Source of the DNA: Tubulanus polymorphus
Taxonomy: Eukaryota; Animalia; Nemertea
NCBI RefSeq assembly: GCF_964204645.1
Contig: NC_134033.1
Span: 5,728,231-5,792,230, forward strand
Length of the DNA stretch: 64,000 nucleotides
Direction: 5' to 3'
This document shows, piece by piece, positions 1 through 64,000 of this stretch (the stretch's first letter is position 1; every line of letters begins with the position of its first letter). Position numbers and translations under genes: made by a program. Under the pieces are notes generated by a model. That model saw only the letters and a list, made by a program, of their open reading frames with translations, had not been told where the DNA came from and searched no databases.

Positions 1-1030
1 TTTCAGTTTCAGTTCAGTTTCAGTTTAGTTTATTCACTCCACAAGTTATTATAACATTGCACAGAGCACAAAAGTAGCGCATAGATTACAGCATATTACA
101 AAAAAATATAATGATATTATTAATAATAATTATATTTATAATCAATGTAAGGTATTTTCATTGGGATGTCGCCAGTAGTAACTAGGTATAAATTTGTTTC
201 TCAGGCTTTGAAAAAAGGGACATACTAAAAGAAAATGGAATTCGTCTCCAGTTGCTGCCAAATGACATTTCTGACAAATTCTATGGTTTTGCTCAATCTG
301 GCGATATCTACCGATTTCAATAGGTAACTTATGGTTCGAGCATCTGAATCGACACAAGGCTAGGCGGAGACTGGGGGGTAATTTGGTCAGGTACTCTTCG
401 AATTTAAAACAGTTTTTAAAACGCTTGTAGGTTAAGCAAATTGGTGTTTCGTTGACCTTGGAGTGCCAGCCTTGTGCGTACTGATCCATGAGTCTCTGTT
501 TCAAAATACTATAAAGATAATTAGTACTGGGTACAGATTGAGTTTCCCAAGCGTGGCCGAGACCATTTTTTACAAGAATATTTTTAACATTAAGAATCCA
601 AGCGTTACTCCGACCGCCGTGGTGCGTTTGATAGATATATTTGTACATAAAAGAAGAGAAATGTTCAGTCTGATTTATCAATTTTGTCCAAAATTTAACG
701 ATTCTCAATTTAACATAAATCGCTAAAGGATAGCGCCCAAGCTCACCGTAAATAAATACACTAGACGTAGACCTTTTCAATCTGAGTAAATATTTTAAAA
801 ATTGTAGCTGAACAGGCTCGAGTACCTGTGTGTTCTCATATCCCCAAATTTCACAGCCAAACAGCAATATAGGTAATACCATACTATCATAAAGTTTCAA
901 GGTCAGATCTAGGTCTAATGAATGTTCACTTGACTTTTTTAATACAAAAAATACCGCTTTCATAGCTTGTTCCGAAAGAGTTTTACGACATTGTGTGAAC
1001 GATCCAGTGTATGAAAAGATAATGTTACCT
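1..1030 (-). mobile_element. 5'-truncated non-LTR retrotransposon (CR1/L2 group), ORF2 C-terminal region plus 3' tail
   Basis: ORF 142-1098 has post-RT LINE motifs (LYDSMVLPILLFGCEIWG, IYGELGRYPL, FRCSNHKLPIEIGRY, CQKC..GDEFHFLLVCP). On the minus strand AATAAA is followed by an (ACTGAA)n-like tail at 1-33. Homology appears to start near 1030. Confidence 0.85.
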
Positions 1031-3720
1031 CTACAATATATGGAAATATTTGGGGGAAGGGGACGGGGGGCGTGAGGGCAGCCACATGCTCTTTTCAATC
1101 ACTTCATGGCCAGTGCCCGTACTCAACACAGTTGAAATCATTCATAAATCATATCCTCTCATGAAGGTTTGATTGAATTCAGTACCGGTTAGGACCTGGT
1201 TCACCCAGCCCTTGCAGTGGATGACTTTCTCAACAGTGATCTCCGTCGCTCTAGATCCTAGTGTAACCAACCACCCAGACACAGTGATTTAAAATAAAAG
1301 TATTAAGAAAATGTCGATCGTGCCATGTCTTACTAGACTAGTGTACAACAGACCCTAATAAAAGGTTCTTCATTATTATGAAGGACCTGGTACTGGTATG
1401 CTGGTACTGGTAGTTCTACGAATGAAAAACGCTGTCATTAGGGTAAATGCCCCTGCCCGCTAGATATTGCCTACGTCAGCGTCATAGCAGGGCCACCACA
1501 GAGGGAGCACTGCACAGCAGTGGTCGACGCCAACGACAGTCAGCGCTGACTGTGAGGCCGTAGCGTAGTTATAAAAACGCTCAGGTATCGGCCATTTATT
1601 TGTTATTGAATCAGTTTGTTATGTATTGTATTACCTCTCACAGATAGCCCTCGCTCGGGTACAATCACTTGACGAAGCTGTCACTGCACCTGATGCTAGT
1701 AGAAACCAGTAAAATAACCAACAGTTGCCCATGTTTTCTGCGTAAACAACGACAACGTGGAGAGTTTAAACTACGCGCGCGTGGATCTCATAGATGGCGC
1801 TAGGTGACGGTGCGCATTTGCCGTGACGCGGAACCGGACGCAATGTCGCGGGCTGCCGGCCGGCGTCTCGGCGTCTCGGGTAACGAAACAATCTGAAACA
1901 CCGTTGAAACAACCGATAAAAAGGGTAATTTCTAAAAGAAAGAAACGTCGATTACCTTTCGGATAATCAAAATTGAAGTTGTATCGTAATCAGGAGACAA
2001 CGCGCTACTACCCCCTCTGCGGCCACACCTTTGCGCAACAGCTTGTCATGGTGCACCGCTCACATGGTACCCGCGTCCAACACCACGGGTCGACTAGGTT
2101 CAATTCCCAGAAATATCTTATGATATGATATGATATGATTTATTTGCATAAAAGATTGTTACAGAGTTTACAAATGAATACACAATATATGGAAAACAAT
2201 GTACCAATAAATTATGCGAGGAATTAGGAGAAGCCAACGTTGGCTTAATCTAGTCCTAATCCCTCGTCCATACACTCTCACATACACACAGACATATACA
2301 CCAATTCACATTCATTCCTAGTTTACCAAACAAACCAAATATACATAATATACATAGACAATTGCAGATAAAGTAATGTGGCACGTTATAAAAGATTACA
2401 CAGATAATTAATAAGTGGAACGAAGATAACGCTGAAGCTGAATTTTGAAGTTGGATATCGAGTCTAGATATTTTAATTTCTCTGGTAAACTATTCCAGAA
2501 TTTCGCTCCTTGAATTTTCATAGATGTATACTTGTATTTAGATTTAGCAAATTCTATTGATGAGGCCATAGGTCTGCGACTAGAACGAAGATTTTGGGTG
2601 TTCCTGAGAATGAAAAAATCTTTGAAAATAGTCGGTAATAAAAGGTTGATACTTAAGAAGGCAAGCGATCCAATTTGAAGTCTGTAAATGTCATCCAGTT
2701 TAAGAATTTCTAATTTCCTGAAAATCGGGGATGTATGTTCAAGCCAATCTGAACGAGTGATTATCCGAAGGGCTTTTTTCTGAAGGATGTATAATGGTTG
2801 CAAATAAATTTTACAGGCATTTCCCCAAATAAGATTGGCATAATGTAGGTGTGAGTGAACGAAACAATAGTAGAGATTTTTTAGAATCTGAAGGTAAAAT
2901 GTACTTTAATCTATTGATTATACCAATTCCACGAGATACTTTTTTACACGCAAAAGATATATGCTCCTTCCAGGTTAAATTGTGATCAAATATAACACCT
3001 AGAAACTTTGTAGAATCAGGGAAGTGTGATGAGATGGAATACGGACGCTTTTAATTGCCGGATGTAGGCTATTCAATTCAGCCCGTACATCAAAGGTTAC
3101 CGCAACAGCAGTAAGCTACGCTTATCGAGTGTGTGTTACCAGCTGAACACCAGTCAACATCAACTTTGATTTGGTCGCAGAACAACCCGCAATAGTTTTA
3201 GCCCGATAAATGTTCTGCGATCGATACTACGCATGCGCACTGCAGTTCATTGAACAACGTGGAAGTAGCTGTGTATACACATATTTTTCTTTAGAAAATC
3301 GGTTGAAATTCAACAATTTCTCGTAAAATTTGTCAAAAAAGGTATGTATTTTTATTCTTCTATATCTCCGAAACCCGGTATCGGAACGTTAAGTATTTAT
3401 ATTGTGATTAAAGTCTGTTTTTATGTGTTAAACATATGTTTTTGCCAGTTCGTTCCGATTCCGGGTTTAGCGTTATTTGGGCCTTGAAGATGTCAAATAT
3501 TTCGGCCCAGACTCGCGCAGCTTTCGTTTCTGACGTCATGTTGCTATGTTACGACACAAACATATACACGAAGTATGATCTTTAAAATGTGTATTTACTA
3601 CATAATAATGTTACTTAATAACGCTTACATTAGGCCTACAAATTATTGTCCCCCATATAAACCAAGTTGCCTAAATAGCATCAGCAATCTCATTTAATTA
3701 ACCTTTTTTTGTTTTTAGTC

Positions 3721-4053
3721 ATGGATCTTTGTCGATTGTGTGGAAAAAATGCGAAACCTCCGGATCGTCGTCCTATCGATAAAAATAATTTCAAAAGCCA
3801 TGTGAAGGAGTTGTTCAACATTGATTTTGATGATGATACTGAACAGTACCCGATATACATCTGTAATATCTGTCGTGTCAAATTACAAAAATGGCGTAAG
3901 AACAAAAACGTTAAAAAAACTGTCCCTGTGACTATCAAATTAAAACAATGGACATGTAAACCACTGGTTAATTCCAAGTCTGGACGGCGACGTATTTGTA
4001 GTCAAAATTTTATCGATCGATTTTCCATAATGTACTGCTGCCATTCCATTTGA
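3721..4053 (+). pseudogene. Truncated transposon gene with a C4 zinc domain resembling the RAG1 N-terminal / Chapaev / zf-AD type
   Basis: MDLCRLCG...VKELFNIDFDDDTEQYPIYICNICR...W. The ATG at 3721 follows a splice acceptor (3718), with an upstream donor AG|GTATGT at 3341/3342. Confidence 0.6.
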
Positions 4054-4089
4054 ACTGAATTTAAATACTCGATGGTTAATCACTTCAGT

Positions 4090-4553
4090 CATAGCCTTTT
4101 CCAAATATATAGTGTTCCTGCGAAAATAATAATAATGATTATTATTTTAACATGTACTTATCTGGATTTTTTATATTATGTTTATATATTATTTTCTGTA
4201 TTCGTTTATTATTTTATAACCTAAAAGGATTGTATTGATTATAAAAATAAATTTTAAAAAATACCTGTATGTGTTTTCTCGTGTTCAGATCGCAGTCTCT
4301 GGTCAGCTGAGCCTGAGAAGTACCTATATGAAAAAGAAAAGGAAAGAATAAAGTGCCTGCAATTAGGTGGAAACTATTCCGATATTTCATCGATTCAAAA
4401 GGAATAACACTCACTAGAATCGGCCGAATTAGTTGATCCTGATCCAGAGGATTCCCGTAATATTTCCGTATCGATCTGAACCAATTCGTCACTATCAAAG
4501 AATAGTTCGTCAAAATCGTCATCATTTATAATTTCGTTGACAACCGTTGCCAT
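4090..4553 (-). pseudogene. Remnant of a second, convergent spliced gene inside the transposon (acidic N-terminus)
   Basis: AAAATGG start at 4553 gives MATVVNEIINDDDFDELFFDSDELVQIDTEILRESSGSGSTNSADS, then donor GTGAGT (4414), exon 4323-4265 and an acceptor at 4118. The frame is not maintained into exon 3. Confidence 0.45.
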
Positions 4554-7495
4554 TTTAATACAGCGGAAAGAACCGATATCACGATTGATAAAACACTATA
4601 TCCGTCTGAAGCGATGTAGAGAGAATCGCACAATGATAACGAAAAAGTCCAAAAATGTTAGTAGTTTATTCGACGTTTCGTCTATGTCCTAATAATCATC
4701 TTCAGAAATAATGAATACTACAGAAATTATGAGATATATATACAATCCAGAGAGTAAGAGACTAATTCAAGTAATCAGAGATGATACAAACTAAAGGAAA
4801 ATTAACGTAGAAACAGTTACACGCTAAAACAGATTAAAGAGAAGCAGTTAAGAGACAAACTAGGGGGCACTTAAATTTAAGACAATTGTGAATACAAGTT
4901 GATCGACTGAAATTGATGAGGGGAAATCAGGTGTTGAGTTTAACCAGTTTACAGAGGAATTTTTAAATAAGTTTATTATGGGATGAAAAACCGATATTCG
5001 GAAACAACTGAATTATTACGGGAGATTCCCGATCTCGTTGGTTATCGCTCATCGGCGCGTTACGTAACAAAGCGCTCGCCGACGAACCGTTATCGGCTTT
5101 AGGGCAATTACAACGCACATTCGACAAGAGCTGCACAATAGCGTCCGTATTCCATCTCATCACACTTCCCTGGTAGAATCAACACGTTTGATAATTTGGT
5201 CATCCAGACGAATGGTGAGTTTAATATGGTCTTTATTACCAAAAATGATATACTGGGTTTTTCCTACATTTACAGACAATCTATTAGCCCGAAACCATTG
5301 CAAGAGATTAGCCAACTCTGAATTCAAGGTGTATTCGACAAATTTTGGATCATGATGGCTGTAAAAAAAGTTGCTATCATCAGCAAAAAGAATTGACTCT
5401 AATGCTTTACAAGAGGAAGGGCAGTCGTTGATATAAATCAAAAATAATAGCGGCCCTATGATAGAGCCTTGAGGGACACCAGAATTAATGTCGAGAGTTG
5501 AGGATAAACAGTTATTGAACTTCACTGCTTGTTTTCTATTAGTTAGATAATTTTGGAACCAGAGATATGGTATGCCACGTATACCGTAATGTTCTAATTT
5601 TGAATTTAGGATTTTGTGATTAATTGTGTCAAATGCTTTTGATAAGACTATGAAAACACCAGCGGTTATTAAACCATTATCTAGAGAGTTTGCTATTTTA
5701 TCAGTAATGTACGTTAATGCAGAGGGAGTTGAGTACTTTTTTCTAAAACCAAACTGCCGGTCATTTAAGATTTCATATTTGTCAAGAAATTTTATCAACC
5801 GATTGTAAACAAGTTTTTCCAACACCTTTGAAATTGAAGGTAGAACAGAAATAGGGCGATAGTTACTAAAAGAAGACTTATCACCCATTTTGTAAATAGG
5901 GGTTATGTAAGCGATTTTGAAAATATTGGGAACTATACCTGTGACAAAGCTACAATTAAAGTTATGAGTTAAGGGACTTGAAATAGCGGAAATAATAGAT
6001 TTGAGTAATTTATTGCTGATATTGTCACATCCACACGATGGTTTACTTTGTAAGTTAGATACAATTTCCTCGACTTCTGAGGGGTATGTAGGTGAGAGAA
6101 AAAAGGTTTCGTCGTTTTTATCGCCAAGATATTGTTTAAAATCGTGAGTGGAATTTGGAATTTTAGACTCAAGAGATGAAGCAATATTTACAAAATAATC
6201 ATTGAACTGGTTTGCAATTTCTAGTTCATCAGTAATAACCCTGTTGTTGTGTAAAAACTCGGAATTACACTTCTTATTTTTGGTCTTATTAAGTAATGAA
6301 TTGATTATTTTTTACAAGTTTCCTTAGGATCATATTGACACGATAAAAATTTTTCTTTGTAATAACGTTCTTAACTTTTTCTAAGTAAAGAGTTTAAGAA
6401 ATTCCTATATTTATAATACTTGGCTTTGCTGTCAATACTTCTTTTACCTATATATTTTCTATATAATTTATCCTTAATTTTGATAGACGTTTTGATCCCT
6501 GCTGTAATCCATGGTTTATTGTGTTGTTTGGGTGTAATACACTTAACCGGAAAACATGCTTCATAACACGTATTTACAATATTATAGAATTCGTTACAAG
6601 ACTTTCCTGGACTATTGCTATTATAAACACACTGCCAATCGCTGGCTAACAATGATCGGGAAAATGTTTCGATTGACCTTGGATTAATATCACGGATCTG
6701 AATTATAGGGGAATTGGGATTATATTTCTCATTTAAAATATCCATCACAGCAAAAATCGGGTAATGATCTGTGATATCGTTAAGGAAGACTCCACTTAAA
6801 ATTTTAGACTCTTGGCTAAAATTAATTAATATATTATCTATTACCGTAGCAGATTGCTCAGTAACTCTAGTGGGTAAATTAATAAGCGGTGAAAATGAAT
6901 TAGAGCTCGCAATATTTATGAAACTCTCATACAAAGAATTTTTTCCAATTTTGCTAAAGTCAATATTATAGTCACCCATTAATATAACATTTAAATTTTC
7001 CTTGTTAACCATATGTGTAAATCTATTGAATTCATTAATAAAGTTTGTTAAATCAGATTCAGGCGCACGATACAAAACACCAACGATAATCTTTTTTTTT
7101 GAATAAGATAATTCAGCAAATATAGATTCACCAATAACTAAATCCTCCCAAATTTTATATCGAAAAGTATTATTTATTAAGATACCTACACCACCACCCT
7201 TTTTATTCGATCTACTCCGAAAAAAAACTAGTATAGTTAGGGATGTGATACAAGGATTCATTTGGGATATTCTCGATGTCCATGTTTCGGATAATCCAAT
7301 TACAGAGAATTGATGGTTCAGAGTTTGAAGGTAATCACTGAAGTTATCGAAGTTCTTCTTGACACTTCGGACGTTAGCATGAAATACACTCAACGGTTTT
7401 CCCTCACAAGGTGTTGAAAATTTTAAAGCGAAATTGTTCGCACAATAATGGTCACAATTAGTACATTCCGGTTCTAATATATATTCCGACATTGT

Positions 7496-8845
7496 TTAAC
7501 TGACATCAAAATTGGCTTTCTTTGGATCTTTTTCTGTGCTCGGTGGGGTTTGAGTTATAGATCTCTTCTTACGTTTGTTTGTTGCTGGAGTACTGAAAAT
7601 CTCAGCCTGGTTGTCAGAGAACAAGATGTCACTGAAGTTCTTAGCGAGGGCCGACTTTCCAAGTTCATTCAAATAAGTCCCACTTGAGTCACTAACATTG
7701 TAGTATCTATCTCTGATAGTTCCTGATGGTTTTAAGATGACATCATTGTTGATGAACAGAATGTTCTGTCTCGAACAAAACTTATCCATGTATGTATTTA
7801 CCATTCAAGCAGTTGTATTGAAATCTTTCGTATTGTTATTTATACCTTTCTTAGGGATTACGCTCGAGAAACACACTTTAGCTTTTGCGAACTTTTCGGT
7901 CACCTTGGCTAACCCTAATGTAGTGTTAACCTTGATATCATCGGGATCTGATTTGTGCCTGTTTATATCATTAGTGCCTAAATGTACAACGACCTCGGTT
8001 ATCGCGGTTAAATCGTTAACTAGGGAGTCAACTTTATCAAGCAACGGATCTATGTTTTCGAATGTTGCACCAGATTGATAAACAACTAAGCCGTTGTCAT
8101 TTGGGAATTCTCTCATGTTCGAATCGCCCAAAATCAGTACTTTTTTCGTTTGTTTATGCTGTTCCTGTTCAGTGACCTCAGGACTCACGGTACTTTCAAC
8201 GTGGCGAAAACCTGAGTTGATTTCTTTATTGAGTGGGCAGTCGCATTTTATGTGATCGGGTGACTTGCATACATGACATAGGCGTTCACTCAACCGTTCA
8301 TTCAACCGTACGGGACAGTTATTTAATCTGTGATCACTGTTCAAACAAATTTGACAGATCGAATCGCAGTATATACGAACATTATATACTCCAATCTTAG
8401 TGAAATTTGGTACGACCTCTTTGATAGTACGCATCTGTAAATATCTCGTTCCCGTGAAGATCGAAGTCCCATTTATGAGTCCTCTTTTGATCGATCAACC
8501 GCTAATGTAATCGCCAAATTTCGAAATAAACGCAACTATAGTCCTGTCGTCCATCTCGATAGGAGCATCCACGACCTTTACATTGATTACAGATACTCCA
8601 ACATCAGTAAAACCAACAGTTTGATCTAACACTTGAATGCACGATTCTGACAAGATGTCCTTTGTCTCAGGATCGACAGTAGTTATTATACAATTTGAGT
8701 TCGTCAATTGTATCGATAGAATTTTACTCACATCAATCTTATCTCGAACCGCGTTTAAAATGTCCAAATGAGATAGTTTTCTTCTCCCGAATTGTCTCAA
8801 ATCAAATTTCACCGAATTGTCTCTATTTAATCCGTTCGTATCCAT
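7496..8845 (-). pseudogene. LINE ORF1: RRM-like region + two CCHC zinc knuckles + SGNH esterase-like domain, with two in-frame stops
   Basis: ORFs 8495-8860, 7805-8434 and 7496-7804 share one frame. Knuckles CQICLNSDHRLNNC and CHVCKSPDHIKCDC; SGNH blocks LILGDSN and HLGTND. Confidence 0.85.
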
Positions 8846-9135
8846 GATTAGTTGAATCAAAAGTCACTCAAGACCACAACAAATAATAATTTAGCACGAG
8901 ATCTCTTTTTGAACGTGCACACACTAGGCCACCATTTTATTCATACTATTATCTTACTGCTATTACTAACAAGTACTAATATTTATGCCTCTTGTCAATA
9001 GTTGCACGCTGCTAAATAATTTTTTTGTAATTTTGTATTGATAAGCCTGTAAATGTATATGGGATGATTTCCGAAGAATCTTAGAATTAAAAAACTGTTT
9101 ATTCTTAAAAACTCTTGAAAGCAATCTTCATTTTG

Positions 9136-9343
9136 TTAATACTTATTTACACTACCACCTCCTTTACACTACCATCCTCTTCGGCTGCCTCGATCAACTG
9201 CATCCTGATAACTTAAACCTTGCATCCCGGCCGCTGTAATCACCCGATCATTGCCTAGACCAAAGTCGTTAGTATCCGTGATTCCATAGCGGTCGCTTTG
9301 CGCTCGCCGCTGCTGAAACCATGATAATCCCCATCCTCACGAG
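9136..9343 (-). pseudogene. Duplicated or alternative terminal exon of the laccase gene, frameshifted
   Basis: Acceptor TTCCAG, then sequence alignable to laccase exon 10319-10198 (PREDGDYHGFSSGE vs PYEDMDYYGYSSE; GACCGCTATGG vs GACCGCTACGG). AATAAA lies downstream near 9100. Confidence 0.6.
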
Positions 9344-9459
9344 CTGGAATACGTCTTTATTCGAATATGTTAACGATATTTTAATGACGTGCACATGGCG
9401 TTGATAATTCCTAGAAAAAGTAACACGCGTCAATGACGCATCTCATGTCGTTTTAGTCA

Positions 9460-9782
9460 ACGGGGAATTACTGACGCTCCTGTGGGAAGCAAGGATTGTC
9501 AGGTTCACTAGTAGTAACTGAATCTTTCACGTTCAATTTCTTCTACGTTTCAATGAAAACCGAATGAACTTTTTTCTACAAATACAATGGAAACTAGTAT
9601 ACCTTACCGATATTCGAGTAGAAAAATGAAAGTATTGTAATTTCCTGGCTACTATGATAATATATTGATTCGGGAGCATAAAAATTCAGTCTGAAGAGTT
9701 GAAAATGAACTAATTTTGACAACGAAGAACTGAGTATTCGTCACACAACCTGGCGGGATAACCTGGCGTTGCACCTCCTCAT
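9460..9782. mobile_element. Degenerate copy of the ~350-bp GAGGAC-terminated MITE family
   Basis: Shares ttctacgtttcaat...aatgaacttt and ttgaaaatgaactaattttgacaacg blocks with the copies at 11200-11540 and 15294-15643. Confidence 0.6.
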
Positions 9783-10197
9783 AGTTAATCTCGTGATTTG
9801 TCTGCAACGTAAAATTCTCTAAGAACAAAAAATCGAGAGAAATTAGTTTCGTTCGTGTTTCATAAGCGTTTATTTTGCGACGGGCGCGTTAACAAACTCG
9901 AGAAACAACAGATTGCTGAGAAAAACAAGATCGAAGAACACTCGAACAGCGATAGACCAACTTAGGTTTGGTAAAGCAAAGGTGTTTGATCGATACACAC
10001 GGCACGGTAGATTAGCGATAGATTTTTTTAGCGATTATTCAAAATATTTAAGCGATATTTCTTATCGAAATATTTACGACGGACGTCTGAACAGAATGGT
10101 CTATGGAAGCAAAGATATTTCCGGAGAATTTCTATGAATAAGCGGTTTTATTTGCAGCGATGCTGTGCTATGCTGGGTCTTTGGTAATCAGACGAAA

Positions 10198-13100
10198 TTA
10201 TTTCTTATAGTAGCCTCTTCCTCGACTTCTTCCACTCCTACCAATATATGAATTCGTGCTACCGTAGCGGTCGTTTTCGTGCTCGCTGCTGTATCCGTAA
10301 TAATCCATGTCCTCGTACGCTGAAATAGATCGTTCATTCGATTATGTAAATCTAATATGCAAATCAGTTGCCGAATATATGAAACTTCTAACGAACAAGA
10401 CTCGAAACTAGAACAAAACATGCTTTCGAAGCCTTATTCTCATTAAGGATATAGTAATAATAATAATGATAATAATGATGATAATAATGATATCAATTCT
10501 AATAATGATTATTTTTATATAACATCATTCTCATTTTAGACTCGTATCACTTTACATAAATAAGACAAGATATGAAATAAGATTATAATATAAAACGATC
10601 AGAGCCAATTACAGCATATCAAATATAATCTTCATTAAAAAAGTGAGTTTTTTAGCCTCTTCCTAAAAATTGAATATGGTTGTAAGTAAGAGTTCTCCAA
10701 AAAATCAAATGCTTAACTCAATAGTAGCTGATAATAATGGAATTTTTTAGGTACTAATATATTTTGGACTAATACTAATATATTAAGTATTTTTCATAGT
10801 GGAATTATTTTGGATGAAAAATGTTTTTTTTTTGTGACGAAATTATTTTTTTGTTCGTCAAGAAATATTTTCATTTCCTGTATCGGCCACCGTTCTGGAC
10901 AGAAAAAAAAGGTACTCACGTCTGTAATGTTCGGGCGTGTAATGTCGACAAGTAGGGAATCTAGGTGGAATATCGAACGAGTCGAATTTCTCGAAGCCCT
11001 CGATCAGAGCGACGAACATTCCAAACATCAGATGCGGTTCGATGTGACAGTGCAGTCCCCAAGCGCCCGGATTATCAGCCTTGAAACGGATGACGACGTA
11101 ACCACCGGCCGGTACGAGGACGGTATCCTGAAATATAAAACTACATTAAGAAACAATATTGAGAGGTTATTCGACATATAACAAGGACTCTTTTGAAAAA
11201 AAAGGATGCCCAATCGGGTACCCGCAGTGCTACTATGGCAATCGAGTATTCCACGTATGGTAGGCGAGAATTCACCAGATGGCGCTAACAGATTATAGGT
11301 CGTCTGCGTTCGCTTTTTCTACGTTTCAATCAATTGTAAATGAACTTTTCTCTTTGAACAGACAATTAATTCATGAAAACTAGACCGATATCCAAATTGA
11401 AGAATGGAAGTATTGGTGCTCTAATAATGTATGGATTCTGGAGTTCAAAGTTCATTGAAAATGAGTTAATTTTGACAACGGTCGACCTATTGCTCGCCAC
11501 GCCATCTAGTGGGATATCCGGTTTTGCGGGTTCCCCATTTTTCTACACAGTTCGAGAAATAAGTTGATAATTCATTCATCAAAACAAAAACAAAACCTGT
11601 TTATTACTTCACGATCAATGATTCACCTTTAATGGTGGATCAAACAGATTCAAACCGGGGATGTTGTTGCCACCCCAAGTCGAATTTCTCCATCTCGCTC
11701 GATTACACCATATCGGGTCGTCGCAGATGAGATCTTCATTCTGGCCAATAATCGCCCCAGACGAATTCATTTGAGGCAACCCGATCTTCACGACGTAAAA
11801 ATGATGTCCGTGCATATGTATAGGATGATTGCTACGCCCGATGCCCAGACTCAGTATGACGAACTGTTGGATCTCTCCTAGTTTCATGTGGTGGTTGTAG
11901 GTACACTCGCACGTGTTGTTCGTCTGGCACGGCTCATAGCACGGGTTTTCCTGGGCTTCGCCCGGTTGCGTAAGAATCGGCGACACCGGCACCTGATAAC
12001 GAACACCGTTTACGCGCGGACCCCGCTTGAAGCCGAAATTGAATAAGCTTTCTCTGATTCGATGTCCTCGGTAACGTCGGCTACCCCCGGGACGTCCGGG
12101 GACCCGTTGTTTGTATTTCGACCTCATACGATCGAATGTAATGCATTCTTGGTTTGGTCGAGCGAAGTCGAAAGCGTCGCAGTTGTAGACGATGCACGTT
12201 GTTTCGTTTTGTGCACATCGATGAGTGGTAGAATTAGGATCGATGCCAGAAGTCGCTCCTCGGTATCGTAGGATAGCCAGTCCGCGACTCGCCCGTATCC
12301 AATAGGTATCGACTGGCTGGTCGGCCACGACTAGTACATCGTACCTCTCACCAGGTGTCACTTGCACGTGAGTTACCCACTGAGGTTTCAGGTCGCGGCC
12401 GTCTGTCGCTATCACCTGCATTCGGTGGCCGTCGATCGAGAACGTCACGAAAGTCGTCGCTTGCGAGCCGATTATACGGAATCTGTACACTTTACCTGGG
12501 ACGACCTCGAACTCCGTCAGCGGACTCTCCGTCAGGAAGGTGCCGTCGGGAGCCTGGTAGCGACCCCTACCGTTGACCACGAGAGAATGGTAGCGTTGAT
12601 CTAACGAGGAATCGTTATATTTGGCAGCTAGGCTACTCCAGATGTTGTTGGTCAGATACAAATACCACGCGTTACCTATGACTTCATGGTTTATGTCACC
12701 GAACATCACGTTGAAATCTCCGGATACAAGTGGCTGTTCGGCTTTCTTGGGATGGATGATAAAAGCCCCGTAAAGAGAATCGGAAAGCTGTATGCCGACG
12801 TGCGAGTGATACCAGAACGAACCGTACGGGTAGGCCTTGAAACGTTGCGTGAAGATCTCACCAGGCAGTTGGGGACACTGAGTCAACCACGGGATACCGT
12901 CGTACCATCCCGAATTCCTCTGATGCAACCCGTGCCAATGAACGGATATCGCTTCGGAGATATCCTTGTTGTGTACGTTGATGATTATTTCTTGGTTCTC
13001 CCACGCCACGATATCTGGTCCGGGAACCGTCCCGTTGAACGTCAACATCCGGATGGGTCTCATGAAGCCGTCCGAAACGACCACGTTCGCCGGATCGATT

Positions 13101-13528
13101 GCTGATACGTTCGGATTAGTAGGATCGTCGTTCCAATTGTAGAGTCTGCCCTGATAAGTAAACAGCAGGGTTCGTCGATAAACCATCGTCAGCGTTTCAA
13201 CTACTTCGAGCGTAAATACGCATTGCTTATCCGTCCGTCTGCATGGTCTCGCGTGAATAGGCTCTGTAATTGATTAAGACAAACTTACTATTCGTTGAAT
13301 CGGCCCTAAATCGCTCTTTTTCCCGACAACTTCGACGACCTGGCGAAGAGCTTCAATTTCTCATTCCAGAGTAAGATGAAATTGAATGACTGTTTGTGAT
13401 TAGGTAGAATACAAAATTGTATATGTTTTACCGTATACGTCATCTGCATACATCGTAGGAGGCCCCCTTGCGGCGACAGCGAGCACTAAAGCGCACACGA
13501 TTAAACAGTAGACATACATAGTGTTCAT
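10198..13528 (-). CDS. Secreted laccase-type multicopper oxidase, about 687 aa; coding exons 13528-13432, 13263-11627, 11127-10920, 10319-10198
   Basis: Signal peptide MNTMYVYCLIVCALVLAVAA. All four copper motifs are present: HWHG, WYHSH, HPIHMHGH, HCHIEPHLMFGM. GT-AG introns have consistent phases (2064 nt total). A probable non-coding exon has its donor near 14737. Confidence 0.93.
11200..11540. mobile_element. GAGGAC-family MITE in a laccase intron, with CTCF-like motifs near both ends
   Basis: CACCAGATGGCGCTA at 11273-11287 and CGCCATCTAGTGGG at 11500-11513, plus internal blocks shared with the other copies. Confidence 0.65.
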
Positions 13529-14274
13529 ACCTAGAAATAAAGGGAAAATTACCCGTAGACCACTTATAAAAACTTGAATTGATAGATTATATATAGCAAA
13601 ATACGATAGAGTAGGCTCGTTTATTATAATACTCAGTCGAATGATCTGAATCGCTATATTTTTCCTCCATTCCTTTAATCTGTATTCAACTTTTAATCAC
13701 TAACTTAGTTCCTTTGTAGTTACATTCCTGTATGGATATCTTAACAATTCATTCTGATTCAGTACACCTGATGATGGCTTTTAGTCGAAAGGTCGCTCAA
13801 ATTTCTGTACATTTCTATTCAAGAACTTTGCATTTTGGCTTAAATATTGTTGGAGTTTCACGCGTTTTCCATCATACACGGATATTGTGCATCTTATCGA
13901 CTCATCTCAAATTGTGTTACTATTGTCCTTACTATTATCATTTTATTGAATAATCATTGTTAGTATTATCATTATTAATATCATTGTATACATATCTATA
14001 TTGCTGCACCATGCTCCTGCACTATGCACAAGGTTCCTGCGGCGTCATGCACCCCAAAACCAGTGGTTTTGAGTAAATGAACGTTTAAAATGTTATCGCA
14101 AATAAATATCACTTATTGTATGGAATGTATAATTTTGCTTAACACAGTTCCGATTTACCTAGGAATATTCAAACATAAGCTAAACTCCATATTCAATTTT
14201 TCAAACGCAATTCTGGTCTATGCATTAACCTCCATAATGCATCACCCGTAAATCCCTAAATCCCCAACGAGACG

Positions 14275-14430
14275 AGTAGTACTTCAAAGGTTGCCTATTT
14301 CATTTGACGCACGAGCTTTCGCTACTAATGTATAATAGCCATATCAGGTGAAGGTGTCAAAAGCTACTGTACACTGGTAGCGATAGTTCGTGCGTAAGAT
14401 AAAATAGTTAACCTACAAAGAATTGCTAGT
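14275..14430. mobile_element. Short imperfect palindromic MITE-like element
   Basis: aggttgcctatttcatttgacgcacgagctttcgctac is mirrored by gtagcgatagttcgtgcgtaagataaaatagttaacct. Confidence 0.5.
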
Positions 14431-15293
14431 CCGGTTGTATTAATTCTATACTCGGTTAACACGGCTCCTTTTAGAAAATAAGATATTACTAACTTAGATT
14501 ATTTTATTGCTATCATGTTTTGCACGTTTGCAAATATGATCTTGGGAAATACTGCAGATAAATGTAGTGAAAATTAAGACGAATTGAATTAAAATCATCG
14601 TAAAAATGAAGAAAAACATTCGATCGAAAATTTAGACGGTGAAAACAAAAACAAAAAAGTTTTGACGAAAACGACGGAAAAAAATTCCTTTTGAACGAAG
14701 TTACAACCTGAAATGAGATTGATCGAGCGTATCTTACCTGTAGCGCCGTTCGAGGAACGATGCAATTTTTCGATCGCGACTTCGACTTTTATGGACATCG
14801 AGTCGGCAATTCACTAATTACGAAAATAATTACGCGGCTTTGTGTCCACGCGAAACATCTGAGTCGTTTTCAATGGACTCGTACGCGGCTTACAATGGGA
14901 TCGCGCACACGTGGACAAAGACGAACGAATTTCGTGTTTTGAAATCGAATCTCGAATTTGAATGGAAGTTGTTTTGATCGTGCGACAAATCTGTCTCGTC
15001 CATCTGCTGGAAACGATGTGATTCCCGTTTTTCAATTATACAATTTGATTAGAATCATTTATAGAAATTAGGTAACGATCAAAGCGCGCTTTTACGAGTC
15101 GGCATTACTTCAATGATTCTCGATTCAACAACATACTTCATTCATGATATCGCGCTCTCACTCGAATCAATTTTTATAATTTCGGATTTGCATTAACCCT
15201 CCTAATACCTCCGTGTAACTACCGCGGTGTAATAAGTAAGTACTTATAGGGTCAAATGAGGGTTTCAAGTCGACCCTGTCTTACTTGGGACGA

Positions 15294-15643
15294 AATGAGG
15301 ACCCTACGTTCGCCTGTGGCAATCGAGGATTCCATTTGTGGCAAGCGAGCATTCACCGGGTGTCCCAGGTGTGCATTCCGACAACTCCCGGACTTTTTCT
15401 CAGATTCAATTGAAATCTATCCATAATTTCTCAAGTTCTTTCAATGGTGATTGATGAAATTCGGCCTCTATATGAACCTAAAGGTAATCTGAGTTTGTCA
15501 ATAGGAGTGATTTGCCTAACTTCTGATGAGGGAGGCTAACAATCTAGATGAAAGTTCATTGAAAATGAACTAGATTGTGACATGGTTGTCGCACTGATAC
15601 GCACGCCGTCTAGTGGGATAGCTGGTGGCACGGAGTCCTCATT
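15294..15643. mobile_element. GAGGAC-family MITE with the best-preserved termini
   Basis: AATGAGGACCC at the left end and GGAGTCCTCATT at the right end. Further fragments lie at about 18710-18800, 22365-22415, 23570-23680, 23780-24080, 26780-27105, 35800-35825 and 63880-63985. Confidence 0.7.
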
Positions 15644-16189
15644 CTATATTTGTTATATCCAATGAATCGTAGTATCCGAGATCGTTGTTACGAGGTTCCG
15701 CTGTATAGGGTAAGACATACAATGTACTAGATAGTTGAGACTATTTTCAGTCTCGATTATGGTTTTTCCACCGAGAATGTTAACTAAAAACATAATTTTT
15801 ATAATTTGCGTTCCAACGTCCCGAACAAAAATATTAACAATCATCTTTTTTAATTTACATAATGTGTGAAACAACTATGCGGTAAGACATACTCTAGGGA
15901 TACTGGTCAGTCAGTTTAAAGGGTATGAAATTATCTGGGTTAATAGAATGATTTGTTCCTACTATACAGTTCGTGCACCCGGTGCCATACAGCACGTCAT
16001 GTCGACCTGAAAAGAAGTCACATTCGACGGCCATTTTACGTCTGATGTGACGTAAGTGAACAACGCGTGCACGTCCACATAGCCTCTATAGATAATTTAC
16101 AGCTATCTGCTATCATTCTTCGACGTGTTTGTTTGTTTTTGCTTTAATGTCGTTCGGATCCTGGTTTCTCATGAGTATCCCCTATTACA

Positions 16190-16550
16190 CTCAACTAAAC
16201 CGTTACTTTCGTCTTAATCTCTACTGCAGTTGAGACAGAGTATGCTGTATTTTTTACGAACTATTATTTGTATTTGACACAATCTTGGGGTAGAATTGTA
16301 CCCGTCTCAAATTTACCGCAGTAAGAGACAGAGTCTACTGTATTTCACAAACTCTTACTCAGTATTTGACACCAACTCTGGATAGAATTTTACCGGTCTC
16401 AACTATACCGCAGTAAGAGACAAAGACTACTGTAATTCACAAACTCTTACTCAGTATTTGACATCAACTCGGGGTAGAATTTAATCGGTCTCAACCTAAC
16501 CACAGTAAGGGACAGAGTCAATTATATGTCACATACCCTTACTCCGACAG
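16190..16550 (+). repeat. 92-bp minisatellite (about 4 units); dispersed family
   Basis: Unit gtaagagacagagtctactgtatttcacaaactcttactcagtatttgacaccaactcggggtagaattttaccggtctcaactttaccgca; period measured 16321 to 16413. Confidence 0.9.
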
Positions 16551-16789
16551 TTCACAACCTGTCCCAGTAGACCAACGTTACATCATATATTCTTTGAAAA
16601 TTCATTGTTTCTTGTATTGAAAAATCAGTGATTTAAACACGTACAACCTGAGTTAAAAATTGAAGGTCGTTTTATTTGACGATCTAAAAAAGAAAAGGCG
16701 TGTACGTTTTGTGGAATCTATATAGCTTTCGATATAGTTTCAATAATTAGTGTGCTTTGATTGAGAGTGAAGTCTGATTGGTCGACGCA

Positions 16790-17797
16790 ATGGCTGCAAC
16801 GTCTACTCCCCGGAACGGCTCGAATATTACAAACATCTTCACGAGCCTCGTACTGGCGGCTACTACGATAAACGGAACCTATCTCTGGTGTTACCTCGTA
16901 TTCGCTAGTCTCTGCTTGATGCTCGGATTTGTCGGCAATCTCCTGATCGTGATGGTAATGCGCAAGCGCAAGCTGTGGGGACGTTCATTCAGTCGCATGT
17001 TCGTTCAGCTAGCCGTCTGCGACACATTGGTTCTAATCAGTTATTCGATGAAATATATCAACGTTATATCTTACGCATTTGGCAGCAGGAAATTACTGGT
17101 TAAACCGTCAACACGAATTCAATGTATATGTTTCGAATACTTGCTGACGCTGGGCTTTGCGAGCAGCCCGTGGACGCTGGTCCTCGTAGCCGTCGAGCGA
17201 ATGTGCGTTGTTTGTTTTCCGTTTAGGGGTCCCCGTTTCTGGAGCCCGAATACAGCGTCGAAACTCTGTTTTTCCGTCATCTGCGTCGTTGCGCTGATTT
17301 ATAGCTATCTATTCTTAACTATCGACGTCATCGACAACCGGGGTTGCGTTTATAAAAATGTGCCTCAATTCACCAAGCCTTTGCTAACGTCGATTTTCAT
17401 CTCGATAGGCCCGTTCATTTCGTTAGCGATTACGTCCGCGATAACGTCGATCACTTTGTTGAGAAAAAAAGGCAAATCGGTAACGACCCGAGCGTCGAAA
17501 TACTCAAACCAGGTAACCGTTTTGGTTCTGTTACTGTGCGCCTTTTTCATGACCACGACGTTCCCCGCCACTTTACTCGGCCCGTTCGTCCGGACGAACC
17601 CTGAACTTAAAATCGTTTTCGCGGTCTTAGTCGATATCTTAATGGTAAACTATTCGTTTACCCTGTACTTGTACCTGATGACGGGAAAAGAAATCAGAAA
17701 CGAATTGCGCAGTCTGATCTCAGAAACCGTAGCCCAAATCTTGAACTTTGTCATTTGTGTAGTATCTAAAATTACTCGATTACCATCGCAGAAATGA
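16790..17797 (+). CDS. Intronless rhodopsin-class (class A) orphan GPCR, peptide-receptor-like, about 335 aa
   Basis: Seven hydrophobic segments; GFVGN (TM1), LAVCD (TM2), VAVERM (DRY equivalent), TTFP (TM6), NYSFTLYLY (TM7); N-terminal N-glycosylation sequons. Confidence 0.9.
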   Translation: MAATSTPRNGSNITNIFTSLVLAATTINGTYLWCYLVFASLCLMLGFVGNLLIVMVMRKRKLWGRSFSRMFVQLAVCDTLVLISYSMKYINVISYAFGSRKLLVKPSTRIQCICFEYLLTLGFASSPWTLVLVAVERMCVVCFPFRGPRFWSPNTASKLCFSVICVVALIYSYLFLTIDVIDNRGCVYKNVPQFTKPLLTSIFISIGPFISLAITSAITSITLLRKKGKSVTTRASKYSNQVTVLVLLLCAFFMTTTFPATLLGPFVRTNPELKIVFAVLVDILMVNYSFTLYLYLMTGKEIRNELRSLISETVAQILNFVICVVSKITRLPSQK

Positions 17798-17811
17798 TAT
17801 CTACAAGCTGA

Positions 17812-18477
17812 GACTCCGCCTTAACCGGATAAATCGGGACATTCTCTTTTTACCGAATGAAGCGGTTTTAACTGTTCGAAAAAAAACCCCAGGAAGATCA
17901 TTGGTTAGAAACATGGATACGGTAAAGCCTAATGGCTGTCTATGGTAGATAACGCAACGATCACTTTTTTATTTCATAAGATACGATCGCCATAGACCGT
18001 CCGTATTGGCGTATTATTCGAGTTGATCACCGAAGTCTTCATCCGAAACCTTCGGTTGGCTCCACACAAAATCCGAATCGCACCGCCTCGACGGAAAGCG
18101 GGGTTCTGACTCTCCAAAAGGTCTCGTTACCAATAATAGAGTACCAATGGAGGCAAACCGGATCTGCCCGATCTAATAAAAGAGTAGGACACCGAAACTA
18201 ATCGCCGATGGTTGGTAAATTCAGGTTATAGCGACACATCCCTCACCAACGGAGATGGAAGATCGATAGTGTTGTATTGTCGGCGTACAGCCGTTAAGAT
18301 TTGACGGGTTAGGCACAGATTGCATGGAAACGAAGTCAAAACTTTGAGGATTACTTTAAATGGATTACCTTTCATATAGAGATACTGGACGAGGCTGATA
18401 TTTATATCATTGAATAACAGTAGCAAATGGTTTTTTGTGTAGTACTAGTTTCAACGAAACTCGCATAAGGCGGAGTC
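17812..18477. mobile_element. Possible non-autonomous TIR element just downstream of the GPCR stop codon
   Basis: 12-bp inverted repeat GACTCCGCCTTA (17812-17823) / TAAGGCGGAGTC (18466-18477). No TSD identified. Confidence 0.35.
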
Positions 18478-19534
18478 CGCTGTACCACATTCTGTCGTCG
18501 ATTTAATTAAATAAATTAATCTAGAAATCGATATCAATCAACTTTCGATCTTTCTTCCCTCGTTTCTAATTTATCCAATTAGTCAAAAGGAATCCATTCT
18601 AACTTTTTATTATACGGAGTAATGGATTTTGAATATGCGGACGATTTCCACAATATTTCCACATTTCTGAATTTAATGTGCTTAACATCTAATCAGTAGA
18701 GTTTTATAACGGGGGCCGCAGCATTAGTTATCCCACCAGATGGCGTGACGAGCACACGGTCTATTGTTGTCAAAATTAGTTCATTTAATGAACATTGACT
18801 TTTAAGCTAATAATTCATTCAAATGTAATCTTTGGATCGAAATTAATATGATTGGATCAGCTAGCGATATACATGTATGTACATACTTTTCTGCGACGGG
18901 CTCTCTTAAGAAAATGTACGTATTAAGAGGAATCAAAAACAGTGATACAAAATATAGAATACTAATATCATCGTCGCTATTAAATTCTAGCATTAAAACG
19001 TCCAAGATGTCCGTTCAGGAAGGTATATGAGAGCTCATATTTTAATAATTTTTCTGTTGATGATACAATGCCATTGAGGTTATCTTTGGTCTAGGAGCAG
19101 ATCCAGATGTTTCACCACCCCAGGGCGCATAGGTAAACTGAAAAGTCACCCACATCATGGCCCGATATGGGGGATGTGGGGGCACTCCCCGGAAAATTTT
19201 GAATGTTCAAGGCCCTGAGATGCGATCTTTCAGTACATTTCGGTCATTCTCAATTAATGGTTGATGGGGATAGGCTTTCAAAATGAACGTACGGGTCGTG
19301 TGGTCAATGTAATAAGTACACCCCAGGATTCGGGATTAATTCGCTGAGAGGGTGTGCTCACGACCGACCAGAAAGCCGTCCACTGGACGGGTATTCAGCT
19401 AGTATGTATATAAAAGTGGAAAAGCACCATAGGACCGGTCGAACACCATATTCGAATAAGTCACTCAAAAGAAACTGGTAGACCACGTTCTTCGACTTTT
19501 GGACTGAACTTGGCTGTGCATACAGTTTTCTTTT

Positions 19535-20400
19535 CTATTTCGAATCACAAAAATAATTTATCAATAAAATCTGTTTAGATTTTTTTCTAAAGGCGTCGTT
19601 CGTCGCGCAGTAAAGGAAGAAATTTACGGATGAATCTAAAACACTGAGCAGAATTCCTACTTCACGCATGATCATCATTCCATCCATAGATACACCGTGA
19701 GGTAATCCAAACTCCTTTCTGAAGTAACCTAGCAGACGCTCCAGTGATGCGGGAATTTCACGGATAAAAAATATAGCTACAATTATGAGAACCAATTTTA
19801 ATATTCTGAGTTCGGTAGATTTTTCACCGGGCGTCGCTGCGTCAGTGCGAAATTGTTTCTTTTGTAGTTTTAGTTTACTAAACATCATGATTCCAAACAA
19901 AGTTACATTGATCACAATTAGAAAAATAAAAGGGTGCAGGGATAGTCATGAACATATGGGAATTAGAAACAAAGGCGGATGCTCGATTACCAGTATAAAT
20001 AAAAGGTGTTCGAATTGTTTTCGCTCCAAAAGGTCCCATTGTAAAAAAAACCTTCAAAACAGCGTCGCGTGGCCCTGCCGGGTATAACGGCCCAATTTCT
20101 GGACAGTGGAACGTATGAAACAGCGGTAGAACCCAAATTATAATTTCGAATCGTTACAATCGTCTCCGTTACGAGCGAGTGGGAAATACCGCCTTACGTC
20201 AATATTCGAAATTATACTACTCGTTTGAATTTAAGTGAGTTTGTACCGAAGATACGGATCGATTCGACAAACAAAATAATACCGTGAGGCAGCCACATAA
20301 CATACCGGAAGCAGATTATCGGATGTCGATGCACGCGCAAATGACCGGAAGATGATGACCGGATATCGCCACAGCTGCGGGGGATGGATTTTTGTATTTA
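19535..20400 (-). pseudogene. Class A GPCR pseudogene (TM5-TM7 readable, upstream part decayed)
   Basis: LVLIIVAIFFIREIP (TM6) and LDSSVNFFLYCATNDAFRK (TM7/helix 8). An in-frame stop lies just upstream of TM5 and there is no continuous frame beyond it. The 5' limit is approximate. Confidence 0.7.
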
Positions 20401-21020
20401 AGTGATAACGGATTGAACCCAGATCATTTCATCAGGACTTGTATTGGTGATAATCAGGTGAGAACGAGCTAATCAAGAAGAGATTCTATTAGAATATTTT
20501 TTCATGTTAAGCTATTTACTACTTTTCTTAACAGGAAGAAAAAATAAACTTCTTAATTTAAAATGTTAAGGCCTAATACAGGAAAAAACACACAATTAAA
20601 GTGAAACGACAATGATGGTAATCAAAATACCCTCGCAGTAAAGAATCAGTCAGGGCACAAGGCCTGAAACATTTGTAGTGAACGGAATTCAACTTTTTAA
20701 GAGTCGAACTTCAACCAATTACTATGTGGAATAGGAGCCTTGCGAGATAACTCAATCATTTATGGTATTTTCGCGGATAATGAAACTAGTCGTTCAATGA
20801 AAAAGATATTAGATCATTAGGGTCTTGTGTCTCGTATGGAAATATTATTTTCAGCAGGTTATAACCAAATAAGAGTGTTTAAAACATTCATTTAGATTAA
20901 TAACTGCTGCATTCGCTACGATTCTCTAAAGACTATAGCGTGTATTGAATTACAGCAACTGATCGTATCCGGTTGCTGTAGTAAGCGAGTATCCCGCTCA
21001 TCAAAAATCTAGTAGAAACC

Positions 21021-21136
21021 GGGGGCGAGATTTATAGACTAGACGTATTATCTTTTACCCGGGGGCTAACTCCATTCATTTGCAACCGAGTTACCCCACG
21101 GTTTAAAGTTAATACCAGTGTATAAAACCGCGTCCA
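21021..21136. mobile_element. ~115-bp palindromic MITE; second copy at about 50572-50697
   Basis: Shared cccgggggctaactc core and inverted ends (tttatagact...gtatta / taataccagtgtataaa). Confidence 0.55.
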
Positions 21137-21348
21137 GGAATCGAGTGTCTCGTGCCAGTCTTTAGGTTCACATCGACAGTAGCTGAGATGTGTTATCTAA
21201 CTATTCTTAAGGGCATCCCAAGACACGTGTCATTTGCTTTTTTAGTCAGTTGCGCCATGTGTTGTTGATTATGTAGCGCGTCAATCGGGCCTTACGAAAA
21301 TTTGAATATTTTACGTTTGATTTCGTTTCGTTTTCAGCTATTGACACA

Positions 21349-24300
21349 ATGAAGTTTATCATTGCGAGGTTGCTTGTTTTGGGGGCCACTATCGCCCTGC
21401 TTGACATCGTTGATTCAGTCCCTTTAGAAAAAGGTAATTGTCCCCATTTCAAATGCAATATGCACAATTCGACCCAAGTGATAGGCGTTCAATGTTGATT
21501 GGATCAAATTATAATTTTCCGATTTCATTTTGTTTCGATTTAGATCCAATCTCGGTTAGAAATCTCTTTAGCTTGAAGTCGATTTTCTTCTTTAGAGCTA
21601 TGAATATCCATTTTCGATCAAAAGCCGATTTGAATCATAATACAATTTCGACGCTTTTTCTTTAATTTCTAAAATTTTTTCAATGTATTTCATACCAGGT
21701 GCTGAAAGCGAAGAGCTGGACAACGTGGACGATCAGATAAACAAGATAAACGAAGGTCAGTTGTAATTTCGAATGTTATGAATTTCATTTCATTCGTTAC
21801 CTTTGGAAAACATTTGATAACAATCTCCAAATAAAGGCTCTACGTTCGTTCGCCCAGTGCATGCTAGTGATAGTGCAAGCTAGGACCGTAGTGCGCATTT
21901 CTCCTCACATTCAAATGAAAGCTATACAAAATACCTAAATTACTATGAATGACAATTTTTTTGATACAAACGATCTTTTTGCACGTGAACCCTAAAGATC
22001 GAGGTAAATTTGCCGAGCAATATGATTTGCCTAATTTCGGATGTGAGGCTAAAAAGTCTAATGAAATTGAAAAAGAACTTTTTGAAAATGAATTTGCTGA
22101 CACGGGGCACTCCTCGCTACGTACCTTTATTTCTACCGAGTTGATAAGAGTTGATTAGATAAGATAAGATAAGATGTATACACTCAAACCACGCTCAGTA
22201 GTACATAAGGATTAAGTATTTACAGTAAGAGCTAAGAAAATTATCATTATCACAAAGAATCTTATTATTAACATTTTGCACATCAGTTTTGTAAAATTTG
22301 TATCTACCTGCTTACGTTGATAAATTAGGTAGATAGAAAAAAATAGATTTAAAAAGTTTCCCTGTTGATACGCACGCCATCTAGCGGGATAGCTGCTGCT
22401 AAATCGGAGTCCTCTTTGCTACGTACCTAAATGTTAGTCTTCGTTTTTCGAATGTTAAGAAATTCGATCGGGGAATCAAATCCTGCTCGTCTCCTATATT
22501 TCAAGCCGTCCACGCGGAAGATGATTTGCTCGAAGGCGACATCCTGCAACCGCCGGCTTCCGTGTCGCTTAAACGATCGGCGACAACATCCAAAACCAGT
22601 CTATGGACCGGAGGCATCGTCCCGTACGAGATAGACAGCGTCTTCGATAAAGGTAAAACGTTCGTTACAATCGGGTCGATTCTGAAATAAAAAAAATTTT
22701 TGACGCCGCAAAAACCTTGTAAAGAAACATTCAATACGGGTTATCTGAAATAAATTCGACACACAATATGAAAACCATGAGTGATGGCAATGTCGCCTCA
22801 GGTGCGACTGACCTACTGACTTAAATGTTCGCTAGATGGCAAACTAGTCGAAGCTCTAACTGCACTGGCATGCTTTAGGGCTGTCTTACGGTCGTTGAAA
22901 TTCCTGAGCACTGATAAGTGGCGGGACTTGTTGAAACTTCAAGGCGTCGACTTACAAAATCAACTTTGCAAAACAAACGCCGGACTTATTAATTACTGTT
23001 GCTAGGCGGAAATAGATTTATGTATTTAACTTTTCTAGCCAAACAAAAACTAATCAGAAAAGCTATTGCTGAACTAGAAGAGAAAACCTGTTTACAGTTC
23101 CGGCGATTCAGAAAGAGGGACCGGAACTGGTTGAAATTCGTCAGAAAAAAAGGGTACGTTTATTGATATCATTATTTACCTTTTGTTTTATCTTGTTATT
23201 CATAACATCGACATGTGCAATATTCAAGCTTATTATACGGTAAATTACCCCAACCTACACCACCTAAAAGGTTGAGTTACAAATCACTCTATGCAGAAAA
23301 TTTCGATGTAGGATTGCTAGGTTCTTTTCCACAAGAATGCAGAAGTGCAACAATTTACAGCAGTTAATTCAAGTGATTTCCTCCTCGTTGATGCTTACTT
23401 GAGGAAATTAGCTAATTGTAATTGAAGATTCGACGATGATAAACGGGTAATCTAATGACAGGTGGTCCGAACTTTCTACTTCCAAAGCCTGAATTTCATC
23501 TAAAAGAAGGTCCTGGTAAGTCGGACCATATAGAAGGGCCGATTGGATTCACTTTTGATTTACGACCCATGCCACCAGCTATCCCACTAGAAGGCATGCG
23601 TATCGATAGGACAAAGTTCACTTCCAATTTACCTCCATCTACATGTTTAGCCCCCCCCCCCCATATCGGGCAATCCGTGTTTCCCATAATGAACTCAGAT
23701 TGATCTTTATGGTTCAAATGAAGCGTAAATCTTTATTCATCTGTTCGTGGAATTCGGAAAATGATAGACGGATTCTAATGAGAGCTACCAACGCTACTGA
23801 GGCAATCGAGTACACCAATTATGGTAGGCGAGGATCCTTCAGGTTCGCTAGTAATCATCGTTAATCAAAACTATACCAATCGCTGAGTAAAAAAATGTAT
23901 TTGAAATGTATTTGGTGGTTCGTGTTCTAAAATTACAGTAAAAGTTCATTGAAAATGAACCAATTTTGACAAACAAGACTAGGTACTCATCCCGCCATCT
24001 GAATCTGAAAAGAATAATGTATCGTTGTCCGGGTGCGCACTGGCGACACCTGGTGGATCCTTGCTTGCCACGAATCCTCGATAGCCAGAGTCGAAATAAT
24101 GTTCGAAATCTATTTCAGATGTTATTCGTTTGTCGGAAAGGCTTTCTGGCTAAAAGGAAGTCAGCCGATTTCAATCGGTAGATATTGTGAGAATCACGGC
24201 ATCATCATACATGAAATCATGCATGCGATAGGTACGTGAATTGATAATGATGATAGATTGATTGCGATTGTGTCCAGTCAAATAAGACCCGTACAATCAA

Positions 24301-25568
24301 GTATTTAAGACTGTATCCGAAATCGGATTAAACCCACACAACTGTGGAACTGGATTCCGACTCAAATTAAACCACGCAACTGTGGAATTTGGTTCAGACT
24401 AACATTAAAACCCCAGCACACTGGAACTGGATTCAGATTAAACCCAAATAACTGTTGAACTCGATTCAGAGTCGAATTAAACCAACGCTACTGTGGAACT
24501 GGGTTCAGAGTCAAACCCACATAAATGTTGAACTGGATCCAGAGCCAAATTCAACCCACACAACTGTGAAACTGGATTCACAGTTACCTGAAAACTGGGT
24601 CCGAAGCAAAAATGAACCCACAACATACCCGGAATAGAGATGTGTCGTTTAACTAATTTCATATCAATATCTTTTTTTCTCGTGTACAGGTTTTTACCAT
24701 GAACAAAGCCGAACCGACCGTGACGAATACATTACAGTGAAATGGGACAACATCCCAAAAAGTAAGTTCATTTCGAGGTTTATTCATAACTAAAGAACTG
24801 ACCCCTGTAACGTGATATTAAAGAAAATAGTTGATATTGAACGACCTTTCAGTAACTTACCCCTTTGCCGCGGTATTTTAACACCGTTTACATTAAACAA
24901 CCGTCAAGAAAATGGCCCCTGTACCGCGGTATCTAAATATTGTTTGATATTAAACAACTTATCAATAACTGACCCCTATATCACCGCAAACACTTGTTAC
25001 TATCAAAAACCTTTCAGTTACTGACCAATGTACCGTGATATTCAAACACGGGTTTACATAAACAACCTTTCAGTAACTAACCCACTGCGGCATTTGAACG
25101 ACATGATTTAGCATTTAGCGTTCAATAACAGACCACCTCTACCCTGTAAACCGGTTGAACATCACCGTCAGTATCTTCGAGTACCTGTGAACACTTTGGA
25201 ATTTCAGTGTACTAAAATCTAACGCTCACAATTTCAGATAGACACAGTCAGTTTACGATCAAGCGCAAAACGGACACTCAAGGTTTGCCTTACGACTTCA
25301 GCAGCTTAATGCACTACGGAAAATCGGCTTTTTCCAGAAACGGTAAACCGACCATCGAAGCTAAAGGAAATCCGAATCGAGACTTTGGACAGCGGAAAGG
25401 ACCGAGTGACCTCGATATCGCGGGAATCAACAGACTTTACAATTGTCCATGTAAGTTTGAGTGTAAAAAGCCGCCTTGAGAGTTGTATATATAATCATGG
25501 ACTCTTTAATTCTTCGTTTCAAGTCCATGGTAGAATATAATGTTCGCTTTTTTCTGTTCATTTCAGAG
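21349..25568 (+). CDS. Astacin-family (M12A) zinc metalloprotease: signal + pro + catalytic domain only; exons 21349-21433, 21699-21755, 22506-22652, 23039-23153, 24119-24231, 24690-24761, 25238-25450, short last exon uncertain
   Basis: Signal peptide MKFIIARLLVLGATIALL; pro-peptide LEGDI; KR|SA maturation site; WTGGIVPY; HEIMHAIGFYHEQSRTDRD zinc motif across exons 5-6; SLMHY Met-turn; GQR...INRLYNC. Phases are consistent. Confidence 0.92.
24325..24625 (+). repeat. 39-bp minisatellite; dispersed family
   Basis: Unit aaacccacacaactgtggaactggatccagagtcaaatt. Confidence 0.85.
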
Positions 25569-26424
25569 GACTTTTTCCCCGAACAAGAATACCTGATGAA
25601 AAAATACCAAATACCATAATTTGAATTCCTCGCGTGAAATAGGCATGTTTTGTTAGGTTGAGGAAATTCGGTTGTGAATAAAATCACGGAATTTGGAATA
25701 ATTATCGTTTTCGCATTCCTTCTCCTCCGAATTCGCGATATCGTCGTGAAAAAAGCGAAATCATTAGTTTTCGGTTAAAAATAGATTCAACGAACCAATT
25801 GTTAGGCTTAAAACAAAAATAATACCTTGTTTCTCCGCTCAGCTGAGCTTAAAACTTGACCCGGCCAGCTGCCTATCTACCCCATACATTACCTCCTTTT
25901 AAATCGTGTGATTTATATTACCATAACAAACCCGGCAGCTATAGAAATGAACTGATTACAAATTTGATTATATTTTACAAAAATTACCCAGCCGATAAGG
26001 AGAAACAAGGTACCATTTTTGTTTAGCCTTACTACGTTGCTAGTTGACGAATGTTTTTTTTTCGAAGTGTGAATGAAACGTTTGATCTCTTATGAAATAG
26101 TTATTTATATGTGACCATGAGAATGAAATTTTCTAGGGTGAATAGATCTTCAGCCTAAATTCAGCATTTTTTGGGCATGCGATTGTTTATTGATCCCCAC
26201 GACGCTACCATATAATGAGTCTGTCATCCAAGCTTCACACGTGTGTTCCGATCTTCAACCGGGAGGCATTTCTAACCGCAAGTGAACTACAAACGCAAGA
26301 TTTCATTTTGTCATCAGAGTTCTAAAAACTGATCGTCCACACTTCGCATAGTCATCCCTGCCTCCTGTTCATTTTGTATTTGTCTTGTGTGTCGTGTGTG
26401 CGTTCTTTACGCTACGAGTGACCC

Positions 26425-26645
26425 TTTCATTCATTCACCTTCATTCACCTTCATTCATTTACATTAATTCATTATTCACATTAATTCATTATTCACATTA
26501 ATTCATTATTCACATTAATCAATTAATTAATTCATTCATTAATCAATAAATCGTTCATTCGTTCACATTCATTCATTCATTCATTCATTCACCTTCTTTC
26601 ATTCATCTTCATTCCATCACCTCCACTCATTCATTCATCCATTCA
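26425..26645. repeat. (ATTC)n-based compound microsatellite
   Basis: attcattcattc runs and (ttcattattcacattaa)n. Confidence 0.9.
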
Positions 26646-27276
26646 ACATTTAAAATTTAAAACGAACTACAAACACAAGACATTGTTCATTTTACCAACA
26701 CCGTTTTTCTACGCGGGTGTTCGAAGTATGTTTACATTGAGAAATCATTCTATCAAAGCGGAGTTGAGTTAATGGGATACCGGCGACGCTACCGTTGCAA
26801 GTGAAATTCCACCAAAATCCGCCAGGTTCGCTAGTATATACAACACGACGTCGACGCTGGATTTCTTCTCAAAACTCGATCTTAAATCTAACGATAATTT
26901 CTCAAATTCTATGCATGATATACGAAAATCGTGGCACAAATGAACTCTAAAGACTAATCAGAGTTTATTTCAATGCATGATTTGGCCAATTTTGATTGGA
27001 AGACCGAAAGTTGAGATCAATTTTACTCGAAAATGAATTAATTTTGGTCGAGTGCATCAGATATATCAGTGGCGCCATCTGACGGAATAGCTGGTCCCCC
27101 ATTCACTTGCAATGAAGAAGAAATCGAAGTGTTGATATCAGCGGGACAATCAGCCCGAAAACACATGCCGTGAATTCGTGGAAGAAATCAATGTCAATCA
27201 CGTGTGACCACTCAACAGCTGGTCGACGTCACAAATTACGAGACAAGTTTAGAAGCGCCGTCCCGTTTGCTATGTC

Positions 27277-27349
27277 GCCTCCATAGCTCAGGGGTTAGAG
27301 CACTGGTCTTGTAAACCAGGGGTCGAGAGTTCAAATCTCTCTGGGGGCA
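27277..27349 (+). tRNA. trnT-TGT: tRNA-Thr(TGT)
   Basis: Acceptor stem GCCTCCA/TGGGGGC; A box TAGCTCAGGGG; anticodon arm CTGGT-CTTGTAA-ACCAG; T arm GAGAG-TTCAAAT-CTCTC; oligo-T terminator at 27360-27364. Confidence 0.96.
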
Positions 27350-27797
27350 AAATAAAAACTTTTTGTTTATCAAAACTAACTAAAAAATACTTTCTCAAAT
27401 TGATCTTCTTCGCTTCACAAGTGTCTAAAACTTCACCTGAGACATTTCTAATCGAAAATGAACAACAAACACCAGATATTGAACCTTTTATCAGCGTAGT
27501 TGAAAATAAACTGACCACGCCGACGCAATGGCAACGGCAAATGTCACGAGTGGGTTCAAGTTCCACGTTGGAGGTTGAAAACTAAAGATATCAACACTTT
27601 GTTAATTCTAAGGCTTGAGCTTTTAGGCTATTACTTCGCGTATCGGGTCCCAAATTCGAATTCTAGATACAAACTGTATTGATACGTAATCCCCCATACC
27701 GCGAAACTGGACACAGATAATAACTCTGTGAGACGAAAAAAAGAACGGACAAGGATTTACTAAATCAAGATAATTCATAGAACTATCATCGGTCGTG

Positions 27798-30700
27798 TTA
27801 TGTCTTCGACGTTTTGACATTGGCGAATCTCAATTTTCGATTTCGTTGAACTAACGCTTTACGCTCGTTCAAAGCGTCGCTGGTCATCGTGGTGGCGTTG
27901 AAGAAATAAAATGACGCGTAGCTGGGACGCCCGAGGAATGTTAAAGGGAAGTTCTCGATGAGCATCACCTCTTCCGTGTGCGGGTCGTCGAACGAGTGAC
28001 TGTTGCGACGAGCTGCAAATAGAAAGAATCGATGTTCTAGTAAGTCTGGTCGAAATGCGCCACGGTTTGCGAAACGACCTAATTTTACAATGTATAATGA
28101 ACACGCTTGACTCGTATTTAGTTGATTACACTCTTTGACCAGTAACTGTACTTGTTTTCATGCTTCGAAACCAATACAAGTTTTTAAGCTCATTTTGGTT
28201 TTAAGAATAATCCAGAACTTCAGACCAGTCTTATATTTAGCACATAGCTGATTTGACGACTTAAGATCTGTGTAAGACTATTTCGGTTTTCAAAGCTAAA
28301 TCTACCAATTTAATATCAGTCTATGCTCATCTTTGTTCTATAGTTTGACAATCTTACAACTTAAGCCCGGTCTAAGCTCATTTTGGTTCTATAGCCATTT
28401 TGACATCTATGACCAGTCTTATAAAGCTAATTTCGGTTTCATAGCCGAACTAACAACTTAGGACCAGTCTTAGCCCATAATGGTTCTAAAGCCGATAAAA
28501 AGCTTAAAACCAGTGTAAGCTCATTCTGATTCTTTGACCAAAACAAGACCAGTTTAAGCTCATTTTCGTTCTATAACCAATCTAACAACTTTCAGACCAG
28601 TTGAAGTTAAGTTTTGTACTGTAACCAATCTAGCAATTTATGACCAGTCTTAAGCCGGCTCAAAACCTTCGCGGCTGATTACGGTCTAGAATTAAGGATT
28701 GTACTCCATGCTTTGACTAATGATCATATTGCAAAAGATGTTTGAAAATTTGAAACGACAGACCTTCAGAGACGAAGAAACTGCCGAGACTTTGACCCAG
28801 TTCGATAGCGCTTGTCGTGTGCGGCGTGTTGGCTTTCATGTTCCAATGGAAACTGAATTTTTCCGGATGCCACTGAACCGCGTAGATCGGGTAGTTTCGA
28901 GCTGAAAAGACAAATACCAAGTTGTAGGTGACATAATTCATGAAGGACGCAAGGATCGTAGACGAGCAATCAACCAGGTGTCGGTAGTGTGCAGTAGGAC
29001 ACCAACTACAACTGCGACATAGGGGATTCCACTAGTGGCAAGTGATGATCCACCAGATGTCGGTAGTGTGCAGTAGGACACCAACTACAACTGCGACATA
29101 GGGGATTCCACTCGTGGCAAGTGAGGATACTCCAGATGTCGGTAGTGTGCAGTAGGACACCAACTACAACTGCGACATAGGGGATTCCACTTGTGGCAAG
29201 TGAGGATACTCCAGATGTCGGTAGTGTGCAGTAGGACACCAACTACAACTGCGACATAGGGGATTCCACTTGTGGTAAGTGTGAATCCACCAGATGTCGC
29301 TAGTGCGCAATTAACTACGACTGTGACAATATATGGTTTTACTTATGGCATTTCTTTCTTGAGGCTCGAACGTTGACATTTGAATCAAATAACAAATATA
29401 GTTCAAAAAGACGACGAATCTAAAAAATTAATTAATTTAGATCACGAAGTCCTTATTACAGCAACAATTCATTTGTAAGATTTATTGTCAACAGCGAATT
29501 GAAAATGACTCTCAGAAATCTAACACCACTTTAATGAGATTTTGTGAAAGTTTGCTATTGAGTACAATATAAATGTTACTAAATTGAATGTAAACATTGT
29601 AAACAAGAATTAATGGCAAATTTTGAAATATCTTATAATATGTAGTAAAATATCTGAAAGTTTACAAACTGTTTATAATCAAACACACTCCCAATACAGT
29701 CTGTTCTCAGATCAGATTTGACTCATTTCACTCCGAATCTAAAAAATGTTTCAGACAGTGATTTCGAAGTTATTGATATCTAATAAAATATATGTCTTAT
29801 ATAGGGCTAAATCCGGCGCAGCTGCTCAGAGCGCTTTACATTTTTTCAGTATTATCACCCTGGCCATTTTAATACGCTACAAGTATCAGTCATCTCTCCC
29901 TGGGGAGAAGTAACACCGAGCGCTAACAAGCGCTTAGGAGTCATCTATCAGGCCAGGTACCCATTTACTCCTTGGTGGCGGGAGGCGATGGGGATAACTG
30001 TCTTCCCCGATGACACTACGTTCGGGGTTCGAAGTGTTTGAAAAAGAACTAGTTTTGAGTTTCGTTAGATGTTTACTCGATATCTTATCAGATATTTCCC
30101 CAGGTGATAATTATACTATTTATTTACTTTTCATCGAAATAAACCGTACGCACCTTGCGCGGTGGATATGTACTCCGTGCCCCCGTCGTCCGTGTTCACT
30201 GAAACGACCTTGAAAAATTCTCGCATCGCCGGGGTGTTGTAGTACGTCTGAAAACGGACGAAAAGAATCGACGATTCAAAATTTGAAATAACGGTCGAAC
30301 CAACGACTTCAAAATTCTACCCAAATACTGAGTAAGAGTTTGTGAAATAAAATAGACTCTGTCTCTTACTGCGGTAAATTTGAGACCGGTAAAATTCTAC
30401 TCCGAGTTGGTGTCAAATAACTTACGAACCAACTACTTCAAAAAGTCGCCGTCTACATTTGAATTGATGAAAAACCGGCGAAAATTGTGATCCTGAAAAT
30501 CAAATCTGTTTTGAAAAATGGTTTATAATATTTTAGTCGAATGGTCGAATTGATCCCATAGCTTTCTTGACATCAGTTATGTCAATTGACAGTCAAAAAC
30601 AAACGACCAAAGATAATTTCCTTCAACGTCAAACTAGATTAATGAAGAAATTAAGAACTAAACCCTTTTATCGTCAAATTATGGGAAGTGGCTAATTAAA

Positions 30701-33700
30701 ATTAGTGACCTAAAAAAATCAAACGATCAATACAACAATTTCATTATTAAATTTCCAAAACGATTAATGTTTCGCTTGTTGACGTTGAACTAAATGGAGT
30801 AGTATTACTGGACACTAGATTTCTGTCCGCCTATTACCTTCATTGAGACGCAGAAATGATGCATATGCGGCATGTAGTTTTCGTCGAATAGAGCCGGTAA
30901 CTGGTCGCTGGGCACGTTCTGGTCTATGAAGCTGTTTTCATAATCTGTCATTTTTCACGAAAACAAAATTCGAATTTAGCCATACATTGGATTTAGTCGT
31001 AATGCAATACGAATTATTATTTATCGTTCGTTGTTGGTTCTCGGGCTCTCTGATGTCTTTAACGGTGGCTACAGAACTTTCCAACGAAGAGAAGCCGTTA
31101 ATTACCTATTCCCCTGTAGAATTTAGTTTGCTTGTACATCTCCTCGCATTTATAGGTGGCGTCCTCGCCGGCCAAATTGCTGAACAAAAACTGCAGCCCT
31201 AAACACGTCGCCCACACGGGGAAATAGTGCCCGTTTTCATTTTCCTAAAGAAGAAGAAATGTATGTATTTATCAGAACGTTTTGTTCATCTATTAATGCC
31301 GTTTTCCCTAAAAGGTTAGATGCTTTGTTCATTTATGAATGCCGTTTTCGTTTTCTTAAACGGGCGAATATGATTTGTTCATCAATTATCATCAAATCTT
31401 AAAACACATCTTTTTAAACGCACATATATCCCATGATCTTAATATTATAGATTGTGCCTTTCTTTAACTGCTCAGTATTTCTGTATTGTCTTAATGTGAA
31501 CATTGTAAAGTGCAGTGATTATTTTACAGTACTACTCTATAAAATAAAATAAATTATCATTATAATTACTATTATTATTATAATCATTATCATTTTTATT
31601 GTTATTATCATTAATGCCGTTTTCCCTATGCCCTTAAAGGTAAAATGCTTTGTTTATCTATAAATGCTTTAAAACGAAGAAAAAGTTTCTCGTTCCCTTA
31701 AACGGACGAATATGTTTTTTAATGCCACTTGCCTTTTTCTGAAAAAAATTATAGAGATATTTTGTTCACATATTAATGCCTTATTCGATTTCCGTACTGG
31801 CTAAAAATGGTTTGATCATGTATGAATGCCGCTTTTGTTTCCATTTAAGGATAGAGAAATGTCTTGTTTGTTTATGAATGCCTTTTATGAGTCGAGTTTA
31901 ACAATCGTGTGGGCGGGTTGATACCTTAATTTCCTTGAGGAATACAAAAGAACAGGACATTTTTCGAGGTTTTTCAAACTAATTTTCAGCTTCATTGAGT
32001 AGGAAAATCAATAAGTTAACATGCAAAAGATCTTCGTGAAATCCGCATGTTCTTTAGAATTCTCCGACCACACCTTACCTTGATGGCTAATTCTAAAAGG
32101 ATTTGCGCTCCTCGTCCGTAAGTGGAATCTAGAGGTTTCGAGTGACCCCCAGGTAGGTAAAGTCCGTTTAACTGCTTTACTATGCGTTCGTAGTATTCAA
32201 ACGTTTGGTTGGCCCTGAAAACGTAGATTATATGATCTGACAATCGAAGACTGAATCGGGATGTTACTTGAAAATTCGTTCCGGTGTCAGTCAAAATTAG
32301 CCAAAGAATTTTTCATCGATTTTTCAGACTCAATCTTGAAAAATTCGACAAGATCGGTTTGTGAAATTCCTAACCGAGTTTCGACAAACTGTTGATTAGA
32401 AGTCTGTGAAATACAGTAGACACTGTCTCTTACTGCGGTAAAGTAAGAGCGGGAAAATTCTACCCCGAGTTCGTCTCAAATACTTAGTAACAGTTTGTGA
32501 AATACAGTAGACTCGGTCTCTTACTGCGGTAAAGTTGAGACCGGTTAAATTTTACCCCGAGTTGATGTCAAATACTGAGTAAGAGTTTGTGAAATACAGT
32601 AGACTCTGTCTCTTACTGCGGTATAGTTGCGACAGGTAAAATTCTAACCCGATTTTGTGTCAAATACTGAAAATTACAGTAGATTCTGTATCTTACTGTG
32701 GTAAAGTCTAGTATATTTGTAAAATTCTACGGCCCGTTTCACGGTCCGAGTGTGTCGAAATATGACTTTTATTATTATGAATTGCTTAGCTAAAACTGGA
32801 AAATTGAACTGAGGATGCGCTGATACTGAGGAACTGAATCGTAAAACCGATTTGATGATAAAATGTCTTGTAAGTAACTTTTTGAGGGTTGGGGGAAATT
32901 CGGGATACAACTTACCATATTGGAATGACGTTGGCACCGGACATTTGAAGCCATCGCACGTGAGCCGGAAAGATGATGAAATCGCCGAAATTGAAGTACG
33001 GCCCGATGGCTTCCTGCGCCAGAATTCCTATCGAAAAGAGCAATACCAATGATCTTAATATCATCATTTTACTCTTTCCCTGCTAGAAGTGTACTCTGTA
33101 CACCATGCTGAAACTAGTGTCACTCGCGCATGGTGTACTCGCAGTACACGATATCATTTTAAAAATCTCATATAGACTCGTATAGACTCGTATGCCATCT
33201 ATCAGACATCATATGCAGTTTATATCACTAGCGCTATAGTGGAGATACCTCATCAACTCATTAGCGCAGTGTCAGTATTGATTGTGAAGTGCTGAGTGTT
33301 TGACCCGACGCGCACGACGCAGGGAAACATAGAAACACGAAGACAAGCATGATATTGATCAGGGAAATGTTGTTTCCTTAAAACCACGTTTTTCGTTTCT
33401 ATCTTAACCAGACGATTCGAGGTAACGCTCGATTACACGTTTCTGCCTCCGGTTTCCCTGCGTCGTGCGTATGGCCTGAGATGGCCTCCCGCAAATGCAT
33501 TTTTCATATTATCAATCTATCCCTTTATCAATTGAACTGCGTGGTTTGAGGAATGTCAGAAGCCAGAGCTTACCGATTACAGGTCTGAAATTCACCTCTG
33601 GTGGTTTGTTATCTGCTAATGCTGAAATATATAGACAAAAATGTATGTAACAAAAAAAATCATTAAAAACATTTAAATGTTTTTCCATCGAAAATTCAAG

Positions 33701-35474
33701 TTCTTCTTCTGCCACTAAGAGTTTCTTGAGATCGGATATAATGATGATCAAATTTTTTCAGTTAGGGTGGGGGTTGAAAAGAAAATGGAGTTCATTTCTC
33801 AGAAAAAGCAACAAGGCCTACGAATGCCGTAAGACGGTCCCTCTCTTCTTTTTCTGAATTTTAAAGCACTGAATTCGAAACCTGGATGCAATTTCAGAGT
33901 GGATGAGTATCCACCTTGCAGGTTTTGACAATATATGTCACGTGAAAAATGGCAACCCACAAGGGGAGGTATATGGTTTTGGACCCCGAATCGTTTGTCG
34001 AAAGACACGCTGTACGTGTCGAACCCGCAACCTGACATAAACCGCTATCCTCAGAGGCTATAGACATCAAGCGTGCCTATTCGCCTAATACTACTGTTTG
34101 CCAGATGACTATATTCTACTAAGTTACACGTATCGTCGGTTCATTTGCGTTCAAAATTAATCCATGAAACCAATCACCAATGGAAACTCAGTGTGTTTGA
34201 TAGTTGTTTCACACGTTCACAGTTTGTATCGATGTGAATATGCGTCAGACCGAGTTCGGCGTAGATGATTAAAATCAGTTGTGTTTTCAAAAAATAAGGT
34301 TCGACAGTATCATCGGTTCAATGGTCATACGAACAGCGGCATTCGAACCCGCTCTGAGACGGTCGGGAAATGCAAATTTCGAATTACGGGTTTAGCAGAA
34401 ATCAAAAGCGTCTCGATTGACGATCGTCGAAAGATAGTGTTATCTAAAGCCTTATACTGTATACTGTAATATCCGATAGGCAAACGATTCAAAACACTAA
34501 AGATAAAGCAGTTTAGTATTATTATTTGATGACGGTTTGATTTGATATGAATGTGACGGGTTAGGCAATGACCCAGACGGGTAAGTTTTCAATCTATTGC
34601 TACAATGATTGTTATTAAAGTTTCATACTGTTCCGTGCCATATTGTAACATATCTTTGTATCAACCTGTTATGCAAAATAAACTATACTATACTATACTA
34701 TAACAGTAAATAGCCAATAAAGGTCGCGTAGACATGCGATGAGTCATATGACGAAATTTATTTACATAATAGATGCCAGAAGTTTCTAAATCCCCAAATT
34801 CATATGATTTGCTGATCCGTCGAACGCAAAGATCACGTCATCTGACTACCATACATATTCGGTAATCGTGACGTCACTGAGAGTATCAATGACTCGAGAT
34901 CATTTTTTAACATCGATATCTTTTTAAATTTTTAAAGAATGAAATGAATGAATACTTTATTCTCTCAAATAACACATGCATGATAGACGTGTACGCACAC
35001 ATATAACTATATTTCGAGAAAAAGACTGCTCCAAGACGGAGATTGTGCCATTAGGGCAGATACCCTAAACTATATCATGAAAAGTATACATCATAGTATA
35101 ATTATGAAGTGTTAAGAATATGAATTTTGAGAAAACTTGGAGCACGTACCTTTGTTTATCGCCGGCATCTGTTCTACGGTTGGCGAATGTAGCGAGTTCG
35201 ACGGCGTATAGGTGGCGTGACCGGCTGCCGGAGGACTGCTCGCCGGTTTACTATGACTGTAGATGGGCGGAGTTGGCACAATTTCGTGTCCGCCGGAGGA
35301 TGCGCAGACGTCGTCACAGCCGCCGCCCGCGGTTGCAGTGCGATGAACCGGTGCCGGTGACGTCATCACCGGAGTGGTCGTCTGACGATTGAAATGATGA
35401 TGTAATTGCAGCCCGAGTATGATGGATAAAATGACCGCCACCGGCGACGAGATATTCACCTGCAACGTCGTCAT
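27798..35474 (-). CDS. GGH: Gamma-glutamyl hydrolase-like (peptidase C26), about 437 aa; exons 35474-35150, 33621-33574, 33027-32916, 32214-32079, 31244-31106, 30944-30838, 30247-30154, 28901-28764, 28012-27798
   Basis: RPVIGIL, NGLYLPGG, YFPVWATCLG (catalytic Cys), PIYAVQWHPEK (catalytic His), FFVSEARRNSHSF. Nine exons with consistent phases total 1314 nt. Confidence 0.9.
28140..28660 (+). repeat. 47-bp minisatellite; dispersed family
   Basis: Unit aacttaagaccagtctaagctcattttggttctatagccaatctaac, degenerate here. Confidence 0.8.
28971..29352 (+). repeat. 79-bp tandem repeat (about 4.5 units) derived from the GAGGAC-MITE end
   Basis: CAGRTGTCG motif at 28975, 29054, 29133, 29212, 29291. The unit contains ggattccacttgtggcaagtgagga, as in the MITE left end (about 15325-15350). 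Confidence 0.9.
29815..30032 (-). mobile_element. SINE fragment (conserved-core type)
   Basis: gccaggtacccatttactcc...gtgg block typical of invertebrate SINE cores, a B-box-like ttcgaacccc on the minus strand, and a gtaaagcgctctgag 3' motif. Confidence 0.45.
32400..32720 (-). repeat. 92-bp minisatellite array
   Basis: Reverse complement of the 16190-16550 unit; a single unit also occurs at about 30320-30420. Confidence 0.9.
33302..33477. mobile_element. ~175-bp MITE; second copy at about 51670-51840
   Basis: Inverted ends cgcacgacgcagggaaac / gtttccctgcgtcgtgcg; the homologous copy has gcgcaggggaac / gttccctgcgttgtgcg. Confidence 0.7.
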
Positions 35475-35634
35475 ATCTGACCCCACTTTCAAAGACACCT
35501 TCAGAAAAAAGGAAGAAAAAAACATGTATTATGAAATATATGCGTGAATTAGAATGAGCGTCGATACGAATATGATCGCGAAACATGGGCTACAGTGCGT
35601 GGATTCGAATGCCTAAAAATTCAATTTACAATCA

Positions 35635-35770
35635 GTTGTTTAATTGATTGATTGTTTAGTTGGTTGATTGATTGATTGATTGACTGACTGATTGATTAGC
35701 TGATTGATTGATCGATTGATTGAATTGATTTATTGATTGATTGATTTATTGAATTGATTGATTTATTGTG
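35635..35770. repeat. (GATT)n microsatellite
   Basis: Direct inspection. Confidence 0.9.
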
Positions 35771-37569
35771 AAGTACTATTGAAAAGTACAACCCTACATC
35801 GAATGCTCGTCACGCCATCTGACATGGGTGGATCCGGATTCAAAGGAAAGGGGGTGTACACTTAAGAAATTGAGGGCATTTTTCTCGGATACCCAAAGCT
35901 TCAGCGCGATAACGTTGTTCGCGTCATGCACAATGATCGTTTAGACCTTATGAATAGTTAAACTGCGTACTGATGATGGCTATCAGTTCATAGGCGAAAC
36001 GTCGTTCTAAACATATTCCTTTTTACGCAAGAACTTGAAATCTCTTTCGGCTGAAATACTGTGCGATTTATTTTTTTCGTAAAATGACAAAAAAGAGTGC
36101 CCATTTTATATCAAATTCAAACGTAAAATGTAACGATTTTTATAGCGTCAAAAACTCAAATGTCAAGACGCAAAATAACACAATAACACACCCCAAAAAA
36201 ATTAAATGATATTGTGATACATGAGTACCACCTAAAATGAGCTATTCTATATCATAATAAATGAGTTAAGAGGTAAAAAAACTTCGCAATGAGCCGCGAA
36301 AAAAGAATAAAATGTAAGTCCGACAATCGGGAAATCGAAGAAAAATTTGAAATATCGTAATTTTCCGTAAAATGAAATCCGAATTTTTGGTTTTCCATCA
36401 TCGATTGTTGGACTCATATTATAATAAATTAGTATTCTCAGATTTTTCTGAGTATCAATAGACATCACTCGGATATCTGAGTGCTAGTAGGTCAAATATT
36501 TGAAAAAATACATTAAAATCTAAATCTAAACCGCGGCTTATCTATTTCTTACATTTGTGATTGTTTTTTTTAGATTTCCAAATTCCTAAAGGAACATAAT
36601 TACAAAACCGTCACGTACCTGAAATCCTAGGCGAACGAGTCTCGATTTTAGAAACCAACTGACTCGAAAGAGGAAAATAAATCGCTATTTATATCTAACC
36701 CAAAATCGACCGGCTGTCGCCCATTCGAAATTGAAAGCACTCACGGATATAGTACGAAGAACGACTGATCACCGGGTACCCTGCGTTTGTTGTCGCAGGT
36801 TTTTAATATTGCATTTTGAATGCCGGTTCAAGAGGGAATGGCCGATGATTACCGCAAGCTTCGCGTGTAGAGCATTTTCGTTCAATAGTTTTGAAATTCA
36901 TATTTGAAATACGTATCATTTTTGCTGTGGCTCGACGGCGCTGAAGCATGTTAATAAGGTTATGATAAGCCTAGTAAATGGACTAGCAACATTCGATCGA
37001 TTTTTGAAAACTGTGGTTTAGGTTATATCTACTATTAAAAGAAATTCCCTAATGTTAATTATTTAATGGACCTCCGAAAACTATATATATATATATTAAG
37101 ATACTTTCATGAAAACCCAAACCTTCATAAACTCGCGCAGCTATTTAGTCCAAAAGACGTGTCTGTGCTGCGTAATGTATACATTTTTCTCAAGAAACTA
37201 AACGAGCTTTATCAAATCTAAGTAGATACGTTTCAACTCCGAATTTAAACCGAAATTCTTATTAACTGTAATTTGTATATAATGTATGTTACATGTGACA
37301 TAATACATTTTCTTTTTCTGTGCTGGAAATTTTGTTAAAAAAAATGGAGCAATAAAGATGATAATTATCATATATAAGATACGATCAGATCTTCTTGTTG
37401 AGATACAGAGTGTTGCCAGAAATCTAAAAGAAATTGAACGCAAGCCAACACATTTTTGAAAATACATTAATCTGACAATGTGGAACAAACAACGTTTTAC
37501 AGATGCTTCTTAGGCATTGTGCAAATATTTCTAAGCTACGTCTTAGCTATTTCTAAGCTATTTCTATAT

Positions 37570-37945
37570 GTCTAAAGTTCATTTTGGTTGTGTAGTCAAT
37601 CCAACAACTTAAGACTAGTCAAAGCTCATTTTGTTTCTATAACGAATCTAACAACCTAAGACCAGTCTAAGCTCATTTTGGATCTACAGCCAATCTAAAA
37701 ACTAAAGACCAGTCTAAGCTCATTTTGGTTTTGTAACCAATCTAACAGCTTATGACCAGTCTAAGCTCATTTTGGTTCTGTAACCGATCTAACAGCTTAA
37801 TACCAATCTAAGCTTATTTTGGTTCTATAACCAATCTAACAACTTAAGACCAGTGTAAACTCATTTTAGTTTCATAGCAAATCTAAAACTAAAGACCTGT
37901 CTAAGCTTATTCTGGTTCTACGGAGAATCTAACAACTTGATACCA
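37570..37945 (+). repeat. 47-bp minisatellite array (about 8 units)
   Basis: Period measured at 37661, 37708, 37755. Confidence 0.9.
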
Positions 37946-40089
37946 CCTCTGGGGAGTTAAAACCATTTCTTTGACCTTACTTCACGTTTCTGAACCTGAC
38001 GCAGAAAAATCACCTTGGATATACAGGATTGGTATTCATATTTACTCGTTGAAAAATCGAATACAAAACGCATACGTACCTTAATCGAGTCATTTTAGGT
38101 CAAAACGATTAATAAAACATTTTACCGTAACGCTGTAAAGTTCCGCTGTTACTACGATTTTCATATAGTCTAAATTAGTCTAATCTGCAATCGAGTTGAA
38201 ACTGAATAACGAAAATGAACAAATCTGCCTCAGCTTTTTTTAATCATCGAATTCCGTATGAATTTGAATAGAAAATGTGAAAAGCATATATTATTGTTTG
38301 TTTTGAAATATTCTATTTAGATATGAACGCGGCGCATTGTTGAAATAGTGATTATCGAAGGTTTAATAGAAGTCTACGGCGTGATTCGATAGCGGTTATA
38401 ATACAGCGGAACCGCGTTACAACCAACTCGGACGCAACGATTCATCGGATATAACAAATAAAGAATTTTTGTAATTTGAATTATTTCATACTGGATATAA
38501 CGAACCATCTGGCCCGTAACGATGATCCGCTGTATAGGCCCGGGTATCCCGGTGCAACGGTGTAACAGACCCCGACAGTCCAAAAGTAAAATCTCTGATC
38601 TGGATTCTAGGTTCGAATCCCCGGACACCGATGACATTTGGTGATATGATTACGCCCGATTTAAGCTATTGATAAACCTTCCAGAGCCAAAGCCAGATCC
38701 AAAGCCAAATTTTTATCCATTTACCTTCATATTTAATAATTACACTTACTTTAGGGGTACCATTTTGAGCTCGGCCGTAAAATTTTTTTTCGCCCACATT
38801 TTTTCCCTAAAAAATTCCGAATTTTTGAATTTCAACTTAAATTTTTAAGTCCTAAACCATGCTTAGTGCCTTACTACGCCTAATAACGACAATGTAGCAT
38901 GTACTGACTAGACGCAATGGACAAAGAATTTTCTAATCACTTTGAAAAATTGAGAAATTTTGAGTTAATTGGAACTAGATTTTAGGTCACAGTACCGTCA
39001 GAAGCTATCCCCGTAGTGTTGCACACAAGTGCGATAGATGGCAGCACAGTATGGTACGGAATACTGTAACTTGGATCTTAGCGTAGTAAAATGTGTTTCC
39101 TACGAATGTGACCTCATTTTTGAATCGGTACAGAGGGCTGTACCCGGGGTCCGTAGAGGTTTTAAAAGAATAATTTCAGATGAAAAAAGCAAATTCCTCG
39201 ATGTTTCTCCCTATGGCGTCATCAAATCGTCAACTGATCAAATCGATCCGCAATACGAAAATAAGATGCAATTCAAAATCGATATTCAGCCATAGTTTAA
39301 TAATGATAATGTGAAGTCATAGGGTGAGTATATTGAATGGAGCGAATTTTTGGGAGGATTTTTCGAAAGTTTGAATCTTAACTGACGAATCTCAATTTGA
39401 AAATCTAAACATCAACCGTCACTTAGCGCCGTTAGGACTGGTTACATGATAAATACAACACGCGCCGGGATTTTGTAACTGTGGGTAAAACAACAGATTG
39501 CGCAAACAACAGCGAAGCAAATACTAACAATTTTAATATAGTCGATATAGAAATAACGATATAAACGTCAGCGTAAGAGAGGCTGACACTGGCCGAAAGG
39601 TTCAGACCACCGTTCGGCTGGTCTCTTCAATCCTGCCTTAAGATTAGGATCAGGATTAGGATTAGGATTACATTTACACTCTAATCATTTCTATGGTACA
39701 TGGAGGGAGACTTATATAAAGTATACAATATTTACAATTAACAAAATATAAACTTGTCTTAATAAGAATTAACAAAGTCATTAACAATATGTGATACACT
39801 ATTTTAGATAGAAAGGTATGTAGCGCCTAAACTATGATAATTAAAGCGCCAATGCACAGGGTGGGTTCAAATCCTGGTGCTAACAGGTTCTTGGTCGAGG
39901 TTAGAAAACTGCGAAAATGTCGGTTTCGCTTTCGGCCGATTCTGACAAATCGTAATCATCAAAACCTCAAATCGTTCGTGGACATCACGAAGGTATTTAT
40001 ATTGCTCGAGTCAATCGGCTTCGAAAGTTGGATTTCTTAATTCACTATATGAACGAAGTCATCGGGCAGGTCCTGCGTTATTCGTAAAT

Positions 40090-40495
40090 AATCATAATTT
40101 TACAGAATCTTTGAAGTCATTGGGAATAAGAAGGTCGTCAGTGATAGCAAATTCTGATCACAATTTTACGTAACATTTCGAGTAATCGAGAATGAGAAAG
40201 TCTTTATCAGTAATTCGTCATAATTGCATTGAATCCTCGAAGTTATTGAGAATGAGAAGGTCGTCGTTAAAAACTAATCATAATTTGACTGAATCGTTGA
40301 AAGTTACCTAGATTGAGATGGTCGTAACTAGTCACAATCTAATCGAATCTTTGAGGCCAATGAGAATGAGAAAGTCGTTACTAGTAACTAATCATAATTT
40401 TACTGAATAGTTGAAGTTATCGAGAATGAGAAGGTCGGCACAAGCTACTAATCATTGTTTCATTGAATAGTTGAAGTAATCGAGAATGAAACGGT
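40090..40495 (+). repeat. ~60-bp degenerate tandem repeat
   Basis: Recurring gaagttatcgagaatgagaaggtcgt...aatcataatttt. Confidence 0.8.
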
Positions 40496-40924
40496 TATTT
40501 CGCATTGCATGCGCTTGCTCTGCACATATCCACGTTTTCGCATACCACGCGGTATCTGCTATTCATACATAGGAGCCTCGCAGTTTTATTGTTTTAATAC
40601 TGTTTACAGTTCTGCTGAAAGTTCGCTGTTTTAATCGAGGGTATAAAATGTTTGGAATTACTCCAAAATGTGCCCGGTAATTGTAATTCATATGTATTTA
40701 CTCGGCAAGTCTGCACTACGTGTTAGGTAAAAGGGTATAATCAAACTACTTAACAGCATCTTAGAAACAATCGTGTTTAGATGAATTAATTTTATATATA
40801 AGATCAAATGCCGGGAAAGAGTCTCGGAAAAAGAATTCGGCAGAATTCGTGCCTTTACTCCGGGTAAGATACCGGTGAAAATTCCAATGGGTAAAAAAAG
40901 TGAAAAAAATTGAACCTTCGAAAG

Positions 40925-41292
40925 GTTGTGAAATACAGCAGATTCTGTTTTTTTTTCGTGGCAAAGTTGAGACTGGTCAAATTCACACAGTACCGAGTAT
41001 ATAAGTTAGATTCCGTCTCTTACTGCGGTCACGTTAAGACTCGTAAAAATCTACCCCGAGTTGATGTCAAATACTGAGTAAGAGTTTGTGAAATATAGCT
41101 GGACTCTGTCTGTTAATGCGGTAAAGTTGAGACTGGTTAAATTCTACCCCGAGTTGATGTCAAATAATGAGTTTGTGAGATACAGTAGACTCTTTCTCTT
41201 ACTGTGGCTAAGTTGAGACTGGTAAAATTCTACCCCGAGTTGGTATCAAATACTGAGTAAGTGTTTGTGGAATACAGTAGACTCTGTCCTTT
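40925..41292 (-). repeat. 92-bp minisatellite array
   Basis: Same family as 16190-16550. Confidence 0.9.
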
Positions 41293-42245
41293 ATTCGCTT
41301 GAGTTCGGAGCTTGATACCAAGACTTCGAGTTTAGAATGAGGAATAAAGGACTCGTTACTTTTGGTGTCCATATACAAGTGTTTTTTATATCAATCGAGT
41401 CAATACCAACAATAAAACAAAAAAGAAAATAAACCAGAAGAGAACGTAACATTTCGACTGGCGTTTTCAAAATGCCTCATACTCGAAACGGCAGATTCTT
41501 CTCCCGTTTATTGTTTGTTCTGATTTTAGTGTTGGTTTTTCACTGTTCTTACTACACCCCTCCAGTTGGGTTTGTTCTTTCGAGTTCGAAAACCGAACGT
41601 GAAACAGTTTGAGAAATAGACGGTATATATAGCGTCGAGCATGGCTGGGAAAATTCTTCCCTATAGTTGGCCAAACGCCGAAAATATGTACGCATATGAG
41701 TTCAGTAAAAATAAAAACAAATTTTCACCGGATTATGTTTTAGGGCGAAACTTGCTACAAGATATTTACTGGCTTAATTGTATCTCGGTCGGGAGAGAGC
41801 AAGGTAAGCAAGGGGAGGGGAGTCTAAGGTTCAGTAATTTATATCTTTTGTTTAGCGAGCCGACTAAATACGCGTAACTGTAAATTAGTTGGCGGATAAA
41901 AAAGAAAAACGATAAGAAACAAACGCTTCCTTTTTCGCCAACAGAGCAGACGATTTCTCATCAAATATACGCGGTATAAATATAACTTATTGTTTAGTCG
42001 AGGAATAACTCACGTTCGTTAATGGAAGATTTAGAAGGGGTTCGTATTGTATAATATATACGTCTTATCGGTGAACCTGCTAGCGAAACGATACGTTATT
42101 AGAGCTATATGGCTTCCGCGCTCTCTCCACCTGGCGAGGCGCATCTTGATATAAGGTTCAAAATATGAATTCCTTTATATACAAAAATGTATACGCAACT
42201 GATGTTAGAGGCCTGTACGCATTCAAACACGGCTTTAGGTTCTTT

Positions 42246-42533
42246 AAGGCCGCGATCGCGCAAGCGTTTCGGCCCTGGTCAAATTTGGCCCGTGCCTAAT
42301 TTTGCCCAACCGGAAAGGTCGGACCAGGCCCGATCCAAATTTAGCAAGGGACGATTGCGCTTGAATAAAAACTAGATCCGGAAATGAATAACTTTGCTTT
42401 GTTTAAGCATTGTTTGGCATCGGGTGAGTGGTTTGCGTGTGGACACGCTCTGATTAGGCACGGGCCAGATTTGAATCGGGTCTGATCTGTGTCAATCTGG
42501 CCCGGTTCAAATCGTCACCGTGTGATCGCGGCT
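42246..42533. mobile_element. MITE with PIF/Harbinger-like termini
   Basis: GGCCGCGATCGC left and GTGTGATCGCGGC right; internal inverted pair tggcccgtgcctaat / attaggcacgggcca; TAA at the left flank. Confidence 0.55.
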
Positions 42534-42619
42534 GTAGTCTGGACCGATGCCTGCAGCAATCGTGCAACGTAGTTCCACAGTGTTGGTCCTGGAGTGCATA
42601 AGGTAAACGGATGTCAAGT

Positions 42620-42930
42620 TCAACCAAAACCACATGACTATGGAATTGGACCGAGAGTCAAAACCCACACAACTGCGGAACTTGGTCAAGAGTCAAATTA
42701 AACCCACACAACTGTGGAGCTTGGTCCAAAGTCAAATTAAACCCACACAACTGTGGAATTGGACCCAGAGTCATATCAAACCCAGTCAACAGTGCAACAT
42801 GATCCAGGGTCAAATTAAACCCGAACAACTGTGGAACTGGATTGAGAGTCAAACCCACGCAACTGGGGAACTTGATCCAGAGACAAAAACCCACACAACT
42901 TTGGAACTGGGTTCAAAGGCAAATCAAACG
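42620..42930 (+). repeat. 39-bp minisatellite array (about 8 units)
   Basis: Period measured 42661 to 42700; reverse-strand arrays at about 45540-45705 and 46335-46520. Confidence 0.9.
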
Positions 42931-43794
42931 CACAGATACGGAACGAGATGAGGCATTTGGTGCCTCTGATTATAATTATTTTCCTCTCGTTGCGGAGGGT
43001 GTATATTTTCTCTATCAGTACACGACGCACTTTCACTGACCCGACGCGTGTGAAAAATACGTGGATTGTATTTCATGCAGATACTAATAACATCGAATAA
43101 CAAAAGTCTCTCTAGCAAAACATGAATTGCACAGTCTATAGAAAAAATTCGAATGCTACAAAAGAATTATAATTGTAATAATGCTGCGGGGCGATCTTTC
43201 CAAATTGATAGTTTGTCTTGTTTGTTTGGCACATGGACCAAGTTTTACAGTTCGGATAAAAATTTCATTGATTCTGTATGGATAATGCATGGAAGATCAA
43301 CACATCTTCATCGATTTATCGTGATTGGCGACCCCTCTGGCGCTCAATCTTAAACTTAGGCGGTTGAAGATCAGTGGTCAGGATTGATATTCAAAAAGTC
43401 TCAACGCAACCCCAAAATGCAAGTTACGCTCTAACCCATGGAATAATGGGAAATATAACTTTAAGAGATAATTAGGTATTTCAAGAATAATTAAATTCGC
43501 GATTTTTTCACGCGAGATTAAAATACGCGGTCATTGGTTACAAATCGTGGCTGTTCTCAGCTATTGTGTTCGAAGAACCTAAGAATTATCGCAAAATATC
43601 TCCATTTCTTTCCTTTAGAATTGTGCATAAATCAACTTCATCGAGCAAGGGACTATACAGCTAATGAAAGAGTCATAAGGAATCTTTGAAACTAACTCCT
43701 CAAAAATGTCACGTTTTGCGGTCTCAAATCTTAAGACTGGTCTTAACTTGTTAGATTTGCCATATAGACTAGTTTTGAATGTGTTCAACTGGTC

Positions 43795-44260
43795 TGAAGA
43801 TTCAAACACATGAACCCCGGATTGACGAGAGACCAATGAAAGCCCGACTGACTGCTGCCACCAGGATTAAAAAGACATGAACCCTGGATTGACGAAAAAC
43901 CAGGGAAAGATGGACTGACTGAGCTACGTACCAACAGTATCACAGACTTGATCCCTGATAACGAGAGACCAAGTAAAAGATTGACTGACCGCTACCACCA
44001 GAATTCAAACACATAAACACTGGATTGATGAGAGACCAGTACGTGAAAGAGTGAGCGAAACAATCGGGACTCGAACCCACGATCGATAGACCAAGCTAAG
44101 ACAATCGATATAGACCAAGTAAAAGCTTGACTGACTGCTAGAACCAGAATTCAAACACATAAACACTAGATTGTTGAAAGACCAGTACGTGAATGACTGA
44201 GCGAAACAATCGGTACTCGAACCCACAATCGATTTACTCGGATCAATGACCCTGGCAATG
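43795..44260 (+). repeat. Composite tandem repeat (~63-bp units plus a longer duplicated block)
   Basis: Recurring ttcaaacacatgaaccctggattgacgagagacca and gactgactg; gagcgaaacaatcgg.actcgaacccac occurs twice. Confidence 0.75.
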
Positions 44261-44914
44261 GATGTTACCAAAAGGTGCATTAAATGTAATCATTTTAATT
44301 TCAAATCTCAATATATTCATATCTCGAGTATAGTTAAGGGGATGGTTTTGTATGTATATGTCGAATGCTACGTTTTACGTAGTTTTAAGATCGACCTTAG
44401 ATGCTCTGTTCAACAACGGGAGCAAGAAGTTTTTAAAGTACAGTTTCATGCACGCGTTCGGTCGCTGGGTATTTCTGCGTCTCGCTAAAACCGTCCACAC
44501 AAGCGGTTAAAAGGTAAAACCTTCTTTTAGCGCAGCTGTTGCCAATGCCGCGCACCCGCCGTAGCAGCTCCCCAGGGTAACAATTACGAGATACATATAT
44601 TTATATACTCAGGCGCGTTGAAAGTAAATACCCTATAGGATGAGAGCGCGCCAACTTGTGTATCTACATAAGACATCTTTCCCGTACATACATATTTATA
44701 AATGCCAGTATAAAAAGAACGCCGTAATCATATACAACCAGATACACTAGAGCCGAATCAACGTCAGCGAACCGTACGAACTATACCGAGGATTAGTTAA
44801 CTTACTTCCCCCCTCTGTTCTCGAAGAGCTAGTGCAGCGCCACCGCGGCCGGCAACGCGAGAAAATATATATATAAATATAGATATACCGAACATCTTAT
44901 ACGTATCTTCCGTC

Positions 44915-45004
44915 CAGAAATATATATTCGCGCAGTATCCCGCATCAGTTTGCATTCAGCGAAACCAGGTTGCTGCTATTCACATCGCTACAGTTCGCGT
45001 CCAG
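44915..45004 (+). promoter_or_regulatory. Putative TATA + Inr promoter and non-coding first exon of the EF-hand gene
   Basis: TATATATT at 44921, TCAGTT initiator at 44945-44950 (about 26 nt spacing), donor CAG|GTTAGT at 45004/45005, and a matching acceptor at 49079. Confidence 0.5.
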
Positions 45005-48000
45005 GTTAGTAGTAAAATCGTTTATATTTGTTTAAAATGGGTGACTTTCATTATCAATTTTTTCTCTCAACGTATTTATACGTAAATATTGAATTATTTA
45101 CTATATGTTTATTAAGGAGTATTCATATTCATTTATCGTTTCGAATGATTTCATAACGATTCGATTTTTTAATGCAATGCAGCGACTGTTTCTGGATTTT
45201 GTAATTTTGCGAATAGGCCTTGTCGGGATTTTGCCTTTAATACTTAACGAATTTCCATCGATTCAGATTAATTTGTATCGTCGTATTTTAAATCGGTTTT
45301 AAAGTGGCACTCAGTCATTTTGCAATGCATTCGCGATCAATTAAATACGAAGTGTCCCAAAAATTGTGGCTTTTTCCGTCTTGAATTCAAATATTTTTTC
45401 CAATGCGCATCATCATCTCCAGGGTTTGCAGAATAGGCGTATGTAAAAATATTTTGCTAGAAGGTACCCCCACCTTTCAAAGATTTATTTTTCTTTCGAA
45501 GAATTATTATACGGGACGTTACTGCATTTTGATCATCTATGTGGATTTAATTTAACCCTGGATCCAGTTCCACAGTTGTGTGGGTGAATCCAGTTCCGCA
45601 GTTGCGTTGGTTTATTTTGACTTTCGATCCAGTTCTACAGTAGTGTGGGTTTAATTTGACTCTGGATCCAGTTCCACAGTTATGTGGGTTTAATTTGACT
45701 CTGGACGTATCGGCCCCACTCCGCGCGGTTGCGCCACCGCGCGGGATTTACGCGAAGCAGCAGAACACAATCACGGCCACTCTCTCAATTTTCAATGATA
45801 GAAATCGTGTGTGCATTTCAATTATTTCGGCTGTTAGGGTTTTAAGGCACAATATAAGTTGATGATGTGATATGGCGATGTTAATAAATGATAATTCCGC
45901 AGTGAAGCTAGTCACGAACGGTGCCGATTGAGTGTACAGCTGACAAAAACACTGAAATGTGCGTAGTTGCGTAACTATTTGCAGTGAATTGCAGACGAAA
46001 CATGAAGCCTTAACGGCCGTTTAAAAAAAAAACTATACCAATCCCAATTGTAAAATAAAAATGAGATAGAACCTAAGTTAAAATTCTGGCCATTTCTAAA
46101 ATGTTATTAATCAACAATAATGGGGGGTGGTAGGTAGTCATGCAATTCAAGTCACCATTTATTACACGTTACTTCCGTGTTGTTGAAAATCTCGCGAGTC
46201 CTGGACTAAACCCCAATGAACAATGTGATCTGTGTGCTGGCCACAAATGCACACAGATCACACTACACTACCCATTACACACTCCAGTACCCACAGCTTT
46301 CATATATTCATCCAAATATTTAGTGGCTTTCTCCCTGGATCCAGTTGTGTGGGTCTATTATTTGACTATGGTACCATTTCCACAGTTATGGATGTCAAAT
46401 ATGACTCTGGATCAAATTCCATAGTTTCGTGGGTTCGATTTGACTGTAGATCCGAATCCACAGTCGCGTTGGTTTAGTTTGTTTCTGATTCCAGTTTCAC
46501 AGTTGTGTCCGGGATCAATCTTAGAGTAATAACGTAATAACTCCGAGCAATAATGCCACTTAGGATCTGGACTCGCTTGTCGATCACGCCGATCACGTGA
46601 ACACATTTACATACGTACAGCGTAACCGACCCTGAGTAGAATTGATAGCCGCTAAATAGCTTCCAGAGTCATTTTAAACCACCATAAAACGTACATATAA
46701 TTGCTTAACTAAACCCACACGGTTATTACAGCGTGTTCGCTATCATAACATACTTGTTTCTAATCATCTATATATCGTTCGTTCTGTAGCGGTTAAAACC
46801 AACACGGCACCAGCCCGCTTACACAAGGGGCGGGTCCAGGGTCAAAAGAAAGGGCAGGTCTCCAGTTGATATATTTAGGGCCATTTTTCTTAGAATCGCC
46901 GCCATTTCGTGGTTCCACATACACAATCATTATTTAGATCTTCTTTCATGGTAATTAGAATAGTTAATTGCCATGACACGATTTTTATATTATCATTCAC
47001 GCAACCTTGTTTATCATCTTTTTTTTTTAATATTTAGTCTGAATCATTTTGGTAATGGAATTTTTGAGGGAGCTCAAAACTATTCGGTTGTGTCCAAACC
47101 CCATTGACAGCCCCTGGATCCGCGGCGCTGTATAAGATATAAACAAACTGAAAGCTTATTGATCGAGGAAAAAATAAACCAATTTGATACCTGACTCAAC
47201 CGCGTTTGCAGTGCACGGCGAACAACTGTAAACTCTGTTCTGACATTCGGTTCACATTTGGCCGCGTTTGGTTTATGTCGATAACTGTATTGAATCTAAT
47301 TGCGCGGCAACCAGTCTAACCAGAAAATTGATGACGTTATCCCCACTCTTTCGCACGCTATAGGCCTATCCGAGGTTTGTTCAAAATTTCGTCGTTGAAA
47401 AAGGCACGGAACGTCACGAAATCGAAAATAAGAGTCGTGAAATTTAGTTGATAATAGAAATAAATGGCGATTTTTTCATAATTGAAAATGTTATTTCGAA
47501 ACTCAAATATTGATGATGTAGGGCAAATTTACGCAAACATTCATTATCAAAAATGCATGAAAATTTATTCGTTTGAAATTTTAAAGTCACGAAATTTAAT
47601 GAATCACAAAATAAACGCCAATATTCTGAAATTCAAATATCGTTTCGAAACGCCGATATGGAGGACGTAGTGCGCACCGACTGGAATGACGGATAATAAT
47701 TAGCGATGCATTAGAACGTTTTCTTAAACCTTTTTATGGCGTTAAAAATAGTTAGATCTTCGGCGAGATACCAAAAAAGTCTCGCGCGTTGCGCGGTAAG
47801 CGTTCTGTTTACACGGGAGTCATAAAAACATAAATAAATGTAAATTGTAGGGCTACACCGTTCAGCGCCGTGTACAGCGCCGTTCAGCGCAACGCTTGCG
47901 ATTATATACACATGTTAACATATACATATACACGAATATAGATATCCGTGTATATGAATTTTTAATTGTTAAGCGGTAGCTAAAAAAATGTATATATCAT

Positions 48001-48439
48001 ACAGGATTACCTGACAATGGTATACGCGTTTGAAAAACTCGGAAAAGATTTAGAAAAAAACGAATCTGTTTCGTCTAACTTTTTCTGAACAGCCTGCTCG
48101 CATGATGAAGCACGGATCATTTTTTGCTCTTAAGAACAAGACTTGACTAGGTATATATTCATGCGGAGTGTTCAGTTTTTTCTCCATCGGAGGAACAGAA
48201 AATGTAGCGCTTTTATCCTTGAGAGTTAAGCGGTAATAAAAAAACAACAACAACACAACTCGGGAATTGTTTTCTAAGCGGAACAAAAGAGCTGACTGAT
48301 CGCTTATCTGAGTGAAGACGAAAACTATCATTAAAAGAAAAAAGAAAAAAAATATAGCTACAAAGCAGCGATAACGGGTTTTCTGATCATCCTCGCCGTG
48401 CTCATCACAATATTGAGGGAATTAGAGAAAAAAATAAGA

Positions 48440-49008
48440 CTAGTGACGTTTAGACTCAATTCTATGAGCCATTCTTTTAAACTAAGAGAGTATAGTGACG
48501 TTTAGATTCAATTCTATGATCCATTTTCAAAACTAAGAGAGTAGTGACGTTTAGACTCAACTCTACGAGCCATTATTAGAAACTAAGAAAGTAGTGACGT
48601 TTAGACTCAATTCTATGAGGCATTTTAAAAACTAAGAAAGTAGTGACGTTTAGACTGAATTCTATGAGCCATTTTCAAAACTAAGAAGAAAGTAATGACG
48701 TTTAGACTTAACTCTACGAGCCATTTTAAAAACTAAGAAGAAAGAAGTGACGTTTAGACTCAATTCTATGAGGTATTTTCAAAAACTAAGAGAATAGTGA
48801 CGTTTAGACTCAACTCTAAGAGCCATTTTAAAAACTAAGAAAGTAGTGACGTTTAGACTGAATTCTATGAGCCATTATCAAAACTAATAAGAGAGTAGTG
48901 ACGTTTATACTCGATTCTATGAGCCATTAAATTTTCAAAACTAAGAGAGTAGTCATGTGACGTTTAGACTCAATTTTCTGAGGCATTTTCAAAACTAAGA
49001 GAATAGTG
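48440..49008 (+). repeat. ~50-bp tandem repeat, 11 units
   Basis: Unit agtgacgtttagactcaattctatgagccattttcaaaactaagagagt. Confidence 0.92.
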
Positions 49009-49093
49009 CCTACAATCGTCTAGCAGAACTCACTTCTGAAAGAACCTGACTAATCGTTGTTTTTCTTCGAATTTTCCAGCTTAAATCGTCAAG

Positions 49094-49828
49094 ATGGATA
49101 TGACCAAAGAAGAGTTCATTTATTTCTCGCGACGAGCGTCGGACAACCCGAATTCTGACGAGGGCATCTGCCTGTACAACTTCCTGGTTCGCTGTTTCAC
49201 CGACGCCGATATCGACTTCTCGGGCGCCGTGACCTTCGACGAATTCGACAAGATGATCGAGAACGCCGCCGCGTTGCCGAGAAAATACGGCTTCGCCCCG
49301 AAAACCGAGGTCATGTTCAAAAACAACGACGAATGCAAAAAGTCGCGCAAAACCCTGTTCGACTCGATCGACTCGAAGAAGAGCGGACGTATTTCGTTGG
49401 AAGCGTGGATCGCGTACGCGCAATCGCACATTTTCAAGAAAGTGCACGAGTTGAAGCCGCACATCTTGCAAGACGGCCCGAAAGACGAGTTCATCGCCTT
49501 CACGAAAAAGGCCGTCGTCAAAGGCAGCACCGAATTCAAAGAACTGTATTTCTACTTGTTGAAAGTGTTCCAGGACGCCGACACCAACCACGACGGCGGA
49601 GTCAGTCCCGAAGAGTTCGACCAGATGATCGAGTCGGCCGCCGCCATGCCCAGACGCTACGGCCTGGCCCCGAAAACGTCCGACCTCTACAAGACCGACG
49701 CCGCGCGCATCGAAGGCCGCAAAAAATTATTCGCAGATATTGACACTAACAACGACGGCAGTATCTCGTTCGACGAGTGGCTGAACTACGCCGTCAAGCA
49801 CATCACGGGAAAAGTCGCCAGTCTTTAA
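49094..49828 (+). CDS. EF-hand calcium-binding protein, 244 aa, two tandem ~120-aa modules with two EF-hands each
   Basis: Loops DIDFSGAVTFDE, DSKKSGRISLEA (degenerate), DTNHDGGVSPEE, DTNNDGSISFDE. Strong C/G-ending codon bias; AAGATGG start 14 nt after a splice acceptor. Confidence 0.92.
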   Translation: MDMTKEEFIYFSRRASDNPNSDEGICLYNFLVRCFTDADIDFSGAVTFDEFDKMIENAAALPRKYGFAPKTEVMFKNNDECKKSRKTLFDSIDSKKSGRISLEAWIAYAQSHIFKKVHELKPHILQDGPKDEFIAFTKKAVVKGSTEFKELYFYLLKVFQDADTNHDGGVSPEEFDQMIESAAAMPRRYGLAPKTSDLYKTDAARIEGRKKLFADIDTNNDGSISFDEWLNYAVKHITGKVASL

Positions 49829-50829
49829 ACAAAAAAATGCGACGAACGAAAAATCTCAAGACCAACGAAAATTTCAATCATTTTTCCCCGCGAGACCGTA
49901 TACGTACCTTTTGTGACCCGTCCATCCCTGATATGCTCGTTCCGCAATCTCCTTCGAGAATGATAATGACTGCCTGATTTTTTCCATCAAAAAAGGATTG
50001 AACGTTCCTTAGTAGAATCAAACTCGCCAAATCAAATACCGACAATATTCGGTGTAATTATCGCATCACCATTAGAAAGATTTGAAAAAACAAAGTTGTC
50101 TGCGACGGCCTGCGTAAAGGCATCAATATTTGGCAACTCGCCAATAAACGAAACTTGACCCTACGAACTTACAAAAACGTAAATATGCTACAAAAGTACA
50201 AACGGTAGTTCGAGTGAGATACATACTTTTTTGTGTTGAGATATTTCTATCGGAGAAATCGATATGAAACACGAGTATACGTTTGTAAAAAAATTAATTT
50301 CAAAGATGATAAATTATTATAACGTCAATGAAAAAAATACCTTTGATAATTTAAAACTATGCTCGTTTCGTTATCTTTGTTGGTTTTTCGTTTTCTCTTC
50401 TGGAAAAACGCGTTTGGAACTGGGGGGCCGGTTCGATGGTCAAGGTTTAGACTGTCTATCAAAAACAATCAGTGGCTAATTTAGATATGTTGCTATTGCG
50501 ATAACCTAAAACACTTAAAGTATATAACCGCAATAAAAATTAACAAATTTAACTAAAGCTAGAAAAGAATCTTGGGGCCGGTCTTATGGATTGGTATTAA
50601 CTTTAAACCCGGGGGCTAACTCTAATCATCTTTAATTAAGTGAACCCCTAGGTTAAAGAAACGTAAACGTAATGCCTGTCTATAAAACAGGGCCAAGATG
50701 TTCCGACTTGATTTCATGAGCCATTTTCAAAATCGAGTCGAACCGTCATACATTCTCTCCTAGTTTATTTCATTGTATTGTGGGTGTTTACTATTGATAT
50801 CAGACAGTCGCTCGCCTATGGAAACCGAT

Positions 50830-51350
50830 TTGAAACGTGTCCAAGCTCGTTTTGGTTCTTTAGCATATTTAACATCTTAAAGTTAATACCAGTCCATAAG
50901 ACCGGCCCCAAGATTCTTTTCTAGCTTTAGTTAAATTTGTTAATTTTTATTGCGGTTATTTACTTTAAGTGTTTTAGGTTATCGCAATAGCAACATATCT
51001 AAATTGGCCACAGATTGCTAAGCTCATTTGGTTCTTTAAAACCAGTCTAACATCTTATAAAACCGGTCGTAACTCATTTTAGCTCTTAAACCAATGTAAT
51101 TAGTTTCTAATGTAATTAGTTTCAACGTGTCTAAACTCATTTTGGTTCTTTAGTTATCTAACATCCTGAGACCAGTCTAAACTCATTTTGGTTCTCCAAT
51201 CCAACAGCTTGAGACCAGTCTACACTCATTTTGGTTCTATAACCAATCTGACAACTAAAAACGTGTCTAAACTCATTTTGGTTCGTTAGTTACTGTTACA
51301 TCTTGAGAACAGTCTAAACTCATTTTAGTTCTATAACCAATCTGGAGACC
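50830..51350 (+). repeat. 47-bp minisatellite array interrupted by a 141-bp inverted copy of nearby DNA
   Basis: ctaaactcattttggttct units; 50877-51017 is the reverse complement of 50466-50606. Confidence 0.85.
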
Positions 51351-53514
51351 GTTCGGTTTTAATCGCTCAACGACCTTTATACTGCTAAAAGTTCAGACCA
51401 TTTTCAGTCTTGGTACTGTATATTATTGCGAAAAACCCACGATATCGAATTAAACCCAGGTGGATGGAATCCACCCGAATCGTCAGCAAACAAAACAATA
51501 ACATTTGTTATAATCGATATTGTGAGTTCCACTCAATGATACCTTTAAACTGTATGAGAAAAGCTCATTACAAATTAAGCGGCTTTGAGGAGTCGAACGC
51601 ATTGGGTATACGAACCAAGATCCGCGAATACGTAGGAATCGGAACAGCGTCGTAGCTGGTGAATGATAAAACCCCGATGCAAACGGCGCAGGGGAACGTG
51701 AAAACACTGAAACAAGGAAACAAACAAGTTCGATTTCGGAAACATCGCTTCACGGGACCACATTTTCTGGTAAACCTACTCGACAACGGGGAGCGTGTTT
51801 TCGTCGTCTGGTTCCGTGTTCCCTGCGTTGTGCGCGCTGAAAAACAAAAGTTGACGCTGAAACCAGTGCGTTACTTACCCGAACGAGCGCCAACCCGTAA
51901 TATATAGAACACTCCACGAATCAAAATCGAGATCCGAAACCGATGACGTTTCTCTTTTCGATTTTAGTATTATAGATTCCGTTTTTTTTTTCTTTCAAAT
52001 AGGCCGAAGATACGCTAATCCAACACGCCCAGTAGACGTTGTCGGTGTAGGTCGACCATTTTACATTTAACCCGAGTTGACGCTAACATTGACTGATTGC
52101 AGTCGATGCTACCATGGTCATCCTATTTGTACCAGTAGGCCAACATGGACTACATGCGTAATGACCCCATCGTCAATTGGTAAATAAATTGGCTGTGTAG
52201 GACCTCTATTTAATTACTCAGCATTCCTGTCAACAATATATAGGTCTACTAAACATCAGTATAAGATCAAGTACTATTCACACGTACGCCGACACTGATA
52301 ATGGTGCTTAAATTCCTTAATTACTTAAATTCCATATAAATGCGCCAAATTAAGAAGTTATTATTGTACGAATCTAGAAAGTCATAACGGATGGGACATA
52401 TTACGCGGGTAACCGAATCGCAGCTCTCCTTTCAGGACGGAGCTCTCCATTCAGGACGGGTCGATACGTATGTCGTCGCAGGGAAATCGGCTTTAAGATG
52501 GGTCGATTATGATATGACGTCACTGGGGGATACCACCACGAGCTCTCGTTTCTGGACGGATCGAGAGCGGATAGACGGTCGATTATATGACGTCGTAGGG
52601 AGATACCAAGAAGAAGTTAATCCTATCAGGACGCTGGGGTCTATGTGACGAAGAAGGAGGTCCATTTCTTTATGAAGGGCTTATTGAGATCTTAACTAGT
52701 GACGTCATAGGGGATTTCATGAAAGCTTCTCATCTTCTATTGAATAGTGACGTCATAAGGAGATTTCAAGGGGAATAGTCGCTGGCAGCTGAAACGTCAT
52801 TGATGACGTGACAAAGGGGATCTTGAGAAGTATCTAAGCGTGTCCATGGCATAAGAGTTGTCGTCAAAAACGATTTAGAAATTCATTCGATTCATTTCGT
52901 ATTGTCTTTTATTGCTTAAAAATGTACAAAAGGTCAGTTGAAATATTGAATAGCCTACATATTATCTAAGTTACTACATGATGGCGTATTTTCCAACGCA
53001 TAAACACAGATAGACAAACATGTATTTGTTAAGAAGCGCGCATCGCCGGTACTGGTTATACGCCCAATTTTGATTGAAAATGACAAATAATGGGAAAACC
53101 ACAAAACAATAATTAAGAATATGTATATCCGGGTTATGACTATTGCGTAAGAGGTACATTTGAACTAAAGTTCGCGTTCCAAGCGCTAGTTGCAAACAAA
53201 CGGGCGTTTTATTTGAAACTGCATCTACGGCGGTTCATGCAGTCCAAGCACAAATAGACCGCGTAAATGACCAACTATATTTCATTAACTCTTACTTTGT
53301 ATTTGACATCAGTTCGGGGTTTACCATACCAAACTTAACCGCAGTAAGAGACAGAGTCCTACTCCGTATTTGACCCAAATGACGAATCCTACCAGCATTA
53401 AGAGACAGAGTCTACTGCATTTTACAAATTCTTACTCAGTTTTCGGCACCAACTCGGGGGAAAATTTAACCGGTCTCAACTCGACCGCAGTAAGAGACAG
53501 AGTCTGCTGTAATA

Positions 53515-55264
53515 AAGAAGTTTCCAGTTTCTAGGCGCCATTTTGTGGCGGTCCCGCAAGGTCCCCATTGTTGCGATAATTTGCGCTCATTTTTAAAACA
53601 TAAGTTTAGATTGAATATCATATAGTTCTGTAGTCCCTTGCTCGACGAAATCAATTTACACACCATTTTAAAGGAAATGAAATGCAGATATTTGCTGGCG
53701 ATTCTTGGAATTTTTGAACGCAACAATTGAGAACAGTGACGATGTGAAACCAAGGACCGCATATATAGACCGTGCGTAAAAGAAATCGCAATATTTATTA
53801 ATTTTAAAATATCTAAGTATCTCTTCAAGCTATATTTCCTATTTTCACAGAGGTTAAAGAGGGTTATTTGCAGTTTAAGCCTGCGTTAAAATCTTTTGAA
53901 TATCTTACCTGACGACTGATCTGTACCCGCTTGAGTTTGAGATTACGCGCAAAAGGGGTCTCCCACTGCGCATTGCAATTTCACTGAACATTGAGATTTG
54001 CGACAAGAAATTTTTAAATGCAATTTGATTTCTTCACATTTTCCATGGGGATATTTTGAGATGATAATCCATATCTTCTTTGTACCGTATTTTGGCGGGG
54101 CAATTCGTTAATCTGGTTTCGGGATCCGGTTTGTCCCGCTATTGAAGTGTGAACGGCCCAGTTGAAGAATTGTCGTATACAGCCCGTCCAGCCTAGCGCC
54201 GATTTTGTGTTCGGTGAAATCAAACGTTTTAGAGTCGATGGTGAAATGTGCCAGTCAATTTAAACGCTTAGGACATATTTAACACATATCTCTCTCTGGT
54301 AATCCCTCATTCTTCGATCATACGATGAATTTAATGAATCTCAACCTTCTTGCTGGGAAACATCGACCAGAAAACCTTACTGATATAAAATTGCAATATA
54401 TTATTTAAAGGGGTTCATATCTGTCCCCCATTTGATATTCTGTTTTAGGGGGTCAACGTCCAGTTTGGCAACTTTCAGCTGCGCCCCATATTCAAAAATA
54501 TATAAAAACTTAGATTTTTTTTCTAGTGTCCAACCATGAGTGGTACAATCGGTTGAAACGCAAATTAGGTTCTCAACTAGGCCACATTTGCAACCAACAC
54601 AGAAAGTCCCCACTCTTACAAGAAATCCTTTAATTTCCCAACGCTACAAAACTCGAATTCATCAAAACACTCAAAGTCCATTTTCAACCATACGAAAATA
54701 AAGGTAATATATAACCATCAGAAGCAATAGTGATAATTACAAACCAGTTTAAAATCTTATTTTTGTGATTTCTTTTCACAAATCTCAATGTTCAGTGAAA
54801 TGGCGGTGCGCAGTGGGAGACCCCTTTTGCGCGTAATCTGAAACTCATGCGGGTACAGATCAGTCGTCAGGAAAGATATTTAAAAAAATTCAACGCAGGC
54901 TTAAACTGCAAATAACCCTCTTTAACCTCTGTGAAAATAGGAAATATAGCTTTAAGACATACTTAGATATTTTAAAATTAATAAATATTGCGATTTCTTT
55001 TACGCACGGTTAAAATATGCGGTCCTTGGTTTCACATCGTCACTGTTCTCAATTGTTGCGTTCAAAAATTCCAAGAATCGCCAGCAAATATCTGCATTTC
55101 ATTTCCTTTAAAATGGTGTATAAATTGATTTCGTCGAGCAAGGGACTGCAGAACTATATGATATTCAATCTAAACTTATGTTTTAAAATTGAGCGCAAAT
55201 TATCGCAACAATAGGGACCTCGAGGGACCGCCACAAAATGGCGCCTAGAAACTGGAAACTTCTT
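53515..55264. mobile_element. Foldback-type non-autonomous DNA transposon, ~490-bp TIRs, probable TA TSD, inserted in a 92-bp satellite array
   Basis: Arms at about 53515-54000 and 54780-55264 are near-identical reverse complements (AAGAAGTTTCCAGTTTCTAGGCGCCATTTTG...). TA at 53513-53514 and 55265-55266. Satellite continues on both sides (53290-53510, 55270-55350). Confidence 0.9.
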
Positions 55265-55593
55265 TATTTTGTCACCAATTCGGGGAAGAATTTTTACCCG
55301 TCACAACTAAGCTGCAGTAAGTTACAGAGTCTACTGTATTTCACAAACCCAAATTGCGTATTGTATCTAACCGTCCAATATGGCGTAGTCACGTGATGAA
55401 AGCGCATAGCTTCACGATTTCTATAGCAAGTACAATGTACGTAATGCTACAACTTAGTTCCTTAAGCGAGTTACATGTCATATACATAGCCAACCAAGAT
55501 AATCGGAGCCTCTCTGAACATTGTACCCCACGCGCAATGGAATAAGGCGTAAGTCACGAGGGCCTTCAGTCGCATGGTTGCGCTGACGGCCCC

Positions 55594-58500
55594 TCAGAAC
55601 CGCGTACCCCACGGTATCGAGGACAGACGCAAGTCATAAGAGCCCTCGGCCGCGGCCGCGCACACATCCCGCGGCGTGTTGAAATTCGCCACGCGCACCT
55701 GTCTTTGCACGTGTTTGCGACGCGTGACGTAATGCTCGAACGCCAGACGGTTCCACGGTTCGATCAGTTTGTCGTAAGCCCCGGTTGAACCGGTCAACAG
55801 TTTCGCGAACACGTAACCGCGCTGAATCGCCTCGTAAATCGGCGTCTGTTCGTTGGTGACGTTGTGGATGTAGACGCCTCTGTCGCGGTCGATAAAGCCG
55901 CTGACCAACGCGTCCCGGAACGGTATCCGGCGTCGTAAAAACGGGTCCATTACGCCGATACACAAATACACCTCGACTGCGGTGGATTCCTCCACTTGCG
56001 GGTGACTCATATCGAAAACTTCGTCCTCGAATTCGATGTCTATGTAACCGTGTTCGATCGCCTCGTCGACGGTAATTTTTCGGTGGTTGCGTTTGTCGAA
56101 ATAGACGTCTTCTTTCTCGTCGATCAAACCTTGCATTTTGGCCACGTCGAAACTGCGACTGCGGCCGCCGATCGTATCGAACACGCCCTTGATCGTACAC
56201 GGCATGTACCGCGTGATCGTATGGAATGTAATCAGCCCGTACGAGCTGCCGATCTTAGTCGACTTCGACTTCGTGTCTTGCAAAATGAACCGCTTCGTAA
56301 TCGCCTCGGCGATCGACATCGTGAACTCGGTCAGCGGGTTTACGTAGGTACCGTTCACTAAATCGATAATACCCTTGGCGACGGCTTGTTCCAGCGTGAT
56401 GACCTTACTCCACGGATCGATAACGCCGACGACCTTGTACACTTCGTACAGATCTTTGATCGAATACATGGCCGTTTCCGACGAGCTCGACGACAAACTC
56501 GAACCGGACACCGTCAGACTTTTGATCGCTTCCCGACGCGTGCGAAACGTCGAACTGATACTGGTCAAGCGGTCTTTCATATCTTCGCTTCGCGCGGACA
56601 GGTCGGTCTGCGTGCGCGAGTTCTGCAGACGTTGAACGACGCTCCATTCCTCGTAAAAACCGGACTCCGACGAAAACATGCTTTCCATGTCGGGTAACGA
56701 TCTGAACCGGTGACTGTGAACCAACGACGCGTCGATCGTCTGCGGGTTGACGTCGTCGTTCGGCTGCTGCCCGGGAACCGATAATCGAGACGACTTGCCG
56801 GTGGTCTTATGCGGCGCCCGCGGAGGCCGCCTCGACGGCTGTTTGTCGCTATCGCCGTCCGTCGCCTCGATATCTATATCGACGATCGTGAATTTCGACA
56901 CGCTGCGTTGTTTTCTCTTAGTTAGTTTTTTCGCCGCCGTGGCGCTGTCGTCGTCGTAATCCGACTGAGTGTAATCGATGTCTACGTCGGCCCGAGTCGT
57001 GTCGATGTAAGACGCCTCGTACTCGCTCTCGTAGCCGCGTTCTGTGACTATCTTCCTCAACATCCCGCTATCTACGTTACCGTCGCTAGGTGGCGCAACA
57101 GATATTTTACCATGATTAGGTGGCAACACTGATGCATTATAATCTTTAGGTGGTGTTACAGATTCATTTTCATCACCAGGTGGTGCCACCGATACATTAC
57201 TATTGCTAGGTGGCAGCACTGATGCACGTCCATCCCAACCTTCTCTCTGCTGTATGGACGTTTTCGTCGTCGTCGTTGTCGTAGTAACTTTTTGGTGAGA
57301 TTGTTGATTTTCTAATTTGAACAAAAATGGTTGCGGAGCAGGATTCGACACGACGTCCATTTTGCCATACAGATCGATAGTCTCTCTTTTCCTGTTCGTG
57401 GTCGAGTCTCGGTGATCAACCTTTTTCGGTCGATTTTCTTTCTTGGTAGTGGTTGGTTTTTTCGGAACCACGGGCGGAGGCTCTTTTGGGTCCGCGGGCG
57501 TTGGTTCTGCTAATTTAGGCGGTTCTTGCAGAACTTTCGGCGATGGTGGTTTTGGTTCTACGGGCTTTGGTTTTTGAACGAATCTAGGTGGTTCTTGAAT
57601 TATCATAGGATGTGGTTCTTTGACTACCAAAGGAGGTGGTTGCACTAATTTGGGAGGTTCTCTGAGAACCTTGGGTGACGGAGGTTTGGGCGCCACGAGT
57701 GGTTTTTCAATCAATTTCGGTGGTTCTTGTAGAACCGTGAGTGTCGGCACTTTCGGTGGCGCTACGGGAGGTTTATGAACTAGTTTTGGTGATTCTTGGA
57801 GAACCGTGGGCGTTAGTTCTTTCGGTAGTAATGGTTTTGGTTCCTCTGGTGGGTATGAAATACTCGCGTCCGCAATCTTTATGAACTCGGGACCTTTCTG
57901 CGGCGTTGAAATAACTGGTTGCATTTTTCTAGGCGGCACGGGAGGTGGCTCCGTCGTCACGGGAGTATTCGGCGGTGTTTTAGGCAGAGGTCTTCTCGGT
58001 ACTAGCGGCGGTGCGTCTTCCGGCAACGAAATAGACATTACTTTTCCAGTTTCCGGTGGTTTCATTTCTAATTTTGGCAATGGCTCTCGCGGTTTAGTTT
58101 GTTCCGGGGATTTCGTTGGTCGCGCTTTCGTTTTACTCGAAGGAGTGAGCAATTTACTATCGCCGAATTTGGAACTTCTCTGCGTAGGCGGGTGTCTGTT
58201 TTGCGTCTGTTTCGGGCGCTTCCTCGTCGGACCGCTGACCGACTTTTCCCCCGGTTGCAATTCCGCCTCGTCAACGCCGTCCATATAGGGGATATTGCCT
58301 TTTTCTGGCGCGGTCAACCTACTTGGTTCGACCTCAGGGGGCTTTGTTTGCATCGACATCGAAGGAGGTTTTGGGCTTTTGTCGTCGACGAATTCGATAC
58401 CGCCATAAAATGAAACTTTCTTATCACGCTTCCCACCGACGGTGCCCGTTTCTACGGGTACCTTGAACGTCGAGTCGGGTGGTGGGTTTAAAGGCTCGAA

Positions 58501-61500
58501 TAGGGGTTCTCTGAATATGCACGGCAGCGCCCAAGGATCCTCAGCCGTGGTAGGGGTGATTTGAAGGTCGGGACTCTCGGAATCATCAATAAACGGAATT
58601 TTACGCCAATCTACATCTAGCACCGACACTTCGGGCTCGTACGGCGGTGTACACTCGGGGTTGTAAGCGTAGTACAACTCCCAGGTTTCCGGAACTCTCG
58701 GTTCCTCGGCGTCGTGGTCTAGGTACAAGTTAACATTCTCCTCTCGCGGTGGACCCTCTTCCAAACCGAACGTGACGCTGACGCCGTCGTTGAACGATTC
58801 CACGTGCAAATGAAGCGGGTACTTCGCTGGGTAGAGCACGGTCAGATCGGGGCCTTTAGTTTGGACCGGGCCGATCATGTACACGCCGTGCTTCTTCATC
58901 TCTTCCGATAAAGTATTCTCGTCCAGTTTTCTATTCGGCTTGGTGATCTTAACGTCTTCGCCGTTCTCGCCGTAGCCGTTTTCAGTTCGCTGTTCGTTAT
59001 GCCGGCGTTTACCGGGCGTTCCTTTGCGGGTAAGTCCCGAACCGGAGCCACCCGATTCGCCGTCCCGCTTGCACGTCCTCAAACGGCCTTGTTTTAGGTC
59101 TAACCAAACGCCTTCCGGGTTAGCGATGCACTCACTCGACAAGGTATCTTCGTCGATCCAACAAGAAACTTCATCCATGTTGTTTGTCAAGTCTGCCTCT
59201 TCATGACGATCGTCATAACCAAAGCATATTTGATGATTATCCCGAAGTTCGTAGCAAATATCCTCGAATTCCAGTAATGGATTTGCGCAGTCCCAGAAGC
59301 TTTGGACGCATCTTTGCTCCGATTCTATCCGCAAGTCCTTGAATATATCGTCCTCTGACAACTGCCATATATCGTCGTTAGATTCAACGTTCACGATTGG
59401 AGCGACCTCTAACGGTTTGATAGCACTCAATTGTGGTAGCATATCGTCGTCGTCGAGATCGTCGACATCGTTATCAAAACCTTCCGCGTCCGTGTCGCAG
59501 TCCGCGAACGGTACGTTATCAAAAGTGAGCGCAGATTTCGATTCGTAAGAGACAGTAAGTTCGCCGATATCTGCGGCAGTCGGAGGTACCCATAAATACA
59601 AGTATTTATCGTCAGGCGTGACCTCGTCATCGCAGACGATGGTATTGACTTCGTATGGTGTGACGTAATCATTGCAGACGGTGGCATCGATCACGTCTGG
59701 TATGACGTCATCATTGCAGACGATCTTTTTTATATCCCCGTGTTCAGTTCTTGCCACTAGCGTGCAGACTGTTACAGCCGATTCCTCCGATTCGGTATCG
59801 CTATAACTCCGCTGTCTATCTAAACACATGCCGATCGTATCATCACGATGTTTGTAAACATCCGCGAAGCGGCACGTGTCGTTTTCGACGTCTAAACTAT
59901 CATTGTCGACGATTGCGCCATCTTTCGCACCGGAGAGCTCGATATCGTTTGCGTCGAACTCGACGAGTTCTTCGAACATAGAATAGTTGATATTATCCAG
60001 AGCATCGCTCGTCGATAGGTCCGAAAACGTATCGGTATGTTTCAGGGGCAGGTAGGACTCATCACCGCGGTCGTCGCACGAATACGCGCTCACTACGTCA
60101 TCGCTATCCGTGCTCGACTCCTCGACCAACGTCTCGTCGCAGTCGCTCCAAGTTTTGTCCGAATCTTCGCAATCGGAATTCGGATCCGATCCGAGCGTTT
60201 CGTCCAGATCTTCGTCCATACTTTTAGTAATGATCATCTCGTTGGTGCGGAAAATATCTTCGAATTCGATATCCGAAACGCGAACGGGACTGTATGCGCC
60301 CGCCTCGCTTCCCGCAGTGGCTTTCTCAGGCATTTCGACTATCTGTTCGTCGATGCTGGAATCGGGCTGGAGGCGAGCTGGCCCATTGTACGTAAACAAA
60401 GATCCAGTACTGGCCCGACGCTTAGGAGATATGGCACTGTCTGAATACTTTTCAAACATGGCCACTCGGGTTCGAACGATGTTTTGATCAATCGGTGCAT
60501 CCGTATCTTCATCAAAATCTGTATGGTCGGCATTCGGTTCCGATGACGACTTCGAATCATTCTTCCATTCCGTATCTTCCAAGTGTTCGCGTATCATACC
60601 CTTAACAACGGCCAGCAACGCTTCCACGAGAATGCTTTCATCTTCGCCGATTACCGGGTTATTCGCAGCGAAGTCCTCTCTAACTAATTCGCTCATTCTA
60701 AGGCCCTGCTCGCCTTTGTAAACCTCAGTTTCAGCCTTTCTCGTCGACAAGTACGTATCCAATCTTTCCGAAAATGCACAGTCTATTCCACCGCTGAAAA
60801 AGGCTTTCCGCCCGTTTTCGACGTGTTCGTGCGCGTCGAAAAATTTCTGGAATAAACTAGCGACGTTTTCTTCCACTGAACACTCTTCGAACAGGGCCAT
60901 GATTTTCGCTTCTGTTTCGACGTCGTAGTTAGTGCAGCGGCAAACCTTCTCGACCGAGCCGGCTAGTGACTCAACGATCTCACGCAAGCGAACGACGTTA
61001 GTTTTGACGTCGAAGTTGAGTACGCTTTCATATCTGATATCTTTCGGCAAATCGCTGCTGGTCGATGATGGCTTTCCGGTTAGTCGCGCGACGGACGCGT
61101 CTGTTAGCGCGACCTTTTGACAGACGATCGCCTTATCGATACAAACGCCAGAATCGTCCGAAAGCTCGGCCTCTTCTTGCAAATGACCCCTCCAGAAATC
61201 GAACACGCGCCTGGTGACGTCACTACTCGATCGCTGCCCGGCGTGGGACGTGTCCTCGTTCTGGTCGCTTACGTCATTTCTGTTTGGCTCCTCGGTTTCG
61301 CTGTCAGAATTGTCGGTTTCAGGTTTTCCTTTATTCTCGAATCTGGCGACCAAATCCGACACTCGGCGCCGACTAGTGTAGACGGCTTCCTCGACCGAAC
61401 TCGTCAAATCGGACCAATTCGATTCTACCCGCCGCACCACGTCGGCGACTCTACTCTTCAGCGTTAACCCTTTTGCCCCGGTTCCCGCTCGCTCTTCGGC

Positions 61501-62008
61501 GACGTCGTCCCGGTGATGCGTACCCGGATCGCCGTACTCCGGTCCGAGCACGACCCATTCTTCGTCGTGCGTATCTTGGAACAGGACGTCTCCGTTGATA
61601 GCGGCGCCGTTTTGGTTATTGTTGTTGTTATCGTCGCTCGAAGTTATCAGGAATATCTCGTCCAACGTGAAGTCGTTGTCGACGTCTTCATCCGAATCGG
61701 GCTGTTGAGCGACCGCCGAACCGTCCGCGCAATAAATCTCTTCCGTATCGAAATCTAGCGAGCTCCGTGCGCCATCTACATTCGAAATCGAAATATTTCT
61801 ATTCGTCGGCGATTGGCAACTAGCGTACGATTTGTCGGTATCGAAACACGGTTCGCTGCAGATCGACGGAGTTCGTTTCGTATTACAATTATCGTAACGG
61901 TGCCAATATTGATCTCCGTTGCGCCCTCTATCGATGTCATCCACGTACTTGTATTCTCCGGAAGTAACGTATTGCAGTTGTTTGTGATATTCATCTTCGG
62001 ACGGAAAA
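55594..62008 (-). CDS. Giant (6.4 kb) coding exon of a plakin/plectin-repeat protein; the 5' exons were not identified and probably lie outside the window
   Basis: Open frame of more than 2100 aa starting at acceptor TTTACAG (62009). Acidic disordered region, then a Pro/Lys/Glu-rich tract, then PLEC-like repeats (GVIDPWSKVITLEQAVAKGIID, YVNPLTEFTMSIAEAITKRFI, ITVDEAIEHGYI, IPFRDALVSGFID, PIYEAIQRGYV). Confidence 0.85.
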
Positions 62009-64000
62009 CTGTAAATGAAAGAAAAGAAACAATGTTTTCAATATCAGATTTCAGTAATTGATAGAAGACTGGACTTTTGGTACTCTTCCGACCGCGGGAG
62101 CTTGTCTCTAAATATCTTGCGTGTGCTATATTTTTCGGATCTTTTAACCTGTACAATCAAGATTAGACGTACACGTTCCCTTTGTTTGAAGCTGAAAGCA
62201 GTTCCATCTCATGAATTTAGATTTAGGTCTTACTCGGAATTCATTTTCTTCGAGTTGACTCAGACTAGAGTCGAATTTTAATTCAGAGCCGTCGAACCGA
62301 TATTCTAGGTTCGACGAGTTAAAAAAAAACCCACTACACTATATGTGCGGATTTTAAAAGATTTGAGACGAATTTCATTTATCAGGAATCGAACCATACA
62401 CGACGTTTCTAACCCTCAGTAGAGATCATCTGCAGGACATGTGTCTGACGGTGATCTCTAGTGTGAGTGAGTTCGAAACGTAGAATTCTTGAAAATTCTG
62501 TATTTGACTGGGATTTTCATTTGTTATATCCGTTCTCCACATCAGCGCGTACAAGATCAATTTCGTAAATGTATGGGCCAAGCAAGGCGTTCGTTTGACC
62601 CATAACTTATACATTTGAAGACCCCATCAACCAAAACTGAAATAGCTGGTCCAAGGCGCCTGAAATCCACACATCTTGTCATATATACTATTGTATTCTT
62701 ATTTCTTGTCGACAATAGTCTCTTACCAGTTTCCAGTTCGTAGTCGGTATATGACGGTGTCGGCCACGTATTTGCCTCTGTCGGAGAAATCTTGTAAGTT
62801 CGACGAATTGACGAGCAGACGATAGATAACGAGATTTCGTTCAAACGACTGAAATTATTGAAAACGCTTACTCAACTTCAGTTCGTTAGAAAAACTGATT
62901 AGGGCTTTCGAGGCAGGTGTCAATCTGCTAAGAGTCTTCACCCTCAGACATTCTAAATCGCAAATGAAAGACATGTACTAGACACTAGGCATTTGACATT
63001 CTATCCGCATACTTTTAAAAAGTGACCGTTCCTGCGTCACCTGTCTTCAGAACTTCACCCGAGACATTTTAATTGAAAATTGGAAATGAACTATAAATAC
63101 CAAACTTTAGACATTTTTAGGACATTTCCAAAATTGATCATTCACGCGATCATAAGTGTGTTCAGAACTTCACTTGGGACATTTGAATTCAAAATTGAAA
63201 ATGGACTTATGTACCTGAGGTCTAATAGAAAATGAACTACAAACATCAAACATTAGACATTTTATCAGCGCACTTTCAAAAACTGATCGTCCACGTATTA
63301 CATGCGTTCAGAATTTCAAGCAAACATTTTAATTCAAAGCGAACCACAAACACCAGAGCTCACGTTACATTATCGAATGCACGTATTAAAGGGTTGCTAC
63401 ACAGATACCTGCATAGAGTTATACTACGAGTAATACTTATCAAACAAATGTACAAACCTGCAAAGCCGTTTTGTCGAGTTGCGCCGAAGAATTAATTTCT
63501 TTAACTTCATTGACAAAATACTCCCAGGTACTGAGTAGCGTCGACCTAAGCCTGGAAAAATACAGGAAAATGGCAACGTAATTTCAATGTTGTAAAATTG
63601 AGTTTAGCTTCTTTGATGTTCTAGGCAATTGGCATTGATTGTAGACAACCTTGCCGTTGATGATAGCTGTTTATTTTTTACTCGCTTTTTACCGCGCGTT
63701 AGAATCCAGTTCGAAATATAATTTTTCCGCAATTTCAAGCTCAATTTCAGCCCGTTAGTCACGTACGTATGACTAAGTTATGGGGTCAAGTTACTCGCAT
63801 TGTTCTATATTCAATGTTGACATAACTGTTAAAATGTTCATCGAAATTGAAACGTGAATAAAGTGAAGCGCAATGGTAAAATGAGGACTCCACGTGTGGC
63901 AAGTGAGGGACCCACAAGGTTTCGCGTGCAACAGACGATTGAATGTGTTGCAAGTCAGGATCCGCCAGGTGTCGCTATTGTGCAAAAAGGGTACCTAATA

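Follow-up and report, generated by a model that had tools for sequence, protein, structure and literature searches.

A nested, internally deleted DNA transposon

The window, a stretch of 64,000 nucleotides from the genome of Tubulanus polymorphus, contains at positions 3017-5172 a non-autonomous DNA transposon of 2,156 bp inserted in a LINE retrotransposon on the minus strand (2400-7492, outer limits approximate). The LINE encodes an endonuclease and a reverse transcriptase, with matches to Exo_endo_phos and RVT_1 (E 2.6e-30), and the element interrupts its reverse transcriptase frame. The original prediction of perfect 33-bp terminal inverted repeats (TIRs) was right: the left repeat (3017-3049, plus strand), which has the CA... 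end, is identical to the right repeat (5140-5172, minus strand), and 35 of 36 positions agree when one mismatch is allowed. Equally, the 7-bp target site duplication (TSD) GTAGAAT is present at 3010-3016 and 5173-5179, and cutting out the element together with one TSD copy in silico restored the reverse transcriptase frame of the host LINE. The element is a young, recently mobile copy.

Searching the T. polymorphus genome with the TIR gave 58 + 58 matches, compared to 0 in the control, and the family comprises roughly 55 copies. The TSD is 7 bp long, not 8 bp, in 35 of the 38 copies with two ends. A target preference for TSDs starting with GTA, as had been proposed, was not supported, given that only 4 of these 35 TSDs do so and the target consensus is TTn-RTnnnAY-nAA. 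The genome also contains three parents of 3017-5172, 5.5-5.9 kb long; each of these three long copies carries a lesion in the assembly.

Comparison with the parents confirmed that the element arose by internal deletion. However, the two genes, previously described as meeting near 3960-4050, are joined at 3955/3956, and the joint is identical in all four runs. Here 3,671 bp present in the parent are gone, namely the remainder of the transposase and most of the last exon of the second gene (ORF2), with 1 nt of microhomology at the joint. Both ORF remnants are pieces of the parent's genes, and a capture of host fragments was rejected.

The plus-strand gene has the structure first described, with a GT..AG intron (3342-3718) upstream of the ATG at 3721. 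In the long copies a further in-frame ATG lies upstream. Splicing of this intron is visible in contigs of run X4, where the joint carries the derivative-type allele. The interval 3721-3954 (plus strand), cut by the deletion, encodes the ZFa half of a RAG1 NZD/Chapa-type zinc domain with Cys4, 7, 48, and 51. Because of the position of the junction, only residues 1-78 of the plus-strand ORF belong to the transposase, and the remainder is antisense read-through.

On the minus strand, ORF2 begins at ATG 4553 with an exon encoding an acidic N-terminus (4415-4553), followed by exon 2 (4265-4323) and the 5' remnant of the last exon (3956-4117), the P-CTD-homologous part of which lay in the deleted stretch. 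The proposed start and two introns (4414-4324 and 4264-4118) stand, and in the contigs of run X4 the first intron was seen spliced but not the second. Exon 2 measures 59 nt here versus 61 nt in most copies; the 2-nt deletion shifts the frame and leaves a product of 76 aa, whereas most copies are in frame.

The two genes of the parent element

The plus-strand gene of the parent encodes a P transposase of ~859 aa with a helix-turn-helix (HTH), a split RNase H domain, a GTP-binding insertion, and DDE catalytic motifs at about 430/533/789. Databases were searched with one exon at a time, and spliced models were used for frame checks and for the comparison of loci. The core matched PF21787 (E 2e-26), PF12017, PF21788, and PF21789 in Pfam and 6p5a_A (E 1.8e-7) in the PDB, which classifies the full-length copies as P-superfamily and rules out a hAT, Transib, Chapaev, or Kolobok core. 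The parent and 62 homologues gave no match to the THAP domain (PF05485), nor was a THAP motif found upstream of the transposase in six relatives. The chain is short at its other end as well. It stops 62-71 aa past the catalytic Glu in 15 of 16 full-length-type relatives, and about 70 aa past it in the parent, compared to 220 aa in Drosophila P (E531 of 751) (PMC7776569, PMC3698922). A profile of ORF2 detected no C-terminal domain (CTD) on the chain of any of 62 transposases.

The parent's ORF2 encodes a 402-aa protein on the opposite strand, the second half of which is a P CTD. ORF2 alone gave no matches in Pfam, PDB sequences, or the ESM Atlas; the top match of its profile was 6p5a_B (E 0.0047). 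With the predicted model, Foldseek ranked the CTD of 6P5A chain B first (prob 0.99), and superposition on this chain gave a VIA Z of 12.3 and an rmsd of 2.2 Å over 118/118 residues. The model retains the whole CTD fold and its basic tail, and adds about 135 helical residues that nothing in the Drosophila CTD matches. A RAG2-like identity of the second gene was rejected, as the model is all-helical and matches the P CTD. ORF2 thus encodes the CTD missing from the parent P transposase. Pairing of the two genes was found at 22 of the 26 metagenome loci that extend 1 kb or more downstream, for 5 of 6 transposases looked up, and at ten further loci in the T. polymorphus genome, whose other families are known by coordinates only. 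In four relatives both genes lie inside TIRs flanked by 7-bp TSDs. The literature searched, with Repbase outside that search, held no earlier description of two-gene P elements.

The transposase and the ORF2 protein would be expected to assemble into one transpososome, in which ORF2 would supply in trans the contacts with transposon and target DNA made by the CTD in Drosophila P. Alternatively, ORF2 could be a CTD descendant turned regulator or chromatin-targeting accessory, with the truncated transposase working without it. The additional helical residues would fit such a role, as would the acidic N-termini and the PHD or C2H2 fingers seen in many ORF2 relatives. However, the CTD of P lies between the RNase H and GTP-binding domains in the strand-transfer complex and touches both donor and target DNA (PMC7776569), and ORF2 keeps the entire fold and basic tail and accompanies the truncated enzyme across phyla. 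We therefore regard a purely regulatory ORF2 as unlikely.

The N-terminal zinc domain

The NZD/Chapa domain of RAG1 is defined by the motifs H-x3-L-x3-CRxCG, D-x3-IHP-x3-C-x2-C, and W/F-x2-H-x-C-x2-C (PMC1131882) and has eight zinc ligands (bioRxiv 10.64898/2026.01.24.700457). A RAG1-N-like domain had been predicted at the start of the plus-strand gene, and at the level of the lineage this holds. The NZD family profile aligned to RAG1 100-217 and matched the RAG1 NZD in the PDB (21wb_A, E 3.1e-10) well ahead of the best ZAD (E 4.9e-4). All three published motifs are present in 7 of 10 clade members and PF12560 matches in 8 of 10, two relatives exceeding its cut-off of 23.3 bits with 31.8 and 25 bits. 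For the lineage as a whole, the N-terminal domain is therefore homologous to the RAG1 NZD/Chapa domain.

For the family of 3017-5172 taken by itself, the prediction holds only in part. Its domain alone matched zf-AD (31-32 bits) and not PF12560, and residues 1-110 alone had no matches in the protein database or PDB. A PF12560 search over the T. polymorphus genome was blank, as was its control. The family keeps the middle motif and the four ZFa cysteines and has lost the ZFb site (His, His, Cys, Cys). The predicted model of its domain resembled RAG1 models (TM 0.62-0.64 over 86-89 residues) more than zf-AD (TM 0.51 over 59 residues). Solved structures returned for this zinc-free AF2 model were ZADs only (Z 5.4-6.7), which are the best such matches for residues 1-67, and 21WB was absent from the list. 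What ties the family to RAG1 is thus the evidence from its relatives and the predicted fold.

These matches, the four-Cys ZFa-type core shared with Drosophila ZAD proteins, and the loss of both ZFb histidines raise the question of whether this is just a generic finger of ZAD type with a single zinc, its RAG1 likeness reflecting shared ZFa/ZAD ancestry only. This is true of the family's remnant but not of the lineage, for which we consider it very unlikely. Relatives in the same clade retain the N-terminal His and an F-x-x-H...C-x2-C motif absent from ZADs, most clade members keep the second zinc site that Drosophila ZADs lack, and the profile favours RAG1 by six orders of magnitude. The domain of the 3017-5172 family is a ZFa with a remodelled tail, reduced from the complete NZD of most relatives, such as those of Mytilus and Apostichopus.

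Relation to P, Chapaev and RAG-like elements

Together, we consider it likely that 3017-5172, which is young and non-autonomous, derives by deletion from a bipartite cut-and-paste transposon of the P superfamily, an explanation that includes the steps proposed above and the following three. The NZD in the N-terminal slot of THAP could be a scaffold for dimerisation or nucleic-acid binding, one domain swap with Chapaev/RAG-like elements may have brought it into a single split-P clade, and the 3017-5172 copy was presumably mobilised in trans.

With the P superfamily (Drosophila P, Galileo, 1360, THAP9) the lineage shares CA...TG ends, TIRs of about 30 bp, the HTH, RNase H with GTP-binding insertion and DDE architecture, a spliced gene, and internally deleted derivatives. 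Galileo and 1360 also have 7-bp TSDs (PMC3698922). TSDs in the superfamily measure 7-8 bp, and it transposes by GTP-dependent cut-and-paste with 17-nt staggered ends (PMC7776569). In contrast to canonical P/THAP9, the N-terminal finger is of NZD/Chapa type rather than THAP, and a second gene, convergent with the first, encodes the CTD together with an extra N-terminal portion that is helical and acidic. Chapaev has a homologous N-terminal zinc domain, likewise with type I ligands and lacking the H2 helix, which relatives of the 3017-5172 family have in complete form, but a Transib/CMC-type core, a RING in some groups, and a short TSD, whereas the lineage described here has a P core, no RING, a 7-bp TSD, and a second gene. 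Like ProtoRAG/RAGL, it has a catalytic gene that opens with an NZD and faces a partner gene within the TIRs, the partner often being acidic and PHD-bearing in relatives; unlike ProtoRAG/RAGL, its core is not Transib-like, its ends are not CAC/RSS-like, its TSD is 7 rather than 5 bp, and its partner is a P-CTD helical protein, not kelch. As the partner represents the CTD of the P transposase itself and not a RAG2 analogue, the ProtoRAG-like layout is a convergence. The proposed two-gene lineage joining a RAG1-like N-terminal module to non-Transib ends is nevertheless supported, with ends and core of P type.

NZD-bearing transposases, among them sequences from molluscs, echinoderms, and cnidarians, form one clade (support 100/99) in an unrooted tree built without THAP-bearing P, Chapaev, and RAG1L rows. 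Split P is thus a third lineage with an NZD/Chapa domain, from which an origin of the RAG1 N-terminus does not follow. The spread of the clade, and its NZD with type I ligands and without the vertebrate H2 helix, resembling the inferred ancestral state, could also mean that the two-zinc NZD is older in this split-P clade and passed from there to Chapaev and RAG1L. However, among the split-P rows sampled the NZD is limited to one clade, canonical P uses THAP, and the NZD is found across Chapaev subgroups and RAG1L families, so that a single acquisition by P is the simpler and more parsimonious course, and P as donor appears quite improbable. In a broader scenario, an undescribed, widespread P group would have an obligate two-protein transposase, its NZD clade would lie on the route of the two-zinc domain to Chapaev and RAG1, as donor or sister of the RAG1L domain, and orphans like N-RAG-TP would be its deletion derivatives; we hold this to be unlikely. 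Aplysia N-RAG-TP is described as consisting of RAG1-N-terminal-like sequence only (PMC8355894), and in this respect it resembles the 78-aa remnant here.

Kapitonov and Koonin (2015) stated that no other known transposable element has the Chapa domain (PMC4411706), and a preprint of 2026 describing the structure of the RAG1 NZD regarded Chapaev as the sole other lineage keeping the NZD and placed its origin from that (10.64898/2026.01.24.700457). The presence of the domain in a third lineage, whose catalytic core is unrelated, shows it to be a module moving between transposon superfamilies, which weakens any RAG1 ancestry inferred from NZD presence alone. A young P element with an NZD at the THAP position offers a simple system for testing RAG1 NZD function, and a naturally split P transposase makes the role of the CTD in target capture assayable in trans.

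The element and its copies

The 2,156-bp element at 3017-5172 is real, young and a variant of the P superfamily; its anatomy, homologies, target site duplication (TSD) and recent copying are shown by the data. As first described, it ends in perfect 33-bp terminal inverted repeats (TIRs) and is flanked by the 7-bp TSD GTAGAAT. Its host site is the reverse transcriptase frame of a LINE, which is restored in silico when the element and one TSD copy are excised. The 33-bp TIR matched the 268-Mb genome 58 times per strand and a control not at all, which suggests ~55 genomic copies. Among 38 copies read at both ends, TSDs were 7 bp in 35, 8 bp in one and absent in two; 8-bp TSDs, part of what the original prediction had named as speaking against it, are not the rule. 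A GTA start is present in only 4 of 35 TSDs, and the target consensus is the palindrome TTn-RTnnnAY-nAA. Mean divergence was 1.3% among the 2.15-kb copies, 0.6% for a 2.22-kb sister derivative and 0.26% among three long copies, and these low values support the proposed recent activity. Two 181-bp MITE-sized derivatives (G000:C5:14489728 and 14525260) with both TIRs and 7-bp TSDs resemble inverted duplicates of a single insertion.

The TIR search for longer copies yielded three with the ends of the window element, L031 and L032 (5,910 bp each) and L033 (5,511 bp), all of them lesioned: L031 by a nonsense codon plus a frameshift in ORF2, L032 by a 1-bp frameshift and L033 by two deletions. Because the L032 frameshift is absent from contigs of sequencing runs X1-X3, which can mix copies, other individuals may carry intact copies. 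Relative to the parent, 3,671 bp are missing from the window copy (junction 3955/3956), and the + ORF of that copy therefore comprises transposase residues 1-78 followed by antisense read-through. A 144-bp tandem duplication in the long copies (L032:5963-6106) is missing from the short derivatives, which therefore came from a sister master ~1.9% away. Upstream of ORF2, contig depth is very high in all four runs (L032:5620-6016, ~window 4480-4870) with many loose ends near 5749-5809, so this stretch seems to share sequence with a far more abundant repeat.

Two convergent genes

The parent + gene has five coding exons (~859 aa). In database searches, run one exon at a time for the parent genes, these matched the HTH, the N and C parts of RNase H and the GTP-binding insertion of P transposases, with E 1.8e-7 to the Drosophila enzyme (6p5a_A). 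DDE motifs are present, and the core in the long copies is P-type. No THAP domain was found in the parent transposase. The chain ends 70 aa past the catalytic Glu, and 62-71 aa past it in 15 of 16 full-length-type relatives; Drosophila P transposase has 220 aa beyond this residue (PMC7776569, PMC3698922).

As a single query, the product of the - gene, ORF2 (three exons, 402 aa), had no match in Pfam, PDB sequences or the ESM Atlas. Its family numbers 5,174 representatives at E<0.001, of which the best 150 are all 193-535 aa long. A 134-member profile ranked 6p5a_B, the C-terminal chain of P transposase, first in the PDB (E 0.0047). The AlphaFold model (pLDDT 90) selected the same chain with Foldseek (rank 1, probability 0.99, TM 0.66 by target, E 0.32) and VIA-align (rmsd 2.2 A, all 118 residues; Z 12.3, runner-up 8.2, a Z of 12 being by itself modest for a helical protein). 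Three methods thus choose the one domain missing from the partner, and profile and model classify the second gene of the long copies as a homologue of the P C-terminal domain (CTD). None of 62 related transposases contains an ORF2-like region. Many ORF2 relatives have an extra acidic start plus a PHD or C2H2 finger; the window element's family has the acidic start only.

The proposed convergent two-gene lineage was recovered widely. A convergent P transposase lies downstream of ORF2 in Mytilus coruscus, Apostichopus japonicus, one ENA contig and 22 of 26 metagenome loci whose downstream sequence extends for 1 kb or more; the reverse look-up found a convergent ORF2 beside five of six transposases, Patiria miniata included. 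In four relatives (L051, L069, L072, L110) both genes lie inside CA..TG TIRs with 7-bp TSDs. Ten further T. polymorphus loci have the same pair, seven with a zinc-domain profile match upstream of the transposase. In another family, the segment coding for this domain is duplicated in tandem (G000:C5:14182016-14183267; two identical matches 850 bp apart).

Contigs of run X4 contain GT-AG joints for the first + intron (short-derivative allele), transposase intron 3 and ORF2 intron 1, pointing to splicing of transcripts from both genes in a single sample; none of X1-X4 is on record as RNA, and contigs give neither levels nor strands. The predicted first + intron and ORF2 intron 1 are thereby supported, while the second - intron is not among the joints.

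The N-terminal zinc domain

The proposed RAG1-like module was only partly recovered in the window copy, whose own 78 aa match zf-AD only (31 bits), whereas its relatives point to the RAG1 N-terminal zinc domain (NZD). The Apostichopus and Mytilus domains exceed the PF12560 (RAG1) cut-off, and among ten aligned members eight match PF12560 and nine zf-AD. The best match of both the five- and the ten-member profile was 21wb_A, an entry for the RAG1 NZD (E 4.9e-9 and 3.1e-10), followed by full-length RAG1 residues 100-217; zf-AD domains (ZADs) scored no better than 5e-4. Each of the eight RAG1 ligands (H102, C110, C113, C175, C178, H206, C210, C213) falls on a conserved column of the profile alignment, which has a 17-residue gap at the vertebrate-specific H2 helix; this helix is also missing in invertebrate RAG1L and the Chapaev counterpart (2026 NZD preprint, 10.64898/2026.01.24.700457). 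All three motifs, as defined in PMC1131882, occur in seven of ten members. The window element's family retains the four cysteines of the ZFa zinc site and neither of the histidines, and its Cys tail is remodelled. In L031 and L033, a first-exon ATG in frame with exon 2 (L031:759-825, ~window 3275-3341) would add 23 aa, including a His 13 residues ahead of the first Cys that could stand in for the missing ZFb His; short derivatives have neither this ATG nor this His.

By features, the ESM Atlas returned PF12560-bearing clusters first (0.92) and zf-AD at rank 20 (0.85). The domain model of the window family superposed on vertebrate RAG1 models with TM 0.62-0.64 over 86-89 residues and on zf-AD with 0.51 over 59, a match to RAG1 that is not fully independent because the model used relatives as its alignment. 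Searching solved structures with this model returned only ZADs, over residues 1-67, and did not list 21WB; such matches fit the published ZFa-ZAD likeness. Homology to the RAG1 NZD is decided by the relatives' sequences, the window copy's own domain scoring as zf-AD only.

In an unrooted tree of 67 transposase cores (266 columns), ten NZD-bearing rows and three N-terminally short predictions occupy one side of a branch (100/99), compatible with NZD gain in this clade or loss in the others. The remaining split-type relatives lack the NZD, and no THAP motif was seen upstream in the six examined. Earlier work limited the domain to RAG1/RAG1L and Chapaev (PMC4411706; 2026 NZD preprint, which mentions neither P elements nor THAP). 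What is added and tested here is that the lineage's domain is homologous to the RAG1 NZD and confined to a single clade. Two-gene P elements were not found in the literature searched, a search that did not extend to Repbase.

Placement, mode of action and surroundings

With its P core and P ends, the element belongs with P elements and would work like them; Chapaev and RAG-like transposons were rejected as its identity. The predicted union of non-Transib ends with a RAG1-like N-terminal module is upheld by the P core, the CA..TG ends and the relatives' NZD homology. Unlike canonical P/THAP9, the parent has neither THAP nor a fused CTD. The P core would cut and join DNA with a 7-bp stagger, and the NZD may replace THAP as N-terminal scaffold. 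ORF2 would dock in trans where the Drosophila CTD sits, between the RNase H and GTP-binding domains of the other subunit, and contact donor and target DNA as that CTD does (PMC7776569); such docking is plausible since the Drosophila CTD is tethered there only via a disordered linker. The window copy, encoding neither function, presumably moved in trans. One relative (L109:8579-8866) comes nearest to the domain layout of RAG1/RAG2, though made from P parts: within its TIRs the transposase bears an NZD, and ORF2 has a PHD exon upstream.

Elsewhere in the window, host ORFs encode a laccase-like multicopper oxidase (11615-13186, -), a 7TM GPCR (16778-17797, +) and an EF-hand protein (49094-49828, +), and a plectin-repeat exon spans 2,116 aa (55594-61944, -). 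Two inverted-repeat pairs, 53511-54011/54768-55268 (501 bp, 95%) and 50466-50606/50877-51017 (141 bp, 97%), are probably foldback elements or MITEs.
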